Positions 1 through 64,000 of a DNA stretch of 64,000 nucleotides are shown here, piece by piece. The stretch is from Heterodontus francisci. Lineage: Eukaryota. A program made the translations under genes and the position numbers. Position 1 is the stretch's first letter, and each line of letters starts with the position of its first letter. The notes beneath the pieces were generated by a model. That model was not told the origin of the DNA and made no database searches. It worked only from the letters and a program-made list of their open reading frames with translations. The DNA lies in contig NC_090412.1 of assembly GCF_036365525.1 (NCBI RefSeq), positions 5,374,123 to 5,438,122 on the forward strand. Direction: 5' to 3'.

Positions 1-90
1 ATGTAAAAAGCAAATAAAGAGACTAATGGAATGTTGACCTTCATCTGGAATACAAAAGGAAGGAAGTAATGCTACAGTTGTACAGAGCAC
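1..90 (+). mobile_element. CR1 LINE ORF2 fragment (cut by window edge)
   Basis: Degenerate match to the KAYGILSFISRGIEYKSREVMLELY region of the CR1 copy at about 51400-51480. Confidence 0.7.
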
Positions 91-444
91 ACTCCAGAGA
101 CTTGAGCACAAATTTTGGCTGACACTGCAGTGCAGTACTGAGAGAGTGCTGCAGTGTCTGAGCTGCCATCTTTCAGATGAGACAATTAAACAGAAGCCCT
201 GTCTTCCCTGTAAAAGATGCCTGACACTGTTTTGAAGAAGAGCAGGAAAGGTCTCCCTGGTGTCCTGGCCAATATTTGTCCCACTGGTCATTATTACATT
301 GCTGTTTGTGGGATCTTGCTGTGTGAAAATTGGCTGCCACGTTTTGTACATTACAACAGTGACTAGACCTCAAATGTACTTCAGTGGCTGAAAAGCACTT
401 TGGAACATCCGGTGGTCGTGAAAGGCGCTATATAAATGCAAGAA
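91..444 (+). mobile_element. DeuSINE (SacSINE1/AmnSINE1-related), head truncated
   Basis: Colinear with the full copy at 57632-58098. Has the Deu-domain core (ctgccatctttcagatgagac...gtgtcctggccaat) and the tail gtgaaaggcgctatataaatgcaag. Confidence 0.85.
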
Positions 445-569
445 TTGTTTCCCTTCCCATGCATTGTCATCCCTTACTTGATAAACACAAAAATTTCAAA
501 GTGAAGAGTCATAAGAGTGCTCACCTCCCTTGTTTTTGGGAACTGCAAAGCTAAAGTTATACCTCGTCA

Positions 570-827
570 AGGCCAGCTAGTCTCACCTCTGAGTTAGAAG
601 ACTGTCTACTCTTTATAAATTAGGATGATGTTCCAGTGCAGAACTGAGGTGAGATGTTTAAATTAGGTCATCTATGTTGGTTGTAATGGATGACTAAAGA
701 TTTCTTCATGGTATTCAAAGAGTAACGGGAAGATCTCCTAGTGTCAGAGGGAATATAATTCGCAACGAAACACAGTGACAAGTCTTTCATCTCATAACTA
801 AATGGCTGCTGTATTTTCCAGTGGAAC
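570..827 (+). mobile_element. Old DeuSINE, 5' part; 3' part continues at about 1833-1921 after the RTE insertion
   Basis: Degenerate colinear match to other copies; the tail remnant resumes after the RTE. Confidence 0.6.
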
Positions 828-1781
828 AGAGAACTCCTCTTTGCTGACGATGCTGCTTTAACATCTCACACTGAAGAGTGTCTGCAGAGACTCTTCAACA
901 GGATTGCAGCTGCCTGCAATGAATTTGGCCTAACCATCAGCCTCAAGAAAACGAACATCATGGGGCAGGACGTCAGAAATGCTCCATCCATCAATATTGG
1001 CGACCACGCTCTGGAAGTGGTTCAAGAGTTCACCCACCTAGGCTCAACTATCACCAGTAACCTGTCTCTAGATGCAGAAATCAACAAGCGCATGGGTAAG
1101 GCTTCCACTGCTATGTCCAGACTGGCCAAGAGAGTGTGGGAAAATGGCGCACTGACACGGAACACAAAAGTCCGAGTGTATCAGGCCTGTGTCCTCAGTA
1201 CCTTGCTCTACGGCAGCGAGGCCTGGACAACGTATGCCAGCCAAGAGCGACGTCTCAATTCATTCCATCTTCGCTGCCTTCGGAGAATACTTGGCATCAG
1301 GTGGCAGGACTATATCTCCAACACAGAAGTCCTTGAAGCGGCCAACACCCCCAGCTTATACACACTACTGAGTCAGCGGCGCTTGAGATGGCTTGGCCAT
1401 GTGAGCCGCATGGAAGATGGCAGGATCCCCAAAGACACATTGTACAGCGAGCTCGCCACTGGTATCAGACCCACCGGCCGTCCATGTCTCCGCTATAAAG
1501 GCGTCTGCAAACGCGACATGAAATCGTGTGACATTGATCACAAGTCGTGGGAGTCAGTTGCCAGCATTCGCCAGAGCTGGCGGGCAGCCATAAAGACAGG
1601 GCTAAAATGTGGCGAGTCGAAGAGACTTAGTAGTTGGCAGGAAAAAAGACAGAGGCGCAAGGGAAGAGCCAACTGTGCAACAGCCCCGATAAACAAATTT
1701 CTCTGCAGCACCTGTGGAAGAGTCTGTCACTCTAGAATTGGCCTTTATAGCCACTCCAGGCGCTGCTTCACAAACCACTGA
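828..1781 (+). pseudogene. Uninterrupted C-terminal part of the RTE reverse transcriptase ORF (317 codons, no native start)
   Basis: The frame of ORF 960..1781 stays open upstream to 828 (RELLFADDAALTSH...KKTNIMGQD). Confidence 0.85.
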
Positions 1782-1832
1782 CCACCTCCAGGCGCGTATC
1801 CATTGTCTCTCGAGATAAGGAGGCCCAAAAGA
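828..1832 (+). mobile_element. 5'-truncated RTE-clade (RTE-BovB-like) LINE
   Basis: Encodes RT motif LFADD, then TLLYGSEAW, FHLRCLRRIL, RLRWLGHV and a terminal C2H2 (CSTC..SRIGLYSH..). Short 3' UTR ends cccaaaaga. Confidence 0.93.
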
Positions 1833-2124
1833 GGCGCTATAATGCTTCAAAGTTATTCATTGTATCTGAGGATCGTTGAGATGTTTCCATGAAATACGAT
1901 AAGATAAATGGTAGTCTTTCTTAGCCTTTTGCGGAATCACTGTAGTAACATTTTTTTTTTTAAAAGAGCAAGCTCCTCTGCGTTATTTTAGTGCCATTGT
2001 GTCATTTTACAAAGCACAAAATCATTCAGCCGGGGACGCATCAAAGAATGCTGTGACGGAAATCATACCCGCCAAATGGAAACAGATTAATTTTGTCATA
2101 ATTTTGAACACTACTTGAATCTTT

Positions 2125-2754
2125 TTACTGGACATTGAACATAACTTGTTTAAAAGGACCACAGAGTTGAACAACTAAAAACATGGTTGCACATTTGCAT
2201 TCTGAGAGACAGTTGAATAGAGAGACAATGGAAGTGCTCACTGATTCAATTAACAAGATTGGTTTGGGCAACAGTGATGATCCACATCTTATCTGTGTAA
2301 GAGCCAGCACTTCACCCCACCACCGAGTGTCACGGAGACTCTCCAAGAAACCCTCCAAGAAGTTGCTATTTCAAACAGAGATGGTCACATGACTTACCTG
2401 CTGGCTGGACTGGGGACTGTTTTTAATTGTGCCACACAGAAAGGTAACAGACTGCAATTTGAAGACAAAAGCGAAGGAAGGTCTCTCCCTGTCTCTCTCT
2501 GTCAAGTAAAGTCCCAGGGACCCACGGTTGCAGCTAGAGTGATAAGGCTAATAAACTTACATCTTTCTTGTTTAAACCTAAGAAAACCTGTCTGATTGGT
2601 TCATTTGCAATTACAATTAGAGTGCAGTGAGCAAAGGGTTCACCGAGGGGGTCAGCTAAAATCACTGTCTTTTTAAAAGATAAACCCTGTTACGGCCAAA
2701 GCAGGAAAGGGGCAAGAGGGGAGCCTGAGACCCCTTCCTCACCTGATCGTAACA
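2125..2754 (+). mobile_element. Solo LTR-like element (3' end ...cgtaaCA; 5' end unclear)
   Basis: The last roughly 200 bp resemble the reverse complement of 37510-37720. AATAAA at about 2550 and a CA terminus. Confidence 0.55.
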
Positions 2755-3289
2755 ATGCAAAAACTACAGGGTGACAGCAGGCAAAATGTTAGGACCCATT
2801 TGTTTACAAGACTTTAAGATGTTTGTAGATCTTTGGGGCAATGGAATATTTTTGAAGACTATTAGATTCTGCTCAGTTTAACCTGTAGAAAGGTTCAAGG
2901 CACAAGGTGAAGTTAAGCTCCTTAAATTTATTTCTCATCTTGAATAAGTTGGTAGGCACCCATTTAGGAAGTGATATAAGTTGATGTGGTGCACTTTCAG
3001 CCTAAAATTGTGCTATTTTATTGTCAAGACATGAAATGCCTCATTCCTCGAGGTTTCACAAGCTAATGGACTTCTCTTTTTCTCCTTGATTCTCAATATA
3101 GAGGGACTGCTTGAAACAAAAAGACAAGTTTCTTTTCATCAAATCCAAAACAAATTGATGGTGGGTATGTATTTTGATTATCCAGTCTATGTTTCAGATC
3201 TATGTGTGACAGATGGATTGGAGCAGTGGTATCTTCTCAATTTTGGGACCCAACATATATCCAGACAACACTAACAGGGTAAAAGTCTT

Positions 3290-3802
3290 TGGCCTCTGTT
3301 TAATCCATGCTTTTGTTACTCCCAGACTCAAATTGTTCTAATGCTCACCTGTCCACTATCATCCCTATGCTCACTGAGCTACATTGGCTCCCGGTCTGGC
3401 AATGTCTCAATTTTAACATTCTCACCCATCTTTAATCCCTCCCTGACCTCACCCCTCCCTAATTCTGTAATCTCCACCAGCCCTATCACCTTCCAAAATC
3501 TCAGTGCTCCTCTAGTTCTGGCCTCTTACGCATTCCAGATTTTCATCACTGCACCATTGATGGCCATGCCTTCAGCTGTCTGGACCCTAAGCTCTGGAAT
3601 TCCCTCGCTAAACCTCTCCGCCTCTCTACCTCTCTCTCCTCCTTTAAGATGCTGCTTAAAACATACCTGTTTGATCATGCTTTTGGTCACCTGTCCTAAT
3701 ATCTCTTTAAGTGGTTTCAAATTCTATTTGATAATACTCCTGTGAAGCGCCTTGGGATGTTTTAGTATGATAAAGATGCTATATAAATACAAGTTACTGT
3801 TG
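3290..3802 (+). mobile_element. L2 LINE 3' fragment
   Basis: Degenerate LHWLP and LWNSLP motifs; tail tgtgaagcgccttgggatg...gctatataaatacaagt. Confidence 0.8.
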
Positions 3803-4496
3803 AGCCTTTCAGAATTCTGTGTCCCATTCAAAAGAAGAATTATAGTGACACTTGCATGAAACTAGGTTGTTTTGCTTTCTTTCGAATTAATTGCTGCAAT
3901 TTTAAAATGGATTTACAGTGGATACAATAGATGAATAGAAAACAAACTGAGGTACTACAACAAATAGGTAAAAATTTACTTCTGGAAAGATTACAATAAT
4001 AATTTAGAAAATGATAATCATGCAAAGGTGGATAGCATTCGAGATGAGGCAGGCAATAATTATGTTGACAATGCTTCACAATAAAGGCCTGGCTCTGTTG
4101 ATGCTGAACAGTGCCTTCAACTCCTACAGAAGCCTTCACAAGCACTTGCATACAATTGACAGAGATTGCCTACCAACTCTCGTCCATTCGCTTTTCATAA
4201 ACATTTGGAAGCTGCAGGTTGTGAAAGCTACACTTGACAACACAGATACAAAGTGGATAATACAACTGTCCTCCGCCTCTTCAGCCACTCCAGCGTTCCC
4301 CGATTTGGCCCCTTTCACATGTACAAATTGATATAGGCCCTGTGTTCTTGACCCTCTCCCAACCAATCGTCTCAAATAACTTAACCATCTTTAATTTTGG
4401 AAAATCAGTTGCAGAGTCTGCGCGTAATGAATAGAAAATGAAATCAGGCAAAGTTCTTCTTAATATGTTCCATATAACTGACAATATAATAATGAT

Positions 4497-4770
4497 TAGT
4501 GGAGGTTACAGAGATAGGAAGGGATGTGCGGCATTGAGGGATTTGAAAACAAGGAAAGGAATTTTTAAATCGAGGAATTGCCAGACTGTAAACTAAGGTA
4601 GGTCAGCGAGCATCGGGATGATGGATGAACAAGACTTGGTGCGAGATAGGATATTGCAGCAGAACTCAAGTTTATGGAGGGTGCAGTGTGGGAGACCAGG
4701 CAGGAGAGCCTTGAAATAGTCACGTTTTGAAGTAACTAAGGTCTAGATGAGGGTTTCAGCGACAGATGTT
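4497..4770 (-). mobile_element. L2 LINE fragment
   Basis: Similar to 19030-19225 and to the reverse complement of 34016-34260. Confidence 0.7.
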
Positions 4771-5211
4771 GCATCTTTAGAGTTGGAAACTTGCAACCTA
4801 ACAATGACACACTTAGATTTCGATAACATCTTGTCAGATCACTGAAGCATGTACAAGTGCTTCAGACAGTGGATTACTTTCAGCAGCATAGGAATTGTTG
4901 TTTAAGTGTTAAAGGTGCTTTTATATTGCAGTTTTCATCCAGGCTCGGCAAGTCCAGCACCTGGGAGCCAATTCCTTATGTTCATGTTGTTTTGTGGACT
5001 CAATCTTACTTGAGTTTACATGTCTGCTGCATTTAATTCTACAAGTGCCAAGAGCAGCAATGAGCTGCCAGCACTTGAATGAAAGGCATGAAAATATAAA
5101 AGACACTTTGAGCAAGTGGGCTCTGTTTTTGTTGTTATGTGTCTCGTTTGCGACTGAAAAAACATCAGAGACTAGATGTTGCAGTTTTGGAGAATAAAGT
5201 TAAACAGAAAG

Positions 5212-5416
5212 CTGTTTAAGGAGTCCTGGAGTAAATGATGATTTTTAAGGAGGAGGTAGATGGATTTTTGAAATCTTGGGGAGTCAAGGGTTATGCAGAG
5301 CAGGCGCAAAAGAGGAGTTGAGGCCTAAGACAGATCAGCCATGACCTTATTGAATGGCGGGGCAGGCTTGAGGGGCTGAATGGCCTACTTCTGCTGCTCT
5401 AATGTTCTTATGTTCT
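5212..5416 (+). mobile_element. CR1 LINE 3' tail
   Basis: gatcagccatgaccttattgaatggcggggcaggcttgaggggctgaatggccta followed by a short tandem tail. Confidence 0.8.
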
Positions 5417-5574
5417 ATTCTAGTTATAAATGTCACAGCAAAAGTGATGGTTTTGGAAGGTAGAAAATGTGGATTAAGCCCCAGAGTCCAGAGGTTGAGT
5501 GATCAAGCTTCGGGCACTGATAACGTGCTCTGTGTTAAACCTTTCATGGTTTTTGTTGCTTTACGAATTTCGAA

Positions 5575-5953
5575 GGTGAAGGGGTGATTTGATCGAAGTT
5601 TTCAAGATATTAAGGGGAACTGATAGGGTCGATAGGGAGAAACTATTTCCGCTGGTTGGGGAGTCTAGGACGAGGGGGACGCAGCCTAAAAATTACATCC
5701 AGGAATTTCAGGAGTGATGCTCGGAAACATGTCTACGCGCAAATGATGGTAGAAATTTGGAACTCTCTTAAGCCAATTACAGTTGGCGCGAGGTCAGTTT
5801 TTAATTTTAAATCTGCGGTTGATAGATTTTTGTTAACCAAAAGTATTGAAGGATACAGGGCAAAGGGATATGGAATTAAGTCAAAAATCAGCCATGATCT
5901 CATTGAATGGCAGAACAAACTCGAGGGGCTGAATGGCCTCCTCCTGTTCTATG
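5575..5953 (+). mobile_element. CR1 LINE 3' fragment
   Basis: Peptides GDLIEVFKIL and IWNSL..FKSAVDRFL, plus the same 3' tail. Confidence 0.85.
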
Positions 5954-6494
5954 AGGGCAATCAAAAGCTGCTGAAAACTTTGGTACTAATGTTGAGCATT
6001 GGATTCAGCCGAAAGAGTAACTTTCCCTTTCGAGACTGACTGACATACCAAGCATTTTTAAAATTCTGCTCTTTCCATTTTGAATTTTCCTGCGTTTACA
6101 GTTTTTAATTGTTGCATCTCTAGTGGTTAAAATTTTATGTTATTTCATTATGAATAAAAATTTCCCCCAACTTGCCGAAGCAACACTGGCATCCTTATTC
6201 CTTTTCAACAGAGACTATCTTTTTCTCCTGACCTCACTAATGAAGGTCTGAAGCACATTCTCATTGTGGAAAATGAGTAATCAACAAATTTAGTAGCAGT
6301 GTAGTAGCCTTAGTGAGTTATATGAGCCTCATTTAACTGTTCTCTCACTAATACACCATCCCTCCCATCCCCCCAAGCAGAGCTTAGGCTGCTTCATCAT
6401 TGAAGTTCAGCCAACTGCTCCAGCCCTCCAAATCCCAAAGACTTTGGCTTCTTGCTATTCGTTCAATTGTTGTTTTTAATTGCATAAAAACTGT

Positions 6495-6715
6495 GCTCAG
6501 CTGTGGCTCCGTGGGTAGCATTTGCAGTGCTGAAGAGTGGTGCACTGCTAATATTTATCCCACGATCAACATCACTGGTCATTATCACATTGCTGTTTGT
6601 GGGATCTTGCTGTGGGCAAATGTGCAGCCTCGTTTCCTATATTGCAACAGTGACAATCCTTCAAAAGAAGCTCATTGGCTGTAAAGTGCTGAGGTGGTGA
6701 AAGGCAGGATATTAT
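6495..6715 (+). mobile_element. Internally deleted DeuSINE
   Basis: tRNA-like head gctgtggctccgtgggtagca joined to the 3' half of the family. Confidence 0.7.
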
Positions 6716-6795
6716 TAAGCTGACCAATGGGAATTTAGCCATAGTACTAAACCTTGAAGCGTCTGACTAACAGCGCGTTAACTTCATCCAATATA

Positions 6796-6871
6796 TGAGT
6801 GCCCAAGATCAGGACTTTGCTGGGGGTGATACTATTCACACACCTCGAAAGCTCCTGATCTTGGGCACTCA
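6796..6871. repeat. Inverted repeat/hairpin with perfect 19-bp arms
   Basis: tgagtgcccaagatcagga (6796-6814) is the exact reverse complement of tcctgatcttgggcactca (6853-6871). Confidence 0.95.
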
Positions 6872-7130
6872 GACATCCTGTTGGGACATTTTGGAGCCCA
6901 TCAACTTTTATTGACAAGTACAGAACACTCCACTCTGGGATCTGAGGCTCCTACATTCCCCTGTTTGTTCAATCACTAAGCAGCAGGCTCTGAACCATAA
7001 AGAGAAAAATTCAGACAAGGAGGGGTTGAGTCGGGCCTTCACCAAGTTGCAGTGATGCCCTGTGCCTCAGGACTGGCCCACACCCTGTTCAAGTATCAAT
7101 GGCCAGATGACCACACCCATTAGATTCCAT

Positions 7131-7727
7131 AGCCGGAATTTTACCACGGGCTTCGGGACTCCAACATTGGGGCGGAAAGTGGGTCCTGAGCCAGCACTTG
7201 ATGCCAGTGGGACCCACTCAGCCATTTTACCGCAGGCAGCCTCCTAATTGGCTGCCTGCAGGCTCGCTGTCCAATTAAGGATGGTGAGCAGGCTCCTGAT
7301 GCTGCTGGCTCGGTCAGAGGGCTGGCACCTCTGAAGCCTCAGCAGCGTCACTGGGAGAGGTGGTTGCTGCTGAGGCAGGCAGGAGACCTCGGCAGCTCAG
7401 ACAGGTAAGTAAAAAAAAAAAATTTCAGTGAGCCAAGGGTTGGAGGCGAAAGCCCTCCAGGGAGATCGTTGGGGCTTTGGAGGCTGCCTTCCCTATCCGT
7501 GGCCCCCTTCTTTGGGCAATGGAACCTCTGCCTCCAATGAACCCTGGGCTGTCACAGAAAGGCCACCTCCATTAAGCTGGCAGCCTCCTCATGTGGCGAA
7601 GGGGGTGGTGACGCCCTCCCCTCGGCATAAAATGGCCCTTAATAAGGCCTTCACATATGCAAATTGGCTGCCCCAACATGGCACCCCCCTGCCCCACCGC
7701 CACCTGAGGATTGGTAAAATTCTGCTC
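7131..7727. mobile_element. GC-rich MITE (PIF/Harbinger-like)
   Basis: Imperfect TIRs agccggaattttacc / ggtaaaattctgctc; interior motifs shared with 41566-43800. Confidence 0.7.
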
Positions 7728-7847
7728 TGTGTTTGTGACTGGCAGGTATGTTGAGTTGTGCACTGGCTGGACTGTAAAGACTCTGTCAGGTGTCAGACCT
7801 GGCTCTGTGGTTCATTTGTGCTGTGCAGTCCTTTATCGAGATTAATA

Positions 7848-8155
7848 ATAAACACAGAAAATGCTGGAAATACTCAGCAGGTCTGGCAGCATCTGTAGAG
7901 AGAGAAACAGAGCTAACGTTTCCGTTGTTGAACTCAGTGTTCAGCCTGGAAGGCTGCAAAGTGCCTCATCAAAAGATGAGGTGCTGTTTCTCGAGCTTAT
8001 GTTAAGCTTTATTGGAACAGTGTAGGAGGATAAGAACAGAGAGGTCAGTGTGGGAATGGAGTGCCAAGGGACTGGAAGATCAAGGTCAGATTTGTGGACT
8101 GAACAAAGGTATTCCGAAAGCACGCACCCAATCTGCATTTAATCTCCCTAATGTA
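7848..8155 (-). mobile_element. Penelope-like element fragment (pLTR end fused to the GIY-YIG C-terminal region)
   Basis: 7848-7922 matches the pLTR module; 7925-8155 is similar to 48970-49215. Confidence 0.75.
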
Positions 8156-9619
8156 TCTCATTCTTGCTTTTGTAGATCCTCCATTGTAAATAAATTGGAA
8201 AAGCAGTTTCATCTGCATTAATGGTAATGTTCTCTAGCTTCTGGATTGAGTTGTGAAGGGAATCCTACCGAAATTCCAGTAAGCGGTTTATCATGAAGGA
8301 GATTAGTTGTTAGATGACACTAGCCTGGTTAGGGATTGGGGAAAAGACATAGGGTTACCATTCCTATGGGTTACCATTCCTAAGGCACACAGTTTGCTTA
8401 CAGAAGCTGTTCTCGGGCTGCTTTCCCAGAGTGCAAGACACTGTGAGATAAGACTGAACCAGGAACAACTGGGCTACGTTGAACTTTATGACTCCTCCTT
8501 TAGGACCAGAGAGCATCATACAACACTTCAACATCACAAACAGTAGTTTCTCGGCTTTTTCTGGGTGTCAAAGTCTCTGAGCAGTGAACTATTTTGGTAT
8601 CTTTTAAGATTCAAAATCCCATCCTTGAATCCATCATCCTCAGCTTTGTTACTTGGTTGAAAAATAATGCCAGATCCTCCAAAACAGTCAGACATTCACT
8701 AAATGACTGCAGGTATGCACCTTTATAACGTAGATGGAAACAAAAACACAGAAAGCAGAATTATTTATTGATGGAGTCTTTACATTTTTAAACAATGATC
8801 TGCATTCTGAATAATAAAACAGATTGTTGGTGCTGGATTTCCTCTTGTGTGAATCTCATGTTTCAATTTACATGTTGAATGTGTATGTGGTGCAGTGATG
8901 CCCTTTTTCTATAGCACATTTTTTACTACTCAGTGGCTTTGTGTATTGCTCCTGTTCCCCACTGATGAGTCAATGGCGATAATAGAAAATAGCAGATGGA
9001 TTGAAGTTGAGCAGATAATGATAGGTGAATGCTGTTGATGGGTGATAGGTAGACTATCCATCACCACTGCTAAACAGTGGATTTCAACTTCCTCCCTTCA
9101 CTGATTGTTTTGGCAGGAATGTCCCTGATGGCCTGTCCCCTTCTGTCTGGGTCAAAGCATTGTCTTACATTCCCTCAGTTAGGACATTTGCCCGCAGGGC
9201 TGTCATCGGAAATCAGCTGTCTGTTAAAACTCCGACCTCTTCTTTTCTTATGCAGTCTTTGTCTCTCTCTAACTTTTAATGAAATCTCTAATAGTCCATT
9301 TCTTTTGGGAGGGGGGTGCATTTCTTTAACCACTTATATACTTGTTTTGTGGCTGAATCTGTACGTTTGACTCTGTTTTGCTGTGATTTATATGTCCTTG
9401 GCTCCTGATACAGACCTGTCGTATATCAATTATTAATATTTAGTTACTGCCCTATTGTTGATGAATTGACATACTGTGCAGCTCCATTTCGAGACTGCAG
9501 CAAATAGAGGGCGTGTCATATTCTGGGAGCTCTGAAAGGAAATTGTCACTAGTGGATGGACAAAATGCTTATCAACAAAGGAATGGTAGTGTGTGTGTGT
9601 CAGCCACTCAGCCACATTG

Positions 9620-10098
9620 CACTTGAGCTCATCCAAACCTCTGCTGCCAAGTCCTCATGTGCACCAAGTCCCATTCACTCATCAGCCCTGTGCTCACTGA
9701 TCTACGTTGGCTCCCAGTCTGGCAATTCCTCAATTTTAAAATTCTCATCCTTCTTTTCAAATCCCTCCATGGCTCTCACCCTCCCTATCTCTGTAACCTC
9801 CACCAGCCCCACAACCCTCCAGCTCTGGCCTTTTGCACATCCCCGGTTTTCATTACTGCACTATTGGAGACTGTGCCTTCAGCTGCCTGGGCCCTAAGCT
9901 CTGGAATTCCCTCCCTAAACCTCTGCCTCTCAACCTCTCTTTCTTCCTTTAAGACACTCCTTAAAACCTACCACTTTGACCAAGCTTTTAGTTACCTGCC
10001 CTAATATCTCCTTATGTCGTTCGGTGTCATATCACTCCTGTGGAGCCCCTTGGAACATTTTACTACACAAAATGTTCTATATAAATGCAAGTCGGTGT
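9620..10098 (+). mobile_element. L2 LINE 3' fragment
   Basis: Peptide ISPVLTDLRWLPV..FKILILLFKSLHG..PPYL and SFKTLLKT; L2 tail. Confidence 0.85.
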
Positions 10099-11025
10099 AG
10101 TGCGAGAGTTGTAAAATGGGATGCTGACAATTAATACACAAAGTCAAAATTTACCCCCTCGACTCCACTTAGAGGGAAATTCTGAGTGGCACCTATTGGA
10201 AAATAACGTTTGCTTTCTTCAAGGATTTTCCTTCTCCCTCCAAGAACTCTTCACGTTCCATTCTCAGTTACCTCGATGTAAGTAAATTGCTAGGAAATTC
10301 AGTAACTACTTCAGTGCTCGTGTCTTGCAGATTTTAAATACAAGAATGGAGTTTTGCATGAATTCTTCACAATAAGTGTAATTTGATACCTGGACGTTAT
10401 TTGACATCCATTTCCCTGGTTTGAGAGTAAATGGGAGTCAGGCCCTGTTTAAACAGAGATAAGGTGCTCCAAACCTTGAATTGACTTGAATCAGAGTCAC
10501 TTACTTACCCATGCCGAAAAAGGCTGCACATTATTAAAACATTTAATAGAAATGAAATTTCACCAAGTCCATTCAGCCACCAAACCGCAGTGTGCCGTTT
10601 TCAGTGATTTATCTTCATGTGAATTTCTTTTCCTGAGAGGAGAAGGAGGATAGGGTTCAAAGATGCATCCAACACACTGGCCCCCTGCTGTGACTGATGG
10701 AGCAGGGACAGCGTAATCTGATTACAGTTCCATGCAACATCATTGCATTAACTCTGAAAGGAAGCATGTTGGGGATTAAACAGTTACAAAAACAAGGCCA
10801 AATGGGCACTTGCTGTATTGCTGAGCTTAACACAGGCCGGTAGTTCACTGCAGAAACCACAGTGCTTTTGGATTGAAGTGGTAGATTATGTAGAAGACTG
10901 AACAAAGAATCTTTGAAAGAACTAAGCAGCCAAGGCAGCATTGAAAGCTGACTGCAGAAATTCTGAAGGAATTATCCAGGCCACTGAATAGAATTTTGTT
11001 TTCTAAACTGTGCTGTATAGTTAGG

Positions 11026-11037
11026 TGTCCGCCTTGA

Positions 11038-11075
<38 letters not shown>

Positions 11076-11340
11076 GCAATTTCAAGTCCCACTCCCGAGA
11101 CTTGAGGACAGTATCTAGCTGGTGCTTGCAGCACAATATGGAGGGAATGCTACATTGTTGGAGGTGCTGTCTTTCAGATGAAACGCTCAAACCCTGTCTA
11201 TTCTCTCAGGTGGGCATGGAAAAGAAATCCCATGACACTATTGCAAAGAAGAGCTGGGGAATTATTTCCCTGATGTATTGGCCAATATTTATCCATCAAC
11301 CAACATTACTAAACCAGATGAATGTCGCATTGTTGTTTGT
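11026..11340 (+). mobile_element. DeuSINE
   Basis: tRNA-derived head (tgactcagtgggtagc...ttcaagtccc) plus Deu core. Confidence 0.85.
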
Positions 11341-11344
11341 TTAG

Positions 11345-13230
11345 GTTTCTAAATCGTTTTGCATGGTAAGTTGATGGAAGTGCAAGCTGCTAACAGCACA
11401 GCATGGAAAACCAGGCACCTGGGTCTTGAAAGAACAGCAACTGTGCATTTCATTTGTCAACCCTGATTGAAGGATTGTGAAATTAACAGCATATGGGTTG
11501 CGAAGGAAATGCAAATTAGAATCAGTGAATTCAATGTCAAATCAGGTACAGAAAGAGAAAGAAAGATTGGATTACGAGAGAGAGAAAACAAAGATCAAAA
11601 AGAAAAGTAACAAAAATGTCTTTAAAATTTTATATTTGATGTTTTTTAAATCTCCATCAAGTACTACCTGAAGGAAGGTGACCCAACTCTTGCAATAGTT
11701 CATTTTCAATGCCAGAGAGGTTGCTTGGTAGTAATTAATGCTTATCACATTGTTAATAGGGTACTTTCACTTGAAATGGCAAGACTGGACTTCCTGTGGC
11801 CCATTTAGTTTGTGTCTACCACATAGAGTCATAGAGTTATAGAGTTTTACAGCACAGAAACAGGCCCTTCGGCCCAACGCGCCTGTGCCGACCATCAAGC
11901 ACCTGTCCTAACTGATCCCATTTCCCCGCACTTGGCCCGTAGCCTTGTATATTATGGCATTTCAAGTGCTCATCTAAATACATCTTGAATGTCGTCAGTG
12001 TTCCTACCTCTACCACCACTTCAGGCAGTGTGTTCCAGATTCCAACAACCCTGTGGGTGAAGAAATGTCTCCTCAACTCTCCTCTAAACCTCCTGCCCCT
12101 TACCTTAAATCTATGCCCCCTAGTTATTGACCCCTCCGCTAAGGGAAAAAGTTTCTTCCTATCTATCCTATCAATGCTCCTCATAATTTTGTATACCTCA
12201 ATCAGGTCCCCCCTCAGCCTTTTCCGCTCCTAGGAAAACAACCCCAGCCTATCCAGTCTGTCTTCATAATTGAAATGCTCCAGCCCAGGCAACATCCTGG
12301 TGAATCTCCTCTGCACCCTCTCATTGCAATCACATCCTTCCAATAGTGTGGTGCCCAGAACTGTACACAGTACTCCAGCTGTGGCCTAACCGGCGTTTTA
12401 TACAGCTCCATCATAACCTCCCTGCCCTTATATTCTATGCCTCAGCTAATAAAGGCAAGTATCCCATATGCCTTCCTAACCATCTTATCTACCTGTGCTG
12501 CTGCCTTCAGTGACCTATGGCCAAGCACCCCAAGGTCCCTCTGACCCTCTGTACTCCCCAGGGTCCCGTTGTATATTCCATTGCCTTGTTAGACCTCCCA
12601 AAGTGCATCACCTCACACTTCTCATGATTAAACTCCATTTGCCACTGCTCCGCCCATCTTACCAGCCCATCTGTATCGTCCTGTAGTCTGAGGCTTTCCT
12701 CCTCACTATTTACGACACCACCAATTTTCGTGTCGTCTGCGAATTTACTGATCATACCTCCTATATTCACATCTAAATCATTAATGTACACTACAAACAG
12801 TAAGGGTCCCAGCATCGATCCCTGCAGTACCCCACTAGTCACAGGCCTCCATTCACAAAAACAACCTTCGACCATCACCCTGTGCCTCCTTCCACTAGGT
12901 CAATTTTGAATCCAATTTGCCCAATTACCCTGGATCCCATGGGCTTTTACTTTCTTAACCAATCTCCCATGCGGGACCTTATCAAAAGCCTTACTGAAAT
13001 CCATGACTACTTGACTTCAGCAACTTCACACCATACAATGTGTTGCTATGGTAATGCTGAGAGCGAGATGCTGGTTTTAGGATGTTAATGGCTAAGCAGT
13101 ACATCTCGGTTGGCAGCTTTTTTGAATTTCCAGGTTTAGTCGTGCACACCTGCAGTTGCTAAGTCATTTGCACATGAATAATAGAGAGTGCCATTAGCCT
13201 CATCGTTCTTTTGACAGGAAATTCTGGGCC
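11345..13230. mobile_element. Old putative non-autonomous DNA element split by the CR1 at 11823-13008
   Basis: Right end gacaggaaattctgggcc resembles the MITE TIRs in this window. The assignment is from recollection of shark repeats only. Confidence 0.35.
11823..13008 (-). mobile_element. CR1 (HER1-like) LINE, 5'-truncated, frameshifted
   Basis: ORF fragments [34 protein letters not shown] and TRGHRFKV..WNTLP; (catagagt)n tail at about 11823. Confidence 0.93.
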
Positions 13231-13374
13231 ATTTTATGTTGCTATATAGATTTTTAAAAATTTGTTCTTGGGATGCAGGGAACGGTGGCAGGACAGTTGT
13301 CTTTGTGATGGAGAGGATATGTCTTCAGAAGCTCAGCTTGAGATTTGAATAGAACATCAAAGTTGCAAAGGTCT

Positions 13375-13825
13375 GTTTCAAGCTGAGATAATGATTGGGA
13401 GAGGGGTCGGAATCAGTGGCAAGGGTATCGAATTAGTAGCGGGGACCAAAGACAATAGCTTCAGTCTTTCCCAATGCTTAAGTGAAGCAAATTGTGGATC
13501 ATCCAAGAGCGGATGCTGGGCAAGCAATCTGATTATGTAATGGCAGTGGAGGAGTTGAGAGAGGCAGAGCTTAGTGTCATCAGTGAACATGTGGAAGTTA
13601 ACTGCTTCTGGGTGAATATCAACGTGTGCAGTGACGCAAAACTGCCGCCAGTTATACGTCATGTCTGATATGCAGTTTCATTGACTTCAGGTGGGGCATA
13701 TAACTGGCAGATGTGATATTGGCATTTTACTTTCCAGCCCATACTGAATTTCAGCCCCTGTGCCTTCAGATGATGTTGCCAAGAAGTATGTAGTTGAAGA
13801 AGTGGGGCCAAGGATAAATCCTTTT
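13375..13825 (-). mobile_element. Degenerate L2 RT fragment(s)
   Basis: Minus-strand peptide NFHMFTDDTKLCLS (YADDTQL-like). Confidence 0.65.
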
Positions 13826-14807
13826 GGGAAGAGAATCTGTCACCCTTGATGTCATCTGGCCTACTCATGACTCCAGTCCACACTGTGATTAACTGTTAAT
13901 GCCCTGTTTTTTGCCTTATTATTTAAGAAAAAATGTTTTCAGGTTGGATGGTGCAAAGCCCGAAACAAATTCCTTCCTTTATCTTTTCCTTTGCACTTTG
14001 AAGTAGAAAGTTGAGTGTTCTCATAAAATGGTGCCTTTGTTTTTAGTCATTGTGACACATGAAAAGTTCCATCACTATTTTTATATATCCAAACAAAGTT
14101 ACGGACAAAATCCACACAGACAGAGGCGATGCTTGCCTAATATACCAAAAAAGATCCATTAACCTGGAAAGTTTTCACACACAACAGCTTTACTGCCTTT
14201 CTGTTCTGCTATCAGTCACCCGAAGTCAATAGATCCTTCATTCGATATCTGTTTCCATCTCAGGGATGTAGACTGAAAACAACATTAAAACTCAAATATT
14301 TTCTAACCATTGTAAAATAAATGTACTGCAAAATATAAGCAGTTAAGGGGAACTGTTTAAAAAGTGAAGTATTGCATTCTGACAATGCAAATTGGCTTGG
14401 ATACAATTAGTGAGTGAATTACCAGCAGTTTACCCCATGCACTTTCCACAGATTTATTGCTTTCCAAAGACTTAATAGAGCATTTCCTTCTGTTTGAACG
14501 GAAGAGGGGAAAATGAAGATAAAATCTCCTATATTGTTTGGCAGCCAATCTTGGCACCAGTTCCAAGTTGCCAGTGTTTTGACACAGAGGAGCAAGTGTT
14601 TTCCATTTCTCCCAATAGAAAATATGAAGTCAGAGATTTTGAATGCTTTTGGGCTTATTTTCCTTTGGAAATATGTGGCGAGCTAGTGTGAGTGTGGATA
14701 TTTTTAAACTCTAATTACTTCACTTGCTTCACAAATAGAGAGCAAAATTGCAAATGGCAGCCTGTTGACCTCAGTAGAATTCCAGCCTTCCATTGCAAGG
14801 GTATCCA

Positions 14808-15185
14808 TCGAATCATGCAGGACATTTGGCCCATCATGCCTGTACTAGCTCTTTGAAAGAGCTGGCCAATTAGTCCCACCCTCTGTTCTTTCATAGCAAC
14901 TCACTGCATTAAAAAAAGCTCCTCATCTCCACCCTCCCCCCCGCCCCCCCGTTCCTTTACCAATTATCTTCAATCTGTGTCCTCTTGACAGTGGAAACGC
15001 TGCCTCCTTATTTACTCTATCAAAACCCTTTGTAATTTTGGTCACTTATTAAATCTCCCCTTAACCTTCGTTGGTCTAAGGAAAACAACCCCAGCTTCTC
15101 CAGTCTCTCCAAATAACTGAGGTCCCTCATCCTTGGTATCATTCCAGTAAATCTCCTCTGCACCCTCTCCAAGGTCTTGACATCT
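14808..15185 (-). mobile_element. CR1 3' fragment
   Basis: gaaaacaaccccagcttctccagtctctcc...aatctcctctgcaccctctcc matches other minus-strand CR1 copies. Confidence 0.8.
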
Positions 15186-15409
15186 TATGCTCAACTAACA
15201 TATTGGCAGCGTCAAACATTTACAAATGGGCCTCTTCTACTTGTAGCTGGATAGAGATAGATATTAGTACAAGTGATAACTGTAGTGGTGAAAACCTGCC
15301 TTCAGATGCAGAGCATTGACTCTTATAAACTGAATTGCAACTCAAAATGGATGCCTACATTTCTGAATTAATTGTAGTGCTTTGAACTGTTTTGGCCTTT
15401 CTTGCATAT

Positions 15410-15700
15410 CTCTACCACCTAGAAGAACAAGGGCAGCAGACACATGAGAACACCACCATCTACCAGTTCCCCTCCAAGCCACACACCATCGTGACTTGGA
15501 ACTATATCACCGTTCCTTCATTGTCGCTGAGTCAAAAGCCCTGGAACTCCCTTCCTAACAGCACTGTGGGTGTAGCCACACTACATGGACTGCAGTGGTT
15601 CAAGAAGGCGGTTCACCGCCAGCTTCTCAAGTACAATTAGGGATGGGCAATAAATGCTGGCCTTGCCAGCGATGCTCACCCCCAAGATGAATAAAATAAA
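15410..15700 (+). mobile_element. Second CR1-group LINE family (family B), 3' end
   Basis: Peptide PWNSLPNSTV..GLQWFKKAVHRQLLK*; tail tagggatgggcaataaatgctggcc. Confidence 0.75.
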
Positions 15701-17307
15701 AATTGAGGATTCTTGTCTCCATTACTCTACCAGGAAGTCTCTTCCATCTACTGTTCACACTTTCTTTGAAGAGCATCCTGACATCTGTCATAAATTTGCC
15801 TTTTATTAGATTGAACTGACACATTCTGACAATTCAGTTTGAAATACTATTCCAAATTTATCTTTCTGCTCAGTTTTCCCTCATTTCCTTGGACAGCCTG
15901 GGCCACAGTCAACAGACTTCAGTTGAAGGCAAAGTTTGGTGATCTTGACCCAGGGATCCAACTCGATGGCTTCCCGTTGATAATCTAGAGATTTGGTGGT
16001 GTCACCATTTACGCACTAGTTTTATATGCACGTGAGTCTGAAATCAATGCATGTAAGCAAGGGGAAAACCTATTTGAGTCTGAGTAAGGTCCTTTTTGTG
16101 TTTTGAACAGATTTGAAAACCTGTGCTTGGTAAACTGTGTAACATAACAAATTACTGAAATGAGTAACAGAGGTGTGTTTACATCACAGCTGAAACTTAC
16201 AGGAACTTCTGTCATATGAAGCACAAAATAGCAAATGAGTGACGTTATATGTAACTTGTAGCAGTGAAGAACCGATGCATGAAGAAATGTCCAGGTGTAA
16301 TGTTCAGAAGAGAAACAGGCAAAATGTGCAAATTCTTCATTCTGAGATCTGTCGCCCTGCCCAAAAGCACATTGAAGTCGATGGATTCTAATCCCACAGT
16401 GAGGTTGGAGGTCTAAGTGAATAGATGAAATGCAGCACAAGCGTGACACCATTCATTTGACCTAAGTTTAATTGCTCAAAAAGCTGCCTTATTTTCCACA
16501 TTGCACCTGGAGTATTATCATCCTGTGATGAATTAGAACAGCAATGTGAATGGCATCCCATTTTGGGAAAACTAAATTAACACATCACTTAAACGCAATG
16601 AAACGTTTTCTTGAGAGCTAAAAATAATCGTGTAACTTTAGTGCAAGGATGGGTTATCAAAATAGAAAATACACCAGGCTGCCATTGTAAAAAGGTTCGC
16701 ATGTTAAACATTAAAGCTCAATGTAATTTCAGATGATCCTCGTTGTGGGGTTGACTGTCAAGAGAACATCACTAGGAGGAGGACGTAGAGTCATCGAGTC
16801 ATTTGCAGCACAGAAGGGGGCCATTCAGCCCATTGAGTAGATGGTCTGGCTAATACGTAATGCAGACAGGTGATCTACTGATCTCCAATGCATAATGAAA
16901 TTCTAAACTCTAAGTGGAATTAAAATCCTATCAGACAATTTCAATGTAAACCATGATTCCAGGACAAGGGGATGTAGATACAAAGTGGGAAAGGATTGTT
17001 GCCATGAAGCTTCACACAAGCAGTGAATACATTACAACAGTAACTACACCACAAGATATTTTATTGGATTTAAAGAGCTTCGGCACGTTCTGAGGTTGTG
17101 AATGGCATTATATAAATGCAAGTCTGTCTTTCTTTCTATCTTTCCTTCTTTCTGTTTGTCTCTCTCTCTTTCTCTCAATCTGGAATGGTCCTCTGTGCCA
17201 AATCACTGAGGCACAATCTCTGAAGTCATTCAAAAAGCCGTCATTGTATTCAGTTGCAGCTTGAGCTCAATGGGCCAAATAGATATCCTCAATCTGTATT
17301 TATCTAC

Positions 17308-17760
17308 CTTTTTTAAAGTTTGCTCTCAGGTTGTGGGCAGTGCTGGCAAGGCCAGTATTTATTGCCCATCTCAAACTGTCCTTGAGAGGGTGGCGGTGAG
17401 CCGCCCGCCTTGAACCACTGCAGTCCGTGTGGTGCGGATACATCCACAGTGCTGTTAGGAAGGGAGTTTCAGGACTTTGACCCAGTGATAAGGAAGGAAC
17501 AGCGATTATATTTCCAAGTCAGGATGGTGTGACTTGCAGCTGATGGTGTTTCCATGCACCTGGTGCACTTGTCTTTCTACGTGGTAGAGGTCACGGATTT
17601 GGGAGGCACTGTTGAACAATCCTTAGCGAGTTACTGCTGTGAATCCGGTGGATGGTACACACTGCTGCCACTGTGCACTGCTGGTGGAGGGAGTGGATGT
17701 TTAAGGGGGGGTGTGGTGGGGGGGGCGATCAAGTGGTCTGCCAGTCATGCAGTTGACTTG
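17308..17760 (-). mobile_element. LINE family B 3' fragment
   Basis: Reverse complement of the 15410-15700 family; colinear with 59856-60345. Confidence 0.8.
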
Positions 17761-17859
17761 TAGGTTTTGAACCCTCACCAAGGCGAATACTTCCAAGCTG
17801 TACCTTACTTTTAACCTGTGCACCATGAGCACCAGAGTAAAAAATCTTTCATAAGGAGG

Positions 17860-18000
17860 AGGTAGATAAGGGAGAAAGGAATATGTCGATGGGGTGAGAT
17901 GGAGAGGAGTGGAAGGAGGCTTGTATGGAGCATACACACCAGCACAGACCAGTTGGGCTGAATGGGCTGTTTCTCTGCTGTAAATCCTATGTAATTCTCT
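17860..18000 (+). mobile_element. CR1 3' tail
   Basis: ggagcatacacaccagcacagaccagttgggctgaatgggctgtttctctgctgta. Confidence 0.7.
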
Positions 18001-18724
18001 ATAATGTTCTTTGTGGAGGCTCCTGCCAGTGTAGAGATACCCTTAACTTACTGTCACTTTCAGAAATGCAGCAGTAAAGTTTAGACTGTCTTAAAACCTC
18101 AAAGTTTGTTTTTCAATTTTATTGACAAGAAGAATAAACAACAAACCTGCCTCAGTCACAAAATCTTGGAGTCTTCAGTAGTATACTAACACGAACCAGA
18201 CGTCAAGACACTAACCTCTGACATTTGAAGCCAAAGGTCATAATGATGATTACCCTGCAATTTTAAACACTGTGGACATTGGGTTAAACTCTCATAAAGC
18301 ATCCTTTTCTCCAGAATATATTTTTGGTACCTATATAAATTTCAAACATGCTTTGTATCTAACAATCTTTCTTCTAACTTCCTTTTCAGTGGAGTGTCTG
18401 CTTAATGCTGTTAGGGCAGAAGTCACTGTTGAGGAGATCAGTGTTGTATGCACAAGTAGCAGTTATGAGCTGCTATTTATCGGCACCAGGAAAAGTGACA
18501 CCATTTGCAGAACCTTCTAGAAGTAAACTAGGTTTGTCAGCATCTGCAGAGAGAAAAGCCAGGTGAATGTTATGGGTGGTAAAACACCATGTTTTAGATT
18601 GGCAGGTTTTTTTTGTTTTATTGAGGACAGTTTGCAGAGTGAGACCATTGTTGTAAACGTTTCCACAGCCAGAAACCCTTGCAATGAATGAGGTTGAGAC
18701 CTGCCACAGTTGCAATGGAACGTA

Positions 18725-19225
18725 AAAACAACTTGCATTTATATAATGCCTTCAACATAATAAAATGCCCAAGGCAAGTCACAGGAGTTATAATGCAAAA
18801 TTTGACACTGAGCCACATAAGGCAATATTAGGGCAGGTGACCAAAAGTTTGGTCAAAGAGGTAGGTTATAAGGAGCATCTTAAAGGAGCAGAGAGAGGTG
18901 GAGAGCTTTATGGAGGGATTCCAGAGATGAGGGTCCAGGCAGATGAAGGCATGACCGCTAATAGTGGAGCGATTAAAATCACAGATACTCAAGAGGCCAG
19001 AATGAGATGAGCACAGAGACCTTGGGAGTTTTCTGGGGATGGAGGAGATTATAGACATAGGGAGGGGACAAGGCCATTGGAGGGATTTGAAAACAACAAT
19101 GAGAATGTTAAAATCGAGGTATTGCAGGATTTGGAGCCAATGCTGGTCAACGGGCACAGGGGTGATGGGTGAATGGGACTTGGAATGAGGAAGGAAACAG
19201 ACAGACACATTTTGGATGACTTCAT
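18725..19225 (-). mobile_element. L2 LINE 3' fragment
   Basis: Minus-strand peptide SPITPV..HWL..ILIVVFKSL..GHAF..LWN..FKMLL; L2 tail at about 18730. Confidence 0.85.
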
Positions 19226-19576
19226 GTTAGAAGAAACATAAAATCAGAAAACCTGACTCTTGCCTCTATCCTCCTTACAAAGGGAATGCTTATCTTTCAG
19301 TTCCCAGTTCTGATGTAGGACCTGCACCCAAAATGCCAAGCTGTCATTTTCCTTTATGGACATTGGTCTTGCTCTACTCGTTTGTTCATAGTGCACATTT
19401 TCAACATTCACAATTTCTTTCATCCTTCAAACGTTGTTTTATTTTATGGCACAGTAATTAAAAATTCCTGTATGCCAACAGAGTAGCCTTTCCTCCATTC
19501 ACCACTGCAACTGATACCCACTCTATCCAAAGTGAAATAGTAAGTGGCATCTTCTACAAGTGAACCATAGTTGGTG

Positions 19577-19959
19577 CAGGGTTGCCAACTCTGGCTGGGT
19601 TTTGTTACATGACCTCCAGTCTGGAACTGCCCCACCCCCACACTCCCACCATTGGTCCATCCTCCAGGCGCCATTGCCTTCCCACAGCCAATTGGAAATG
19701 GAAGAGACATCTTTATTACCCAGTTGGATGAATCATGATTTGTCAGTGAAACAGCCATCTTCCCACCTCACACCCCACACCCCAATCTTCATTGTTTTAT
19801 TGCTAATAAATAAAAGTGTTCAAAGAAAACTTTAAAAAGCACAACTTCCTTCAAAGCTGCTCTGATTTTTTCTCCTCCGTTTGCTCACAGCAGCGCACTG
19901 GAGATTAATCTTCAATTCCCGGAGACACTCGGGCAATTCTGGAGGGGTTGGCAACCCTG
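19577..19959. mobile_element. hAT-type MITE
   Basis: Perfect 13-bp TIRs CAGGGTTGCCAAC / GTTGGCAACCCTG; 8-bp TSD agttggtg / cgttggtg (7 of 8 match). Confidence 0.88.
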
Positions 19960-20859
19960 CGTTGGTGGCATGAACTAAATATGGAGGAATTCCCAATGGT
20001 GGAAAAGCTTGAGAATAATTTTCAGCTTTTCTCATTGCAATTCGTCAGTACAGTTGGAATTTTTTTTTCACCCCTTTTTAAATTCATTAAGGTCAATGTC
20101 AAGGACATATTTAATAGACTCTTTTATATATTGGAATTGTGACAGGATAAAAAAGCCTTTTGCTGTCTGAAGACAAGCCCCTGATCCCCATAGCAACAAA
20201 GGTCAAAGTGCTACTGAATCAATCACTTCCTAGCTTTGCTGCTAATATTACCTGTATTACTTTAGAGTATTGCAAATGATAGGTGTATGACAGGTACTGT
20301 GTATTTTTTTATATAATGTTATTCGCTTTTTTGTTTGTTTTAAAGTCCTCCTGTGTATTTATTGTGCAAGAGTTTTGTTTAACTAGTCTCAAAGTGTAGT
20401 TTGCCATTGAGATTTGAGTACTGTATTGATCAAGACACTGACTCCCGCATACTCGTTAACATCTGTACTGTTTATGACAGATTGATTAATTACTTCCCCT
20501 GTTGTCTGATCTGGGCCCAGTGCTCAACCTTGGATAGTTTGTCTTGAGCATACTCTGCATCTATGCATTACTAATTTAGATTTAGGGACCAGTCAGCTAA
20601 GGAGACTAGATGCCCAGAACATGTACTAATAAAATGCACCCAGTCCCATTTCTGGGCAAGATGTGGATTAAATTGTGCCTAGCTATGAAAGATCTAACCC
20701 CATCAATCCCTGTGCCGTGAGTTTATATTCTAAGCACATGGCTTTATAGAGGAGATAGCTTCCGAAAACCTGATACGTTAGATTGACATTCCTCTCTTTG
20801 CTATTTCAGTGGAATTGCTATCATTTAAAATGAAAGGGTTTACACCTTCTGAAACCATT

Positions 20860-21280
20860 GCATTGATGTAGCACCTTTTATGACTTCAGGGCATCCAAAA
20901 GCTCTTTACAGCCAACGAAATACTTTAGAAGAATAACCACTGGAAACGCAGGAACAAAGTGCACAGCAAGCTCCCACCAAGCAGCAATATGATAATGACC
21001 AGACAATCTGTTCTGGTGACGTTGATTCAGGGATAAATATCGGCCAGGGCACTGGTGATAACTCCCCTGCTCTTCTTCGAAATAGTGCTGTGGGATCTTT
21101 TACATCCACCTGAGACAACAGATGGAACTTTGCTTTAACATCTCATCTGAAAGATGGCAGCTCCCACAGTGTTGTATTCCCTCAGTGCTGCACTGGCTGC
21201 ATCAGCCATATATTTTGTGCACAAGTCTCAGGAATGGGATCTGAACTCAGAACCTTCTGAGTGCACGTGAGAGTGCTCAT
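20860..21280 (-). mobile_element. DeuSINE, near full length
   Basis: Colinear with the reverse complement of 57632-58098. Confidence 0.85.
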
Positions 21281-21934
21281 TCAACAGTGTCATTTCAAAA
21301 CCATTGTACTTTAAGGCACAAAAGTTTTGAAGAACTTTTCTGTTTAACTGAGTCCTATTATCTGGACCAATTTTACAAACCAAATAGCTGAAAAAAATTA
21401 GAATTTACACCAACTTCCCTTTCTGTGCTAGTGTCTGTCTCTGCTCATTTCTAGGCTATTTTTCATACCTTGAGTTCTGATGACACTATGAAGGATATCA
21501 GCTCCCTCTTTGCACACTAATAGTCTGAGGGAGCTGATTAAGTTCATTACAGATATTCATTTATCTCAAGGTGATTTGACATCTACTCTGCACGATAATT
21601 AAATACCATTGTACTGTCAAATCTAATGACATTTCCAAACCAATATGCTTCATGATGTCATCTGAACTCACTGTTTCAACCAAGGCAAAACAAAGGCAAA
21701 GGATGCAGATCATTATGAACAAAGGTCTGAATGGTGACCTTAATGATGCAGCAACATGGTGACCAAAGGTTCAAAGGTTACATGTGCTGCAGGAAGTAGC
21801 AGCTGTGCAGGTTTTGGGAGGTCCTGGGTTTGATTTACAGTCCGTGCTAAGTTAGTCCAAGTTGTGACTGCTGGAGGGAGGGAGGTGAGGAGGCAGGGGT
21901 CAGCAGTTGACCTCAGCATCCTCATATTAAGAAG

Positions 21935-22150
21935 TTGGAGAGGATTGCCACTGTTTCAAAGAAGATCAGAGGAGTTCTCCCCGGTGCCCTGGCCCAAAAT
22001 GTATCCCTCAACCTGCAACTTTATTTTGTGCAGATTGGCTGCCCTGTTCCTGATGTTACAACAGTGACTACACTTCAAAAGTACTTCTTTGGATGTGAAA
22101 CACTGTGGGTTGGTTTGACATGAAAGGCACTTTAAAAATGCAAGTTCATT
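21935..22150 (+). mobile_element. DeuSINE 3' half, apparently inserted in an older SINE-like element (about 21810-22330)
   Basis: Family 3' half and tail present. The flanks resemble 36785-36945. Confidence 0.7.
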
Positions 22151-22380
22151 TTTTTCTTTTCTTTATCGGCCAGGTCTGGAGATACTTGCGTGCGGTTGCT
22201 AGGTTTGGATAGATCTGGTCTCAGCTGTAATTCCCCAAGCAATTGAGATACACTCAATGCCTATAGTCCAAGTGCATACATGGGCAATAGTTATTTGAGT
22301 GAGGTGCCAGAGGGCACCTCCATCCATAGAATCATAAACACCACATTCAAAAGAGAGCAGGCAAAGGGAGAAACCTTTGG

Positions 22381-23112
22381 GGGTGGAATTTTATGCTCTC
22401 CCCCATGGCGAGTTTGGAGGTGGGGAGAGCATAAAATTGGGTGGGATGGTGGCCAGGGGTTGGGTGGGAGAGGGTGGGAGGCTTTTCTTCAACCTTCCCG
22501 CCTCTGCCAAAATGTAATCCAGGTCTGTGAATGGCCTGTCCACCCTGCTACCAATTGAGGCCCTTAACTGGGCATTTAACCTCCAATTAAGGGCCTCTTC
22601 TTGCCACAGCCACAATTAGCCTTGCGGCAGGCAGTGCTGTCAGTGCATGGGAAGCACGGCACGGACAAACGTGCAGGCTGCTTCCTGGCTCCAGGGCGGG
22701 GTCCCTTGTTAAAAGGCACTCACTGCCTGAATGAGGGACCTGGCGTCAGGAAGGGGGTGTCCTGCTGACAGCCACCCGCCCCTGCCCTTGCTGCCGACCT
22801 TCCTCCCCTGTGACCACCTCTCCCACCACCCCGCAAGACCCCTCTCGCTCTGATCTATCTGAGACCTGGGTCCAGGCGGTAGGTGCTCTTCCGCGGTGGC
22901 GCTGCAGCTGCCTACCTCTGATTGGCTGGGAACTCTCCAAGGGCGGGACTTCTGGCGACGGGGTCCTTGATCCTTGGAAGGCCCGCCACTGTCCATCTAA
23001 GTGCCTGATTGGCACGAGATTCGGCAGGCCTTCCGGAGAACAGGCAACGAGAGGATCTCGGCATCGCTTTTTCTGGATGTCGAGACCCACACTGCCAGAA
23101 TAAAATTCCCCC
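22381..23112. mobile_element. GC-rich MITE (PIF/Harbinger-like)
   Basis: TIRs gggtggaatttta / taaaattccccc; interior motifs (ccaattgaggcccttaa, ctctgattggc) shared with the other copies. Confidence 0.75.
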
Positions 23113-23310
23113 GGAGTGGGTGGAAGAAGTGGGAAGAGCAATTATCATTCACATTCACTCAGTAAATAGTCAGTAGATAATGGGAGTCACTGGATTTCCT
23201 AACACATTCACTAATTAGAAAAATATGACAACTTCCAATTGACAGATCTATGAATCAGTATGAGGGATTCCTCCAGAATAGAATAAATTACATATAATAA
23301 AAATAAACTG

Positions 23311-25335
23311 CAACCCCGGACAGCCCACTTTAACCTCCTTCCTAAAATCCACCAACAGGACTGTCCCGGCAGATCCATCGTTTCACCTTGTTCCTGCCCC
23401 ACTGAACCTATTTCTTCCTATCTTGACTCTATCTTTTCTCCCCTGGTCCAGTCTCTTCCCACCTACATCTGTGACTCTTCTGACGCCCTAGGTCATTTTG
23501 ACAATTTCCAATTTCCTGGCCCTAACCGCCTCCTCTTCACTTTGGACGTCCAATCTCTCTACACCTCCATCCCCCACCAGGACAGTTTGAGGGCTCTCTG
23601 CTTCTTCCTTCAACAGAGTCCCGACTAGTCCTCATCCACCACCACCCTCTTCCGCCTGACTGAACTTGTTCTCACATTGAACAACTTCTCCTTCAACTCA
23701 CTTCCTTCAAGTAAAAGGTGTTGCTGTGGATACCCATTTGGGTCCTAGTTATGCCTGTCTTTTTGTGGGATATGTCGAACATTCCTTGTTCCAGTTCTAC
23801 TCAGGCCCCCTCCCCCAACTGTTTTTCCGGTACATTGATGACTGTATCGGTGCCGTTTCCTGCTCCCGCCCAGAACTGGAAAACTTTATCAGCTTTGCTT
23901 TCAATTTCCACCCTTCTCTCACCTTTACATGGTCCATCTCCGACACTTCCCTCCCCTTCCTCGACCTCCCTGTCTCCCTCTCTGGGGATAGGCTGTCTAC
24001 TAATATTCATTATAAACCGACCGACTCCCACGGCTACCTCGACTACACTTCCCCACACCCTGCCTCCTATAGGGATTCCATTCCATTTTCCCAGTTTCTC
24101 AATCTCCGACGCATCTGCTCTGATGATGCTACCTTCCACAACAGTGCTTCTTATATGTCTTCCTTTTTTCCCCAACTGAGGATTCCCCCCCACTGTTGTT
24201 GACAGGGGCCTCAACCGTGTCCAGCCCATTTCCCGCACCTCTGCCCTCACCCCTTCCCCTCCCTCCCAGAACTGCAACAGGGTTCCCCTTGTCCTCGCTT
24301 TCCACCCCACCAGCCTTCACATCCACCATTTCCACCACCTCCAGCGTGATGCCACTACCAAACGCATCTTCCCCTCCCCTGTCAGCATTCCGAAGGGATT
24401 GTTCCCTCCGCGACACCTTCATCCACTTCTCCATTACTCCTGACACCTCGTCCCCTTCCCTTGCAATCGCAAGAGGTGTAATACCTTCCCTTTACCTCCT
24501 TGCTCCTCACTATCCAAGGCCCCAAACACTCCTTTCAGGTGAAGCAGCGATTTACTTGTACTTCTTTCAATATAGTATACTGTATTCACTGCTCACAATG
24601 TGGTCTCCTCTACATTAGCGAGACCAAACATAAATTGGGTGACTGCTTTGTGGAACACCTCCACTCAGTCTGAAAACATGACCCTGAGCTTCCTGTCGCT
24701 TGCCATTTCAACACACCCCCCCCCCCTGCTCTCAAGCCCACATCTCTGTCCTGGGATTGCTGCAGTGTTCCAGTGAACATCAACGCAAGCTCGAGGAACA
24801 ACATCTCATTTACCGATTAGGCACACTACAGCCTGCCGGACTGAACATTGAGTTCAATAATTTCAGAGCATGACGGGCCCTCCATTTTTTCTAGGTTTAC
24901 TTTGCATTTTTTATTTGTATTTAATTTTATTTTAGTTTGTTTCATCATTACACTTTTTTTGTACCATGTGCCTGCCCACTGTTTTTTTTTCATTTTTTTT
25001 TCATGTTTTTGCTTGTGGCTAGGGCTGTTCATTATTCTGTCATTTAACACCCTCTCTGCGCTAACGCTTTGTCTTTCACCACAGCATTAACACACTCTTT
25101 GTTTTTGCCTTTGCCCCATGACCTCCTTGTCAGTTATTCTCTGTGACCCTCTGTCCTATCAACACCTTCCCATTTGTTCTCTTTTGCCCTACCCCCACTT
25201 TATTTGCTTAAAACCTATTACATTTCTAACCTTTGCCAGTTCTGATGAAAGGTCACTGACTGGAAACATGAACTTTGCTTCTCTCTTCACAGATGCTGCC
25301 TGACCTGCTGAGTAGTTCCAGCACTTTTTTGGTTT
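23311..25335 (+). mobile_element. Penelope-like retroelement (RT + GIY-YIG endonuclease + pLTR), 5'-truncated, decayed
   Basis: Peptides LLPKIH..CPGRSIVS, TLDVQSLYTSIP, GPSYACLF, FRYIDD, PFLD and YKPT; GIY-YIG-like IVYCIHCSQCGLLYISET; pLTR with a hammerhead remnant at 25238-25274. Confidence 0.92.
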
Positions 25336-25579
25336 TATCATCGAATAAATTACGTACCTTGTTATTGCCCATTGAGTCTTTTGTGTGCACAGTAGATATG
25401 TAGTTAATTGTATTGTCAATGTTGTAATCAATTTAACATTTTAAAGCTTTTCGTTGGGATTAATGCAAGGCGATAGGCGCTTTGAATCTCCAATGTTCAG
25501 CATCTTGAAAATCACCTCAACTGGCATTGAGCACTGAGGGGACTTTACTTTGATGTGTAACTGTTAAGATTATTGAAAT

Positions 25580-25945
25580 GCTCAGTTGGCAGCAGTTTCA
25601 CCTCTGAACCAGGGGTAGTGAGTTCAAACCCCATTTCTAGAATTTGAGCACATCATTGAGACCGGCATTCGACTGAGGGGACATCACATGCACGTTAAAC
25701 CAAGGCCTTGTCGTCTTGTCCGAGTAGATATTCAAAATTCCATGGCACTGTTTGAAGAACAGTGAGTTTTCGTATTATCCAGCCTAACATTCATCCCCAG
25801 CCAAAAACAACTTAACTGGTTTTTTCATCTCATTGTTGCCTGTGGGATCTTGCTGCACATGATAAATCAGTTATTGCAGTTCAAAACTAATGGACTGAGT
25901 GGGGGAACTTTGAGACATTCCTGAGAGATGTGCTTTACATGCTAT
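25580..25945 (+). mobile_element. Degenerate DeuSINE
   Basis: Head gctcagttggcagc..gagttcaaaccc; core gttaaaccaaggcc and gtgggatcttgctg. Confidence 0.65.
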
Positions 25946-26514
25946 GTAACCACCCTTTCTTGTAGGGATTTTTTTCCAACTGAGCAACCTCTCAGTATTG
26001 ATGTAAATCAATAGATTGCCATGGACCATGTCTCCTAATCGTGGGTTCATGTGATTGGACAAAGTTTAGCCAATTTTTCTTGGTCCACACCAAGATTTTG
26101 CTTTGAATCAATTGGGTAATGAAGTTTTCATCTTACTGCTTACGTTCCTGGTTAAATCCCAAAGCAAAAGCACCTCTTTAATCCTGAACCAGCCTTTCTA
26201 ATGAATGCAAGTAAACACACTAACACTATCACTACTTAATGCGTGTTAATTCTTTAGCCTTGTAGATTCAATTAGCTTAATAGAATATTTATAATTATTC
26301 TCCTCTAATTTTACAACAGTTAGCTGACTAAAGTAGATAATTCATTCAACTAATAGGACCTAATCTAATCCTACTTGTCATTCCTTGAAGCCAAGTCAAA
26401 ACATGTGGAGCATTGTAATAAATCTACTGCTGCTACAGCCACTGTGCACGTTTTTAGTCAAATGAGTGATACTTCTAAATTATGGCCAAGTTTGAATCAT
26501 TTTTATGAAATCTA

Positions 26515-26755
26515 ATTGGGAATTCAAAAGAAACTTCTTTATCCAGAGAGTGGTTAGAATATGGAACTTGCTACCACAGGGAGTGCTTGAGGTGAATAGC
26601 ATAGATGCATTTAAGGGGAAGCTCGATAAACACTTAAGGGAGAAAGGAATGGAAGGATATGTAGAGAGGGTGAGACGAAGGGGGCAGGAGGAGCATAAAG
26701 ACCGACGTGGACTAGTTGGGTCAAATGGCCATTTCTGTGCTGTAGACGGAATGTG
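26515..26755 (+). mobile_element. CR1 3' fragment
   Basis: Peptide KRNFFIQRVVRIWNLLP..FKGKLDKHL. Confidence 0.85.
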
Positions 26756-27129
26756 ATTTGCTTTTTTGGTTTTATTCTACAGGCCATGGTAAAGAAGAAA
26801 CTTTCCCAACAATTTGCATCAACTTCTTCCAGAGTACTGTCTACTCCTGCTCATGAACATTCAGGTACTTGGGAAGATTTTAGCTCCTATTGCTGTGGTG
26901 CATCTGTCATTGCAAAGTTAAGTGTTATCTTGAATGCACAGCTACTTGTGCTGACTGTGAATCAGACACACTCACCATCTCCATTCTCCAACACCCGAGT
27001 GTTCCCACTGTGTGAAGCTCGGCACCAAGAGGGCTGAATTGTAAAAGCAAGTCCAATATTCCACTAGCGCAATCAAGTTTAGACTTGCTAAAAAAAATTG
27101 CTATTTGAAAGGCCCACCCTTCCTCGACG

Positions 27130-28020
27130 CTGCTTAGTTCTGGACGCGCATCTTAACAAGGATACATTGGCCTTGGAAGAAGTGCAATGCAGATTCATCA
27201 GAATTTTACCACAGCTCGAGGGCTAAATTATGATAAGAGATTACATAAATTAGGCTTGTATTCCCTGGAATTTTTTTCAAATTCATTTTGTGGGGTGTGG
27301 GTGTTGCTGGGTCAGCCAGCGTTTGTTGCTCATTCCTAATTTTGCCCTTGAACTGAGTGGCTCACTAGTCCATTTCAGAGGGCATTTTAAGAGTCAACCT
27401 GATTACTGTGGGTCTGGAGTCACATGTAGGCCAGACCAGGTAAGGACAGCAGATTTCCTTTCCTAAAGAACATTAGTGAACCAGATGGGTTTTTACAACA
27501 ATTGACAATGATCATCATTAGACTAGCTCTTTTTTTCAAATTTCAGATTTATTAATTGGATTCAATTTTCATCATCTGCTGTGGTGGGATTTGAACCCAT
27601 GTCACCAGAGCATTTGCTGGGGCTCTGGATTACTAGTCCAGCAACATTACCTTGATGGTTTTAGGATTTGGCAGGAATTGTTGTGGTAGATAGAGAAAAA
27701 CATTTTCCACTGGTGGGAAAGTCTAGGACAAGAGGGCAGAACCTTACAATCAGAGCCAGGCCATTCAGGGGAGAAGTTAGGAAACACTTCTTTACGTAAA
27801 GGGTGGTAGAAGTGTGAAACTCTCACCCACAAAAAGCAGTAGATGCTGGGGCTCAATTAATCATTTTCAATCTGAGATTGATAGATTTTTGCTAGACAAG
27901 GGTATAAAAGACGATAGAGCCAAGGCGAGTGGATGGAGTTAAAATACAGATCAGGCATTATGCCAATGAATGGAGGAACAGGCTCAATGGGCTGAATGGC
28001 CTCCTCTTGTTCCTATGTTC
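27130..28020 (+). mobile_element. CR1 3' fragment interrupted by a SINE at 27272-27650
   Basis: KDTLALEEVQCRF before the SINE and EKHFPLVGKSRTRG..RKHFFT after it; CR1 tail. Confidence 0.75.
27272..27650 (-). mobile_element. tRNA-derived SINE (partner of LINE family B)
   Basis: Reverse complement of the 55412-55781 family. Confidence 0.8.
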
Positions 28021-29431
28021 ATCACTGCACCTCATCCAAAACAAACTCATTCAGCAACCCAGTCTTGCTGATCTACACTGCACTTAGCCCTCTAATACAT
28101 TAAATTTTACATTCTTGCCCTCAGCTTCAATCTTTCCTTGTCCTCACCCTCAACTTATCTCTACAACCTCCTCTAGCTTTAGATCTGCTCTCACGCCCTT
28201 TGGTCCTCCAACTCTCGACTTTTTACCACCTCCCTTTGTGCTGGAATTGGTGAGGACCATTCAGCTGTTTGAGTTCCATTCTCAGGAACTCGACATAATC
28301 GCCTCTTGCTTCCCCTCCTGCTCCCGCTCAATTAACATTCCTCTCAAACCTGAATTTATTGGCCAAGCTTTCAGCCACCCTCCTGCTCTTTCCTTGCACA
28401 GATTTCTATGGAGCACCACCTACTGAACAGATCATCATGTGGCAAAACATGGTTAGCCAGAATACACTGACCAGTGCTCTCAGTTAGAACCCTGGACCTC
28501 ACTAAATTTACCTGGGTGGCGGGCAGCCAAAAGTATATTCCAGTTCATAGAGAACATTGTAGCAGTGTGAGATGGCCATTCCAGATTGATAAATGGCTAG
28601 CATTTCCATGATTGGCTCAAATATCAGCAACCACATGTGCAGCATTGTGACAGTCACACAGCAATAACCACATGGAATTGTCTTCACTCACTCTGAGTCT
28701 TCAGAGACTTTGATACATAACTGTGTCATCTGCTGCTGAGAGACTGCAGCTGAGGTATGGTGCAGGGTTCACAATGAATCTTGCCCTCCACAGACCTTCC
28801 CTTTCGTTCTTTCCTTCCCCCGCATCCCCCCCCCCTTTTTCCTTGCATCTGTAGTTGCTAATAAACTAAGTCTTTAACTTCTCCAAGTTGTGGTGAAAAG
28901 TCATTGGCCTGAAATGTTAGCTCTGTTTCTTTCTCCACAGGGATTCTGGTGAGATGACTTACAACCAGAGAGACAGCACATTATGCAGAGGACCCTCTCC
29001 TGAGTTAATGGTTATTCTACCTCTCTTGTAATGGCTCATTGTTTAAAATGCTTGGGGACATTTTCTGATGGACGACCTATTGGTGTCAGTGCCTAGAGCA
29101 TTAAATTCCTGCCAGTATTACTTTAGGACTGTGTTAACCTGTTCATTTAAGAAATAGCCTTAAGCACCAAAAGATGGCCGAGTAGAAATTGTCCCAGCCA
29201 TCATCACCTGTCTCATTGTAGTATTCCGCAAGTCAGATCCAGGGGAGTTAAAACATCAACTTAGCTGATATACAAAAGGTGCAAGTAATGTTTTAAAGCA
29301 AACAATTCAAATTAAGTTAGGAAAAACAAGAATGAAATCAAAGTGATGGAAGATAAATGGCTAACTCAGTTTTACGTAGTGTATATCAGCATGTAGTGTG
29401 TCATCTGAACAACATTAATTCAGCATTTACA

Positions 29432-30240
29432 AACAACACAAAACTTGGAAGTATTGTGAACTGTGAGGAGGATAGTGAAAGATTTGAAAAGGACATAGAC
29501 AGGCTGGTGGAATGGGCAGATGAAATTTAATGCAGAGAAATGTGAAGTGCTACATTTTTGTAGGAAGAATGAGGCGAGGCAATATAACCTAAAAGGTGTG
29601 ATTCTAAAGAGGGTGCAGGAGCAGAGAGACCTGGGGGTGTATGTGCACAAAACGCTGAAGGTGACAGGGCAGGTTGAGAATGTGGTTAAAAAGGCATGCG
29701 GGATCCTGGGCTTTATAAATTGAGGCATAGCGTGCAAAAGCATGGAAGGTATGATGAGCCTTTGTCAAACTCTGGTTTGCCCTCAGCTGCAGTATTATGG
29801 CCAATTCTGGGCACCACACTTCAGGAAGGATGTGACAGCTTTAGAGAAGGTGCAAAAAAGGATTTACGAGAATGGTTCCAGGGATGAAAGACTTCAGTTA
29901 CATGGATAGATTGGAGAAACTGGGGTTGTTCTCCTTCGAGAAGAGAATTTTCAGAGGAGATTTGGTAGAGGTGTTCAAAATCATGAGGGGTCTAGATGGA
30001 GAGATTGTCCCCGTTGGTGAAGGGGTCAAGAACCCGAGGACACAGATTTATGGTGAATGGCAAATGAACCAAAGGCGGTGTGAGGAAATCCTGCCAGAGG
30101 TGGGTCATAAAAAGCTTCTCATTAGAGTCAGAAATGGTCCTGACTCGCACTCCTAGCCTAAGGGCAGATGATTCCGCCCACAGAGAGATGGTGTAGATTC
30201 GATGGGCTGAATGGCCTCCTTCTGTGTTGTAACCATTCTA
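29432..30240 (+). mobile_element. CR1 LINE fragment (interrupted at about 30085-30180)
   Basis: Peptides MKFNAEKCEVLHF..QRDLGVYV and RLEKLGLFS..RGDLVEVFKI. Confidence 0.88.
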
Positions 30241-32295
30241 TGAGTCAACTGTGCATTATGATGCAGACAAATTAGATAAATAATGAGTTTTCGAGACCTT
30301 TTATAGATCAATGCAGCTTCAAAATCCAGTATCGCTGAATGATCCATAATATCAATGTACAAGTATACAGCAATGTCTACTATGGCCAGATATGACCAGC
30401 ACTCAGCACTGTAACTGTTGCTGCATCGATCATAATTACCTAAGTTTGTTTTTTGAAGATTTAAGGTCAAGTTTAAGAATATTATTCATTACAAATTGGA
30501 AAAAGTGAGGCGTTAGGATATGCATTGCTCCTTGAAATTAGAAACACAATCCATTTTAAGACTTGCCATTGAGTAATCTGGTGGAAACTTCCTCTGAGTG
30601 AACAGCATATGCTCTATACCGATAAGTGCTACTTTATACAAATTTCCTGGAATAAATGCAATATTTTTTCTGGAGAGTGGTGGTGGAGGTTGAGAATAAT
30701 CCCTCAGTTTGAAAAATTAACCTTAAAATACAAGAATTAAAAAGCAGAGTGCTGAGCAATCAATAATGGGCCCTGTAATACTTTATGATTATGACTGGTT
30801 GCTGTTAAGCCAATTATGATTCACCTCATTAACATCCAGGTTAATTATGTAGAGGACGTACATATTTCAGCACCCGCATTCTACCCATTGGCTCCTCAAT
30901 GGGGACTTCAAGCTTCCCTTCACAGATAATGGTTTTTAATGCTTGTCTATTTGTAATAGGCGGATAGGTAGAACAAAGGCAATTTTTCAAATAGTGAATA
31001 TTGCGATGATTTTAGCACATGCCAGTATGACATGGCTCTCTGTACTGAAGACTAACATTGAGTTAGTGATCAAAAAGGACATCATATGCTTTCCTTGGCC
31101 AACTCTCATCACTTCTTCCACATGCTAAATTCTGTTTATGTTCGTTCACCTGTGATAAGCACCAATAAAATTAGGCAAATGGAAGAAGAATGAGAGCAAG
31201 AAAGATTTGTCACTTCCATCACTCTAACATTAACAACCGTGCTTTTAGTTGCCGAAACTCTAAACTCTTCTGTTTCTAAAACACCCTCACCCTCTCCACC
31301 TCTCTCTCCTTCTTTAAGTCTCTACTAAAAATCACCTCTTTGACCAAACATTTAGTCAGAATCTCAAGGCTTCTTACAAACCAAGAGCTACTTTTTTCAG
31401 GGTCAAACAAAGGACTTTTAATCACAAGATCCCACAAGCAGCAAAAATTTGAACCGATTTGATTTGAGGGAGAACGTGTTGCTTTTCTTCAAGGGCCATG
31501 GCTCTTTTACAGTGATCCAAACCATGGAATATTTGTAAATTATATAATCTATATTCCGTGTAAATAATTTTCATATTATCTAACTTCATGTATTTTTACT
31601 TTTAGCATACAAGACTTATCTTTGGAAAGAAGGGGGATGTTACGTGATTGTCTTTAAGATCCTCAGTGGTGCATTGGAGTGGATTATTTGCTGGAATGAT
31701 GCATGAATGTACAACTTTCTGATTGCAAAACAAAGCTTCTACCAAATAAGCAAGCTGCCAATAAAATAATTGCTGAACTGTTGATACCCAATGTGGATAA
31801 AGAACAGAACAAGTTTAATACTTTGTACTTTAGAGAAATATGGAACAGTTATGAGGCTGATTGCTATCAGGAGCATTTTCATCAACACAGAATGAACATT
31901 TTGTCTTTAAGGAATTCATATGCTTTGTTCCTTTTAGATGCTGAAGGTCCTTTGTCCAAGAAAGACTCAGTATTGTCTGGGCCAAGCATGTTTTCATTAA
32001 AAAGGAGGCATTTTCTCTTTTGCAGCACTTTACAGAAACTACAATATGAAGGAAGTCTTTTGTGTTGGAAGCTATCAGAACAAGGTTCCAATCATCAGCT
32101 GGAATGAAAATAGAGTGTGGATTTTTTTCTCACTTCTTTGTGTGAATGTGTTCTGTCTCTCTCACCTTGTGAGGATGCTGGATACCAATGAGATGAGACT
32201 GATGTCATTAGCAACCAAGGAAATGTGTACTGAACAAAGGAAATGTCAAATATGAGATTTCTAGCAAAGTCTAAGCAAAAAGGAAAATAAAAAAA

Positions 32296-32720
32296 TCTTG
32301 TGTTTCTCCAGAGCCTTTCACAATCTCAGGACATCCCAATGTGCTTTACAATGAAGTACATTTGAAGTATAGTAGTAAAATACATCTGACAAAAGGTCAT
32401 CGACCTGAAACATTCTCTGTTTCTCTCTCCACAGATGCTGCCAGACCTGATGAGCATCTCCAGCATTTTCTGTTCTTACTTTTGCAGTGTGCTCACTGTT
32501 GTAATGTAGGAAACACAGCAGCCAATTTGCGCACAGCAAGCTCCCACAAACAGCAATGAAATAAATGACAAGATCATCTGTTTTTGTGATATTTATTGAG
32601 GGATTAATATTAACCAGGACACTGGGGAGAACGCCACTGCTCTTCTTCGAAATCGTGGCCGTGGGCTGATTTGCATCCACCTGAGAGAGCAGACGGAGCT
32701 TCAGTTTAACATTTCGCCTA
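32296..32720 (-). mobile_element. DeuSINE interrupted by a Penelope pLTR module
   Basis: The family sequence stops at 32373 and resumes at 32477. Confidence 0.85.
32374..32476 (+). mobile_element. Solo Penelope pLTR/hammerhead module (core mutated)
   Basis: ctgacaaaaggtcatcgacctgaaacatt..ctctctccacagatgctgccagacctg; degenerate 17-bp TSD. Confidence 0.8.
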
Positions 32721-33289
32721 AGACGGTAAAAGGTAGAAATTGTTTTCTGGATGAAACCAGAGTAACTAAGGATTTTTTTATTATTAATATTTGTATTCTA
32801 CCTGTGGTGGTCAGCAGATGAATATAAGTTTATTTTTATATCTAAGTTACTTTTGGGAGGGAGACTTCGCAACCTTGCTCTACAGACCTACCCACAGCCT
32901 GCAAATACATTGCTGCAGGATTCCCATCACACATGCAGCGTCATTGTTAAATGTTAAATGCAGAGGCTGAGCAGCTGAATATAAAATAGTTTTAAATGCT
33001 ATTGGAGCCTATTTTCAATCAATCTTGTATTTCTAGAAGTTCTTAAAAAAAAAGTACAACCACATACTTGACAGTTACATCATTGAAAATGCCGCAACGT
33101 TGCAATTGCACTTTGGGTTTCGAGAAAGACTCAAAATTGAGAGTTGTGACAGCATCTGCTGCTGTGCATGTGATAGCTTGATCTGCACCACTTGCTGTGT
33201 AGGTAGAAAACCCTGGGTTTAAAATCCTAGCAGTTCCTCTCCAACATTCAACAGCTAGTTCCAATGACAAATGAGAAAACAGAGCATTT

Positions 33290-33575
33290 CTTTGGTAACC
33301 GGGGTCTATAATTTTAATTCCAGCACCAAAGAACAAAGAGAGGGCTCCAGGAGATATTTTTTATATTGTGTGTTCATTGGACATTTAAATACCCTCCCAC
33401 AGAGAGTGGTGGAAGCAGAATTCAGAATTGCTTTCAAATAGGTCATTTGAAAAATGAAAAGAGAAGGGTATAGGTAAAGGACAATGGAATTGGATGAAAT
33501 GGGTAGATGTTTCCAAGAGCCAGTCAAGGCATAATGAGCCAAACAGCCTCCATCTTTACTGTAATGTCCTGTAAT
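33290..33575 (+). mobile_element. Degenerate CR1 3' fragment
   Basis: ctcccacagagagtggtggaagcagaattcagaattgctttcaaa plus a tail remnant. Confidence 0.6.
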
Positions 33576-33714
33576 GTTTCACAAGATAGATACAGATGGA
33601 GAAAGTGATTGTGCAGTCCTTATGCACCAGAGCTGAATTCCAGCAATGCTTCAATTAAGAGGAATCATGAGGTACTTTGCATTGCTACAAATGAAATAAT
33701 GACATCTTTTATGT

Positions 33715-34015
33715 CAGGTTGCCTCAGTTGATACTATTTTCACCCCAGAGTCTGAAGCTTATGGATCCAAGCCCTGTTCAAGGGCATGAGCACACAATCT
33801 GATGCCCTATACATTAATGAGGGAGTGTTACAGTAACTGGAAAATTAAACAACATACCCCACCTGATATTCAATTGACTCAAATTGAAAATTCAGTGACA
33901 CTATTTCAAGAAGAGTAGGGAGTCTGTGATCTCCTGGTCAACATTCCTCCCTCAACCAACATCACCAAAATAAATTCATTGGTCTTTCCTCTCACTGTCT
34001 GTGGGATCTTGCTCT
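33715..34015 (+). mobile_element. Degenerate DeuSINE
   Basis: ctatttcaagaagagtagggag..cctcaaccaacatcacc..gtgggatcttgct. Confidence 0.65.
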
Positions 34016-34597
34016 GTGTCTCCATGCCTTTGTTACCTCCAAACTTGATTGTTCCAATACTTGCTTCATGGGCTTCCTATTTTCCACTATTCATAAGCTT
34101 GAGCTCATCGAAAACCCTGCTGTCTGCAGCGTAACTCGCACCAAGTCCCATTCACTCATCACTCCTGTGCTCACAGACCTCCATTAGCCATCAGTCTGGC
34201 AAAGCCTCAATTTTAAAATTCTCATCCTTGTTTTCAAATCCCTCCATGGCCTCACCGCTACCATTCCTGTAACCTTCTTCAGCCAACAGCTCTGAGAGAT
34301 CTCGGCACTCCTCCAGTTCTGGCCTCTTGGGCATCTCCGATTTTAATTGCTCCACCAATGGTGGCCATGCCTTCAGCTGCCTGGGCCCTAAGGTCTGGAA
34401 TTCCCTCCCTAATCCTCTCCACCTCTCTACGTCTCTCTTCTCCTCGAAGACTTCCGCTAACCCTATCTCTTGGAGCAAGATTTTGGTTGTCTGCCCTAAT
34501 ATCTCCCTATGTGGCTCAGTGTCAGATTCTGTTAGATATTGCTCCTGTGAAGCGCCATGTATGTTAAAGGTGTTATATAAATACAAGTTGTTGTTGT
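34016..34597 (+). mobile_element. L2 LINE 3' fragment
   Basis: Peptides HAFVTSKLDCSN and GGHAFSCLGPKVWNSLP; L2 tail. Confidence 0.88.
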
Positions 34598-37500
34598 GCA
34601 TAATGGCTGCCTGTTTAAAAACAATGACCAAACACTTCAGTTTGATGTTCATAATTGCTTTGAAATATAATTGATATAGTTGCTCATTATAATGAACCAA
34701 CAGAACAATTTATTTCAATGTTAATATTTTGTTTGTAGTGCTTTGGAGCACAAGCTATTCCAAAAACAACTTGACTTAGCATTTCTGCATGGCAAACAAG
34801 TTTTCCTAAAAGGAAGTTACTGCAATTATAATTTGGCAAAAAAACAAAATCTGTCTGCTGCAATACGATAAAGTTGCTAATTGCTATTACTTAACCTTCA
34901 TTGACCAGATGTGGGTGGAGTGCTGTACAATGCTTAACGAAGGCATAACTCACCAAATATCTGCTTCGTTCTGTTTTAATTAGCTGGAGTGCTTGCTTTC
35001 CAGTTTCATGTCTGTAATTCTGAAAGCAGGATGCCTCCAGGCATGCATAGCCATCTGAAGCATTACCAGACAGCTGACTGATTAATAGACTCTTTTCAGT
35101 CACTGATGTTAAAAGCAGGGCCTTTATTATCTCAGTTAGGAACCCCTTTATGACAAAGGATGCAGAAAAGAGCCTTAATGTACACATTGTGCCCCTATCA
35201 TTATGCTACAAACAGTTTCCTGTATCCTTGATGCAAAACAAGCTACAGTATGTCTCCATCTGACAGCCATTTATTTTCCCCTTTATTTGAGCCCACTGCC
35301 AGACTTGTTTTCTTGGCTGGGTTTGTTCCATTGAAAAACCAGTGGGAGAGAATTGAGAGCTTTATGATTATTTTTATAAGAATCCTCATCTCCTGGTTTG
35401 TGAGGTATACATAAAATTCCCCCAGGAAATTGGATTCCAAAAGGCTTTCTGGCTGAATCATGATAATGCTGGAGTGCGCGGTTTTAATTTTAACTCTATG
35501 CAGTCGTTGAGTTGAAGCAGGGCTGTCACAGAATAAGCTCAATGTGTTGTTGCTCGCAGTTGGGGCTGATTGAATTATCAAATGTTACCATTGTCTCGTC
35601 TTCTTTTAAATTTTAATTTTGACAATCAGAGTAGAACAACTTATATTTAAGCAGTGATTCATCAGATCTCTCACAAAACATCCCAACGGGCTTCACGTAC
35701 AGTGTATTGCTTTGAAGTGCAGTGCTTGTTGGTAAGTGCGTACGCACTGTGAAAGATATCAGGGAACCACCTTTGAACATTTTACTACATAAACGGTGCT
35801 ATATGAATGCGAGTTATTGTTGACTAGAGTAGATAGCTCTGATATGGTGCAGAGATGTATGATAGGCAGATAAGAATCTATGCTGCTCAAGTCAAAATGA
35901 CCCAAAATGTGACTGATTTCCTCCTTCTCTGTTCAAAACTCTATGCTCCGATCTGTCACTGGGTTATCAACCGAACCTGGTTTCCAGAGCAGAATGTTGT
36001 TGTAACTAACCATATTAGAGAAACTCCACAGTAGAACAAAGGAACACCTTTGAGTCCCTTTTTCTGCTTAAGAATTTGCCATGCTAGCTTACCTATCTCA
36101 GAGCAAGAAAGTTGTATTCACTTTACTACCCACTTTATTTCACTCGATTCCTACTCCTCCAAGTAAATGAGTCCTATAAAGAACACTGGAACAGTGCGAG
36201 TATTCTTGTGCATAATTTGACCAGAAGCAAAATACAGGAATTTCTGAGTTGAACTCACAGTGAACTGTTCTGTCAGTTATCGGCAGGAGGCACTGAGCCC
36301 TCCGGGTGGCTCAGTTCCCAGCAAAATGCTGAAAGCTGAAGTTTCCTGGTTCTGTTCTGTGCTGATTTAGCAAAGCTTGGCAAAGATTTGTAACCAAAGG
36401 ACTGGTGTAAGGGTGAGGTGTTGCTCCGGTACCCAAAAACGCCTTGAGAGTCGGATGTCTTGTCCAAACGAGCGATCTTTATTACGAGCATGCAAGGAGA
36501 GGTCCTACTCTCACAAAGGTTTGTAGGGATTCTAACAGTACAATGTTTGAGCTGTCATTTTATACAGATTATAGGAGGTTTACTTGACGAGCTGTTTCTT
36601 TAATTACATCATCTCCCATCTACTGTCTTCCCTAATCTCATCCTGCCTTGATTATATTATTCACCTTGTCAACCTCTTGATTAGGTTATTCATGTGACTT
36701 GTGTGTCTAACATGCAAGCTTTTCTCAAGTTTCAGGGACCTAAGTTACGCCAAGTATCCCATGATTCCCTAAGCCAGTCTCCCCTTCTACTGGGAAGGGG
36801 AAAATCCAGCTGGGATTCCTAGTTTTGCCCACTCTCTGATGCTCACTTCTGCAAAGTACATGGGCAGTGGGTGAAGACAGGCTTGACCAGAATTTGGTGC
36901 CACCATTGCTGAACAGCCTGGCGGTACCCACTGTCTAGCTCAATTGTCAGCAACACGTGGCTCTGGAGCGTTTTTCAACCTGGTTGGAAGAGAAGGGGTT
37001 CATGCATCACTTACTGTCCATCTTCAGATCAACTGAGCTGTGTGAGCAAGTGTGTTCAAGTGTGAATTTCATAAAAATCAAGTTGATCCAATTGAACGAT
37101 GGAAGTTTACAGTGTGCTTGATACTGTTTAGGTATTGAACCACTCTCCAAAGAAATCCAACAGCAGAAATCGCATTAAAGTAAAAGCTATTATTTTCATT
37201 TCCTTTTTTTTTTGCATCCATCTTCTTATTTACGCCAAGAGAACGATGCCCATCTTCCGTCATGTTTTTCATTATTACTGGCACTTGAGTAACAAGCACT
37301 GCAGCTCTTAAGATACTGCGTTTTTGACTACATTTAAAAAATGGCTCTTCTTGTTATTAAGGTTGGTGACGCCTGGTTGAGGTATACCCGTTAAGAGTGG
37401 GTCACTTGAGCAATGCAGGAGAGGTATATGGTATTTGGGCACTGCAGCAGGGCAGCAGTGGGCGAGAGTTTTGGAATTGGAAGAGCAAGTATAACAAGCT

Positions 37501-37760
37501 AGTATCTACTGTTACGGCTGGTGAGGAAGGGGTTACAGGCTCCCCTCTTGTCCTTCCTCTTATTTGACCCCAACAAGGTTTATTCCTTTTAAATAGTGGT
37601 TGTGCTTACCACCTCTAAGTGTTTTACCTTTTACCTTTAATGTGATTGTGAAAGAACCAATCGGACAGGATTTCTTGAGTTTAAACAAGAAAGAGTTGAG
37701 TTTATTATACTTAATAATATAAACCCGATCTAAAAAAAATACGCTGCCACATTCACGCGA

Positions 37761-37761
<1 letters not shown>

Positions 37762-37833
<72 letters not shown>
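37762..37833. repeat. (AC)36 microsatellite
   Basis: Perfect dinucleotide run of 72 bp. Confidence 0.97.
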
Positions 37834-37835
<2 letters not shown>

Positions 37836-37909
37836 AGATTACAGAGTGAAAAGTAGATTTTTGTGGTTGGATTAGAGTCCAGAATAAATGGAAATTAAAT
37901 ACACACTCT

Positions 37910-38699
37910 GGGCTTAATTTTACCAGCCCCTCGACGCTGCCAGTCGTGGAGTGGGGGCTGGTAAAATGTTACGGGGAGAGGCCCGCCTCGACCCGCGACG
38001 TTGAGAAGGGCCCGCCGCATATTACCAGCGGCGGGGAGACCTCAGTGCGCACCCACCCCCTCAACGCCCCGCGCTTGACGGTGGGCCCTTCATCTGCATA
38101 TTTAAATTGACATTAATTACATTCAAATGAACCTACCTGCCGTCCCACGCCGATTTTATGGCCCCCATTCAGCTTTCGCACAGCTTCGGAACTCCATGTG
38201 GAGTTCCGAGGGCGAGAACCTGGTTGGGAGGAGGGAGTAATAAACATTTCAGGGCGGGAGGGGTGGAGGAGCGGGGAAATCAATTTTATTGGATGTGGGG
38301 ATGGTGGGAAGGGGTTATAGGCCAAATGTTATAAGTTTAGGGGGTAAAATTCGGAAGGGAAAAGGGAATGTGTTGTAATCATTTTGGGGGGGTTGGGGAA
38401 GGGCCTTTCGCATATTTCGTATTGTTTAATAAAAATTTAATGCTGCTGCTCGTTTAAAAATTTTAATTAATTCTAAGGGCTTAAAGCCCCTTAAAAATGG
38501 TGCCGGTGCTGGACGCTGTTGCCGGGGATGCGGAGACCACCATTACACGTCATCCGGGGCGGGCGCTCTGCCCCCACTATTTAAATGAGCCCCCGCGCGA
38601 AATATCGCAGGGGCTCCTCGCCGGCCACTGAATGTGGGCAACCTGCCAAGTTCAAAGGGCAACCATTGCGGAGAATGGCGCCTGAATAAAATTCAGCCC
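37910..38699. mobile_element. PIF/Harbinger-like MITE
   Basis: TIRs gggcttaatttta / taaaattcagccc; 3-bp TSD TCT (37907-37909 and 38700-38702); CpG-rich interior. Confidence 0.85.
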
Positions 38700-39679
38700 T
38701 CTGTGAGGTTGGATGATTTGGTGGTCTTCTGGATGAAGTTGTATTCTTGAAGTCTTTGGCTGGTCAAAGTGCACTTTGTGGCCGGCCCGCTTAGCTCAAG
38801 GTTTTCTTGGAGACAGACTTGTAGGTGGCTCTCTTCCCCTGGTCTCTCTCTGTAGCAATCTGTCGGCTTGGAGGATCCACAGTCATGAATGGTTTTCAAA
38901 CTTATGGTGTTATCTGGGGGGAGAGAGAGCGAGATAGAGGAAGACACACGCCCTTTCTGCCGCTGTCTGAGTTACTCACTTGACTCTCTTTGTTCAAGGA
39001 AACTCCCAGCTTTCACAGAAATGGAGAGGCGGTTACAGGCTGCCTCAGTGTATTCTCTTCGAATGAGATTCACATTTCGGAATTGGCTCCCCAGGCCCCA
39101 GGATGCCAATATTTACACTTGGAGGGGTTTGCTCTTTCAAAGTCAAGGTGTTAGGTTTGCCTTGAATGCTAAGCTAATGAAGCAATCTTAGTTTATTCAA
39201 ATGCTTAGAGCAAGCCATTGTTCTGAGTCCTCAGACCTCTGTCTCCTGTGGGACCTTCGAATGTGAAAAGGTGTTTCTGATACAAATTGCAGTGGTCATC
39301 TTGTGCCAGTTTCTTAAAAGTTAACTGCAGGATTTTTCCATTAAATGTTTAATGTAAGTTTCCAACCAATGAATTAATATAAAAGCAAAATACTGCGGAT
39401 GCTGGAAATCTGAAATAAAAACAACTTTCACGGATGTAGGTGGGAAGAGACTGGACCAGCGGAGAAAAGATAGAGTCTAGATAGGAAGAAATAAGTTCAG
39501 TGGGGCCTTGAATTAATATTCCTTATTTGGCATATTGTTTTTTTTTGACCCTACTATATGGAGTACTGCTGTGTACTCTGACAGAGTTTCTGAATTAGGA
39601 TGGACTTCTGCAGTAGTAGATGAGTTCATTGTGGAGTTATGCAGGCTAATGTGGAGTGGTACAATAGCATATAATAATG

Positions 39680-39830
39680 TGAGCTGTTGTTCGGTGGGTA
39701 GCACTCTCGCTTTTGAATCAGCAGGTTGTGGGTTCAAGTTCCACTCCAGATACATGAGTACAAAATCTAGGCTGACACTCCCAGTGCATTACTGAGGGAG
39801 TGCTGCACTGTCAGCGGTGCCTTATTTTGG
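39680..39830 (+). mobile_element. DeuSINE 5' half
   Basis: tRNA-like head with B box ggttcaagttcc. Confidence 0.8.
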
Positions 39831-39859
39831 GTTATCAATAAAACTTCCATTGTGATAGG

Positions 39860-40080
39860 AACAGAAAATGCTGGAAATACTCAGCAGGTCTGGCAGCATC
39901 TGTGGAGAGAGAAGCAGAGTTAACGTTTCAGGTCGATGACCTTTCATCAGAATCATGAAAAGTCACAGACCTGAAACGTTAACTCTGTTTCTCTCTCCAC
40001 AGATACTGCCTGACCTGCTGATTATTCCCAGCATTTTCTGTTTGTTTTCAGATTTCCAGCATCTGCGGTATTTTGCTTTT
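39860..40080. mobile_element. Head-to-head pair of Penelope pLTR/hammerhead modules
   Basis: 39860-39952 (-) and 39955-40080 (+) are near reverse complements. Confidence 0.9.
39918..39952 (-). ncRNA. Minimal hammerhead ribozyme motif (core intact, stem I shortened)
   Basis: Minus strand reads TT-CTGATGA-A-AGGTC-atc-GACCT-GAAACGT-T-AACT. Confidence 0.65.
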
Positions 40081-40139
40081 GTTGAGGTTTGAGATTTAAC
40101 AGTTTATACATAAATATACATTTATACATTTATACATTG

Positions 40140-40400
40140 AAAATGGCGATGGGGGAAGGAAAGAACAAAAGTCTGTGATCGAGCAGGAGAGATTAAATGA
40201 CAAAAGGGATGATGGTGCAAGGCAAAAGGGGATGGTAATGGGACAAGTAAAGGAACAAAAGGTGGGTCTAGATAAGATGTAAATAGAAGTCTAGAAGGCT
40301 GTCAAATGTCTAATTGTGAGATGAGGTGCTGTTCCCCGTGCCTCCGTTGAGCTTCATTAGAACAGTGTAGGAGGCTGAGAACAAGGAGACCTTGTTATTG
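40140..40400 (-). mobile_element. Penelope 3' body fragment
   Basis: atgaggtgctgttccccgtgcctccgttgagcttcattagaacagtg resembles 49020-49070. Confidence 0.65.
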
Positions 40401-41289
40401 AAGGTGAAGATGTTTGAATGCCAGTTGAAATAGAGAGTCAACATGTGGAAAAATATTCCACTAATTATCTTGTGTTTTGTCAGGTTTGAGCTCAAGCTTT
40501 GGGTCGAAGCACATGGCTGAGTTTTATACCATTTACACTGTTAAGGGGTTTGAGAGCTCATTTCCTAGCAATCTGCGTGGACTTGCAAGTTCTGACTCTG
40601 AAACTGTTGTTGTTTTCTCCATTAGTTACGCTTTGATACCCAGAGCCCCAAGACTGCATGCAGATTGTGTGTGTTGGAATTGAATTGAGCAGCAGAGGGA
40701 GGCTGCAATCAGTCACTGTAGAGAAAGACACGTCCACAGCCAGGAATGCATTTCTCTTGGGCAGTCTGCACATTTCCACTCTTAACTGACAAGGAGAGGG
40801 AAAGGAAATGCTAGCTAAACAGACCCAGAAACACAATTTCTCAGGGATTTTCTTTCCTAGTCTACAATTAATTAGACGTATGAAGTAACCCTGAATTCTT
40901 GAGGCACTGAGAATTCTGAACTAGCGATTGGAAACATATTAACAGCTTGATGCCAACTATTCATTAAAGCGTTGAGGCAGTATGCAGGCCAAAATTAGTT
41001 AGAGGATTCTATCCTTTCCTCCCATATAAAAACAATAAATAAGAGCAGGTTAACTGGACGCGATTATGTTGCTGAGCTTCTGGTATGGATTAAAACCGGT
41101 GGTCAAATATATCAAATGACAGTTTTCAACTATAGGCTGAAATCTTTATTCGATAGTAAAATAAAAGCTGATAGGATCAGTTGAAACTTGATATCACAAA
41201 GAAGAAATTGTATTAAGAGCATAAATTTTGCAAGAAAGATCATTTAAAATTGCAGTTGCAGAGGGTTGCTGTTTTGAAGCCCCATATTG

Positions 41290-41565
41290 TGTGTCAAATC
41301 AATCCACAAAGGAAGTGGAACTACCTGCAGTGCTGGGAGATTCGTTATGTAGCCAAACACAACAGACATACTGCGCATTGCAAGATCCCACTACTGATGA
41401 GGTCAGTGAACAGTTTTAGTGATTGAGGGAGGTATGTTGGTTGTCACCATCACCAGGAAAACTTCCTGCTCTTCTTCAACTTTGACCTGGAATCCTGAAC
41501 CATCGGAACAGGCAGATGGGGGGCCTCTGATGAGCAACTGCTCCAAAAGATGCACCTGCGACAGC
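41290..41565 (-). mobile_element. Old DeuSINE 3' part (continues at 43801-43818 and 44513-44560)
   Basis: ..tgcacctgcgacag | agtgcagctctccctcag | tcctgcacaggagtgccagc rebuilds the contiguous family sequence. Confidence 0.7.
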
Positions 41566-43800
41566 AGGCTGAATTTTCTGCCCGCGGCAGGGCTCCCGGC
41601 ACCGGACTGAAAAGGCAAGGGGAATCCCACCTCGGCCAGCTGAAGCCCACTCGGTGCGATTCTACAGTGGCAGACCAATTAACAGCCCGGCACTGGGACC
41701 CCCAACCCTTTAAAGAGGATGATACTGCATGCACGAGCTGCCGGTCAATCACAGGGCCATGTTCTTTGGGAACTGGGCTGACCGATCCTTTGTCCCCTTC
41801 ACCGTCAGGTCAGATTACCTGAAGGTGCTGGGGATATGGTTCGGAAGGGCCGGGGCGTGCACCAAAACCTAGGAGGAGCGAGCAGCCAAGGTAAAACAAA
41901 AGTTGAGCATGTGGGGGCAGCGATCTCTCTCCATTGTGGGTAAGAACCTTGTCATCGGGTGCGAGGCGCTCACGTTGTTGCTGTACGTGGCGCAGGTCTG
42001 GCCCATACCCCACTCCTGCGCGGTGGCAATCACCCAAGCCATTTTCCGCTTCATCTGGGGATCTAAAATGGACCGGGTCCGGAGGGACACGATGTTCAAA
42101 TCTCTGGTTAAGGGCGGGAAAAATGTACCCAACGTGGCCCTCATCCTGATGACCACCTTCGTGTGTGGCTGCATCAAGCTGTGTGTAGACCTCCAGTACG
42201 CAAACTCCAAGTGTCACTACGTGCTGAGGTTCTATCTGTCCCCGGTGTTGCGAAGGATGCGCCTGGTCACATTGCCGCGGAACGTTCCATGCAGTTGGGC
42301 CGTGCCGTACCACCTATCCTTCGTGGAGCAGTTTCTGTGGGAAAACACCTTTGACCACCGGTCCATCAGGCAGTGGTCTGCACGGTATGTCCTCAAGGCC
42401 CTACGGGAAAAGGAGACGGTGGATCCTGTCGGATGGTTCCCCGAGCAGACCGTCAAAGTCATTTGGCGGAATGCCTCATCGCCAGAACTTTCAAACAAGC
42501 ACCAAGACGTAGTTTGGCTGGTGGTGAGAAGGGCCCTCCCCGTCAGATCCTTCATGCACACCCGAAGTCTCGCCCCCTCCGCACAATGACCCGCGGTGGC
42601 TGTGGTGGGGAAGAGACGGTCGCCCACCTCCTCCTGGAATGTGTCTTCGCAAAGCAGGTGTGGAAAGAGATGCAGTGGTTTTTGTCAAGGATCATCCCAA
42701 GCAGCTCTGTAACACAGGGGTCTGTGCTCTACGGGCTGTTCCCAGGGACGTACACCGAGACACACATCAACTGCTGCTGGAGGACTATCAATTCGGTGAA
42801 AGACGCCCTTTGGTCTGCCCGAAACTTGCTGGTCTTCCAGCGCAAAGAGTTGTCCACCACCGAATGTTGCAGACTGGCACATTCCAAGGTCCAGGACTAT
42901 GTGCTGAGGGACGCACTAAAGCTTGGGGCAGCCGCAGCAAAGGCTCGATGGGGAAAGACCACAGTGTAAGGTCCCCCCACCAAGCTGAACTGAGGGGCTG
43001 GATCCATGGGAAACCCCTCGAACTGTATCGGGAAAATTTTGTGTGCTGTAAATGTAAAAATGTATATGGCATGACAAATGTGAAATGGAAGGGTTGTGAG
43101 GCAACTCATGATTGTATTGAAGGAAACTGATCATCTTTGCACTGTTTGTATTTTTTGACTTGATGCTGTTTTAAACTGTTTGGGAATGTAATTTTTACAG
43201 ATTTTTATGAATAAAGTATATTTTGGAAATAAAAAAAAAATCACAGGGCCGGCAGCTCAGCAGTGTTGATAGCGTCACCGGGAGCAATGGCCACTACGAT
43301 ACTGCAGCGGCCTTGGACATAGGCTCAGCGCTGGAGACCCAGACCTCAGGTAAGTGAGGCGGGGTCGCCAGGGCCAGTCCGGAAGGCTCTGGCGATGGTG
43401 GGGGGAGGAGGGGCGTTGAGTACAAGGAGAAGGGGTAAAAGGAATGTGTTTTGTTTGCTGATGGGGCATGTCCACGGGCGATAGATTGCCCACGGAGGAG
43501 AGCCCCTCGTTTTACTGGGTGATCTCCCCATGTGGCGGAGAACCCCTGCCACTGGCTTAATGCCAATGGCTGGGGGAAGAGGCCCCTAAATGTCTGTTAA
43601 TAGGCCTCTTAAAGGGCTCAATTGGCCTCTGGGTGGGAAGGCCATCGTCGGTCTAACCCTCCCCCGACAAAATTACATTGCGACGGGGCAATGACGGGCC
43701 CTCTGTTTCCATCCCCCCACCCCCCCATGCCTCCTATCACAATTTAATGGCCCCCCCCACTCCTCTGAACCTGTCTCGGGGGGCCCATAAACTTCATCCC
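41566..43800. mobile_element. PIF/Harbinger-like MITE hosting a Tx1 insertion
   Basis: TIRs aggctgaatttt / aaacttcatccc; 3-bp flanks AGC/AGT; the interior is contiguous across the Tx1 TSD. Confidence 0.78.
41759..43238 (+). mobile_element. Tx1-clade (L1 group) LINE, 5'-truncated
   Basis: ORF2 C-terminus (LKVLGIWF, WGQRSLSIVGK, FRFIWG, CxxxxC..ETVAHLLLEC zinc finger, WSARN); AATAAA at 43210 and poly(A); 12-bp TSD aatcacagggcc. One in-frame TAG (about 41870) and one frameshift (about 42588). Confidence 0.92.
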
Positions 43801-43818
43801 AGTGCAGCTCTCCCTCAG

Positions 43819-44512
43819 CTGCAGAGCTGGGCTGAGAGATGGCAAATGGAGTTTAATGCGGAAAAGTGCGAGGTGATTCACTTTGGAAGGAGTAACAGGA
43901 ATGCAGAGTACTGGGCTAATGGGAAGATTCTTGGTAGTGTAGATGAACAGAGAGATCTTGGTGTCCAGGTGCATAAATCCCTGAAGTATTGCACCTGGAG
44001 TATTGCGTGCAGTTCTGGTCACCGCATTATAGGAAGGATGTGGAAGCTATGGAAAGGGTGCAGAGGAGATTTACTAGGATGTTGCCTGGTATGGAGGGAT
44101 GGTCTTACGAGGAAAGGCTGAGGGACTTGAGGTTGTTTTCGTTGGAGAGAAGGAGGAGGAGAGGTGACTTAATAGAGACATATAAGATAATCAGAGGGTT
44201 GGATAGGGTGGATAGTGAGAGTCTTTTTCCTCGGATGGTGATGGCAAACACGAGGGGACATAGCTTTAAGTTGAGGGGTGATAGATATAGGACAGATGTC
44301 AGAGGTAGTTTCTTTACTCAGAGAGTAGTAGGGGCGTGGAACGCCCTGCCTGCAACAGTAGTAGACTCTCCAACTTTAAGGGCATTTAAGTGGTCATTGG
44401 ATAGACATATGGATGAAAATGGAATAGTGTAGGTCAGATGGTTTCATAGGTCGGTGCAACATCGAGGGCCGAAGGGCCTGTACTGCGCTGTAATGTTGTA
44501 ATTCTAATCTAA
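43819..44512 (+). mobile_element. CR1 (HER1-like) LINE, 5'-truncated, internal deletion at about 43986
   Basis: Peptides [26 protein letters not shown] and TRGHSFKL..WNALP; tcag duplicated at 43815-43818 and 44513-44516. Confidence 0.93.
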
Positions 44513-44657
44513 TCAGTCCTGCACAGGAGTGCCAGCTGAGATGATGTGTTCAAATCTCTGATGAGGAAGACTCTATGGCAGTTTTTTTATTTCCCTTTGG
44601 ATTTTCCATCACTTCTGAGAGAAAAAGCACCAATATTGGTGGGGGAATGTTACTAAG

Positions 44658-45235
44658 CACATAAGAACTTAGGAACTAGGAGCAGGAGTGGACCATATGA
44701 CCCCTCGAGCATGCTCTGCCGTTCAATACGATCATGGCTGATCTTCTGCGAGAACTCCACTTTCCCAAACTCTCCCCATATCCCTTGATTCCCTTCTTGT
44801 CCAAAAATCCAACTATCTCAGTCTTGAATATACTCATTGACAGAGCATCCACAGTTCTCTAGGGTAGGGCATCACAGTGGTGCAGTGGTTAGCTTCACAG
44901 CTCCAGCGACCCGGGTTCGATTCTGGTTACTGCCTGTGTGGAGTTTGCAAGTTCTCCCTGTGACTGCGTGGGTTTTCGCCGGGTGCTCCAGTTTCCTCCC
45001 ACAGCCAAAGACTTGCAGGTTGATAGGTAAATTGGCCATTGTAAATTACCCCTAGTGTAGGTAGGGGAATTGTGGGGATGTGGTAGGAATATGGGATTAA
45101 TGTAGGATTAATATAAATGGGTGGTTGATGGTCAGCACAGACTCGGTGGGCCGAAGGGCCTGTTTCAGTGCTGTATCTCTAAATAAAAATAAAATTCCAA
45201 AGATTCATAAAGAAATTTCTCCTCACCTTAGTCCT
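44658..45235 (-). mobile_element. CR1 3' tail split by an HE1 SINE
   Basis: ..acagttctctagggta | aattccaaagattca.. is contiguous across the SINE. Confidence 0.75.
44867..45192 (+). mobile_element. HE1-type V-SINE, near full length
   Basis: tRNA head with A box (tggtgcagtgg) and B box (ggttcgattct); V-domain gtgtggagtttgca..gggtgctccagtttcctcccaca; CR1-derived tail gggccgaagggcctgtttc. Confidence 0.92.
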
Positions 45236-45788
45236 TTATAAATGCAAGTCTGTGTTTTTTTTAATTTCAGATATGCAAGCTTGCGATTTAAATATTGGAC
45301 AATATCACTTTGTGCTTCAGTGTTATTCTTAGCTCTGAGGAATTGGGCTTTGTTCCTTTAAATAAGAATCTTCATCGAATGCAGGTGCCAGCAATTGGGT
45401 GATCCAGTAGCTACAGCTAATTATGATCATGTGCTGACTTTTCATTGAATTGAACTTTTCACTTTCAATCCCAGATCAAGATAAAGCAAGATATTAGTAA
45501 TCCATGTGCATTCTCTCAGGTAGAATTAATCTGCCAATTACCAAGGTTATTTGAATTAAAATGGTCCATTAGTTATTGCACTTTTTCTCTTAGCTTATTG
45601 CAAAAAAAAGAGTTATTATCAGAAAGAACAGTTATGTGTTTGAGTCTAGTTTACCTTCATTGTGATTCTCAGATTATGTTGGGAGGGGAAATGGTTAACA
45701 GGCATTATGAGTGAACAAAGGAATAGTCAAGTGTTGGCAGCTAACAGGACAGACTCTGGGTTTACATCTGCAATTCTATAGATAGTGC

Positions 45789-45997
45789 TTTTTTATTTAT
45801 TTAGAGATACAGCATTGAAACAGGCCCTTCGGCCCACCGAGTCTGTGCTGGCCGTCAACCACCCATTTATACTAATCCTACATTAATCCCATTTTCCCTA
45901 CCACATCCCCACCTTCCCTCAATTCTCCTACCACCTACCTACACTAGGGGCAATTTACAATGGCCAATTAACCTATCAACCTGCAAGTCTTTGGCTG
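45789..45997 (-). mobile_element. HE1 V-SINE 3' half
   Basis: Reverse complement of about 45000-45190. Confidence 0.88.
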
Positions 45998-46224
45998 CTG
46001 GTTCCTGATCTGAGGGAGCCATTAAGTTCAGACTGGTGCTTCCTTACATAGAGGACAGGAAAATCAGAGCCCACGTCAACATAAACCATCCTCATAGATT
46101 GCACCGTGCTGGCATTTGGTGGTAGCATTTGCAGAACTCTGAGTGTCTGACCACCTTTACAGTGCGAGAACACCAAGGTTACGTAAAGAGTATATGAATT
46201 AATGTTCAGGTGCCTTATGAAGGA

Positions 46225-46585
46225 TTATTGGCTATCCCTTACAGCCGAGGATGATTGTCTTCTATGAGTCTGAAGAGGCCGATTTGGGATCTATAGACTT
46301 TATGGCACATAGGGCATTTGTTGTCATGTGGGATGTCTGGTTGTGTCTTATTAGTTCGGGTCATGGTTTGTTCTTCCCGCCACTCTCGCTTTTCCTCTTC
46401 ATTTTGCTGTCATTGAGTCTCAAAATGCTGGGATCCTTCCCACAGACTCTGCCTCCATCTGGTTCAGTCCAGGCCAATGGTCTCCCAAGAGTCGATGTCA
46501 ATGTTGCATTTCTTCACATTGGCTTTCAGCACACCCTTGAATCTCTTCTTCTGACCTCCTCTTTACTGCGTTCGTGAGTTCTGAA
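46225..46585 (-). mobile_element. RTE LINE 3' fragment (second RTE family)
   Basis: Highly similar to 61250-61600. Confidence 0.85.
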
Positions 46586-46796
46586 GGTCTTTTTAGGCTT
46601 TGAGGGTGGAATTCTGACAGATACTGAAACACAATTCACTGTGGAATACTGAACTCCTGTAATCAGGATCAAGCTGGATTCAGGCTGGTGTATACATTCA
46701 AGGAATTATGTCACAAAGAACGGATGCCATATACTCAATGTGCCTTCTATTCACATCTGAGAATGGGTTTTGAATCTTACAGGAACTGATGAAATG

Positions 46797-47142
46797 ATTT
46801 CTCTCTTTATCGCTCACTCTTTCTCCTTTTCTCTCTTTGTTCTCTTTCTCACTCCCCTTTCTCATGCTTTCTCACCCTTTCTTCCTGTCCCCTTTCCTTC
46901 TCCTCTCTCCTTTTCACTATTCTTTCCTTTCTCCTTTTCTCTCTCTCTCTCCCCTCATCTCTCTCCTTTTCTCTTTCCTTTTCACCCACTTTTCTTTTTT
47001 TCTCTCCTTTTCACCTGTTCTCTCCTTTCCACTCTTTTTCACTATCTCTCCTTTCTTCTCTCTCTCCTTATTACTCTCTCACACTTTTTCTCTAACTCCG
47101 TTTTTCTTTATATTTCTTTCTCTCTGTCTCTCTCTTCCTCCC
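46797..47142. repeat. CT-rich low-complexity polypyrimidine tract (about 345 bp)
   Basis: Almost exclusively C/T on the + strand. Confidence 0.9.
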
Positions 47143-47639
47143 AGCCATAAGGACTATATGCTAACTGAGCAAACCTATCCCTAATTGGCAATCTTACTCG
47201 CAGCCCAAAAGGTCTGTCCCTGGTGAAAACAGTGGATATCTCAGTCTTAGAGTAGGAGTCCAGAAAGAGGTGATTTGGATTCCGTTGAGCGTGCTATATG
47301 CAATCATTATTATTTTTACAATAACTATCCAACAGGTCTCACTAGAGGACACTCCTGTTATCAGGCACTTCTGACTTCTAGTTCGAAGGTTGTTATACTG
47401 TTCATTTTCTATGTCCCGTAATACATTTCAGCCTTCAGTTTGTGCTTATGCTACAAGAAATTTTTATGATTAAAAATAACAGTTTTCAGAAGTACGTGCC
47501 AACTGAAATGGACGAAAGGTATACGATGTCAAGAATGAGGTTACTATGGAGGGAGCCAGGGGTCATGAGGGTATTTCGTGGAGGCAAAATATTTCAGACA
47601 CTGTTTAGGTTCACAGTAATGGAAAGCAAGTAAGAGAGA

Positions 47640-48100
47640 GGATGCTTCAAAATGGAGGCATTCTCTCTCCAACCTTTTTAAAGTTAAATTTTAAAAATGG
47701 CTTTTGCAGCTAGGGCACTAGTGTGGAGGGGAGGAGCCCCTCTACATGGTGTCCTGCAGCTGCTGCAGCACCCAAGCAGGCAAGGAGGGCCTCCAGGTCT
47801 GCCTAGAGTGCTGACGCCCTCTTCCGGTCTGCAGCCAGGAGGCCGCCTCCAAGCAGTTAAACTCTCCCCCCCACCACCTGTGGGAATCTAGAGGCCGACT
47901 GGAAAATCCCAGTTGGCCGCCTTTAATTGGCGTTAAGTGGCCATTGACCACCTGAATCAGCTACCCACCTGCACAAAAATAGTTTGGGAGTGGGATGGAG
48001 CTAGGGAACCGGCACGCTGGCTAGCGGGGTTATTCGGAGCTCCCACCCACCTCCAATCGCGGCCCATTATTTGCCATTGTCTGGCTCGAAGGGGATTCCT
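47640..48100. mobile_element. Partial GC-rich MITE-like element
   Basis: Interior motif ttaattggcgttaagtggcc as in the other MITEs; TIRs not found. Confidence 0.45.
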
Positions 48101-48697
48101 TTTAACAGAACCATGATGTAAATGAGCTTTACTGAAGCACATCTGGGCTTTCTTCATGTAACAAAAAGAATCTGAAGTTTCTGACAGGTCCTGCACTTCC
48201 CTTTTTGGGCCTGTCCTATTAAAAACTTATCACTTTGCAACAAAATGCAGTGAGCCAACAATCAACAGGAGTTTTTGTGAATTAAATGCTTTAAATGCAA
48301 ATACAAAGAGCTATCGAGTGTTAAATGTCACTTGACTTGAATCTTTTCGAAGACTGTAATGTACCCGATCCAAAAATAAAGAAGTTTAGAATTCCCTTCC
48401 TTTGTTCCAAGAAATACTTTGAATTTAAAAATGTTGCTGTGGATTGTCACGATCCCCAGAGTGGGTGATGATATTTTATTAAACCAACCCAGGCACTCTG
48501 TGTTAAATGGCATTGATCTTTCACTTTACTGTTTTCAGTCTTGAGAACCAAACCATTCTCTTAGGAATTCAAGTTCACCTCTCAGGTAGTTTTTCCAAAT
48601 TGTATAATTATCTTGTGTGATGTTCTGTTGAGATAGTCTGGGTTATGGAGCACAGTTAAATCGGACCTGTCCCTTTAAGGCCACTGCTCAAGTACTT

Positions 48698-49612
48698 CAC
48701 AGAATAGCTGACCAGAAGGTCGTGGAGCAAAGGCAAACAGTATGTTAATGGTGTGTTGAAAGACAAAGCATTAGTACAGATAGGGTGTTAACTGACTGAA
48801 TATTGAACAGCCGCAAGTATCAAACATGAAAAATAAAACAGTGGGTAAGCAAACTGAACAAACTAAGATGAAATAAAATAAAATAAACACAAAAAAACAT
48901 TTTAAAAAGGAAAAAAGAAAAAAATATCTAAAAATAAAAGTAAAATGGGGGGCCTGTCATGCTCTGAAATTATGGAACTCAATGTTCAGTCCGGCAGGCT
49001 GTAGTGTGCCTAATCGGTAGATGAGATGCTGTTCCTCGAGCTTGCGTTGATGTTCACTGGAACACTGCAGCAATCCCAGGACAGAGATGTGAGCATGAGA
49101 GCGGGGAGCAGTGTTGAAATTGCAAGCAACCGGAAGCTCGGGGTCCTGCTTGCGGACTCAGCGGAGGTGTTCTGTAAAGCGGTCACCCAGTCTGCGTTTG
49201 GTCTCCCCAATGTAGAGGAGACCACATTGTGAGCAGCAAATACAGTATACTACATTGAAAGAAGTACAAGTAAATTGTTGCTTCACTTGAAAGGAGTGTT
49301 TGGGGCCTGGGATAATGAGGAGAGAGGAGGTAAATGGGCAGGTATTACACCTCCTGCGATTGCAGGAGAAGGTGCTGTGGGTAGGGGGCCTTTGCTCCAT
49401 GACCTTCTGGTCAGCTATTCTGTGACCTTGTCCTATCAACACCTTCTCCTTTGTTATCTCTTGCCCCACCCCCGCTTTACTTGCCTATAACCTTTTACAT
49501 TTCTAATAGTTGCCAGTTCTGATCAATGGTCACTGACCTGAAACGTTAACTCTGCTTCTCTCTCCACAGATGCTGCCAGACCTGCTGAGTATTTCCAGCA
49601 TTTCTTGTTTTT
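48698..49612 (-). mobile_element. 5'-truncated Penelope element with an inverted pLTR (49388-49612, +)
   Basis: Peptide CNRRRCNTC..NVVYCICCSQCGLLYIGETKRRLGDRFTEH (GIY-YIG); 37-bp inverted repeat 48698-48734 / 49388-49424. Confidence 0.92.
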
Positions 49613-50194
49613 AAGTCACCTGACTTGTTCCATTTCAAACTCCAACATATATCTCCTCCCTAGCTCAGCCCCAAAGTCACCTCTATAAGTCAACAGACAC
49701 ATATCAAGCACTGGAGTCAGACCTGGTGCATAAATCTCTTGTGAATAACATGCTCGGGATGAACAGAGCACCCGCTTCTTGTCTCTGAATTTCATTTCAT
49801 TGCCCATATTGCCTAAGAACCTAGCCAATATTCTCTATGAATAAACCTAGTGCCTCCCACCAGCTGGCTTGCTCCAAATCTATGGAAACCAAGCCTTAGA
49901 CCTGGGATAACTCAGTTGTACCTGTGCATTTTTTTGTATGCTGGTTTTTCTGTTTGGATTTTCGGCCCTGGAGATTTGGAAAGGCCTCATTTTTGTACTG
50001 GTGTCTGGTATAAAAACCCCACACCAGAAACTCAGTGATGCAAAGCTCTATGGCTCTGGATGAAGGATTGGACACCATTGCATTAAACTAACTAATCAAT
50101 TTATTCACAGTTTGCCACTCACAGAAGCAAGCAGCAGCAATGGGCTGTTGTAGTCAGTCCAAACAATATCAACTTTCCAACCAGTTAATAAAGT

Positions 50195-50510
50195 GATACA
50201 GCACTGAAACAGGCCCTTTGGCCCACCGAGTCTGTGCTGACCATCAACCACCCATTTATACTAACCCTACATTCCCTACCACATCCCCACCATTCTCCTA
50301 CTACCTATTTACACCAGGAGCAATTTACAATGGGCAATTTATCTATCAACCTGTAAGTCTTTGGCTGTGGGAGGAAACCGGAGCACCCGACAGAAACCCA
50401 CGCAGACACAGGGAGAACTTGCAAACTCCGCACAGGCAGTACCCAGAACCAAACCTGGGTCACTGGAGCTGTGAGGCTGCGGTGCTAACCACTGCGCTAC
50501 TGTGCTGCCC
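50195..50510 (-). mobile_element. HE1 V-SINE, full length
   Basis: Reverse complement of the 44867-45192 family. Confidence 0.9.
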
Positions 50511-50561
50511 ATGAGCTTAATGAAAGGCTTAAACAGGCAAACCTGTCAATTGGACTCATGT

Positions 50562-53030
50562 CATAGAATCATAGAGTCATAACAGCACAGAAGGAGGCCA
50601 TTCGGTACATTGAGTCCATGCTGGCTCTCTGTAGAGCAATCAACCAGTCCCATTCCCCCACTTGATCCCCATAGCCCTACACGTTTATTTCCCTTAAGTG
50701 CCTATCCAATTTCCTTTTAAAATCATTGATCATCTCTGCTTCCACCAACCTCATAGGCAGTGAGTTTCAGGTCACCACATAAAAAAGTTCTTCCTCACGT
50801 GTTAAAGGAAGATCTTGTTTGACCCACTTGATTTAATTTTTTGAAGAAGTTACAAGATAGATGAGGGTAGTGCGATTGATGTGGTCTACATGGAGTTTAG
50901 CAAAGCTTTTGACAAGCTCCCACATGGCAGACTGGTTCAAAAAATAAAATCCCATGGGATCCAGGGAAATGCAGCAAGGTGGATACAAAATTGGCTCAGT
51001 GGCAGGAAGCAAAGGGTAATTGTTGATGGGTGTTTTTGCGACTGGAGTGCTGCTTACAGTGGTGTTCCGCAGGGCTCAGTACTGGGTCCCCTTCTTTTTG
51101 TGGTATATGTTAACGATTTGGACGTAAATGTAGGGGGCATGATCAAGAAGTTTGCAGATGACACAAAGATTGGCCGTGTGGTAGATAGCGAGCATAATAG
51201 CTGTAGGCTGCAGGAAGATATTGATGGTCTGGTCAGATGGGCAGAAAAGTAGCAAATGGAATTCAACTTGGAAGTGTGAGGTGATGCATTTGGAGAGGTC
51301 AAACAAGGCAAAGGAATACACGATTAATGGGAAAATGCTGAGAAGTGTAGAGGAAGTGAATGTACACAAATCCCTGAAGGTAGCAGGACAGGTCAATAAA
51401 GCATATGGAATCCTTTCCTTTATTAGCCGAGGTATAGAATATAAGAGCAGGGAGGTAATGCTGGAACTGTATAACTCATTGGTTAGGCCACAACTTGAGT
51501 ACTGTGTGCAGTTCTGGTCACCTCATTACAGAAAGGATGTAATTGCACTAGAGAGGGTACAGAGGAGATTTACGAGGATGTTGCCAGGACTGGAAAAATG
51601 CAGCTATGAGGAAAGATTGGATAGGCTGGGGTTGTTCTCCTTGGAACAGAGAAGGCTGAGAGGAGATCTGATTGAAATGCACAAAATTTTGAGGTGCCTG
51701 GATAGAGTGGAGGTGAAGGGTCTATTCACCTTAGCAGAGAGGTCAGTGACGAGGGGCCATAGATTTAAAGTGACTGGTAGAAAAATTAGAGGGGAGATGA
51801 GGAAAAACTTTTTCACCCAGAGGGTGGTGATGGTCTGGAACTCACTGCCTGAAAGGGTAGTTGAGGCAGAGACCCTCAACTCATTCAAAAGGAGGATATG
51901 CACCTCACGTGCCGTAATCTGCAGGGCCACGGACCAAATACTGGAAGGTGGGATTAGAATAGGTGGATCATTTTTCAGCCGGCACAGACACGATGGGCCA
52001 AGTGGCCTCTTTCTGTGCCTTAAACTTTCTATGATTCTATCTCCCCTGTATCTCTTGCCCAAAACCTTAAATCTGTGTCACTTAATCTTATTACAGTCAG
52101 CTCATGGGAACAGCTTTTCTTATCTAAACCTGCCATAATCTTGTACACCTCTGTCAAATCTCCCCTCAATCTCCTCTGCTCCAGGGAGAACAGCCCCAGC
52201 TAAAATCCCTCATCCCAGGAACCATTCTGGTAAATCTCCTCCGAATCTCTCAAGGACCCTCACACCCTTCCTAAAGTGTGGTGACCATCAATGAAGCGCA
52301 AGATCCCATATGCTTTGATAGCTACTCTCTCAGTATGTCCTGCCACCTTCAGACATCCATGCACATGAACCCCCAGATCCCTCTCTCCCTGTACCCTCTT
52401 TAGAACTGTGCCATTAAGTTTATTTTGCTTCTCCCTATCCCTTTTGCCAAAATGCATCACCTCACACTTCTCTGCACTAAATTCCACCTGCCACATGATT
52501 GCCATTTTGCGAGCCTACCTATGTCCTGTTGCTGTTGATTGGTATCATCCTCACTCTCGGCCATACCTCCCAGTTTGCTATCATTGGCAAATTTTGAAAT
52601 TTTACCCTATATTTCAATATCCAAGTCATTTATATATATCAAAAAAGCAGTGGTCCTAGCACTGATCCTTGGGGAATACTACTGTCTACCATCCTGCAGT
52701 CTGATAAACAACCATTTACCGTGACTCACAGTTTTCTGTCCCTTAGCCAATTTTTTATCCAAACTGTCATTGACTCTCCTATCCCACGAGCCTCAATTTT
52801 GTTAACCAGCCTTTTATGTGGTACTTTGTCAAATGCTTTCTTAAAATCCATATGGACAACATCCACTGCTTTCCCTTCAACCTTGTTACCTCATCAAAAA
52901 AAAAATTAGATCCGTCAAGCACGATCTGCCTTTTACAGATCTGTGCTCACTCTCTGTAATTAACTCAAATCTTTCCACGTGCCTGATGATTTTTTTCTGA
53001 TTATTGCTTGTAAAACCTTACCCACCACTG
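50562..53030 (-). mobile_element. Older CR1 LINE split by the plus-strand CR1 at 50800-52040
   Basis: ..aagttcttcctcacg | ctcccctgtatctcttgccc.. is contiguous; minus-strand peptide WQVEFSAEKCEVMHFG..ERDLGVHV. Confidence 0.85.
50800..52040 (+). mobile_element. CR1 (HER1-like) LINE with RT domain, decayed
   Basis: Peptides [46 protein letters not shown] and WNSLP; (ttctatga)n tail. Confidence 0.95.
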
Positions 53031-53171
53031 ATAATACACTATAAATTCCACCAGCTGCTCTGGTGAGCTTTGAACTCAAGTCTCTAAAGCATTAGTCCAG
53101 ACCATTAAGATTATTTAAAAAAAAGAACAGATATTTCTCAAAACCCTGCCTGGTCAACGATCTTTCACAGA

Positions 53172-53305
53172 GGCAAAAAAAAACTGCAGATGCTGGAAAT
53201 CTGAAATAAAACACAAAAATGCTAGAAATACTCAGCCGGTCAGGCACCGTCTTTGAAGAGAGAAACAAAGTTAGCATTTCCAGTCCATGACGTTTAGTCA
53301 GAACA
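53172..53305 (-). mobile_element. Degenerate solo Penelope pLTR module
   Basis: Colinear with 54570-54704. Confidence 0.8.
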
Positions 53306-53939
53306 ATCTTTGTTGGACTTAAAAAGGTTTCAGCTGCGTACAAAGTTTGACATTACTTCCATCTCTGTTGCTGTTAGTATTGCAGAAGTAGTGGATCTTT
53401 GTAGCTACAAAACCCTTCGACAGACAGTGACCTTTTGAAAAGTCCGTCTGCAAGAGATTTTTCTGCATTATTTGCCCATAGCGGAGAAGGAAACTGCGGA
53501 TGATTAATTTCCAAGCTCACTTCACTCACCCACTTGAATTTCTCTTCCTTTGCCCTCTCCGACATGGCCTTTGATCTCTTCTACCCAGTCCAGTGAAAAT
53601 TTAAAGGGATAGGATGATTAAACACGTGTCACAATAAGGAGACCAACATATGCAAACCTTTGAGTGCCTGTAAAATACCAGTAGCTAGTACGCAGTGCTA
53701 GATTGCTGTTGTAAATTGATCAAACCATGAAATTGGTGTCTGTTAAATAGAGGCTGTATTATATGAATTAGTGGTAATTTCCTCAGCGTTGGGTTTAAAA
53801 TGAGTTTCATGGATTAACTGGTGGTTTCAGTATCATTAAGTTGCCAGGCGCCCTTACCACTCAAGTTCTCAATGTCCAATGTAAGAATGAATAACAAAGT
53901 CCTAATTAATTTTTTTAAAATTCAGGCTGTAAAGAAGAA

Positions 53940-54355
53940 AAGAAAGAACTTGCATTCATATAGCACCTTTCCCATCCTCAGGATGACCCATAACACTTTA
54001 CAGCCAATAAAGTACTTTTGACGTGTAGTCACTGTTGTAATGTAGGAAACACAGCTGTTAATCTGTACACAGCAAGATCCCACAAACATGGTCAGATAAT
54101 CTGATTCAGTGATGTGAGTTGAGGGATAAATATTGGGGAGGACAGTAGGAAGACTTGCCCTGCCTCAAATAGTACCATAGGATCTTTTGCATCCACCTGA
54201 GAGGGCAGATGGGGCCTTGGTTTAGCCTCTCATCCACAATACAGCACCTCTGATACAGCAGCACACCCTCAGTACTGACACTTTGTGTCAGCCTAGATTA
54301 TGGGCTCAAGTCTTCTGACTCAGCGGCAAAGGGGCTATTTACTGAGCCTTGGCTG
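53940..54355 (-). mobile_element. DeuSINE, near full length
   Basis: Reverse complement of the family sequence. Confidence 0.87.
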
Positions 54356-54563
54356 ATCACTTTCTGTAGGAAGGGACTATAGGGATATTGAGTGATTAGA
54401 ATGAGGGTGTATCTCCATGTTTGAGATAGTAATTGAGGATCTGTGGAAAGAGAAGCCTCAAAATGTTGAATAGCCTTTGATTAGTCCAAGCTTCCATTGT
54501 TTCTTATAATGAAACAACCATCATCCCCAGTTTGGCAGGGGCCATATGGATAAAGGTTGCATA

Positions 54564-54723
54564 ATAATACAAAAGCAAAATACTGCAGATGCTGGAAATC
54601 TGAAATAAAAACAGGAAATGCCGGAAATACTCAGCAGGTCCGGCAGCATCTGTGGAGAGAGAAGCAGAATTAACGTTTCAGGTCAGTGACCCTTCATCAG
54701 AACTGGCAAAGGTTAGAAATGTA
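54564..54723 (-). mobile_element. 160-bp solo Penelope pLTR module with an 18-bp TSD
   Basis: atggataaaggttgcata at 54546-54563 and 54724-54741; the insert matches the PLE ends at 25220-25335 and 49498-49612. Confidence 0.92.
54668..54704 (-). ncRNA. Minimal type I hammerhead ribozyme motif, core intact
   Basis: Minus strand reads AGTT-CTGATGA-A-GGGTC-act-GACCT-GAAACGT-T-AATT: stem I 4 bp, stem II 5 bp, palindromic ACGU stem III. Confidence 0.75.
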
Positions 54724-55411
54724 ATGGATAAAGGTTGCATATTGATGCACCCCTCCATTAGGAGAATCATAAAATACTCTACCTCCCAACTGTACCATCA
54801 GATTTAGTTTTTTAACACAATCATGTTTAAAAAACAATTTCCGTTGCTTTGAACCAAAATATGGCAGATATATTATAAGAAACAAGTTAATAAAGCTTGT
54901 GTCTTATTATTCTTTCAAGCCTAACATATTACCACCAGATGGATATTAAATGGGCAGAGAAACTATTCAATTAAAAAGGATACAACGTTGGCCAAGGAAG
55001 ATTCCACTGTGATAATGTTTTGAATGAGCAGTTCGATGAAAGAAGCCTCGAAATCTGTTTGCAATTTCAGTGGCAAACAGTAACACACGTGTATGATGTT
55101 ACCTTGTCCTCTGTTTTGACGTAGGAATTTAACTTTTTTTTCGTCGCAATTCCCTTAAAATTGGCCAAACTGACACACAAGATCACGGAATTTCAGGCAT
55201 AAATTGGGTTTCCGCCATCTTTTGCGCTAGTTTGAAAAATTGCGCTAGAAGTTGGACCCGCCCACAAAACTGGCCACACTCCCAGATCAAATTAATCACC
55301 ATGGAGAATATTTTATTAAATTTGCTAAGAAACTGCCTAGTGTACACCTATATAACTAGCAGATGGTTCAGGTTTGCTTATTAAAGTTATTAAAAATTGG
55401 GTTACTCATAG

Positions 55412-55781
55412 TGGGGAGGTGGTTGGTATGGTGGTAATGTCACTGGACTAGTAATCCAGAGCCCAGGCTAATGCTCTGGGGGCATGTGCTCGAATCCCAC
55501 CATGGAAGATGGTAAAACTTAAATTCAATTAATAAATCTGGAATTAAAAACTAGTCTGATGGTTACCATGAAACCATTGTCGATTGTTGTAAAAACCCAT
55601 CTGGTTCACTAATGTCCTTTAGGGAAGGAAACCTGCTGGTCTGGCTTACATGTGACTCCAGACCCACAGCAATGTGGTCAACTCTTAAATGCCCTCTGAA
55701 ATGTTGTCAGTTGTCAAGAGCCTTTAGGGATGGGCAATAAATGCTGGCCTAGTTAGTGACTCCCACAAACAAATAAAAAAA
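55412..55781 (+). mobile_element. tRNA-derived SINE sharing its 3' tail with LINE family B
   Basis: Head gtggtaatgtcactggactagtaatccaga..ctcgaatccc; 27-nt identity between 55724-55750 and 15637-15663. Confidence 0.85.
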
Positions 55782-55807
55782 GGTGGTGGACTCTGGTTAA
55801 AATTCAG

Positions 55808-56060
55808 TACATCGGAACAGGAGGAGGCTATTTAACCCCACAAGCCTGTGCTGTCATTCAATGAGATGAAGGCTGATCTGTGACCTAATGTCATCTTAAC
55901 CATCCTTTCTCCTATATCACTTAATACCTGTGACAAACAAAAATTTATCATTCCCAGATTTAAAATTAACAATCGATTCAGCATCAATTGCTGCTTGTGG
56001 AAGAGAATTCCAAACTTTTACCACCCTTTGTTTGTAGAAGTGTTTCCTAATTTCACTCTT
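55808..56060 (-). mobile_element. CR1 3' tail
   Basis: Similar to the reverse complement of 27770-28020. Confidence 0.75.
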
Positions 56061-57631
56061 GAAGCGTCGTTAAAGTGCTTATTTTTTTGTGATAAACCCA
56101 TTTTCAGCTGTATGAATCAAACTGTACCAATCTGCCACTCTTAAATGTATCAAGGGATATTCTTTAAAAGCAAAGTTTAAAAACAAAACTTAGGTTTGCA
56201 AACGCAGCCCGATTGCAATGGGCCATGGCATATTTTACATTCAGCGATTCACAAGCAATTTTGACTGGAAAGTTGAGGGGGATAAAAAAACTTCTCAAAA
56301 CTCGTGCAATTTTGGGTGCAATTTACATCCAGATCACAAAGGGAACTCTACCCATTCATCTTAAAGGGGTTCATGTTTTGCTCAAATAGCAGATCGCAGA
56401 ATGTCACAGCAACACATGAAGCATTCACCCGTCAATATTGCACCTCAGTTCTGCCCTTTACTTTCTATAAGTAAACTTAACATCCAAAGCGTAGGGAATT
56501 TCTCCCTTTGTTGCAATGTTGCAGAATTGCAGTTTCTGACTGGGTTATCTGAGAGTTCCAATAATTGCATGTGGGTTGGGTCTGGATGAAGGAGCAATTC
56601 TATGCAAGATTTGCCACTTGGATTTCATTGTTACAGCAGATTAATAGGCACTGCACACTCAGTTTAGATTTGATACTAATTTTTTAATTTTTCCTGAATA
56701 ATGTGTATGTTGCATCCTTCCCAAGGATTACCTGACTGCCCGAGCAGAATAAGCCCTTATTCACATCAGAATTATTTATAGATCTCTTAAAAAGTGAACT
56801 TGCAGTAATCTCCGTAGCTGTGTTGATCCATCTCTTATCACATACATTTGAAAATAAAAGTAAGATTGACATTTCGATAGCACCTTTCATGACCTAAAAT
56901 TGTGTCCTAAATTGTTTTTTAGCCAATTAAGTACTTTTTGAAGTCCAGACAGTGTTATAATGTAGGAAATGCATCAGCCATGTAACACATAGCAGTGGGT
57001 TCTGGATTGAGAAATGATGAGAGCACGGACTGACCTGTTCATTTACACAATGAAGAACTGCTTGGGCAGTGCAAGGTAGTTACACAGGGGTATTTTGTGG
57101 ATAATAAATTGCACTGCGGTGTAACCTCTATTGATTATTGAGTCAAATTTAACAAGCATGCAAGCAATAGAGGTTAAAGGGATATTCCTTCAAGCCACTA
57201 AAATCACTGTTGCAGTAATTGGGAAGCAAATTGCCAACATAATTTGGGAACTTTCTCCAGCGGGGACTGGTTTTAGTAAATAACCAGTAGGAACTACTCG
57301 AGATGTTCAAGCATTCTGTCTTCAGCATGGAGATAAAGCAGATGGAGCTTTATCTAGAAGTTATTGAAACCTTGTGAGATGTGCATGTCTACCGTCATCC
57401 TCCCTCTGTTTCCCTCCATTCAATCCTCATGGTCGTCTGCTGTCAAAATGTACCTGACAGTCGGACACCAAAGCAGCTGCTCTTCTGCCCATCCACCGCT
57501 TGCTGCCACCAGCCTTTACTTTGCTTACGATATCTTTGCAGTGTTGGTTTATCGCCTCTGACTTCCCACCAGCAACATGACAGGAGACCCCCCCTTGCTG
57601 AAATTCCTGCCAATGGTCTCATTCAGTTTGT

Positions 57632-58098
57632 GTCAGCTGTAGCTCAGTTTGCGGCATTCTCGTCTCTGAGTCAGAAGTCCTTGAGTTCAAGTCCCAGGCC
57701 AGCAACTTGAGCACACAGTGCAAGCTGACACTCTCAGTGCAGTACTGAGGGAGTGCTGCACTGTCGAAGGTGCTGTCTTTCAGATGAGACGTTACACTGA
57801 GGCCCTGTATGTCCTCTCAGGTGGTTGTAAAATATCGCATGGCACTATTTCATAGAAAAGCCGGGGAGTTCTCCCCGTGTCCAGGCCAATATTTATCCCT
57901 CAATCAACATCACTAAAACAGATTATCTAGTTATTATCACACTGCAGTTTGTGAGATCTAGCCGTGCGCAAATTGCCTGCCATATATCCCACATTACAAG
58001 AGTGACTACATTTCAAAGTGTACTTAATTAGCTGTAAAGCACTTTGGGACTCCTATGGCTGTGAATGGTGCTATGTTAATGCAAGTCTTTCTTTTTTT
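57632..58098 (+). mobile_element. DeuSINE (SacSINE1-like), full length reference copy
   Basis: A box tagctcagtttg and B box gagttcaagtccc; Deu core ggtgctgtctttcagatgagacgtta..gaggcc..atggcactattt; L2-like tail. Confidence 0.9.
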
Positions 58099-58684
58099 GA
58101 TTTTCTCTTTGGTCTCTGTGAGGTAAGGAACAAACAGATTTGCTTGTGTACTAACCGAAGATGTGCCACATGCAACAGTAAAACCTCAGCTCCAGTCTCG
58201 GCCACTTGTGCCACTCCAGCACGGGGTTAATGCAATATTGTTGGGTTGGTGATTGCTGGTCGCTCATCTGCTGTGAAAGCCATTTTGTGTCGTAAAAGCC
58301 TGTGTAAGTATCTCGTCAATGGCCCTGTAATCGTTTGCCTAATGACCCGTAATTCAGTGAACACGCTCGTTTCACCATCCGCAGCCAATCATAAACCGAT
58401 TGAATGATGCAGCACTTCCCAGTAATTGCAACAGGCTTGAAATTCAGCAGGAACAGCAGAATCATTGCATTTCCAAGTCATGAACTTTGTTCTGCATTTG
58501 GCTCCATTCTGCAAGGGAAATCATTTCACGCAGTAACTGCTAACGTGAGGAGGATTGCAACTTGCCTGATCCCAGTTTGAACTTTTCTTTAATAAAACCT
58601 GCACTGATTTTCCTTAGTCGATTTAAAGGTAATTTTTTCATGGGAAATTACCAAGTGTAGTCCGTTTGAAAATGTGCGATAAAA

Positions 58685-59085
58685 GATTTGTATTTATACA
58701 GCCCCCTCTCGCATCTCTCAAAACCACAGAAGTCTTCCCTTACAATGCTTTGCTTTGACCTTCAGTGACAATTCAATACAAGTGCTTTTACACACAGCAA
58801 GATTTCACCACCAGCACTGAGATGAATGATTCGTCAATGTGGGGTTTTTATTGTTAAATGATGGGCTGGTTCACTGGGAAAGCTCCCTGCTCCGCTTTGA
58901 ACAGTGGCATGAGATCTTAAACAACCATCGGAACCAGAAAGGGTCTTAATTTAATGTCCTATCTGAAGTACAGAGCTTAGACCCTTTCCTTTGTTCATCT
59001 TTTTTTTATTTTCTTTACTGAAGCCCTGGACTGGAACTTAAACAAACAGTACAGTGACTGACTGAGCCTAACTGAGCCAGGCTGA
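58685..59085 (-). mobile_element. Highly degenerate DeuSINE
   Basis: acacagcaagatttcac, gctccctgctccgctttgaacagtggcatgagatct. Confidence 0.55.
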
Positions 59086-59089
59086 TGTA

Positions 59090-59580
59090 GATTAGACAGA
59101 GGAGATTTACTAGAATGGTACCCAGGATGATGGACTTCAATTCTGAGGAGTAACGAGAGAAGTTCCCGTTTTCCTTAGAGCAAAGATGTCTTTGGAAATT
59201 TAATAGAGGTGTTCACAATCGTGAGGGGTTTTGATAGATTGGATTTGGGAGAAACTGTTTCCACTGGCAAGAGGGTCAGTAACCAAGGAACCCAGATTTA
59301 AGATAGTTGGTAATGAACTGGGGGGAGATGAGGGGAGACTTTTTACACAGCAGTTTGTTAAGATCTGGAATGCACTACCAATAGGGAATTCAGGAGAAAC
59401 CTCTTCACCCAGAAAGTGGTGAAATGCATTTCAGGGGAAGCTGGATAAGCACATGAGGGAGAAAAGAAAAGCATGATATGTTGATGGGGTGAGATGAAGT
59501 AGGGTAGGAGGAGGCTCGTGTGGAGCAAGAACACTGGCATGGACATGTTGGGCTGAATGGCTCATTTCTGCAGTGTAAGT
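59090..59580 (+). mobile_element. CR1 3' fragment
   Basis: Peptide EKLFPLARGSVT..FTQQFVKIWNALP; CR1 tail. Confidence 0.8.
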
Positions 59581-59855
59581 ACTTGTAACTTTGCAGTCCT
59601 TTCAGTAGTTTGTACCAATATCCCTGTGTTGTATCTCAGAAATGTTCACAACAGATTTAAACCCAGCTCGGTATAGATAACAATCTAGGTCATAAGCATT
59701 AACGAGATGAAATGCATAGCTCTTACAGCAAATTCTTGATCCCTTGAGTAAGCCTGTGTCTCCAACATAGGTGTGCGAGCTTACTCCCCTTGCCTCCTTT
59801 ATACTGATCATTACTTTCTACCTATGGCCATTCTGTCAGAGCTTCACTAGTGATC

Positions 59856-60345
59856 CTTTTTTTATTTATTCATTCACGGGATGCAAGCATCACTGGCAAG
59901 GCCAGAATTTGTTACCCATCCCTAATTGCCCTTGAGAAGGTGGTGGTGAGCTGCCTTCTTGAACCACTGCAATCGTTGTGGTGTAGGTCCACCCAAGTGC
60001 TGTTAGGAAGGGAGTTCCAGGAATTTGACCCAGCGACAGTGAAGGAACGGCCATATAGTTGCAAATCATGATGCTGTGTGGCTTAGAGGGGAACTTGCAG
60101 GTGGTGATGTTCCCACGCATCTGCTACCTTGTCCTTCTAGTTGGTGGAGGTCGCGGGTTTGGAAGGTGCTGTCTAAGGAGCCTTGGTGCATTGCTGCAGT
60201 GCATCTTGTAGATGGTACACACTGCTGCCACTGTGCGTCAGTGGTGGAGGGAGTGAATGTTTGTGGATGGGATGCCAATCAAATAGGCTGCTTTGTCCTG
60301 GATGGTGTCGAGCTTGTTGAGCGTTGTTGGAGCTGCACCCATCCA
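59856..60345 (-). mobile_element. LINE family B 3' fragment
   Basis: Colinear with 17308-17760. Confidence 0.85.
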
Positions 60346-61243
60346 TCCATCACACTCCGGACATCTTCCTTCTCCGGTCCTTCATTAGAGAACAATTGCT
60401 TCCATGTCTAGCTATCCTCGCTTCCAAATCCAGAACTTTTCCCTGCCTCTGCCTTGCCAGTTCTTCGCACCCCTCACACCATCAAGCCAGTGTCCATCAA
60501 ACACCCTCCTGTAAAAATTGCAGAGTGAGTTTGAACGTTAACATTCACCAAAACAAAACCTCACATTGACTGATCATTTCTCTCAATGCTGTTTGTGAAA
60601 TCCTGCTGCGTGTAAAATAGCTGCCAAAGCAGAATCTATAAAAGCTTTAAAAAGAAAGTTGAGAAACATCGGAAAAAAGTGGACTTTAAATGGTATGGGG
60701 GAGGGACAAAGGAATGGGACTGAAAGGGTGTTTTTTCCAAAGAGCTAGCACAGGTACAATGGGCTGAAAGGTCCCCTTCTATTGATTTCATGCGAACTGC
60801 CGGTGTGCTATCTGAAGATTCCATCGTGTACAAACCTAAATTCATCCAATCTTCACAGATTTACCTCAGTCCTGCCTAATGTTAGAGTCTGACACAGTAG
60901 GTCTGTTCCAGCTCGCTTCACACAATCACTTCCCAATTTATCCCTTGATGGTCAAAATGATTTCCACAGTAGCTAAATTTAGGAGGTGATTGGGTTCACA
61001 TTTTTTCTTCTTCTGCTTTCTGTACAAGATGAGACGTCTCCCGGGAGCAGAAGGTTTGGTCGACAACAATTGACCTTTTTACGTGGCACTGCAGTGTCAG
61101 CTTCTGCCAACTATTTAGTCCCCAGCCCCCCTTCAGGCTACATAGTTTGATGTATTGATTGGTTGGCATCCTGAAATAGATGAATTTCCTCACTCTACAC
61201 AAATTAACTGCTTGCTGTAGTGATTGAGGGCAGTATTATTATT

Positions 61244-62030
61244 GTTTATTATTATTGGCTATCCCTCACAGGCGAGGATTATTGTCTTCCGTGAATCCGA
61301 AGATGGCTGATGAGGCCAAAGATGATCTACAGACTTTATGGCACGTAGGGCATTTGTTGTCATGTGGTGTATTATTAGTTCGGGTCATGGTTTGTTCTTC
61401 CCGCTACTCTCGCTTTTCCTCTTCATTTTGCCATTGTTGAGTCTCAAAATGCTGGGATCCTTCCCACAGACTCCGCCTCCATCTGGTTCGGTCCAGGCCG
61501 ATGGTCTCCCAGGAGTTGATGTCAATGTTGCATTTCTTCAGTTTGGCTTTCAGCACATCCTTGAACAGCATCTTTTGTCCTCCTCTGGTGCGTCTGCCCT
61601 GACTGAGCTGAGAGAAGACAACATGCGTTCAGCACCTGGTATCTGACTTCTGAAAGATATGACCAACCCAATGAAGCTGATGGCGGATAATCACAGCCTC
61701 GATGCTTGTATCTGCTTGTGAGAGGACACTGATGTTGGTGTGCCTGTCCTCCCACTTGATATATAGGATCTTCCACAGGCAGCGTTGATGAAAGGACTCC
61801 AGTGCTTTGAGGTGCCTCCTGGACGTTGTCATTGTTTCAGTCCCGTAATGTAAGGTAGGGATCATGACCACATGGTAGACCATGAGTTTGGTTTCAGTTT
61901 TGATGTCACGATCTTCAAACACTCGCTTCCTCAGGTGGGCAAAGGCTGCACCAGCAGATTTCAGGCGATGCTGGATTTCTTTGTAAATGTCAACCTTCTG
62001 TGAAAGATAACTTCCAAATACTGGAAGTGT
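61244..62030 (-). mobile_element. RTE LINE 3' fragment, decayed
   Basis: Peptide FGSYLS..EIQHRL..LRKRVF..PTLHYGTET..FHQRCL..HWVGHI; C-terminus GLISHLRIH; (AAT)n-like tail. Confidence 0.9.
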
Positions 62031-62514
62031 CGTTGGATCAAGATGTTGTTCCGTCAAGATACGTGTGGAAGCTGGTGTGCAACGGTTTCTCCATGTTAAA
62101 AGATGTCATGCACAGGCATCTTCCTTTCTGAGTACATCCTCCAAGACCTTCGGGAGTTCCAAAGTCCAGCCCCTCGTCCTCGATGCGGAACCTGGGCAAT
62201 GAGTAAGAAAGGGTCGATCAAAACAGGGTGAAGCCTGGTGAGACTCTTTATGTCTGGGCTGCTTTGGTCACCGTGAAGGCCTGTTAGGGACCCTAGAAAT
62301 ACTCAGCAGACGGGGCTCTGGCAAATAAGTCCTCAAAGGTAGAACAGGCGGAGGAAGATGTGCCATCTGAAATATCTCAATGGCTGTTCTGGTGGACGAA
62401 GGCTGCAGCAGAAAGACCCCTCCCCCCACAAACGTCTTGGTTTCCTTGCCATTGGATTGAGGGCAGTGATTCCTCTCCAGTGGCAGAGCCCAGGCCATTG
62501 TCATTCACAAAATC

Positions 62515-62645
62515 ATTTTCCTCCTCTTCCTTTTTCCCTTCCCCTTTTTTCTCTTGCTCATCCACCTTCACTTCCTCCTCCACCTTGCCCTTCCTCTTTC
62601 TCTTCTTCCTCTTCCTCCTTCTTCATGTCTTCCTCTTCCTCTCCA
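62515..62645. repeat. (CTT/CCT)n-rich pyrimidine tract
   Basis: Visible directly in the sequence. Confidence 0.85.
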
Positions 62646-63159
62646 TGTGACTGGCTTTAGTGGCATAGCCCAAAATGACAGGTCGCCAAAGGCAGGCCAA
62701 GCAAGCGTTGGGTCACTGAGCAGAGCCGTTCAGCTTCATTAAAGGTGAAAGGTATGCATCACGTCAGCAGGTGCACTCACATTACTCTTTGATACCCATT
62801 AGCTCAGATTATCAAACGGCTGCAGGACAAATAATCTGATATGAGGACTCGACTAAATTTATTTTGGAGTAAATTAAAGTGGGAGTGAGGAGCAGGAGAA
62901 TGTCACTTTGACATAAAACAAATGCTTTGTGCAATTGTAGACAGTTTGCCAAGTAAGATTTTATTTCTTCCATTGAAATCCATTCCTTTGACACAATACA
63001 TAGAAAAGCATCTGTAGTTAGATAGCATAATCGATTAGTATGCTTTTGGAAGATTAAATACAATACAGAGCACCATATCGACAACCAGGGAGAGAAAAAC
63101 AAGTCACCCAGCTCAACTCAATCATTCTGGGATCTAATCTAAACTAGTTGTGGAAAAGC

Positions 63160-63830
63160 AACAACCCTGCATTTATATAGCACCTCTCATGCTGTAAAAT
63201 GTCCAATGCTACTTCACATAATAAAATATGACACCAAATCACATAAAGAGATAATTAGGACATGAGACAAAGGCTTGGGCAGAGGCATTTGTTTTAAGGA
63301 GCATCTTAAAGGAGGAGAGAGAGAGGTAGCGAGACAGAGAGCTTTATGGAAAGAAATAAAGATTTGCATTTATATAGCATCTTTCATGACCTCAGGACAT
63401 CCCAAAGCACCTCACAGCCAATGAAGTACTTTAGAAGTGTAGTCACTGTTGTAATGTAGGAAATGCAGCAACCAATTTGCACAGAGCAAGATCCCACAGA
63501 CAGCAATGCGATAATGAGCTGATATTCTGTTTTTTTGATGCTGATTGAGAGATAAATATTGGCCAGACCCTGGGGATAACTCCCCTGCTTTTCTTTGAAA
63601 TAGTGCCATGGGATCTTTTACATCCACCTGAGATGGTACACGGGGCCTCAGTTTAACCTCATGCGAACGAGGAGGGAATCCCAGAGTTTATTGCCCAGGC
63701 AGTTGAAGGCACGGTCGCCCATAGTGTGGCGATAGAAATCAGGGATGTGCAAGAGTTCAGAATTGGAGGGACAATGCAGGGCTGTCAGATAGGGCTGGAG
63801 AAGGTTGCAGAGATAGGGAGGGTGCAAAGA
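63160..63830 (-). mobile_element. L2 3' fragment split by a DeuSINE (63352-63662, -)
   Basis: L2 sequence ..gagctttatgg | gagggaatcccagagttt.. is contiguous across the SINE. Confidence 0.78.
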
Positions 63831-63997
63831 TTACAATGCATTTAGGGAAAAGCCAGATAAAAGCAAGAGGCAGAAAATAATAGAAGGATATGCTGATCAG
63901 GTGAAAAGAGGAGTGCTGGGAGGAGGCTCTTGTGGAGCATAAAACTAGCATGGACCAGATGGGCCGAATGGCCTGTTTCTGTGTTGTAAATTCAATG
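63830..63997 (+). mobile_element. CR1 3' tail
   Basis: gtggagcataaaactagcatggaccagatgggccgaatggcctgtttctgtgttgta. Confidence 0.8.
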
Positions 63998-64000
63998 AAA

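Follow-up and report, generated by a model that had tools for sequence, protein, structure and literature searches.

Penelope-like elements (PLEs) of the EN+ Neptune/Nematis type (Craig et al., 2021, PMC8557442; Arkhipova et al., 2013, PMC3846280) leave 5′-truncated insertions with a pseudo-LTR (pLTR), partial tandems, an adjacent inverted 5′-truncated copy, an optional 30–40-bp tail at one end, target-site duplications (TSDs), solo pLTRs and a Zn-finger-like linker between reverse transcriptase (RT) and GIY-YIG, all of which are shared by the family described here. Metazoan PLEs also carry minimal hammerhead ribozymes (Cervera & de la Pena, 2014, PMC4209133) that resemble ours in their short stem I, the extra base between positions 9 and 10.1 and a palindromic 15.2–16.2. 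They occur mostly as single scattered motifs, thousands per genome, and are ascribed to truncated PLEs, the same pattern as here. In PAc, a Poseidon element of the green anole (Frangieh et al., 2024, PMC11167929), two internal initiation sites bound the tail and both target strands are cut and extended, as seems to apply here; uncut RNA is the template, and 5′ truncation of the RNA shortens the product. PAc differs in belonging to another clade and in that its open reading frame (ORF) starts inside the hammerhead, whereas it starts about 135 nt behind the hammerhead here; in the available text, neither a transcription start nor genomic run-off stubs are reported. Animal non-LTR retrozymes (Li, Clavereau & Pollet, bioRxiv 10.64898/2026.07.22.740005; Cervera & de la Pena, 2020, PMC7229834) are likewise non-coding, pLTR-related and of similar length, with a type I hammerhead, but are defined as tandem repeats with a hammerhead in each unit, whereas the insert studied here is single and a short direct tandem was not found.

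The window is a 64,000-nt stretch of the Heterodontus francisci genome. The initial annotation had described in it a 160-bp retrotransposed insert between exact copies of an 18-bp TSD, carrying a Penelope-type minimal hammerhead, and this description is upheld. The duplication, ATGGATAAAGGTTGCATA, is exact and precisely 18 bp long without extension on either side; the boundary between insert and TSD is uncertain by about 2 nt because of the match noted for the right copy in Table 1. Mismatched flank pairs, used as a control, gave a duplication of at least 10 bp in just 6 of 1500 draws. Positions m1–m160 were numbered along the minus strand of the insert, m being 54724 minus the window position.

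Table 1. Features of the insert and of related copies in the window.
Feature	Position	Strand	Remarks
TSD, left copy, 18 bp	54546–54563		
TSD, right copy	54724–54741		Inner 2 nt also match the element
Insert, m1–m160	54564–54723	minus	Probable pLTR + tail end module of a Neptune-type PLE
m1–m19	54705–54723	minus	Element sequence, 19 nt, preceding the preferred start
m20, A of CCAGTTC	54704	minus	Preferred 5′ end in sister copies; putative transcription start; first base of stem I
Minimal type I hammerhead motif, m20–m56	54668–54704	minus	Core 54700–54694; stem II 54692–54680; GAAA 54679–54676; predicted cut 54672/54671
Tail, about m125–m160	54564–54599	minus	Bounded by the family's two preferred 3′ ends
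Longer copy of the same family	23713–25338	plus	Broken RT + GIY-YIG ORF, 3′ UTR, module ending at the short 3′ end
Head-to-head insertion	48697–49618		Inverted ORF/UTR arm 48697–49388 (minus); module 49388–49618 (plus), core broken
Head-to-head pair of short arms	39855–40084		m21–m119, 39855–39953 (minus); m27–m157, 39955–40084 (plus); one insertion, short + tailed arm
ORF-end fragment joined to module	7847–8155	minus	ORF end 7925–8155; m42–m120, 7847–7925; internal deletion
Short decayed copy, m23–m121	32385–32481	plus	
Short decayed copy, m21–m147	53178–53304	minus	

Sequence comparison indicates that the insert very probably represents the terminal repeat and tail, 160 bases in all, at the end of a Penelope-like retrotransposon. 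The same sequence ends elements with RT and GIY-YIG and stands before their ORF; because it ends these frames and also directly precedes the ORF, the module was read as pLTR plus tail. Its nearest genomic match, other than itself, is a long Penelope copy (97.4%). In a search biased to copies that span the whole query, 23 of the 29 nearest matches run at least 50 nt further upstream, five run about 7–21 nt further (three of these being one duplicated locus) and one starts at m20; none starts at m1, the insert's own 5′ end. A 530-codon open stretch in a long copy gave weak matches to RVT_1 (E = 0.0009) and GIY-YIG (E = 0.001), both under the Pfam cut-offs, and between the two lies a CxCxxCxxC linker (CNCRRCNTC). 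A Zn-finger-like motif between RT and EN is a mark of Neptune/Nematis (PMC8557442). On this linker sequence the element is classed as Neptune-type, although the mark is shared with Nematis; Poseidon, the first clade guess, was dropped in favour of this assignment.

In the young family, the copies of which are 96–99% alike, the whole module stands immediately before the ORF in 19 of 30 loci fetched by the 5′ part of the ORF, loci that share flanks in part and are not all independent; the ATG follows about 30 nt behind m160. One 42-mer of this family has 15,592 exact genomic matches. On contig C1 (23221419–23228040), three matches to the young family follow one another on one strand at a spacing of exactly 3,290 bp; this is probably a tandem of full-length copies, and the spacing would give the unit length. 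As in known PLE ends, 5′ truncation at variable positions is frequent and comes with TSDs. The insert is most likely an ordinary truncation of an abundant PLE and not a separate mini-element. Insert and hammerhead motif are both real, the locus itself is ordinary, and it adds a further member to the known class of truncated PLE ends with a hammerhead.

The motif reads as had been claimed: stem I AGUU/AAUU, core CUGAUGA, one extra A, stem II GGGUC/GACCU and then GAAA-C-GUU, with the predicted cut between m52 and m53. The core residues are complete, and every component of a minimal type I hammerhead is present (CUGANGA…GAAA, NUH, stems I and II, the extra base and a palindromic stem III remnant). 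Stem I of this copy has one G–U pair at a position where the family has G–C. Differences from the published PLE hammerheads (PMC4209133) are the 5-bp stem II, the G–U at 10.1–11.1 in this copy and U4C in the youngest family. A descriptor requiring the core, a 4-bp stem I, a stem II of at least four pairs and UH found one intact motif in the whole window, the insert's own. In 1.6 Mb of other DNA of this genome it found 24 intact motifs and 15 more with U4C, and none in a shuffle of that DNA, which bears out the very high hammerhead density that had been proposed; the density is far above that of coelacanth and Xenopus, with 4,000–9,000 motifs (PMC4209133). An Rfam scan of the window gave no hammerhead family up to E = 1, its best match being an unrelated miRNA model on the 39.9-kb hairpin.

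The hammerhead fold has an energy of −4.2 kcal/mol, compared with −9.6 kcal/mol for the best fold, and the lowest-energy structure is a different one. Unusual stability was not found for this copy (z of −0.25 and −1.40) or for the young family (0.27 and −0.81), and when two monomers were co-folded the dimer hammerhead did not emerge as the best structure. N7 and loop II vary among family copies, and the fit to the fold is loose. In an alignment of 84 rows, pair 10.1–11.1 is G–U in 28, A–U in 27 and G–C in 24, never A–C, but these states go back to a few changes between subfamilies. Stem I does not vary, the remaining stem II pairs show no compensatory change, and m25 and m44, which do not pair, covary as tightly as 10.1–11.1. 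In the youngest and most uniform family (L132:670–706, L141), U4C and a canonical G–C at 10.1–11.1 travel together in 23 of 24 copies. A variant with the core CCGAAGA, considered as a short-only subfamily, was rejected as such; it is the youngest autonomous family. U4C has been reported to lower hammerhead activity in vitro (PMC3088659), monomeric minimal hammerheads were inactive in the 2014 study (PMC4209133), the PAc hammerhead required protein (PMC11167929) and eight of nine Xenopus dimers showed no cleavage (bioRxiv 10.64898/2026.07.22.740005). The insert has no partner motif in direct tandem. Its hammerhead is predicted to be no more than a weak self-cleaver, and it probably makes no cut on its own.

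Two genome samples were analysed. The unselected sample, 1.6 Mb in total, was drawn from large contigs at round coordinates, as 20 stretches of 10 kb and 28 blocks of 50 kb. For the young sample the first 88 matches to the young family on contig C1 were considered and 86 used, the two omitted ones belonging to a single tandem. A profile search of the 1.6 Mb gave 147 matches, 122 of which reach the terminal region; this is roughly 76 module ends per Mb or, by rough extrapolation to the 6.0-Gb assembly, about 460,000. The 3′ ends cluster in two peaks, near m120–125 and m155–162, about 36 nt apart, and in PAc the tail is tied to two internal initiation sites (PMC11167929). In the family, m112–m160 (54564–54612, minus strand) contains two similar T-rich motifs with a terminal AG, TTTTTRTTTCAG and TTTTATTTTAG, one at each preferred 3′ end. 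A ATTTCCAGCAT-like repeat stands before each of them, and they may serve as the two initiation signals. Among unpaired copies, which span all lengths, 13 of 70 are flanked by duplications of at least 10 bp, and among inverted pairs 15 of 31; because both kinds carry them, a TSD is no mark of a separate family. TSDs measure 10–18 bp here and 8–10 bp in rotifer PLE copies (PMC8557442, PMC3846280).

The 1.6 Mb contain 31 head-to-head pairs, which join a short and a tailed arm in 20 of the 21 classifiable cases; among 17 young pairs this holds for 16 of 16. About 49% would be expected, with p of about 1e-5 for each sample. The inverted arm and the one-sided tail are both published PLE traits (PMC3846280, PMC8557442), and an optional tail on one arm is what these inverted insertions have. 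At the centres of short inverted pairs (L252, L266, L277 and the L211–L215 block) there are often small extra duplicated pieces of the first 10 nt of the module, which suggests repeated template jumps at the start site.

The 5′ ends are not evenly spread. In the 1.6-Mb sample 31 of the 93 copies reaching m18–27 end there, compared with 1 of 109 at m48–57, around the predicted cut. In the young sample 30 of 86 begin at m18–23, none at m48–57 and six between m−6 and m11, while 36 reach beyond m−40 with scattered ends, some of which reflect where the fetched DNA or the reference sequence stops. In these counts each arm of a pair contributes its own end, and L223 and L224 stem from a single duplicated event. 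Upstream, the distribution breaks off sharply at m18–20, and ten of the 30 young peak copies begin at m22, right after an AG preceded by a branch-point-like motif. The initial annotation had named a continuous spread of 5′ ends as the sign of ordinary truncation; that spread was found in part, the short copies sharing a preferred 5′ end. The available parts of the EN+ PLE studies (PMC8557442, PMC3846280) describe no sharp 5′-end peak with an extra G at the first base of the hammerhead.

The base before m20 was counted genome-wide by exact match after two A/T bases, excluding the element's own upstream sequence, and was G in 981 cases and T in 272. At the interior control m37 the G:T count was 7:25 (odds ratio of m20 versus m37 12.9, p = 4e-11), and the genomic background ratio is 0.77–1.5. 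A second control, m28, gave 54:22 and taken whole did not differ from m20 (p = 0.15), which tells against the reading preferred below; 42 of its 54 G rows are AAG, ascribed to putative microhomology with the inverted arm, and without AA-prefixed rows the count is 12:16. For this copy's own subfamily, a count by eye of the first 100 junctions out of 233 gave 70 G and 30 T. At 100 of 2,576 G–m20 junctions the upstream bases were diverse, representing varied flanks or inverted arms. A TTG junction class, considered as an ORF-end deletion derivative, was discarded: none of the 100 junctions listed was of this kind, and three looked like point changes in unbroken element. The young family has a TATAA 29 nt ahead of m20. 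The m20 A stands in TCAGTT/CCAGTTC, which we take to be an initiator-like motif. An untemplated G is the mark of reverse-transcribed caps in L1 and SVA (PMC4859970). From these sequence features it is rather likely that m20 is the capped start of the element RNA and that cDNA runs off it. Four runs of assembled contigs, three of them only guessed to be RNA, were compared with about 1 kb around the young module and all covered it; contigs are a kind of data that shows no starts, none of the 15 joints listed among 20 lay at m21/22, and no conclusion was drawn from them.

The insert starts at m1 and ends at the tailed site. Because its 5′ end lies 19 nt upstream of m20 it is no run-off product of that start, and because m1–m19 are present it falls outside the fixed-start class. 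The family-wide start-site pattern matters more than the locus, which is no example of it.

Our best overall explanation, which we hold with good confidence, is a Penelope end piece produced by priming at the tailed site and an early stop, with run-off from a capped start accounting for the sister stubs. Directly observed are that the sequence is the same as at the ends of long copies, that 3′ ends are preferred at two sites and that TSDs occur in every length class. By analogy with PAc in vitro (PMC11167929), the enzyme would nick the target and prime cDNA inside the RNA at m120–125 or m155–162. Both target strands would prime, one per site, yielding a head-to-head pair of a short and a tailed arm, and the RNA copied would be one left uncut by the hammerhead. 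With one module before the ORF and another after it, cDNAs could be primed in either. Those from the rear module would end at scattered places and give insertions such as 54564–54723, for which the element's own reverse transcriptase would have begun at the outer of the two preferred sites and stopped early, 19 bases upstream of the hammerhead. Those from the front module would likely run off the capped start at m20 after just 100–140 nt and leave fixed-start stubs with an extra G, probably dead ends. Against this explanation, the mechanism is transferred from a Poseidon-clade element to a Neptune-type one, and the 18-bp TSD exceeds every other TSD measured (maximum 17). As to the cap, an enzyme adding G at any run-off end would yield an equal excess without one, and the TATA-like motif is weaker (TTAAAA) in older subfamilies.

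A joint reading is offered tentatively, at slightly less than an even balance: the hammerhead would begin at the capped first base of the Penelope mRNA, and cleavage behind m52 would remove a capped leader of 33 nt, thus acting as an off-switch. Only uncut RNA would be copied, and the fixed-start stubs, about a third of young copies, would be run-off cDNAs of the first 100–140 nt, with each target strand priming at one of two internal sites. If this is true, both the Penelope start site and the priming on two strands are recorded in the genome to the base. As a clue to the Penelope cycle the start-site signal is worthwhile and testable. Exact coordinates for testing this copying cycle and the role of the hammerhead come from the fixed start, the extra G and the rule that a short arm is paired with a tailed one. 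No comparable genomic analysis of these three features was found in the literature searched, mainly main texts from outside the subscription journals; Fig. S2 of the PAc paper, on genomic ends, may bear on it.

The fixed start might instead mark a place where the enzyme stops or joins, at the hammerhead RNA structure or at a non-capped RNA end, the extra G coming from terminal-transferase activity. Working 3′ to 5′, however, such an enzyme would first run into the stems at m56 and m44, yet few ends lie there; this reading would also have to account for the sharp upstream edge of the distribution and for a stop at so weak a hammerhead fold. We consider this unlikely, although the peak does coincide with the 5′ edge of stem I, junction microhomology is common and the m28 control is ambiguous.

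The proposal that the module forms a separate non-autonomous family of retrozyme or SINE type, the short copies of which are transcribed and re-copied by the Penelope enzyme, went unsupported and is now highly improbable. Very many short TSD-flanked copies with fixed ends do exist, animal retrozymes derive from pLTRs (bioRxiv 10.64898/2026.07.22.740005), and a stub could be transcribed, given that Penelope of D. virilis has an internal promoter (PMC2377424). A family of this kind was expected to show short-only subfamilies, and none was found: in a coarse test with four diagnostic positions on 84 copies, each of the four main subfamilies has long and short members (four long and six peak members in that of the insert, the other three being mixed too). 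No same-strand pair of intact motifs within 1 kb occurred among 39 in the 1.6 Mb, and no young copy ends at the cut site; units ending at the ribozyme cut, as in retrozymes, are not what the DNA ends indicate (near the cut, none of 86 and 1 of 109). As pLTR plus tail the module belongs to autonomous elements, and the insert itself lies off the 5′-end peak. PAc needs RNA beyond its initiation sites (PMC11167929), RNA that by a cross-clade argument the stubs would lack. To call a TSD-flanked solo hammerhead a retrozyme, one would need either a tandem or a lineage made up of short copies alone.

Least probable, and very doubtful, is that the fixed start is a splice acceptor and that RNAs spliced into m22 were copied: CTAAC/CTAAT, pyrimidines and a CAG ending at m21 would suit it, as would the m22 starts of ten of the 86 young copies (a third of the peak copies, and in this respect a point against the capped start) and the D. 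virilis intron end that maps to the 5′ end of helix I (PMC4209133), but TSDs abut the module with no common upstream exon, L251, L254 and L282 retain m19–21 bases not derived from the target, the bases upstream of the 100 listed G–m20 junctions are diverse flanks or inverted arms, and the extra G before m20 is left unexplained.

Returning to the Penelope end piece as the preferred explanation, the other module copies listed in the initial annotation all exist except that at 19305, where there is only a 19-bp match (E = 0.12) that the profile did not recover; not all of them are solo modules (Table 1). The copy at 23713–25338 reaches upstream to about 23300, and that at 28792–28940 runs on upstream into element-like sequence. 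Weak matches to RVT_1/DUF6451 and zf-RVT, under the Pfam cut-offs, at 798–1781 (plus) and 42355–42969 (plus) represent LINE-type fragments; five other long frames in the window matched no Pfam family. A long hairpin at 6788–6881, unrelated to the module, received weak scores from two miRNA models. One further insertion, at 39374–39506, had not been listed: a tail arm, m110–160 (39374–39424, minus), stands head-to-head with an ORF fragment (39428–39506) that matches 23396–23474 at 95% and L048 at 100%.
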